This document shows, piece by piece, positions 1 to 18,034 of a stretch of DNA of 18,034 nucleotides; positions within the stretch are counted from its first letter, which is position 1; each line of letters starts with the position of its first letter. The DNA comes from Paramicrosporidium saccamoebae KSL3 (taxonomy: Eukaryota; Fungi; Cryptomycota). The DNA is taken from assembly GCA_002794465.1 (NCBI GenBank), contig MTSL01000106.1, positions 1-18,034 of the forward strand, read 5' to 3'. The notes under the pieces are model-generated. The model searched no databases. It saw nothing but the letters and a program-made list of their open reading frames with translations, and was not told the origin of the DNA. Made by a program: the position numbers and the translations under genes.

Positions 1-56
1 ACCATATAAATTCGATAAATCTTCACTTTTATATAAAATCTGATGCATTTTGCTGT

Positions 57-2968
57 TTATTCTCTACTATTGGGGTTCGATGGAGGTGGGGGATATCGAC
101 CATACAAATCTTCCACCCGTCGATTCGGCGGGGGACCGCGATGGAAAGCTCCCATTGAAGGCTGCATGGGACGCGGTGGACCCGACAGCACATGGAACGG
201 ATTCCCCTGTGGTGCAGCAAAAGGATATTGCCCCTGTTGGTACGACTGATGGGGTTGATGAGGCTGGTGGGGCTGATAATGCTGAGAGTCATAAGGACGA
301 GAGTCTCCTTGATGATGGGAATCTCTTTGGGGAGGCTGTTGATATGGATTCCTTTGGTAAGAGTCTTGTTGATGCGAATCTCTCTGGTACGCCTCTTGCT
401 GATACGAATCTCTTTGGTACGAGTCTTGTTGATGCGAATCTCTTTGGTAAGAGTCTCGTTGGTACTCTTGCTGATACCCTCTCTGTCCTCCTTGTCGTCC
501 CTGTCCTCTCTGTTGGTATCCTTCCCATTGTCCACCATTTCCTCTCCGTTGACCATCGGATTGGTATTCTCGCTTGCGTCCTGAATCACGTCTTTCATAA
601 TCTCTTCCATGCTCTTGATGCATGGAATGATGTCCAGGTCGTTCCAATTGCAATCTTCCCGGCATCCGTCGTGAGGCCATTCCCGATTGCACCGCACTAA
701 TGTCTTCAGGAGTGAGGATGCGGGATGGCGGTTGTGCCTCTGGGAGCAGCGTGGCTTTGTGTCGCAAATGTTTTCGGTCGTGGTATGGCACAAAGTAGAC
801 AAAACACGCCACTTGAACATCCTCAACATCTACACAGCCCTGTTCAGGCAACGGAGTGGAATAGGTACTCCCCAATCCGGGGAAATCAGCATCCTTCATC
901 ACCCCTCCCGCCAGTCCATCAGTCTCAGCCGGATCCAGTGAAGCAGAATGTTTTCCCTCCTCCAATCTTTTAACCAAATGTCTTGTCACCGGATGCCAGA
1001 TACTGAAAAATACTCGATCCTCTCCTCGAATGTTCATCTGCTGATCCGTAGGGTCCAACTCTGGATAGACCTTTTCAAGTGCACCAAGCAAACGCTCCTC
1101 ATCAATGAAGGGTAGGAGTACGACACCCTGCCAAGCTTGTTTCTTTCCATTCAGATCAATGGCAAAGTCTGTGGGATAAAAGTCAATCACCTCCGAGTCG
1201 TCCTCTGTCATTAGTCGACGGAATGGCTCTGGGACGAGCATCCGACTGTCAGCTGGGAATACACCCATCAACTGGTCAAAGGGTCGGAACGGCTCTCCCA
1301 GTTCAAACGAAATATCCAACTCTCCAATCCCAGTAAGATCGCTGGCAAATGGCGCAAAGTGATAAGGATAAAACCACTTCCAGGAGGGACATCCTTGATA
1401 ATAATATGCCATCACCCAACAGAGACCCTCCACATATGACTTGACCACTTGGGCAATGAACTCTTGATTGTCGGGTTCAATATGGAATTTGCTCCGGTAG
1501 TAGCGACCCTTGCAGCCCCGCTCCCAGAGACGGACATCATCCACAGGCTCATCATCTTGCAGGCTGGCTTCCAGGTGCGTCTTGAACGCCTGGGCAGCCA
1601 CTCTGTTAGCATCGCGCATCTCCAAAAGAGCATTTCCATTCGCAAACTCTCCCGATGGCGGTGTGGGCGTTTGGCTGTGGACCATTTCCCGTTCCGCATC
1701 GGCCATTTTTCTCCGCTTAATGTTTGCATCACGTCGTTCCTCCTTCTCTCGACGTTTCTGGAAGATCATCTCCTCCACCTTTCCTACATCATCAAGGATA
1801 TATTGCGCCCGCGACAATTCAACTGTGCCGTTGTGGCAGATGAAGCCACCCATTCGAGGGAGATTAGCCTTGTAGCTGTCCAAAAGAATGTCAATGGCAC
1901 CCTCACGGATTTCTAGACAGGGAAGATGCGGCAAAAAGTCGTTTCCCACAAAGAAGCACATAAAGATCCAATCGTCAATGGCCCGCTCCAAATCCCATTT
2001 GAAGGGGAGCTGAGTGGACGGCTTCAGTTCCGCCTCCAAATACTCTCTCAAGATGGAAACATCCAAGAAAATAAACGGCTTTTCCTTTATCGGCGCCATA
2101 GTAAAGGTGGGATCATTCTTGGCCCTCTCCACACATGAATCGGCGGCATGCCCTTTAACGCCGCAATGGCCACATGGCGTGTATTTAACCTGCTCCTCCG
2201 AGAAGACATCTTCTCGCAATACTTTAAAGTATGGTTCATGCGTAGCCATCGACAACATGATCAAATCTGCATCTAATCCATAAATCACGTGTTTCGTATG
2301 CGGATCGTAGTCGGGATCAAGTCGCTGGCGTCGGATGTAGTCCATAATCTTGTGCTCTCCCTCTCCAGGTACATTGGCGTCTGAAAAAATCACCTTGACG
2401 TTTCGCCAGGCTGGTTCTCGGTTCATACGTTCCACTATATAGTACTTGATGCTCGATGCAATTAATGCCATAAATTTCGTCCCGGGTGTGATGCAGTTGT
2501 AGTCGAAATAATCTCCACTGTCCTCCGCTTCCGTGCCAAGTTCGCTACGGATTTCAGCATCTTTTTCCGTCTTGTCACGACGTTCTTTGGCGGCCCGGAA
2601 GCGACGGGAACGCTGCTGATTCATTTTGGCTCGTGGGGCAACCCCGTCAATGGCCATGAACAGCAGTTTCCGAGGACGGATCATAGCAAAGATGCGGTCA
2701 ATGTACTTGAATATCTCTACCATCATTTCCTCCTCCGTCTCTGGCGCAGCCTATACATGAAACGGCGTGCCTAGGTTACCTTGTCCGTGGGGTGACAACA
2801 CGGATGGATAATCCCATTCATATCCAAATAGAGATTGTCAAACTCGCAGCCATTCGGATTGGCAGCCAGCAAGTCCAGTGGCGCTCCTTCTGAGGATGCC
2901 TCTACCACATTTCCCACAGTTTTTGGATACTTTGAGGACAACCAGCGAAATAGTGCTGGAACTCCCAT
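57..2968 (-). CDS. XRN2: 5'-3' exoribonuclease 2 (Xrn2/Rat1); complement(join(57..2750,2780..2968)), about 960 aa
   Basis: Canonical start [90 protein letters not shown], and a CX2CX4HX4C knuckle ([14 protein letters not shown]). A 29-nt intron at 2751-2779 (GTAACC..TATAG) joins HPTDK to [10 protein letters not shown] in frame. Confidence 0.97.
346..465. repeat. Coding tandem repeat, 8 x 15 bp with 30-bp periodicity, encoding (Y/H)Q(R/Q)DS pentapeptides in the Xrn2 C-terminal tail
   Basis: Units include gagtcttgttgatgc (361-375 = 421-435) and gaatctctttggta(c/a) (406-420, 436-450), with degenerate units continuing to about 301 and 480. Confidence 0.9.
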
Positions 2969-2989
2969 ACTTTGACCAGGGGAGTCACA

Positions 2990-3892
2990 ATGGGTCCGGA
3001 TGTCTACTGGGACAGTCTAACGGTGGAACGAACACTGAATGTTGATTGGCACACCAAATACATTGCTCTACTTGTTAACATACAATCCGATGCTCATCCG
3101 GACGGGGCAAGGTCCGTGTTGCTGGCTACTCGCCAAGGATTCGACACTGCCCAGCACCTCTTGAATCTCTTCAGGTCGGCCTCTACCCAGCGTGAGCTCA
3201 CGCTACTAGACCATAACGACATTTACTATCGCTTTCTTGTGGGCACTGATGGTGCTGCAGATTGCAAGTTGACTCTCATTCATCCGGCTACTCCTGCTCA
3301 TATCGCAAAATACACCCGTCAGGACCGCATGATTGTCGCTGAAACGCCGGTTATGTACCGATCGATTGTGCTTCCCTGGATTGACGCCCATGGCTCGTCC
3401 CGTCTCAAATGGATAGAGAACATTCTCAATGGAACCAGCGAGCAGGATCGTCTACTGCACCGAAGCGACGATCCCACCAACGGGTTCGTTCTCCTTCCCG
3501 ACTGCAAATGGGACCAGACCTCCCTGACAAGTCTGTATCTTTTGGCCATCCTTTCTCGACGGGATGTGCGTTCGTTGAGAGATTTGACCGCTGAACACCT
3601 CCCAGTCCTCAAAGAAATACGACGAGTTGTTTATCAGGCCGCTCTGGATTCATACAAGCTCGATCCGCGCAAGTTGCGAATGTATGTACATTATCTTCCC
3701 ACCTATTATTATTTCCACGTCCATATCGTCCATGTTGATTTGGAAGCACCCGGCTGTGCTGTCGGTGCTGCCCACTTGCTCGACGACATTATCGATAACA
3801 TTGAACACATTTCCAACGACTATTATCAGCGCAGGACATTGCATTACTATATTGGAACAGAGCATGAACTTTGTCCATTATTAAAGCAATAA
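2990..3892 (+). CDS. DCPS: m7GpppX diphosphatase (scavenger decapping enzyme DcpS/Dcs1), about 300 aa
   Basis: [24 protein letters not shown], and the HIT-type motif [17 protein letters not shown]. The ORF-track start at 2972 is a TTG; the first ATG is at 2990. Confidence 0.93.
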
Positions 3893-4024
3893 ATGTGGTC
3901 ATGTTCATGGTGACCTTTAATAAGCATTCAACTAGAGACTCCAAGAGGTTCTCAAATTGTGATAGAGGGCATTTAGTCAGAGATTACAGGAAATGTATAC
4001 AGGGAGATGATATGGGGAGCGTCA

Positions 4025-4945
4025 TCATTTCGAAATGGACTGGATATGTAGAAATACTGAGGAAAAGTCTTTTTGTCCCATACGTTCTGCTAGGGTGCGA
4101 TACATTTCGGTGGCAATCGCACCGGTGGGGAGTGCGGCGCCGCATCGTTGAGCCTCCTCCAGAGCCAACATCATGTCCTTGACCATCAGCTTTGTTGCGA
4201 ATCCGCCCGCATACTCGGAGGAGGAGGGCACACCAGCCATGATTCCTGGTACTGGATTGTAAGTCTCGCTGGACCATGATCGACCGCTGCTCGAGTTGAT
4301 CACGGCAGAGAGCACCTTTGGATCCAGTCCCAATCGACCTCCAAGATGCAATGCCTCGGACAGAACAACCATTGAAACCCCGAGGATGAGATTGTTGCAA
4401 ATCTTGGCGACCTGACCGCTCCCAGATCCTCCACAATGGAAAATGTTCTTGCCCATGGCCTGGAATAAATCTTTGTTGGTCTCTAACACCTGCGGATCGC
4501 CACCCACAAGAAAACTAAGAGTTCCTGCCGCAGCACCCTTAACACCACCCGAGACGGGTGCATCCAGGAAATTCACTTGGTGTCGGATGGCCGTTTTGGA
4601 AATCTTTTCCTCAACCCCAGGAGAGACAGTGCTGCAATCTATCAGGGTATTATTTTGTTTTGCATGGGCAACCAGGCCGTCACTGCCCAGATAGACATTG
4701 TTCACGATGGAATTATTCGGAAGCATTGTGATTATCCGGGGACAAGTGCTAGCCAACTCCGACAGGGATTTTGCATGTTTTGCAAATTCACGCATCTTGG
4801 CGGAGTCTGTGTCATGAACAACGACGTCGTAGCCCGCCTTGGCGAGATTCCGGGCCATCGGACTGCCCATATGGCCCAGCCCGACGAACCCAACTGTCTT
4901 GCTAGTGGCACTGTAATGCCGCCTCAATGTTGTCCACATACGCAT
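4025..4945 (-). CDS. HIBADH: 3-hydroxyisobutyrate dehydrogenase, mitochondrial, 306 aa
   Basis: Rossmann motif VGFVGLGHMGSPMA, DAPVSGG, catalytic GSGQVAKICNN, SSGRSWSSETYNPVPG, GGFATKLMVKD. The N-terminus is Arg-rich and presequence-like (MRMWTTLRRHYS). Confidence 0.93.
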   Translation of the reverse strand: MRMWTTLRRHYSATSKTVGFVGLGHMGSPMARNLAKAGYDVVVHDTDSAKMREFAKHAKSLSELASTCPRIITMLPNNSIVNNVYLGSDGLVAHAKQNNTLIDCSTVSPGVEEKISKTAIRHQVNFLDAPVSGGVKGAAAGTLSFLVGGDPQVLETNKDLFQAMGKNIFHCGGSGSGQVAKICNNLILGVSMVVLSEALHLGGRLGLDPKVLSAVINSSSGRSWSSETYNPVPGIMAGVPSSSEYAGGFATKLMVKDMMLALEEAQRCGAALPTGAIATEMYRTLAERMGQKDFSSVFLHIQSISK

Positions 4946-5038
4946 GACTGTTTACGTTGTACTACAAATAAATTTATCTTTATCCCGAAAAGGACGTGGG
5001 CAGAATAAATTAGTCGTTTCGCACCATTAGACTCAGAA

Positions 5039-6482
5039 ATGGTACCACAGACCTTTTCGCCCTGCACAATGGCGCCGCGCCAGCCGTACGACAAAATGGC
5101 GTGCGGTATCCTGTCCGCACCGCTCACCTCTAGTGATGGTAGGGCTGCCGGCGCGTGGCAAGACGTACATTGCGCAAAAAGCAAGTCGATATTTGAACTG
5201 GCTGGGCATCTTGACGCGTGTCTTCAATGTAGGGGATTATCGACGCAAGTTTTGCGGAGCTGAGCAGCGCCATGCCTTTTTCGACGCCAAGAATTGCGAG
5301 GCGGAGGAACGAAGGGCAGCGGCAGCCGAGGCGGCATTGGCGGATATGATGGAATGGCTACGGACCACGGAGGGACAGGTGGCCATTTACGACGCTACCA
5401 ACACAACCACGCAGCGACGGGAAATGATCCAAAAAGCATGTGAAAAGGAGGGAGTGTCGGTATGCGCCGGGGATGACTAAGTTGTAGGTCTTGTTCATAG
5501 AGTCCATCTGCCACGACCAAGAGTTGATTCTGGCCAACATCCGGGAGGTAAAGCTCAGCAGTCCCGACTATGCCAATGTTGACTCTGACACGGCCGTGGC
5601 GGACTTTACCGAGCGCATCCAACACTATGCCGAGATCTACCAAACGCTTGACGAAGACGGCCCCGAGGAGCGCTCTTCCTTTGTCAAACTGATCGATGTG
5701 GGTGCCAAGGTGATTATCAATCGCATCCACGACTATCGCCAGAGTCGGATCATTTTCTTCCTAATGAATCTGCACATTAAGCCCCGGTCCATATTCATAT
5801 CAAGAGTAAGCAGAGATTATTATTGACAATGTTGTAGCACGGCGAGACAACCCACAATGTAAAGGGACGGATTGGAGGTGATGCGAGTCTCAGTGACCGA
5901 GGTCTGCAGTTTGCTACGGCACTGCCGGCAGTGGTGCGTCAGATCCACGGCGCTGCGCCCCTGACAGTGTGGACAAGCACTTTGCGTCGTACCATGCAAA
6001 CTGCCAAACATATGGACTGTCCAAAGTTGCAATGGAAGGCGTTGGATGAGCTGGATGCAGGGGTTTGTGATGGTCTCACCTATGAAGAGATTGAGACACA
6101 GTACCCCGAGGACTTTTGTTTGCGCGATTCGGACAAATTCCATTTCCGCTACCGGGGCGGTGAATCATATGCAGATTTGGTGCTGCGCCTGGAGCCGATC
6201 ATCATGGAGGTGGAACGACAGGAGAACATTATGATCATTGGTCATCAAGCAGTGCTACGCGCCATCCTTGCATACTTCCTGAACAAGCCGCATGACGAGC
6301 TGCCTTATCTGAAGATTCCCCTGCACATGCTCATCCAATTGACGCCGCGAGCCTACGGATGTCAAGTGACTTACTATCGCGTGGGTATTGACGCGGTGGA
6401 TACGTATCGCGGACGACCAGGGACAATAGTGCCTTGTTCTCCTGAATCCATCAATATTCCCAGCCCGCTACCTGTCGAATAA
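5039..6482 (+). CDS. PFKFB: Bifunctional 6-phosphofructo-2-kinase/fructose-2,6-bisphosphatase; join(5039..5105,5134..5459,5488..5805,5838..6482), about 451 aa
   Basis: P-loop VMVGLPARGKT, FNVGDYRR, AIYDATNTT, FIESIC, SRHGET and LDELDAG..GLTYEE, YRGGESY. Introns at 5106-5133 (28 nt), 5460-5487 (28 nt) and 5806-5837 (32 nt) restore these motifs. The start could instead be the ATG at 5069. Confidence 0.93.
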
Positions 6483-6622
6483 CCAACAGCCATCCGCAAG
6501 AGAATATATAAAGGATTCAAAATAAGGGATCCCAACTAAAGGATCAGAGAGGAAGTAAAAATAAAGGCTCTCTCAGTGAAATTGTAATGTATTATAGCAT
6601 ATCTATGACTCAGGACGGAGGA

Positions 6623-6637
6623 TCTCTCAGTGAGAGA
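6623..6637. repeat. 7-1-7 palindrome TCTCTCA-G-TGAGAGA; its left 11 bp also occur at 6569-6579
   Basis: Read directly from the sequence; function unknown. Confidence 0.7.
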
Positions 6638-6762
6638 GTATGTTAGCACATGGTACTAAACAGTATCCGCTTACTATTGGTAGTACTGATAGCTATCCGA
6701 TAACCCAACCAGGTCATCGCGGGTGTCGCATAGTGGGGGATAAATAGTATGGACTGTCAGGT

Positions 6763-6997
6763 GGGAAAGGGGGGGTTTGTTCACTGCTAATCTTAGAATA
6801 GTATGGATATACATCTCACTGTCCTTGGATACCCAGCAAAGCGATCCATTCTAGCACACAAATACCCAACTAATCAATCCTCTGGCTCTACGTCACATAG
6901 TCAACTAATCAATCCTCTGGCTCTACGTCATGGTGAGGATGGCGGCCTATAAAGACGCCACAAACTTTTCAATAGAGGTAATATGCTCATCAACACA
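6763..6997 (+). mobile_element. Candidate retrotransposon remnant: polypurine tract plus a single LTR-like segment
   Basis: Purine tract GGGAAAGGGGGGG (6763-6775), then TT and TGTT at 6778. The segment contains a 29-bp duplication, TATAAA (6948-6953) and AATAGA (6971-6976), and ends ..TCAACA(CA) at 6995/6997 followed by TGG. No second LTR, target-site duplication or pol remnant is seen. Confidence 0.35.
6867..6930. repeat. Perfect 29-bp direct repeat (caactaatcaatcctctggctctacgtca) x2 with a 6-bp spacer
   Basis: Copies at 6867-6895 and 6902-6930; spacer catagt. Confidence 0.95.
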
Positions 6998-7080
6998 TGG
7001 CCTGTTCACTGCAAATATCATAAATGTATGACGGATCAAACTCCCCCGTCTTTACTAAAAACCTCACAACTTACATCTAT

Positions 7081-8707
7081 TTACACTAGACCCACGAGAT
7101 GGCCTGGGATTGTGTTGATTTGCCACACCCGGAGGGGCAACATTTCCAGTCGTCGGATTGCCGGAATCAGATAGAAGCGAGTCAGCAACATGCCCGTCAT
7201 TACACAGACCGTGTTGACAATGTAATAGCCGTCCAGGATCACAGTGCACGTGTCTGCAACGCATTTATGCACTGTAAACCAATCAACCGCCGCCATGAGA
7301 AACAGCTTTGGCCACACCCCACCCAGATTGGTAAGGGTGTTGAGGAGCGTCATGTATGTCCCACCGACGGCGGGATCGCTGATCATGGAGAAAAAGGAGC
7401 TCATTGAGACGAACATGACTGTCGAGGCAAAGGACGACACAACCGTTAACAGTGTCACTACCAAAAAGTATCCATTTCCTACACCGACAGTAGGGAATCC
7501 CGCCAGGACGAACATGGCCAGGACGGCAATGGTCAATTTAAAGTATAGTGCATGCTGCCAGGCCCACAGAGGACGGCCATTCTGCGACCATCGCGCTGCC
7601 ACAAATCCCACCACAATTTGACACGGGAAATCAATGAGCACCGTCATGGCCAACTTTTCGCGTGGGAAGCCGCGTTCAATCAGCTTCAATGGCGCAATTG
7701 CATCCAGCGCCAGAAAACCAATGCGCCACAATAGCAGCACCGATCCCAGACGACGCACATTGGGCAGTGATACGATCCGGAGAACTGTGCCATATGCCCC
7801 TGCAATGTTTTTGGGCACAAATTGCTGTATCATCAGCGGCTCTCGTTTCATAAGCGCCACGGCAAGTGTTCCCAAAATTGACGCCCATCCCCAGAACCGC
7901 AGAAACGAGGAAATCTCAAATACGCCCACCCCCAATGGTTCGCTTCGCAGGTAATTATCGCTATAATTAATAAGCACGGGGATGTACCAGAATTCGGCCG
8001 AGTTGAGGGCCAGGAACACGGTAAACGAGACGAAATAGCCGCTGTTGAGACCGACGGTCTGACAGGTGGAGGAAAAGTGTACATGTTCCGGATCCAACAG
8101 GGTCAATGCCCATCCTACAGATCAGTCGTTGCATCAGACGTACCATCTACTGCAATGTCCTGCGTTGCACACAGGAGGATAAACAGTGTAAACACCAAAG
8201 TCATTGTGCCAATGTCGAGATCAGCATTATCCAGCCATCCCTCCACCCGTCCGCTGATTAATAGGAACCCAAGGCCAATCAGTAGTTGAGTGGGGATGAT
8301 CCACGACTTTCTCCTACCAATCTTCCGCCAAAAGTACGAGTCCACTATGGGCGACCATAGCAGTTTTAGACTGTATGGATAGCCGGCCAGCGAGAACAAT
8401 CCAAGGTCCGTAAAGGTCAGACTCTGGCCACCGCGACTCTTCAATAGGTATGGCAAGGTCCCATGTACCAGACCCAATGGAATTCCTTGCAAAAAATCTA
8501 GCCATCACCAACGGCACGGCTGAAGGTACATAGGAAAATTAGAAGCGCGTAGTTGGTCCCTTGTGTCAACGCAGTACGACGTTCTCCGTGGAGTATGCCC
8601 GAGGCAGTGGCTGCCCGTCCACGGCCTTTCAGGAGATCGCCCAGTAACAGCGACTCAGCCGACGACTCTTCGCCCAACGAGTATCGAGAGCGCGACTTGG
8701 GATTCAT
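7081..8707 (-). CDS. SLC33A1: Acetyl-CoA transporter (AT-1/SLC33A1 family, MFS); complement(join(7081..7960,7988..8114,8144..8497,8530..8707)), about 512 aa
   Basis: LLIFLYFLQGIPLGL, YPYSLKLLWSPIVDS, GRRKSWIIPTQ, ATQDIAVDGWALT, STCQTVGLNSGYF, DPAVGGTYMTLLNTLTNLGG. Introns at 8498-8529 (32 nt), 8115-8143 (29 nt) and 7961-7987 (27 nt, gives AEFCDNYL). Confidence 0.92.
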
Positions 8708-8773
8708 AGGGCCCGGTCCATCAACATGTCCTAATTGGGCCACAATTTACACCGTCGCTTGCTATTTCCAGCA

Positions 8774-9189
8774 ATGCCCATTGAAGACCGAATACGTTCT
8801 CCACACATTCCCATTCCCCGAGAGGTGCTAACCCAGCTGGACACCGGTACCAGAGCTGAGCTGTCTGTGCCCATGTGACTGTAGACGTGTCCATCTTTGA
8901 CAAAACTGCGTTTATTTCGCAAATATTGCAGAATTGCTCATGGAATCAGCTAGAGGACATTGACTCTACCATTTCTGACGACATTGTCAGGCTGCGCACC
9001 GCCAAAAAGACTCTCATGTCAGAAAACTATGCCAAATTCATCACCGTCCATGAACATCTCCAAAAGGTAGCACGTCCCCCTCTATGCATTCTTACCCTTT
9101 AGCTGAAGGAAAATTTGACAGCTGCAGTGGCGACGATGGAGCAGATGCAGGAAATTGTTGAGGGCGAACTGCAGGAGTCTGACCAATGA
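8774..9189 (+). CDS. VPS51: Small Vps51/Vps67-domain protein (CATCHR tethering-complex N-terminal domain); join(8774..8846,8885..9066,9103..9189), about 113 aa
   Basis: LDTDVSIFDKTAFISQILQN..L..I..L....KTLMSENYAKFI resembles the Vps51/Exo84/Cog1 N-terminal motif (FD...Y...L...KTLVYENYNKFI). Introns at 8847-8884 (38 nt) and 9067-9102 (36 nt) fit the frame. Which subunit it is remains uncertain. Confidence 0.65.
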
Positions 9190-9238
9190 AAAATCAGCTT
9201 GGAATCCCATAATTTCGAACTATTAAATTCTACGGGGG

Positions 9239-9246
9239 TATATAAA
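9239..9246 (+). promoter_or_regulatory. TATA box of the U6 gene (Pol III)
   Basis: TATATAAA starts 30 bp upstream of the predicted U6 +1 at 9269. Confidence 0.7.
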
Positions 9247-9268
9247 GGACGCCCGCCCCAGTGCTCCT

Positions 9269-9291
9269 GTGGTGTCTCCGGACCCACGCCA

Positions 9292-9325
<34 letters not shown>

Positions 9326-9390
9326 TGCCCCTGCGCAAGGATGACAATCTAAACTTGAGATGGATCAGGTGTTTACACCTGGCAATTTTT
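9269..9390 (+). ncRNA. U6: U6 spliceosomal snRNA (variant)
   Basis: Core ACTAAAATTGGAACGATACAGAGAAGATTAGCATTGCCCCTGCGCAAGGATGACA, with ACAGAGA at 9309-9315 and the AGC triad at 9321-9323. A 5' stem-loop GTGG(T)GTC-TCCG-GACCCAC spans 9269-9287. Upstream TATA and downstream T8. Confidence 0.95.
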
Positions 9391-9393
9391 TTT
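9386..9393 (+). terminator. Pol III oligo(T) terminator of U6
   Basis: A run of 8 T directly follows the U6 3' region. Confidence 0.85.
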
Positions 9394-9413
9394 GCATTCC
9401 AACCGCTAGTTGT

Positions 9414-10145
9414 TTATAAAGTTGTTTGTGCTGCAGGTCTATTGTATGTATCCAGATAGCGTAGAAAGGACGCGGGTATCACCGACGTCGACATGACCGT
9501 CTGCAGTGCCTCTACTGCATTCGCATCCAACTTGACCTTGGCCACTTGTAGACGTCCCAAAAAGGCGGCCAGCTTTGCAAACCGTCGGTCTGTCTTCCTG
9601 GCTACCACCTCTGTCAGTGTCTTCCTCTCCCCGATTCCTGACTGCAGGAGCACCTCAAATATTTCCTGCCAGACGCTGACATGGAGACTTAGCCTGCGTT
9701 GCTGGGCTTGCTGGAGTATTTCAATGAGGCGGGAGAGATGGAGACCTCGAAGATAGACGAACAGGATGGCCGACTCGAGATGCGGTTGGGTGTTGGTGAG
9801 ACAGAGGAACCGGTCCATGAGGGCGGGGGAGGCGGAGTAGCAGATTCGCTCAAAGGTGCGCTGCACTGCATGTGGAGGGACCGTCGCTTTCTTGGCCGAC
9901 ATGAGCTCCAATATCCGCAGTGCACCAGCCGGGTCCGTCTCGTTGGTGGCATAGGCAGCCAATTCCGAGACGTCCTCCTTGGCATCCGCCGCAATTCCAA
10001 GCAGTTCGGTGGCAACTTCCATGTCCTTAGCTTTGCATGCCGCCACCACTGCATCCTGCAGCTGGAGACTGGCAAAGACGGGCATGGTGCGTACCTTTTC
10101 CAACAGGTCCTGTCGGAATGTCGTGGAGTAGAGTCGGCGGAGCAT
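9414..10145 (-). CDS. Hypothetical protein, 243 aa, probably mitochondrial and alpha-helical (PPR-like?)
   Basis: Long ORF filling the gap between U6 and COX17. MLRRLYSTT is a typical presequence, and the body is amphipathic and Leu/Ala-rich. No family recognised. Confidence 0.7.
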   Translation of the reverse strand: MLRRLYSTTFRQDLLEKVRTMPVFASLQLQDAVVAACKAKDMEVATELLGIAADAKEDVSELAAYATNETDPAGALRILELMSAKKATVPPHAVQRTFERICYSASPALMDRFLCLTNTQPHLESAILFVYLRGLHLSRLIEILQQAQQRRLSLHVSVWQEIFEVLLQSGIGERKTLTEVVARKTDRRFAKLAAFLGRLQVAKVKLDANAVEALQTVMSTSVIPASFLRYLDTYNRPAAQTTL

Positions 10146-10176
10146 GGATCCCGGTCACATCCCCAACAAACGTTTA

Positions 10177-10407
10177 TTAGACTATAAAGCCATAGGAGGT
10201 CAGACATGCACGATGCGCTTCTATGTATGTCTGACAATTCTCTTCGCCATTGAATAAGACACAGTCGTCGCGCAGTTTGCGCGTTTCGGGACATGCACAG
10301 CACGGCTTCAATGGGTTTCCTTGTTCGTCGACCGCCGGCTTGGTCGAAATTTCATTTGATACACCGGCAATAGGAGCTTCGGCTTCGACCATCAGATTGC
10401 AAGTCAT
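10177..10407 (-). CDS. COX17: Cytochrome c oxidase copper chaperone Cox17, 76 aa
   Basis: KPCCACPETRKLRDDC..NGEENC..IEAHRACL..YGF: the copper-binding CC plus twin CX9C. Confidence 0.96.
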   Translation of the reverse strand: MTCNLMVEAEAPIAGVSNEISTKPAVDEQGNPLKPCCACPETRKLRDDCVLFNGEENCQTYIEAHRACLTSYGFIV

Positions 10408-10450
10408 GAATGTATTTTTGGGTTACGATAAAATGGGTTTATCATTAAAA

Positions 10451-13400
10451 CTACAATTCGGGACAATTGAACGGCTCTGGCGCCTCCGGCTCATTATCTT
10501 CGGGGGTGGCAGAGATCACTTTGATATCCGATCGCTCAAAGAATTCAGCCGTCTGAGACCCATTACAATCACGGAGGACAATGATTTCGCCCTTCCAGCG
10601 TCCCGAGATTGGTTGATATTTGCCCTCGGCAGGGAAAAGGATGAATGGGAGTTGTTGAGGGGTGACACGAGAAAGATTGCTGATGGAAAAGTTCTCAGGC
10701 TCGGGCTCTGGTGTTGGCTCAGGATCATTGTTATCCGCAGACAGCTCGGGGGATGGTTCGGGTGACTTTGGAGAGTCAATGTCCATCAAACTGCCCTCAG
10801 TAGCCTGAGTAGGCGCCACATCCTAAATGGTCAGACAGCGTTTCTAGTAATGTACAATTTCCATGCCGTTGGATTTTCCAGACTTTTTGGCCCGGGCAGC
10901 CGCCTTGGCTGTTGTGGAGAGGACCGCAGTGACAAACTAAAGATTAGGGATTATGGTGGATCACTGGTACCTTTTTGGGAGCGGCCACAGCGGTTGCTTT
11001 CACTGGGGGAGGGATCGAAAACATGCTCGGCTTGACATTGCAGGTGACCTCAAACTTGGGAATATTAAGCGACTCGTCAACAGCAATCAGCGCAGTAGGG
11101 GAGAGGGCAAAGGAGAGGAAATGCGTCAAGGGATACCAATACCAGAACTGGCAGAAAAGCACTGTTCCTGCCACTGCCATGTGATTCACATGTCCGCTAG
11201 GAGAGGTCAGAGAGAGCACCGAGTTTCGTCCACCGGCATCGATAATGCCCTGAGCAAGGACGGCACCGAATTTGGCCATGGCATCTTCGCTCTTTGTCCC
11301 CACGACCGTCTCAAAGGTAGTACGGGCCCATGTGGAATCTGCGCAAGTAGTGGCGTTCTGCTGCATCATGAGCATGGCCATCGAAATGTACGCTCCCTGA
11401 CGCACAAAATCGGTAAAATCTTTGCACATTGGTTTCACCAATTCAATGGCAGCAGTGTTTCCCGTTCCAGCAAACGCAATACCCAACGCCATTGCCGCTC
11501 CGTATCTCACATGAGGATTGTAGCTTTCCGTCAAGAGTTCAATGATTTTGGACAGTTCTTGGGGGTTTTGGCAAAGAACGATTCCAAGGGAAGTGACAGC
11601 CGCACGACGCACATCATCGCTTCCGTCACTAACTGCCGCATGCAACAACCTTCCCAGTGCCTTCTTTTCGCTAGTACCCGCATATGCAGTGGCCAGAGTC
11701 CATATTCCTCCATATCGGATCAATGGATCCTTGGCTAGCAACATTTGTTCAATAAAAGTGTCTGATTGCTCTCTCAATCCCGCAAATATCAGAGAAATTG
11801 CAATGGAGATTCCACGAATTGACTTTTCGTGGCGAGTTTCGTGGGCGTAGGAGAGAATCTCGTGAGCAATCTCGGCATTTCCACTTTCATGGAGAATCAG
11901 GCCAATGGCAATGGCTGCAGCTTCACCAGAAACAGCATTGTCATTATACAGGATTCCCTTGACCACATCAACAAGTTCCATGTCGCCCGAAGACATGGTC
12001 GAAGCGCCTAATCCGAGACACAGTCCATGATGAAGAACTTCATTCTCCGTCTTTCCAATCTGTTCCATAAAGTACTCCTTCTCGACAGTTCCACAGCGAG
12101 CATTGATAAGTCCCAGCGCGTACATGGCGCCTCCTTCAGAATATGGACTTCCAGATCCATCATTCGAGGGCAGGTAGGGTTTTAGGATTTCCCGTCCCTT
12201 GCTAGCCTGTCCCTTGTGAATGACACCAAGACTGGATGCGGCCGTAAACTTGGCCCAGTTTGATGCAAATCCGAGCCATTCCAAATTCTTCCGAAGGAAT
12301 TCATCGTTGGTGCTGCCACAGTGAAGGATGGCATTTGAACAGGAGAGGACAGAATGGTGCATAGAGTTGTGGGCATTCAGCATTTCCTTGGTACGCTCCA
12401 TCACCATCATATCCGCATTGTTATTCCGATACAAAAATTCTAGCTGAAGCTGGGTAGAACGTGTCCCGTCCAATATGGAGACGACTTCAGTGACAAGACC
12501 AGAAGCTTCGGAGCTCGGGGCTTGCTTGCCTTGTCCCATTATGGAGATGAGGATAGTTTGTAGGAATTCTCGAGTAGCATCAGCACATAGATTGAAGCAT
12601 ATTTGCAGAACAACTGGACGCACAGCAGCATCTTTACACGAATCTCCAATCAAGCGAGCAATCAAACGTGAACATCCATCCGCATCGTGCATGGCAACCA
12701 GACAATCAGCGACAAAAATAAAGTCTGGCTTAGCAAAGCCTGCAGCCATATTGGCCACGACTGCAAGGACTCTTTGCTGATACTCCAGACTAGAAGCATG
12801 TTTCATTACGGCCTTCTGGGCATACTCGAGATGCTCTTGGGGAGACGGACTGCTCTTTAAAGCAGTCTCAAGAGTATCGAGACGATGGGCCTCGATGGCA
12901 ATGCCAATGGCCTGCTTGTACTCTTGTGCGGATAGACATCCCTCAATCAGACGCTCCACCAGTGCCTCCAGTGCAGGCTCCACAATCCTCACATCGTCCG
13001 AATGTTCCTCATTGTGCACTCGCACCTCCACATATTGATCAATAGCTTTGGCAAGAATCGTCTCCACAAAGGGCGAAAGCTCACAGACTTTGAACATGGT
13101 GTCGGCTTTTAGGGCATAGTCCACCGACTTTTCATAGTCGCCCAGGTGAAAGTGCAACTTGGAGAGGAGTAGCCACGCGGGGGCGGGCTGTGGAAGTTGG
13201 CCTGCGAGAGCCAAAATTCGCGTCAAGGAATCGGATATTTCGTACCAGAAAAAGTCCACGAGCTCCAGAAGCATATTGACCGCTTGAGAGCACACCTCAA
13301 GCTGAGGCTCCTCCAGCAATGCCATTACCCCAACTACAGACGAGATTAGAATTCCCACGGTTGCTATACCGGCCGAGGTGGCTTTGCGGCACTCGGAGCC

Positions 13401-13466
13401 TGCAAACGCGCCCTTCATATCGCTTCCTTTGGCGGCCATTGATGACTTGATAGTCGTCGCAGTCAT
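10451..13466 (-). CDS. RPN2: 26S proteasome regulatory subunit Rpn2/PSMD1; complement(join(10451..10822,10856..10936,10971..13333,13370..13466)), about 970 aa
   Basis: TSAVGVMALLEE, FWYEISDS, NWAKFTAASSLGVIHKG, SPYSEGGAMYALGLI, DDVRRAAV, YNPHVRYGAA, QGIIDAGGRN, TAVLSTTAKA..RAKK, C-terminal EPEAPEPF. Introns at 13334-13369 (36 nt), 10937-10970 (34 nt) and 10823-10855 (33 nt). The start could be the ATG at 13466, 13439 or 13418. Confidence 0.95.
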
Positions 13467-13545
13467 GTCTCGGCTCTCGGACAGCCAGGGATTTGGCTAT
13501 TTAACACTGGAAATAATAAGCGCATATATTTTTAATTTTCGATTA

Positions 13546-14175
13546 ATGCTGAAGATGAACGAGAACGCGGGTCCGCTCAGGATAGGCGTCTTGGGGATGC
13601 AAGGTGCTGTTATAGAACATGAAGGGGCTTTGAAGAGGGCCGATGAGAGCATCGAAATAGTGCTAGTAAGGTCGCCAGATGACGTTAAAAATCTTGATGG
13701 CCTGATCCTCCCTGGCGGAGAGTCTACTACCATTTCAATCAACGTGGCTCGTGGGGCGTTGCTCCCCATTCTCCAGGAGTGGATCCACGCTGGACGTCCT
13801 ACGTTTGGCACCTGTGCAGGGCTGATCTTAATGTCCAAGCCGAACATGGGCGGCTTTGACTGCACGGTGGAGCGCAATTACTATGGATCCCAGAGTGATT
13901 CGTTTGTCACAACTGTTCTGCACAATCTAAAGGAACTTGGTCCAAGCTCCAAGGGGGTATTTATCCGGGCGCCCGCTATCCAGGAGGTTTCAGATCAAGT
14001 AACCCCGCTTGCCGTGATAGATCATATTGCCGGACAACAAATTGTCGCCATACAGCAAGGCAACTTTTTGGGGACCACTTTCCACCCCGAACTAACAACT
14101 GACCCTACCTGGCATCGGTATTTCCTAAAAATAGCCAAAGCTTATAAGAAACAAGCTTTGGAAGCTTATCAATAA
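13546..14175 (+). CDS. PDX2: Pyridoxal 5'-phosphate synthase glutaminase subunit Pdx2/Sno1, about 209 aa
   Basis: IGVLGMQGAVIEH, LILPGGESTT, GTCAGLIL (catalytic Cys), FIRAP, FHPELT (His/Glu). The ORF-track extension from 13378 starts at GTG and overlaps RPN2; the ATG at 13546 or 13555 is the likely start. Confidence 0.94.
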   Translation: MLKMNENAGPLRIGVLGMQGAVIEHEGALKRADESIEIVLVRSPDDVKNLDGLILPGGESTTISINVARGALLPILQEWIHAGRPTFGTCAGLILMSKPNMGGFDCTVERNYYGSQSDSFVTTVLHNLKELGPSSKGVFIRAPAIQEVSDQVTPLAVIDHIAGQQIVAIQQGNFLGTTFHPELTTDPTWHRYFLKIAKAYKKQALEAYQ

Positions 14176-14605
14176 ATGGTCACCACCATGCAGGTAGCCT
14201 GCGACAGCCCCACTAACCGGCGCATAGATGATATGGAACTGGAGCTACGACAACACTATTGTCTTTAGTTGGTGGCACACAAGCTCCGCTATTGGTCTTT
14301 TCGCCGCATGTCTCCTGGTTGTCATCATCTCTCTTTCCCACGAATACATTGCATTCTTCCAGGCGCAGCATGATAGAGAAGCTCTCACACACGAAGCCAC
14401 CTATGCGAGTCTTGCGCAGCACGGAGCAATTAACTACCAGGTGCCGGGACGACTGCAGCGCTCCGTATTCTACGGGATGAGAACGTTTGTCACAGTCTTT
14501 CTGATGCTCATCACGATGACATTTAATGGATTCCTCATCATGTCAATAATCATGGGAGCTGTTGTCGGCCACTATCTTTTGGGAAGAGGGGCCGCACATC
14601 ACTAA
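14176..14605 (+). CDS. CTR: Ctr-family copper transporter (Ctr2-like); join(14176..14193,14228..14605), about 131 aa
   Basis: N-terminal MQMIWNW (MxM), three hydrophobic segments, MLITM (MxxxM), TFNG and GAVVG (GxxxG). A 34-nt intron at 14194-14227 has a perfect CACTAAC branch site. Confidence 0.9.
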
Positions 14606-14664
14606 GATAGTCATGGCGGTAGGCAAAGCAATAAATATGAAGCCAGATTGTATATATTAGGGTG

Positions 14665-15081
14665 TTACCAGCTGGACCTTTGGACACCAAGCAATTGTCC
14701 CTTCAATGCCATATCACGGAAGCGCATTCGGTTTACATTAAACTCGTCCAGTACGGCACGTCCACGACCCGTGAGAATGCAGCGTCGGACCATACGAACC
14801 AGCGACGTGGCAGCCGGCATCTCGGCCAACTTGAATTGCGCGAGCATGCGGGTTTTGGTGGGGAGGGCATCGTTGTGTGTTATATAGCGCAATGCCATAC
14901 GAGGAATTTCAGAGTCTGCAGCGATACGCCGCCTCACCCGATCAAACAGCATCTTTCCCTTCATCCTCAACCTGCCAGGGATTCGAGGATGCTTATGATA
15001 AAAGTCCTTGGACTGTGGATAGCTGTGGTGGATATAATAGCAATCGTTGGTGAGCAAGAGCGTGTCTATTAAAGGTATCAT
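14665..15081 (-). CDS. MRP2: Mitochondrial ribosomal protein uS14m (Mrp2); start uncertain (15081, or 14964 giving 99 aa)
   Basis: LPTKTRMLAQFKL, RRCILTGRGR, FNVNRMRFRDMALKGQLLGVQRSSW match the S14 family C-terminus. Confidence 0.9.
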   Translation of the reverse strand: MIPLIDTLLLTNDCYYIHHSYPQSKDFYHKHPRIPGRLRMKGKMLFDRVRRRIAADSEIPRMALRYITHNDALPTKTRMLAQFKLAEMPAATSLVRMVRRCILTGRGRAVLDEFNVNRMRFRDMALKGQLLGVQRSSW

Positions 15082-15212
15082 TATAGACTAACACCCTCGG
15101 CACACTGAATTGTGGGATCGCCATCAGGGTTATGTTTACCACCAAGCATCAGCAGATGTACTGTCCAGCAGTCTTTCATTTCACAGACTCAGACATCAGC
15201 TCGCCAAAAAGT

Positions 15213-15284
15213 TTCCGCATCGGGGAATCGAACCCCGGCCGCCGCGGTGAAAGCGCGGAATCCTAGCCACTAGACCAATGCGGA
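15213..15284 (-). tRNA. tRNA-Glu, anticodon TTC
   Basis: TCCGCATTGGTCTAGTGGCTAGGATTCCGCGCTTTCACCGCGGCGGCCGGGGTTCGATTCCCCGATGCGGAA: 7-bp acceptor stem, CCGCG/CGCGG anticodon stem, GTTCGATTCC T-loop, and a T5 terminator at 15206-15210. Confidence 0.96.
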
Positions 15285-15455
15285 TATAATCAGAAGGTGG
15301 TCTATATTTCAAGGATACTAAGTTTGGCTAACCATCTGGAATGAAATATCGCCTTGACGTATGCAAAAGTTGGCTCGCCACAAGAACAGAGCTGGGCTTC
15401 CAATCAGCAAGCTTTTATTTCCGACCTTTAAACAACAGCAAACTAAATAACTCTT

Positions 15456-16702
15456 TTATCTGCCAAGATTAACGTCGGCGGATTGCGAATCAAAGTTTTG
15501 TCCCAGCCACTCTGTAACTATATCAGCGGGATCCGCAACACCGTCTACGAACCCTTTTAGCCATCCATGGCCCTATAATCATCAAGTTATTGTGAGATGT
15601 TACAAACAAAATATCAAACGACGCTCGATCATTTGGATCCTTCTTAAGACTATAGCTGAGACCACTCGCACAAGTTAGGCTTACCAAATTGACAAGAAAT
15701 CCTGGCAAACCTCTGAAAATTTTCCTTCGGGCAAATTTGGTGGAGGATCATGCAAGATTGCCATGAGCTGTGCAAACGGTCCATCAAATTTCTTGCTACA
15801 GAACAAAGAGTCACCGGTGGCTGCTTCGTAGAGCGTGACCCCCAGACTCCAAATGTCGGCTTTGGTAGTGTACGCTTTTGGAACGTCAATCGCCACCCGT
15901 TCTGGCTAAGAAATCAGCGCAAACCTGGGTAGTGTACAGCCATGTAGCACATGCTCCCTATCTGTGTTTTGGCTAGCGACCTTACCAGATACCCACTCAC
16001 TCCAAAATCACAAAGCTTTACTTTGCCTTTCCGGTTGACAAGGATGTTAGAGGGCTTGATATCTACAAATCTATGGAAACCCACAACAGCCCTACCCCGA
16101 TGCATAACATTCATCTCCTTGTACAAAAAATACATGCCCTGTAGGACCGAAAAAGCAACTGCACAAAGCACATCTTCGGGGAGCGGGCCTTTAGATAGTT
16201 TTAGACTCTCGATTGAACCAGCTTCCATGAATTCGAGACAGAAGAAAATCGAGGAGCGGTTATGAAAGGCGCCATAAAACTCTATTATTGACTGTGACTC
16301 TGCTCGTGAAAGAACATTTAATTCCATCATCACCTGTTTGACCGAATCGGGCGACACTTCGAGTCGTAAATCCTTAAGGGCCATAATCTTCCCCGACGGC
16401 TTGTGTTGGACCAGCAACACGAGTCCATACTGGCCCCTCCCAATTTCCCGGATAAACTCAAACTCGTCCATATTTATGCGATACGTCATCCCGCTGGACA
16501 AACATTGAGCCCCATATTCGTCCATAAGAATCGTCTTGTTGTTAAAGTCTAATTTACCGTGCCCATCGCTAGAGAGATTAAATAAAGGTCGCCGATACGA
16601 CATGAGATAACCCGGACTCTGAAGGGCAGCGGCCCAAGCAAGACTGCCTTTGCAACTACCTTCGGAGCTTCCAAGTTGAAAATAAGAATACTTATCGGCC
16701 AT
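15456..16702 (-). CDS. PBS2: MAP kinase kinase, Pbs2/Wis1-like; complement(join(15456..15572,15604..15649,15685..15905,15938..16062,16096..16702)), about 371 aa
   Basis: IGRGQYGLV, MALK, EFYGAF, HRDIKPSNIL (after splicing), DFGVSGYLVRSLAKTQIG (SxxxT), YMAPER, ADIWSLG, CLKKDP, GHGWL. Introns at 16063-16095 (33 nt), 15906-15937 (32 nt), 15650-15684 (35 nt) and 15573-15603 (31 nt). Confidence 0.9.
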
Positions 16703-17069
16703 ATTCGGAGGGGGGGGGGATTCCAGGGTAGGCGGTGTTGATTTGCACTATTATTGATTTCTACCGACCATGGCCCCGCATAGCACACCGATAATCCTTA
16801 TCAGAATGCTTAAATATGACATGTGTGACAGCGAGAAACTGAACAAGAGTATGACAACGTAATAATGGCAGTGGGGTCTTTGTTTATCAAATAACGATTA
16901 AGAATGAGCTGATACCCAAACAACAAGACGAATCTTGGGATACACATAATGTTCCATGGAATTTGTTTGCACTCTGTTGGAACAGATCTAGCCAGAATAA
17001 TAATCCAGGCCTTGATGACATGCCGCTTCCCCGAGAACGTTGGATCGACCGGGGTAACGGACATTCGCC

Positions 17070-18034
17070 ATGGTCAAGAAAAAGATAGACCAGCGCATTC
17101 GAACCCTGATTGAGAATGGCGTGCAGACCCGGCACCGCTCTCTCTTTATCATGGTTGGTGATCACGGTGCCAACCAAGTGGCCAACCTGCACTATATCCT
17201 AAGCAAGGCCCAAGTCGCCCGTCGTCCCTCTGTTCTCTGGTGCTACAAGAAGGAACTGAACCTAAGCAGCAACAAAAAGAAGCGTATGAAACAGATGAAA
17301 CAAAAAAAGCAACTAGGACTACTTGATGCAGCGCGTATCGAAGAGGATCCGTTCGAGCTGTTCCTCTCCTCAACGGACATTCGGTACACTTTCTATCACG
17401 AAACGGACAAGATCCTGGGAAACACGTTTGGAATGTGCGTGCTGCAGGACTTTGAGGCACTGACACCAAATCTGCTTGCACGGACTATTGAAACAGTGCA
17501 AGGAGGTGGCGTAGTCATCTTGTTACTACAAACACTCACTTCATTGAAACAGCTCTACACCATGAGCATGGATGTGCACAGCCGATACAGAACTGAAGGA
17601 CACAGTGATGCGGTTGCCCGTTTTAATGAAAGGTTCTTGCTGTCTCTGACCGGTTGTGAATCGTGTCTCGTTGTTGACGACCAACTCAACGTCCTACCCA
17701 TCTCCACTACTTGCAATGAAATTGTCCCCATCAACAAGGAGACTATTGAAGGAATCAAGACCCCTGAAGAGGTCGAGTTGGAAAAACTAAAGACTGCCTT
17801 GGCCGCAGACGGAAAAAGCAACACCAAGCTGAATGCCGTTTCATCGCTGACAAATCTCGCCAAGACACTCGATCAAGCCAAGGTGGTGCAGTCGGTTGTA
17901 GGCATTCTAGCTGATCAGAACCACACACTTCGAACCACAGTTTCATTGACAGCCGCTCGTGGTCGGGGGAAATCGGCTGCTTTGGGTCTTTCTCTTGCGG
18001 CTGCCGTCTCGGCGGGCTACGGAAACATCTTTGT
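17070..18034 (+). CDS. NAT10: RNA cytidine acetyltransferase NAT10/Kre33, 5' part (runs off the window end; absent from the ORF track)
   Basis: MVKKKIDQRIRTLIENG..RHRSLFIMVGD, VLWCYKKEL, ILGNTFGMCVLQDFEALTPNLLARTIETVQGGG, RFNERFLLSL, Walker A TAARGRGKSAALGL. Confidence 0.96.
   Translation, partial: MVKKKIDQRIRTLIENGVQTRHRSLFIMVGDHGANQVANLHYILSKAQVARRPSVLWCYKKELNLSSNKKKRMKQMKQKKQLGLLDAARIEEDPFELFLSSTDIRYTFYHETDKILGNTFGMCVLQDFEALTPNLLARTIETVQGGGVVILLLQTLTSLKQLYTMSMDVHSRYRTEGHSDAVARFNERFLLSLTGCESCLVVDDQLNVLPISTTCNEIVPINKETIEGIKTPEEVELEKLKTALAADGKSNTKLNAVSSLTNLAKTLDQAKVVQSVVGILADQNHTLRTTVSLTAARGRGKSAALGLSLAAAVSAGYGNIF

Follow-up and report, generated by a model that had tools for sequence, protein, structure and literature searches.

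The window analysed here, 18,034 nucleotides long, is the whole of scaffold MTSL01000106.1 of Paramicrosporidium saccamoebae, an amoeba parasite of the Rozellomycota whose lineage has the Microsporidia as its sister group and close relatives; a first, sequence-only reading of this DNA had placed it in a fungal relative, which is correct. The scaffold carries 15 intact protein genes and a U6 snRNA gene. Seven of the 15 contain introns, 17 in total: XRN2/Rat1, PFK2/FBPase2 (6-phosphofructo-2-kinase/fructose-2,6-bisphosphatase, with three introns), an acetyl-CoA transporter, a small protein with a Vps51 N-terminal domain, RPN2, a Ctr copper transporter and a MAP2K-like kinase. For comparison we used loci of uncultured relatives, labelled L001, L002, L003, L004 and L005, of which L005 is the closest relative. 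In the list below, a slash marks a splice junction, lengths and acceptors given for relatives are those of introns at the same site, and 'top-scoring' denotes an interval whose removal gave the best score against an intron-less orthologue.

2751-2779, minus strand: sole intron of XRN2/Rat1; 29 nt, phase 0, after residue 63 (HPTDK/AAPETE), GTAACC...TATAG; 39 nt in L004
5106-5133, plus strand: PFK2/FBPase2 intron 1; 28 nt, phase 1; spliced sequence matches the intron-less L001 orthologue, top-scoring; 45 nt, CAG in L002 and 29 nt in L004
5460-5487, plus strand: PFK2/FBPase2 intron 2; 28 nt, phase 0, in-frame stop inside; top-scoring; none in L001, 64 nt, CAG in L002 and 36 nt, AAG in L004
5806-5837, plus strand: PFK2/FBPase2 intron 3; 32 nt, phase 0, interrupts the SR/HGET motif; top-scoring; 43 nt in L004, none in L001 or L002
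7961-7987, minus strand: acetyl-CoA transporter intron 3; 27 nt, a multiple of three, no in-frame stop; none in L004, top-scoring
8115-8143, minus strand: acetyl-CoA transporter intron 2; 29 nt, AVD/GWAL; none in L004, top-scoring
8498-8529, minus strand: acetyl-CoA transporter intron 1; 32 nt; 37 nt in L004
8847-8884, plus strand: Vps51-N-domain protein intron 1; 38 nt, removal required to reach the ATG exon, in-frame stops inside; 39 nt, CAG in L004
9067-9102, plus strand: Vps51-N-domain protein intron 2; 36 nt, within the Pfam VPS51_Exo84_N match, in-frame stop; 33 nt in L004
9269-9395, plus strand: U6 snRNA gene; Rfam RF00026, 85.5 bits, ACAGAGA and AGC intact
10823-10855, minus strand: RPN2 intron 3; 33 nt, in-frame stops; L004 continuous (...DMEIDVAPS...) with no intron, top-scoring; 39 nt in L005, with CTRACCATTTAG in common
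10937-10970, minus strand: RPN2 intron 2; 34 nt; none in L004, top-scoring; 36 nt in L005, with GTAC...CTAATCTTTAG in common
13334-13369, minus strand: RPN2 intron 1; 36 nt, a multiple of three, no in-frame stop, TSA/VGVMALL; 36 nt, AAG in L004
14194-14227, plus strand: sole intron of the Ctr copper transporter; 34 nt, after codon 6; none in L004, top-scoring
15573-15603, minus strand: MAP2K-like kinase intron 4; 31 nt; 36 nt in L004
15650-15684, minus strand: MAP2K-like kinase intron 3; 35 nt; 36 nt, CAG in L004
15906-15937, minus strand: MAP2K-like kinase intron 2; 32 nt, YMA/PER; 42 nt in L004
16063-16095, minus strand: MAP2K-like kinase intron 1; 33 nt, a multiple of three, no in-frame stop, HR/D; none in L004, top-scoring

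Seventeen tiny introns in seven genes

Removal of the 17 introns yields seven uninterrupted open reading frames with full-length Pfam matches. The spliced proteins align without gaps to human MEK1 (all four kinase introns), human SLC33A1 (all three transporter introns), human PSMD1 (RPN2 introns 1 and 2) and Schizosaccharomyces pombe Rat1, and junctions fall inside invariant motifs (HR/DIKPSN, YMA/PER, SR/HGET and AVD/GWAL). At the nine junctions for which a relative offers an intron-less orthologue, the interval proposed in the sequence-only reading is the best-scoring GT/GC-AG removal in 9/9 cases. In L004, 11 of the 17 sites have an intron that differs in both sequence and length from that of the window, and the other 6 are cleanly intron-free. 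Each of the remaining eight protein genes is colinear with its orthologue without any intron, so the 17 were not picked for their pattern. Comparison with homologues thus confirms the full set of GTA...TAG introns of 27-38 nt that had been proposed.

Support differs between individual introns. The Ctr intron would be unsupported from the window alone because exon 2 starts with ATG; the intron-less L004 reading frame reads MIHSTMKMVWNW, against MVTTMQMIWNW in the spliced product. Intron 1 of the Vps51-domain gene has the weakest support of the 17. Positions range from codon 6 to codon 847, with none in a ribosomal-protein gene. Five of the 17 lengths are multiples of three, and three of these five are translatable, lacking an in-frame stop, which is the chance expectation.

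A three-part signal with a degenerate donor

The introns average 32.2 nt (median 32, n = 17), near the lower limit for spliceosomal introns. Read on the coding strand, all 17 begin with GTA and end with TAG, and at +5 they carry C (8 introns), G (5) or A (4) but never T; our recount reproduces exactly the earlier tally of +3A, +5 and TAG. By their 95% confidence intervals, TAG and +3A reach at least 80% and +5G lies at 10-56%. At the donor, only G at -1 (12/17, p = 7e-5) and positions +1 to +3 are informative, and +4 to +6 are degenerate. Complementarity to the canonical U1 5' end averages 5.0 of 9 positions, and from +4 to +6 the introns agree with the U6-pairing consensus at 0-2 of 3 positions.

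At the other end, T occupies position -5 in 14/17 introns (p = 9e-6). A branch-like yTnAy 5-mer occurs in 16/17, compared with 7.6 in shuffled sequences (0/1000 shuffles reach 16), and its A lies 7 to 10 nt from the 3' end in 13/17, compared with 4.1 (0/1000 reach 13). The branch sites had been called loose, which applies to their sequence but not to their position. The signal therefore has three parts: a G/GTA donor, a loose yTnAy with its A 7-10 nt before the 3' end, and a T-N-TAG acceptor. The introns are not AT-rich (47% G+C, compared with 50% for the scaffold).

This style of tiny introns with a GTA donor is common to four uncultured relatives, in which 17 introns of 29-64 nt have GTA in 16/17, +5G in 5/17 and the same positional signal for the branch-like A. 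Low +5G is seen in all relatives (10/34 when pooled with the window). Acceptor choice differs: the relatives use TAG in 10, CAG in 5 and AAG in 2 introns, and TAG usage differs between the window and L004 (Fisher p = 0.009). Exclusive TAG is thus not a property of the clade, being confined to the 17 introns of the scaffold and two orthologous introns of L005. These two retain GTAC and CTRAY-N-TTTAG around a diverged middle.

The sequence-only reading had proposed that length together with GTA/TAG ends forms a splicing code. Read on the sense strand, mature coding sequence contains 9 GTA-N-TAG pairs spaced at 27-38 nt, compared with 10.7 +/- 3.2 in synonymous-codon shuffles. Since such exonic decoys occur at chance frequency, further signals are required and the proposed code is insufficient. 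Real introns differ from decoys in -1G (12/17 versus 2/8) and T at -5 (14/17 versus 3/8), in addition to the branch motif, and they score higher against a position-weight matrix (Mann-Whitney p = 0.0045), although the separation is only partial.

Spliceosomal RNAs and the recognition of tiny introns

The U6 gene is preceded by a TATA-like box at about 9240-9249 and followed by a T-run terminator. The U6 gene at the syntenic position in L003/L004 has a score of 90 bits and likewise has canonical ACAGAGA and AGC elements, and its 3' hairpin differs from that of the window by compensatory changes (CAGGTG/CACCTG against CAGTGG/CCACTG). With the ACAGAGA box canonical in both, the suggestion of an altered U6 is contradicted. 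No U1, U2, U4 or U5 snRNA gene and no minor-spliceosome snRNA gene was found on the scaffold. Among the 17 introns, only 5106-5133 (GTATCCTG) resembles the /RTATCCTT donor of U12-type introns, and it has no matching TCCTTAAC branch motif. The weak complementarity to U1 and the poor match of +4 to +6 to U6 mean that U1 or its proteins may have adapted to some extent.

We consider it likely that the 17 are U2-type spliceosomal introns of the ordinary kind that have contracted to about 32 nt, a reduction typical of the Rozellomycota-Microsporidia lineage; the mode of their recognition we infer. The introns are so short that both ends would probably be recognised jointly across the intron, and geometry would then make up for the pairing that is missing at +4 to +6, with no change required in the snRNAs. 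A reading of the interruptions as assembly errors, pseudogene lesions or recoding sites is effectively refuted by GT-AG termini in 17/17, by the exact restoration of conserved motifs, by the distinct L004 introns at 11 positions and clean absence at 6, and by 15 intact genes in 18 kb.

It is unlikely that recognition has instead been rewired, such that introns are defined solely by length and GTA/TAG and the loss of +5G is matched by changes in U1, U6 or both. The scarcity of +5G, with C and A in its place, would agree with such a change, as would the rarity of matches to the U1 or U6 pairing consensus at +4 to +6 and the strongly reduced spliceosomes of Microsporidia, in which the protein-binding loops of U1 are atypical (PMC3629993, PMC5499648). 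However, the +5 base is mixed, so pairing could not be regained by any one change in U1; the U6 ACAGAGA box is unchanged; right-length GTA/TAG pairs persist in coding sequence at chance frequency; and additional signals lie at -1, -5 and the branch. Moreover, a 120-bp intron reported for the S23 gene of P. saccamoebae (PMC6349667) means that length is not an absolute rule, and the U1 5' end is canonical both in Encephalitozoon (ACUUACC; PMC5499648) and in the tiny-intron organism Stentor (PMC9505925). Still less probable is that the scaffold is unrepresentative and that CAG and +5G occur genome-wide at ordinary fungal frequencies. The sample is indeed 17 introns from one scaffold, and relatives of the same clade use CAG or AAG in 7/17; but the set is complete for the scaffold and not chosen by pattern, the confidence limits keep TAG at 80% or above and +5G at 56% or below, the two further introns of L005 are also GTAC...TAG, and both the difference from L004 in TAG usage and the low +5G of all relatives speak against sampling.

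Other short introns and the annotation of the genome

The resemblance to ciliates, which had been read as convergence, is a fair analogy, but the nearest known analogue is the sister group: microsporidian introns are GT-AG, 22-76 nt and mostly about 25 nt long, with a branch signal near the 3' end (PMC3629993, PMC6349667). The likeness to the Encephalitozoon cuniculi type extends from the sister lineage, GT-AG ends, short length and 3'-proximal branch signal to the snRNAs, with U6 canonical in P. saccamoebae and U1 canonical in Encephalitozoon (PMC5499648). Unlike E. cuniculi, which has only about 37 introns, many of them right at the 5' end of genes for ribosomal proteins, with a strict extended 5' splice-site motif (PMC3629993) and a strict branch motif, P. 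saccamoebae has 17 introns in 7 of 15 genes on this scaffold, spread along the genes and with donors that become degenerate beyond +3. Short E. cuniculi introns are spliced on average at less than 20% (PMC6349667); intron retention is a possibility in P. saccamoebae.

Paramecium belongs to an unrelated lineage, and its introns show a clear deficit of multiples of three that is not apparent here (5/17, p = 1.0 against one third, in a small sample); nor are the P. saccamoebae introns AT-rich. Paramecium introns share the consensus ends GTA...TAG. They measure 20-34 nt, overlapping the range seen here, and number about two per gene (PMC11334263). In Stentor (15-16 nt) and Mikrocytos (16-17 nt), introns have a weak branch sequence with an A at a fixed distance from the ends, and Stentor keeps canonical U1 and U2 (PMC9505925, PMC10245619). 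Branch-like A distance is similarly constrained and branch sequence similarly weak in P. saccamoebae, where the A of the motif is a candidate branch nucleotide; however, the introns of those organisms are half as long and near-invariant in length, whereas here length varies and the branch-to-3' distance is what is constrained.

Public gene models of the P. saccamoebae genome largely mishandle these introns. Two of the seven intron-bearing genes are missing from the annotation, the Ctr copper transporter among them, and the other five have differing product lengths; the XRN2 model removes 155 nt in place of the 29-nt intron, deleting the catalytic motif. Outside the 17, one further intron is implied by a public model, which we reconstructed from the gene span and product length:

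15066-15139, minus strand: candidate 74-nt intron (GTAAAC...AATAG) of the mitochondrial S14 gene

It stays putative because the N-terminal extension that its removal creates is not conserved in L004, where the reading frame starts at the equivalent of MKGKM.

RNA-seq data exist for P. saccamoebae (PMC5701793). More tentatively, P. saccamoebae and its uncultured relatives might carry about one tiny intron per gene, defined by a minimal code of G/GTA, a branch A fixed some 8 nt from the end, and T-N-TAG, while pairing with U1 or U6 would all but stop at +3. If so, they would represent an intron-rich, shrunken-intron stage before intron loss in Microsporidia. The published proteome would then suffer from systematic truncations or omissions, since introns of this kind are beyond what gene finders trained on other fungi can model, and inferences of gene loss at the base of Microsporidia would need re-checking.

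Coding-region introns of the scaffold

All 17 intervals lie on the coding strand, measure 27–38 nt, begin with GTA and end with TAG, and their +5 base is C in eight, G in five and A in four, exactly as the sequence-only reading had claimed. Splicing them out yields seven open frames (XRN2/Rat1 and the Ctr copper transporter with one intron each, a Vps51-N-domain protein with two, PFK2/FBPase2, the acetyl-CoA transporter and RPN2 with three, and a MAP2K-like kinase with four) whose junctions fall inside invariant motifs, and alignments of the spliced proteins with human MEK1, SLC33A1 and PSMD1 and with S. pombe Rat1 are free of gaps. At each of the nine junctions for which a relative carries an intron-less orthologue, the proposed interval was the top-scoring GT/GC–AG removal, with an ungapped alignment (9/9). 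The Ctr intron was rescued by comparison with such an orthologue, the window alone being insufficient to justify it. Because the eight other window genes are colinear with their orthologues, the 17 introns form the complete coding-region set of this scaffold rather than a sample biased towards one pattern. On the evidence of sequence and homology, the introns are genuine: tiny, canonical, and marked by a compact signal in three parts. An introner-like origin was considered and rejected, because similarity among the 17 is no greater than in shuffled controls. No earlier description of tiny introns in P. saccamoebae was found in the literature searched, and searches on tiny introns in fungi, aphelids and Zoopagomycota yielded nothing relevant.

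P. saccamoebae is an intranuclear parasite of Saccamoeba and belongs to the Rozellomycota, sister to Microsporidia (PMC5701793). The 18,034-bp window spans the whole of scaffold MTSL01000106.1 (assembly GCA_002794465.1). This scaffold is 84% coding and holds 15 protein genes, a U6 small nuclear RNA (snRNA) gene and a tRNA-Glu(UUC) gene. The named protein genes are XRN2/Rat1, whose product is 100% identical to the public protein PSACC_01475, DcpS, HIBADH (3-hydroxyisobutyrate dehydrogenase), PFK2/FBPase2, the acetyl-CoA transporter, the small Vps51-N-terminal-domain protein, an unknown 243-aa protein, COX17, RPN2, PdxT, the Ctr copper transporter, mitochondrial S14, the MAP2K-like kinase and NAT10 (start only). 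Other features of the window are as follows; L004 is the sequence of an uncultured relative.

57–560 (−): XRN2 C-terminus, a low-complexity Q/R/D/S/Y-rich repeat tail (YQRDSYQ...) outside the conserved domains
6483–7080: unusually long spacer of 598 nt separating PFK2 from the convergent acetyl-CoA transporter gene (L004 counterpart, about 115 nt)
6859–6893 and 6894–6928: tandem 35-nt direct repeat in that spacer, 91% identical, accompanied by two other short repeats
14173–14178: PdxT stop abutting the same-strand Ctr start (TAAATG), with zero intergenic spacer between unrelated genes
15066–15139 (−): candidate 74-nt intron (GTAAAC...AATAG) implied by the public S14 model; if real, outside the 27–38-nt range
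15213–15284 (−): tRNA-Glu(UUC) gene, between the S14 and kinase genes

In L004, PdxT and Ctr overlap as ATGA (L004 3147–3150), so the spacer-less arrangement is conserved; the junction could reflect a dicistronic transcript or a promoter within PdxT.

Splicing signals and intron turnover

The sequence-only reading had proposed that length together with GTA and TAG makes up the splicing code. These three features cannot suffice, because GTA–N–TAG decoys of 27–38 nt occur on the sense strand of mature coding sequence at chance level: nine were observed, against 10.7 ± 3.2 expected from synonymous-codon shuffles. The same absence of depletion speaks against selection to remove cryptic exonic pairs. 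GTA and TAG are each under-represented in exons, no more so than TAA, TTA and ATA, which points to general TA avoidance and not to a splicing signal.

Further signals were found at both ends of the introns. The last exon base (−1) is G at 12 of the 17 introns (p = 7e-5), and the fifth base from the intron 3′ end is T in 14 of 17 (p = 9e-6). A yTnAy-like 5-mer occurs in 16 of 17, compared with 7.6 in shuffles, and its A lies 7–10 nt from the 3′ end in 13 of 17, compared with 4.1; neither count was reached by any of 1,000 shuffles. Introns of the relatives carry the same branch-like positional signal (10/17), and in the orthologous introns of a closer relative, L005, GTAC and CTRAY-N-TTTAG are conserved where the middle has diverged. 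The branch sites, earlier described simply as loose, are therefore loose in sequence yet tightly placed. A leave-one-out position-weight matrix partly separated real introns from decoys (p = 0.0045). The idea that −1G makes up for an absent +5G was also considered; the two show no association (−1G in 4/5 introns with +5G and in 8/12 without).

The relatives' sequences were drawn from metagenome and Logan assemblies of uncultured organisms. Amino-acid identity to the window is about 90% for L005 and about 70% for L003 and L004, which are syntenic across the whole scaffold, U6 included; L001 and L002 are about 73–80% identical in PFK2. A metagenome scan with XRN2 returned relatives at ≤58% identity only and no further sequence of P. 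saccamoebae. Eleven of the 17 positions are also occupied in L004, by introns that always differ in sequence and usually in length; the other six are cleanly empty there. L001 lacks all three PFK2 introns, L002 lacks PFK2 intron 3, and the L004 kinase has two extra introns. Within the clade, intron turnover is high. Among 17 introns of the relatives (29–64 nt), 16 begin with GTA and five have +5G, making short length, GTA and a weak +5G traits of the clade. Their acceptors are TAG in ten, CAG in five and AAG in two; exclusive TAG is limited, among the introns compared, to P. saccamoebae and its closest relative (19/19 versus 8/15; Fisher p = 0.001).

Donor pairing and snRNAs

Mean complementarity of the donors to the canonical U1 5′ end is 5.0 of 9 positions, and from +4 to +6 the donors agree with the U6-pairing consensus at 0–2 of the 3 bases. 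Predicted donor pairing past +3 is indeed weak. The sequence-only reading had taken its length-plus-GTA/TAG code to imply an altered U1/U6 recognition step. The window's U6 gene (9269–9395), with an upstream TATA-like box and a T-run terminator, has canonical ACAGAGA and AGC, and its core is identical to that of the syntenic L004 gene (L004 8670–8797), leaving a rewired snRNA unsupported as regards U6. For U1, the mixed +5 base means that no single change could compensate, and U1 keeps ACUUACC alongside tiny introns in both Encephalitozoon (PMC5499648) and Stentor (PMC9505925).

The U6 3′ extension forms a 6-bp hairpin with two compensatory pair changes between the window species and L004, and both share one G-to-U departure from the consensus (CAUUGCCCC). 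PFK2 intron 1 starts with GTATCCTG (window 5106–5133) and its L004 counterpart with GTATCCTC (L004 12482–12510), resembling a U12-type donor; no matching U12-type branch motif was found in this intron, and the resemblance probably reflects no more than the conservation of orthologous introns.

Public annotation and the microsporidian comparison

The published gene models come from MAKER and a Rhizopus-trained Augustus, and the genome paper makes no mention of introns or splicing (PMC5701793). On this scaffold, two of the 15 protein genes are missing from the public annotation, and public product lengths conflict with homology-backed models in six more, namely the five other intron-bearing genes and the intron-less HIBADH, whose open reading frame has no exact public match because the public model is shortened.

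Public and homology-backed models on the scaffold (mitochondrial S14 also listed)
XRN2: public 918 aa, homology-backed 960 aa; a 155-nt intron in the public model joins GNV to AAPETE and deletes the catalytic-site motif
Acetyl-CoA transporter: public 409 aa, homology-backed 512 aa
Kinase: public 317 aa, homology-backed 371 aa
RPN2: public 955 aa, homology-backed 970 aa
PFK2: public 459 aa, homology-backed 451 aa; the over-extended public model starts inside HIBADH
HIBADH: public 233 aa, homology-backed 306 aa; start taken by the over-extended PFK2 model
Ctr copper transporter (14176–14605): not called, homology-backed 131 aa
Vps51-like protein (8774–9189): not called, homology-backed 113 aa
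Mitochondrial S14: public 136 aa, homology-backed 99 aa; a 74-nt GTA...TAG intron implied by the public model gives an N-terminal extension unconserved in L004

The sister group Microsporidia offers the closest parallel known. Introns of E. cuniculi are 22–76 nt long with GT–AG ends, few in number and strict in motif (PMC3629993, PMC6349667); the 5′ splice site is strict in these intron-poor genomes, whereas in the miniaturised introns described here it is degenerate. A 120-bp intron in the P. saccamoebae S23 gene and putative Rozella introns about 30 nt long have been reported (PMC6349667). The likeness to ciliates drawn in the sequence-only reading is fair for size, as in Paramecium (PMC11334263), although Microsporidia are the closer comparison. 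Paramecium also shows a deficit of intron lengths that are multiples of three, whereas no such deficit is seen among the 17.

Paramicrosporidium is the reference genome for the transition from a fungus-like ancestor to Microsporidia. Tiny introns have a useful consequence for annotation of its genome: because the public models on this scaffold are flawed and introns go unmentioned in the genome paper, presence/absence and gene-loss analyses that use the P. saccamoebae proteome may be biased. If the pattern is true genome-wide, at about one 30-nt intron per gene, miniaturisation would have preceded intron loss in this lineage.

Follow-up and report, generated by a model that had tools for sequence, protein, structure and literature searches.

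The U6 snRNA gene of Paramicrosporidium saccamoebae contains an extra hairpin in its 3' domain, directly before the telestem strand that leads into the oligo(U) tail. The hairpin is probably an integral, selected expansion segment of U6 in P. saccamoebae and its uncultured relatives. The place of the T-run puts it firmly in the predicted primary transcript, and gene comparison reveals purifying selection on its pairing; the mature RNA would retain it as well. The gene was examined in a single 18-kb window of a 7.3-Mb genome; the window is the whole stretch of 18,034 nucleotides that was analysed, and its features are listed in Table 1.

P. saccamoebae is an intranuclear parasite of amoebae. 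It belongs to the Rozellomycota and is a sister lineage or close outgroup of Microsporidia; its genome is 7.3 Mb long with 47% GC, and the genome paper is silent on introns, snRNA and splicing (PMC5701793). A review describes U6 as the most conserved snRNA in both sequence and length, and names only U6atac as having an additional 3' stem-loop (PMC5855946). An insertion into the 3' domain that is supported by covariation is therefore unusual.

Table 1. Coordinates of the U6 gene, its parts and other features of the window
Feature	Position	Strand	Basis
U6 snRNA gene, start to end of T8 terminator	9269-9393	+	RF00026 and eight-member alignment A3
TATA box TATATAAA, first T at -30 from U6 start	9239-9246	+	sequence
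CCC/CCCC runs after TATA box	9252-9259	+	sequence
5' stem-loop GUGG-U-GUC UCCG GAC CCAC	9269-9287	+	predicted fold; compensatory double changes in 3 of 7 pairs
Telestem 5' strand AAAAUUG	9295-9301	+	pairs with 9383-9389
ACAGAGA box	9309-9315	+	invariant in A3
AGC triad	9321-9323	+	sequence
Internal stem-loop (ISL)	9324-9348	+	predicted (consensus fold); invariant in the family, hence without covariation evidence either way
CUUGAGAUGGAU, equivalent of U6 strand of U2/U6 helix II	9354-9365	+	alignment with CGAGAAUGUAU of control U6 genes
Extra 3' hairpin, 7 pairs (U.G and 6 Watson-Crick), loop UUUA at 9372-9375	9365-9382	+	folding, covariation
Telestem 3' strand CAAUUUU	9383-9389	+	directly abuts hairpin base
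T8 run, Pol III terminator and source of U-tail	9386-9393	+	sequence
tRNA-Glu(UUC)	15213-15284	-	plain T5 two bases after acceptor stem
29-nt intron, Rat1/Xrn2	2751-2779	-	frame restored; XRN_N catalytic segment matched
29-nt intron, acetyl-CoA transporter (Acatn)	8115-8143	-	frame restored; AVDGWALT matched
35-nt intron, Vps51-like gene	9068-9102	+	frame restored; junction from sequence only

The extra hairpin is a variant feature of an RNA that stays within the U6 family. Positions 9269-9374 (+) match Rfam RF00026 at full length (85.5 bits, E = 6.5e-21, model positions 1-105; the gathering threshold is 44 bits), and the U6 genes of relatives score 84-90 bits against the same model. The window U6 shares with canonical U6 (human, yeast, plant) the 5' stem-loop, ACAGAGA, AGC, ISL, telestem complementarity, the U-tail and a Pol III-type TATA box and T-run. 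It differs in length (about 121-125 nt as against about 100-112 nt), with 16 extra nucleotides present as the hairpin, and in the lower stem of the ISL, which reads GCAUUGCC/GACAAU. In full, the lower ISL of the window is GCAUUGCC...GACAAUC, while the U6 consensus has GCAUGGCC...GACACGC; this lineage-specific form allows A-U, U-A, U-A and G-C pairs plus a bulged A, and is invariant in the family.

U6atac, too, is a U6-class RNA in which an additional stem-loop separates the ISL from the 3' tail (PMC5855946), and identity with it was considered and rejected: the best match within clan CL00009 is U6, and both a 5' stem-loop and ACAGAGA are present. U6atac, in contrast, lacks a 5' stem-loop; its box is of the AAGGAGAGA type, and its long 3' stem-loop far exceeds the window hairpin in length and is unrelated to it in sequence. 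In U6atac, this 3' stem-loop determines protein binding, with the RRMs of 65K and RBM41 as its partners (PMC11039992). Microsporidia seem to lack the minor spliceosome altogether (Davila Lopez et al. 2008, PMC2396436).

The sequence of 9340-9399 is GATGACAATCTAAACTTGAGATGGATCAGGTGTTTACACCTGGCAATTTTTTTTGCATTC. The initial annotation had described a U6 with an independent hairpin before the oligo(U) tail; the Rfam match, the fold and the covariation all bear this out. The pairing that it gave, C9366-G9371 with C9376-G9381 plus U9365 with G9382, is exact. The insert proper is 16 nt long, CAGGUG-UUUA-CACCUG (6 + 4 + 6 nt). It has the helix II-equivalent segment on its 5' side and the telestem 3' strand on its 3' side; the first hairpin nucleotide is also the last nucleotide of CUUGAGAUGGAU. 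One minor coordinate did not hold: the region after GAUGACA starts at 9347 rather than 9349, a trivial offset that leaves the hairpin positions as given.

The hairpin forms in both the MFE and the centroid structure of the whole U6 RNA (ViennaRNA). It does so in an isolated 31-nt segment as well, with -8.9 kcal/mol and z = -2.95; none of 200 shuffled sequences is as stable. RNAalifold, given no structure, returns the same four helices, with the base of the hairpin directly abutting the telestem.

RF00026 aligns the terminal UUUUU of its model to GUGUUU in the hairpin loop, while the true T-run lies 12 nt further on. Since the U-tail of the model is forced into the loop, an insertion relative to the consensus is confirmed; the initial annotation had proposed this check against RF00026. 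In practice, automatic annotation would end U6 inside the hairpin, about 15-19 nt short, and 3' ends would be misplaced in these genomes.

The same alignment raises the question of whether the hairpin is a 3' trailer, which is transcribed and then removed to leave a U6 of canonical length. The consensus does end in the loop, and at about 106 nt the RNA would pass for canonical. However, CAAUUUU, the 3' strand of the telestem, follows the hairpin and is itself conserved, with a compensating U.G, so removal would cost the RNA both its telestem and its Lsm-binding U-tail; moreover, the hairpin loop has just three U, and the extra stem is kept in RACE-mapped microsporidian U6. A trailer is thus very unlikely. 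Retention of the integral hairpin in the mature RNA would follow from the position of the telestem strand and U-tail downstream of it, and from the extra stem that RACE-mapped E. cuniculi U6 keeps.

The gene has the architecture of a Pol III gene as judged by sequence, with TATATAAA at -30 and a T8 run. The region 9239-9268 and its equivalents in seven relative loci all have a TATA-like box followed by CCC/GGG runs. The T8 run is the first run of at least four T in the gene, and the T-run is T6-T8 long in all members of the Paramicrosporidium-type U6 family. Because there is no such run before 9386, the hairpin has to be part of any Pol III transcript; the polymerase would read through it to the first usable T-run, 4 nt downstream. 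The predicted primary transcript is about 121-125 nt long; the initial annotation had put U6 at about 120 nt.

The hairpin could instead serve as an aid to termination, in which it would promote Pol III pausing and release or define the 3' end and have no role in the spliceosome. A consensus scan does report 9365-9382 and the T-rich tail as a site resembling an intrinsic terminator, and the hairpin is always followed by T6-T8. The likeness to a bacterial-type intrinsic terminator extends to the GC-containing hairpin and the T-run that comes after it. The window U6 differs in being a eukaryotic Pol III gene, and the fixed 4-nt spacer (GCAA or GCGA) between stem and T-run is itself part of the conserved telestem. 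The tRNA-Glu gene of the same window ends with a plain T5, and 14 other distinct U6 genes terminate without such a hairpin. In addition, the UUUA loop and the closing pairs never vary, which suggests a tighter constraint than stability of the stem would demand. A role limited to termination is unlikely.

A mRNA-type intron in U6, as found in many fungi, was considered as another source of the extra length and rejected. The 16-nt insert is not bounded by GU...AG; the GT at 9369 varies among the genes (CAGGAG and CAGTGG also occur), and Pol III would stop at T8.

The excess length is specific to this lineage among the U6 genes compared. The distance from GATGACA to the T-run is 39 nt in all U6 genes of the Paramicrosporidium type and 23-25 nt in 14 unrelated environmental U6 genes, each of which lacks the hairpin. 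Of these 14 distinct control genes, 13 lie on contigs of unrelated eukaryotes that contaminate bacterial MAGs, and the remaining one lies on a metagenome contig. The excess of 14-16 nt is close to the 16 nt of the insert, so the size difference amounts to about one hairpin. RF00026 has a conserved length and a stretch from helix II to the U-tail that is free of any independent hairpin; the window U6 departs from this.

Seven further distinct U6 genes bear the hairpin at the same position (L001, L003, L005, L006, L008, L012 and L016); the U6 sequence of L037 is the same as that of L008. Relative loci were fetched via homologues of the orphan neighbour protein, RPN2 and Rat1, and more came from a pattern scan of metagenome contigs, in which the lower-ISL form served as lineage marker. 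The RPN2 proteins of the relatives are 76, 65 and 57-58% identical to that of the window. In the RPN2 tree, the window groups with proteins from metagenome and SRA assemblies, one of them from activated sludge, in a clade that has good support and a long stem.

Five of the seven further U6 genes are syntenic with the window. The order Rat1-DcpS-HIBADH-(6PF2K)-Acatn-U6-orphan-COX17-RPN2 is largely conserved (L003-L009 and L037, compared with window positions 57-13466), with one rearrangement in L006, L008 and L037; 6PF2K is present in relatives and missing from the window. The syntenic Paramicrosporidium-like loci come from activated sludge, other metagenomes and SRA runs, and represent an uncultured, diverse clade.

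Gene order also bears on the possibility that the hairpin belongs not to U6 but to the convergent minus-strand gene for a 243-aa protein, which ends at 9414, as part of its 3' UTR or polyadenylation region. The stop codon of this ORF is only 20 nt from T8, and a palindrome folds on either strand. In the rearranged loci L006, L008 and L037, however, U6 sits between Acatn and SNO; its neighbours are different from those in the window, yet the hairpin is still found at the same place in U6. These loci contradict an assignment to the neighbouring gene, which is almost certainly wrong.

Other searches delimit the family. A metagenome scan with AGCATTGCCCCTGCGCAAGGATGACA gave only two more members, and a scan of viral contigs gave none; a GTDB scan with the U6 core returned only canonical U6 genes, all on eukaryotic contaminant contigs, and these served as controls. 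No U6 was found in the more distant RPN2 or Rat1 homologue loci (L007, L009, L033-L036, L038 and L039). Three U6-like copies in other metagenome contigs (L013 635-660, L015 7690-7715 and L014 826-851) have a damaged ACAGAGA (GTAGAGC) or no T-run, with repeated sequence on their flanks; they probably represent pseudogenes of unrelated eukaryotes, or copies embedded in repeats there.

Between position 27 and the U-tail, the eight aligned genes differ only in four columns of the hairpin, in a single A-to-G substitution on the telestem 3' strand and in how long the T-run is. The hairpin stem is CAGGUG/CACCUG in the window and L001, CAGUGG/CCACUG in L003 and CAGGAG/CUCCUG in the rest. Pair 4 is accordingly G-C or U-A, and pair 5 is U-A, A-U or G-C. 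All hairpin cells are paired (100%) in the eight genes. Double compensatory changes occur in two of the seven pairs, a count that derives from only three stem variants, in eight genes of one clade, and hence from few independent events. The covariation score of the whole structure is 0.139, compared with 0.040 in shuffled alignments, and none of 500 shuffles reaches 0.139. Slid registers, used as controls, show essentially no covariation: no slide has more than one double change.

The hairpin is more than a chance palindrome because it is kept in eight distinct U6 genes with compensatory changes. Covariation, together with the extra length relative to the controls, identifies it as a selected structural part of the U6 transcript. 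The comparison of related genomes suggested in the initial annotation thus supports its proposal of a remodelled 3' domain, and adds that this domain is under selection.

Selection on pairing is compatible with a neutral expansion segment, that is, a palindromic insertion at a tolerant peripheral site that pairs with itself to avoid interference and has no positive function. The site lies at the periphery of U6 beside the flexible 3' tail (PMC5855946), other snRNA oddities are known from reduced genomes of the clade (PMC5499648), and compensation shows only that pairing is maintained. On the other hand, the loop, five of the seven hairpin pairs and the exact length are invariant across lineages whose proteins are only 57% identical. 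Compact genomes tend to lose dispensable sequence. With 7.3 Mb and about 76% gene space, the P. saccamoebae genome is compact (PMC5701793). A segment free of positive function is unlikely, and selection for the hairpin as an integral part of U6 explains the data better.

How the integral hairpin may act is suggested by its position. CAAUUUU is complementary to AAAAUUG, as had been noted at the outset, and the seven telestem pairs are 100% kept across the eight genes, including one change from U-A to U.G. In free U6, the hairpin would close directly onto G33-C115 of this weak, AU-rich 7-bp telestem (AAAAUUG/CAAUUUU). From the predicted secondary structure, the hairpin probably stacks on the telestem, and the two would form a coaxial stack at a three-way junction. 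Such a stack may stiffen and stabilise the telestem and the 3' domain of the free U6 snRNP. In yeast, stabilisation of the telestem raises Prp24 affinity and U4/U6 annealing (PMC5855946). The hairpin would leave a short single-stranded GCAAU(n) tail to be offered to La and Lsm2-8, and may shield the body of the RNA against 3'-5' trimming. The invariant UUUA loop is likely to be a protein contact.

The hairpin would also set the helix II strand apart from the telestem strand. In yeast, telestem and helix II are mutually exclusive (PMC5855946); if the two strands are separated, as modelled here, such competition need not arise. The assignment of CUUGAGAUGGAU as the putative helix II strand draws on control U2/U6 pairs: the U2 5' end AUACCUUCUCG on control contigs L020, L026 and L027 is largely complementary to U6 CGAGAAUGUAU, which lies just before the U-tail. 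Neither the window nor about 330 kb of fetched relative loci yielded a U2 gene of the Paramicrosporidium lineage. Complementarity to CUUGAGAUGGAU predicts that the Paramicrosporidium U2 5' end is AUCCAUCUCA...

Three genes of the window contain very short introns of 29-35 nt (Table 1). The initial annotation had raised a link between the hairpin and the splicing of tiny introns; the two features show only co-occurrence. Altered recycling factors (Prp24, Usb1 or Lsm8), which it had raised as well, would be a further possible link. The window encodes an 889-aa Rat1/Xrn2 ORF with 100% identity to PSACC_01475 of P. saccamoebae. The PSACC_01475 model (window 2751-2968, minus strand) joins ...KTVGNV to AAPETEEE and skips 42 residues, including a conserved XRN_N catalytic motif; these residues are kept in relatives P0128 and P0130. 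The real Rat1 intron is 29 nt long, and the annotated intron is too long.

Microsporidia provide the closest parallel. RACE-validated U6 RNAs of Encephalitozoon and Nosema are longer than those of human and yeast and have unexpected "additional stems" near the 3' end (Belkorchia et al. 2017, PMC5499648). In E. cuniculi, U6 ends were mapped by both 5' and 3' RACE and the additional 3' stem is retained, and promoters of ncRNA genes have a TATA box and a CCC/GGG motif near the start site (PMC5499648). By description, the window U6 resembles microsporidian U6 in its greater length and in having a further stem close to its 3' end; the lineages are related, and both have a TATA-like and CCC/GGG promoter and very short introns. 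The two differ in that Paramicrosporidium U6 is otherwise near-consensus, and in that the organism has mitochondria and oxidative phosphorylation and is less reduced.

The initial annotation had implied that the hairpin is unique, and had held that its presence in many fungal U6 RNAs would speak against it. Uniqueness is weakened by the microsporidian 3' stems (PMC5499648), which probably are, in part, just such an occurrence in relatives. As judged by this comparison, the hairpin and the microsporidian extra stems are likely homologous. Since Paramicrosporidium is a close outgroup of Microsporidia, a trait shared by the clade is the most economical reading; it is newly documented here for Paramicrosporidium, with covariation support. 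The hairpin is an interesting lineage trait, not a new kind of RNA.

The insertion occupies the very site at which the telestem, helix II, Lsm2-8, Prp24 and Prp43 act, and is a natural experiment on the limits within which this part of U6 can be rebuilt. A tentative and rather doubtful extension is that the hairpin is the ancestral form of the microsporidian extra U6 3' stem. It would then reflect a remodelling across the clade (Paramicrosporidium-like Rozellomycota and Microsporidia) that separates telestem and helix II strands, lets U6 hold its 3' domain pre-folded throughout the splicing cycle and be recycled by fewer chaperones (Prp24/SART3, Lsm8, Usb1), and arose before extreme genome reduction, together with very short introns. 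Should the hairpin and the microsporidian stem be homologous, the change predates mitochondrial loss and spliceosome collapse; such an early date, if true, would argue against a mere by-product of extreme reduction.
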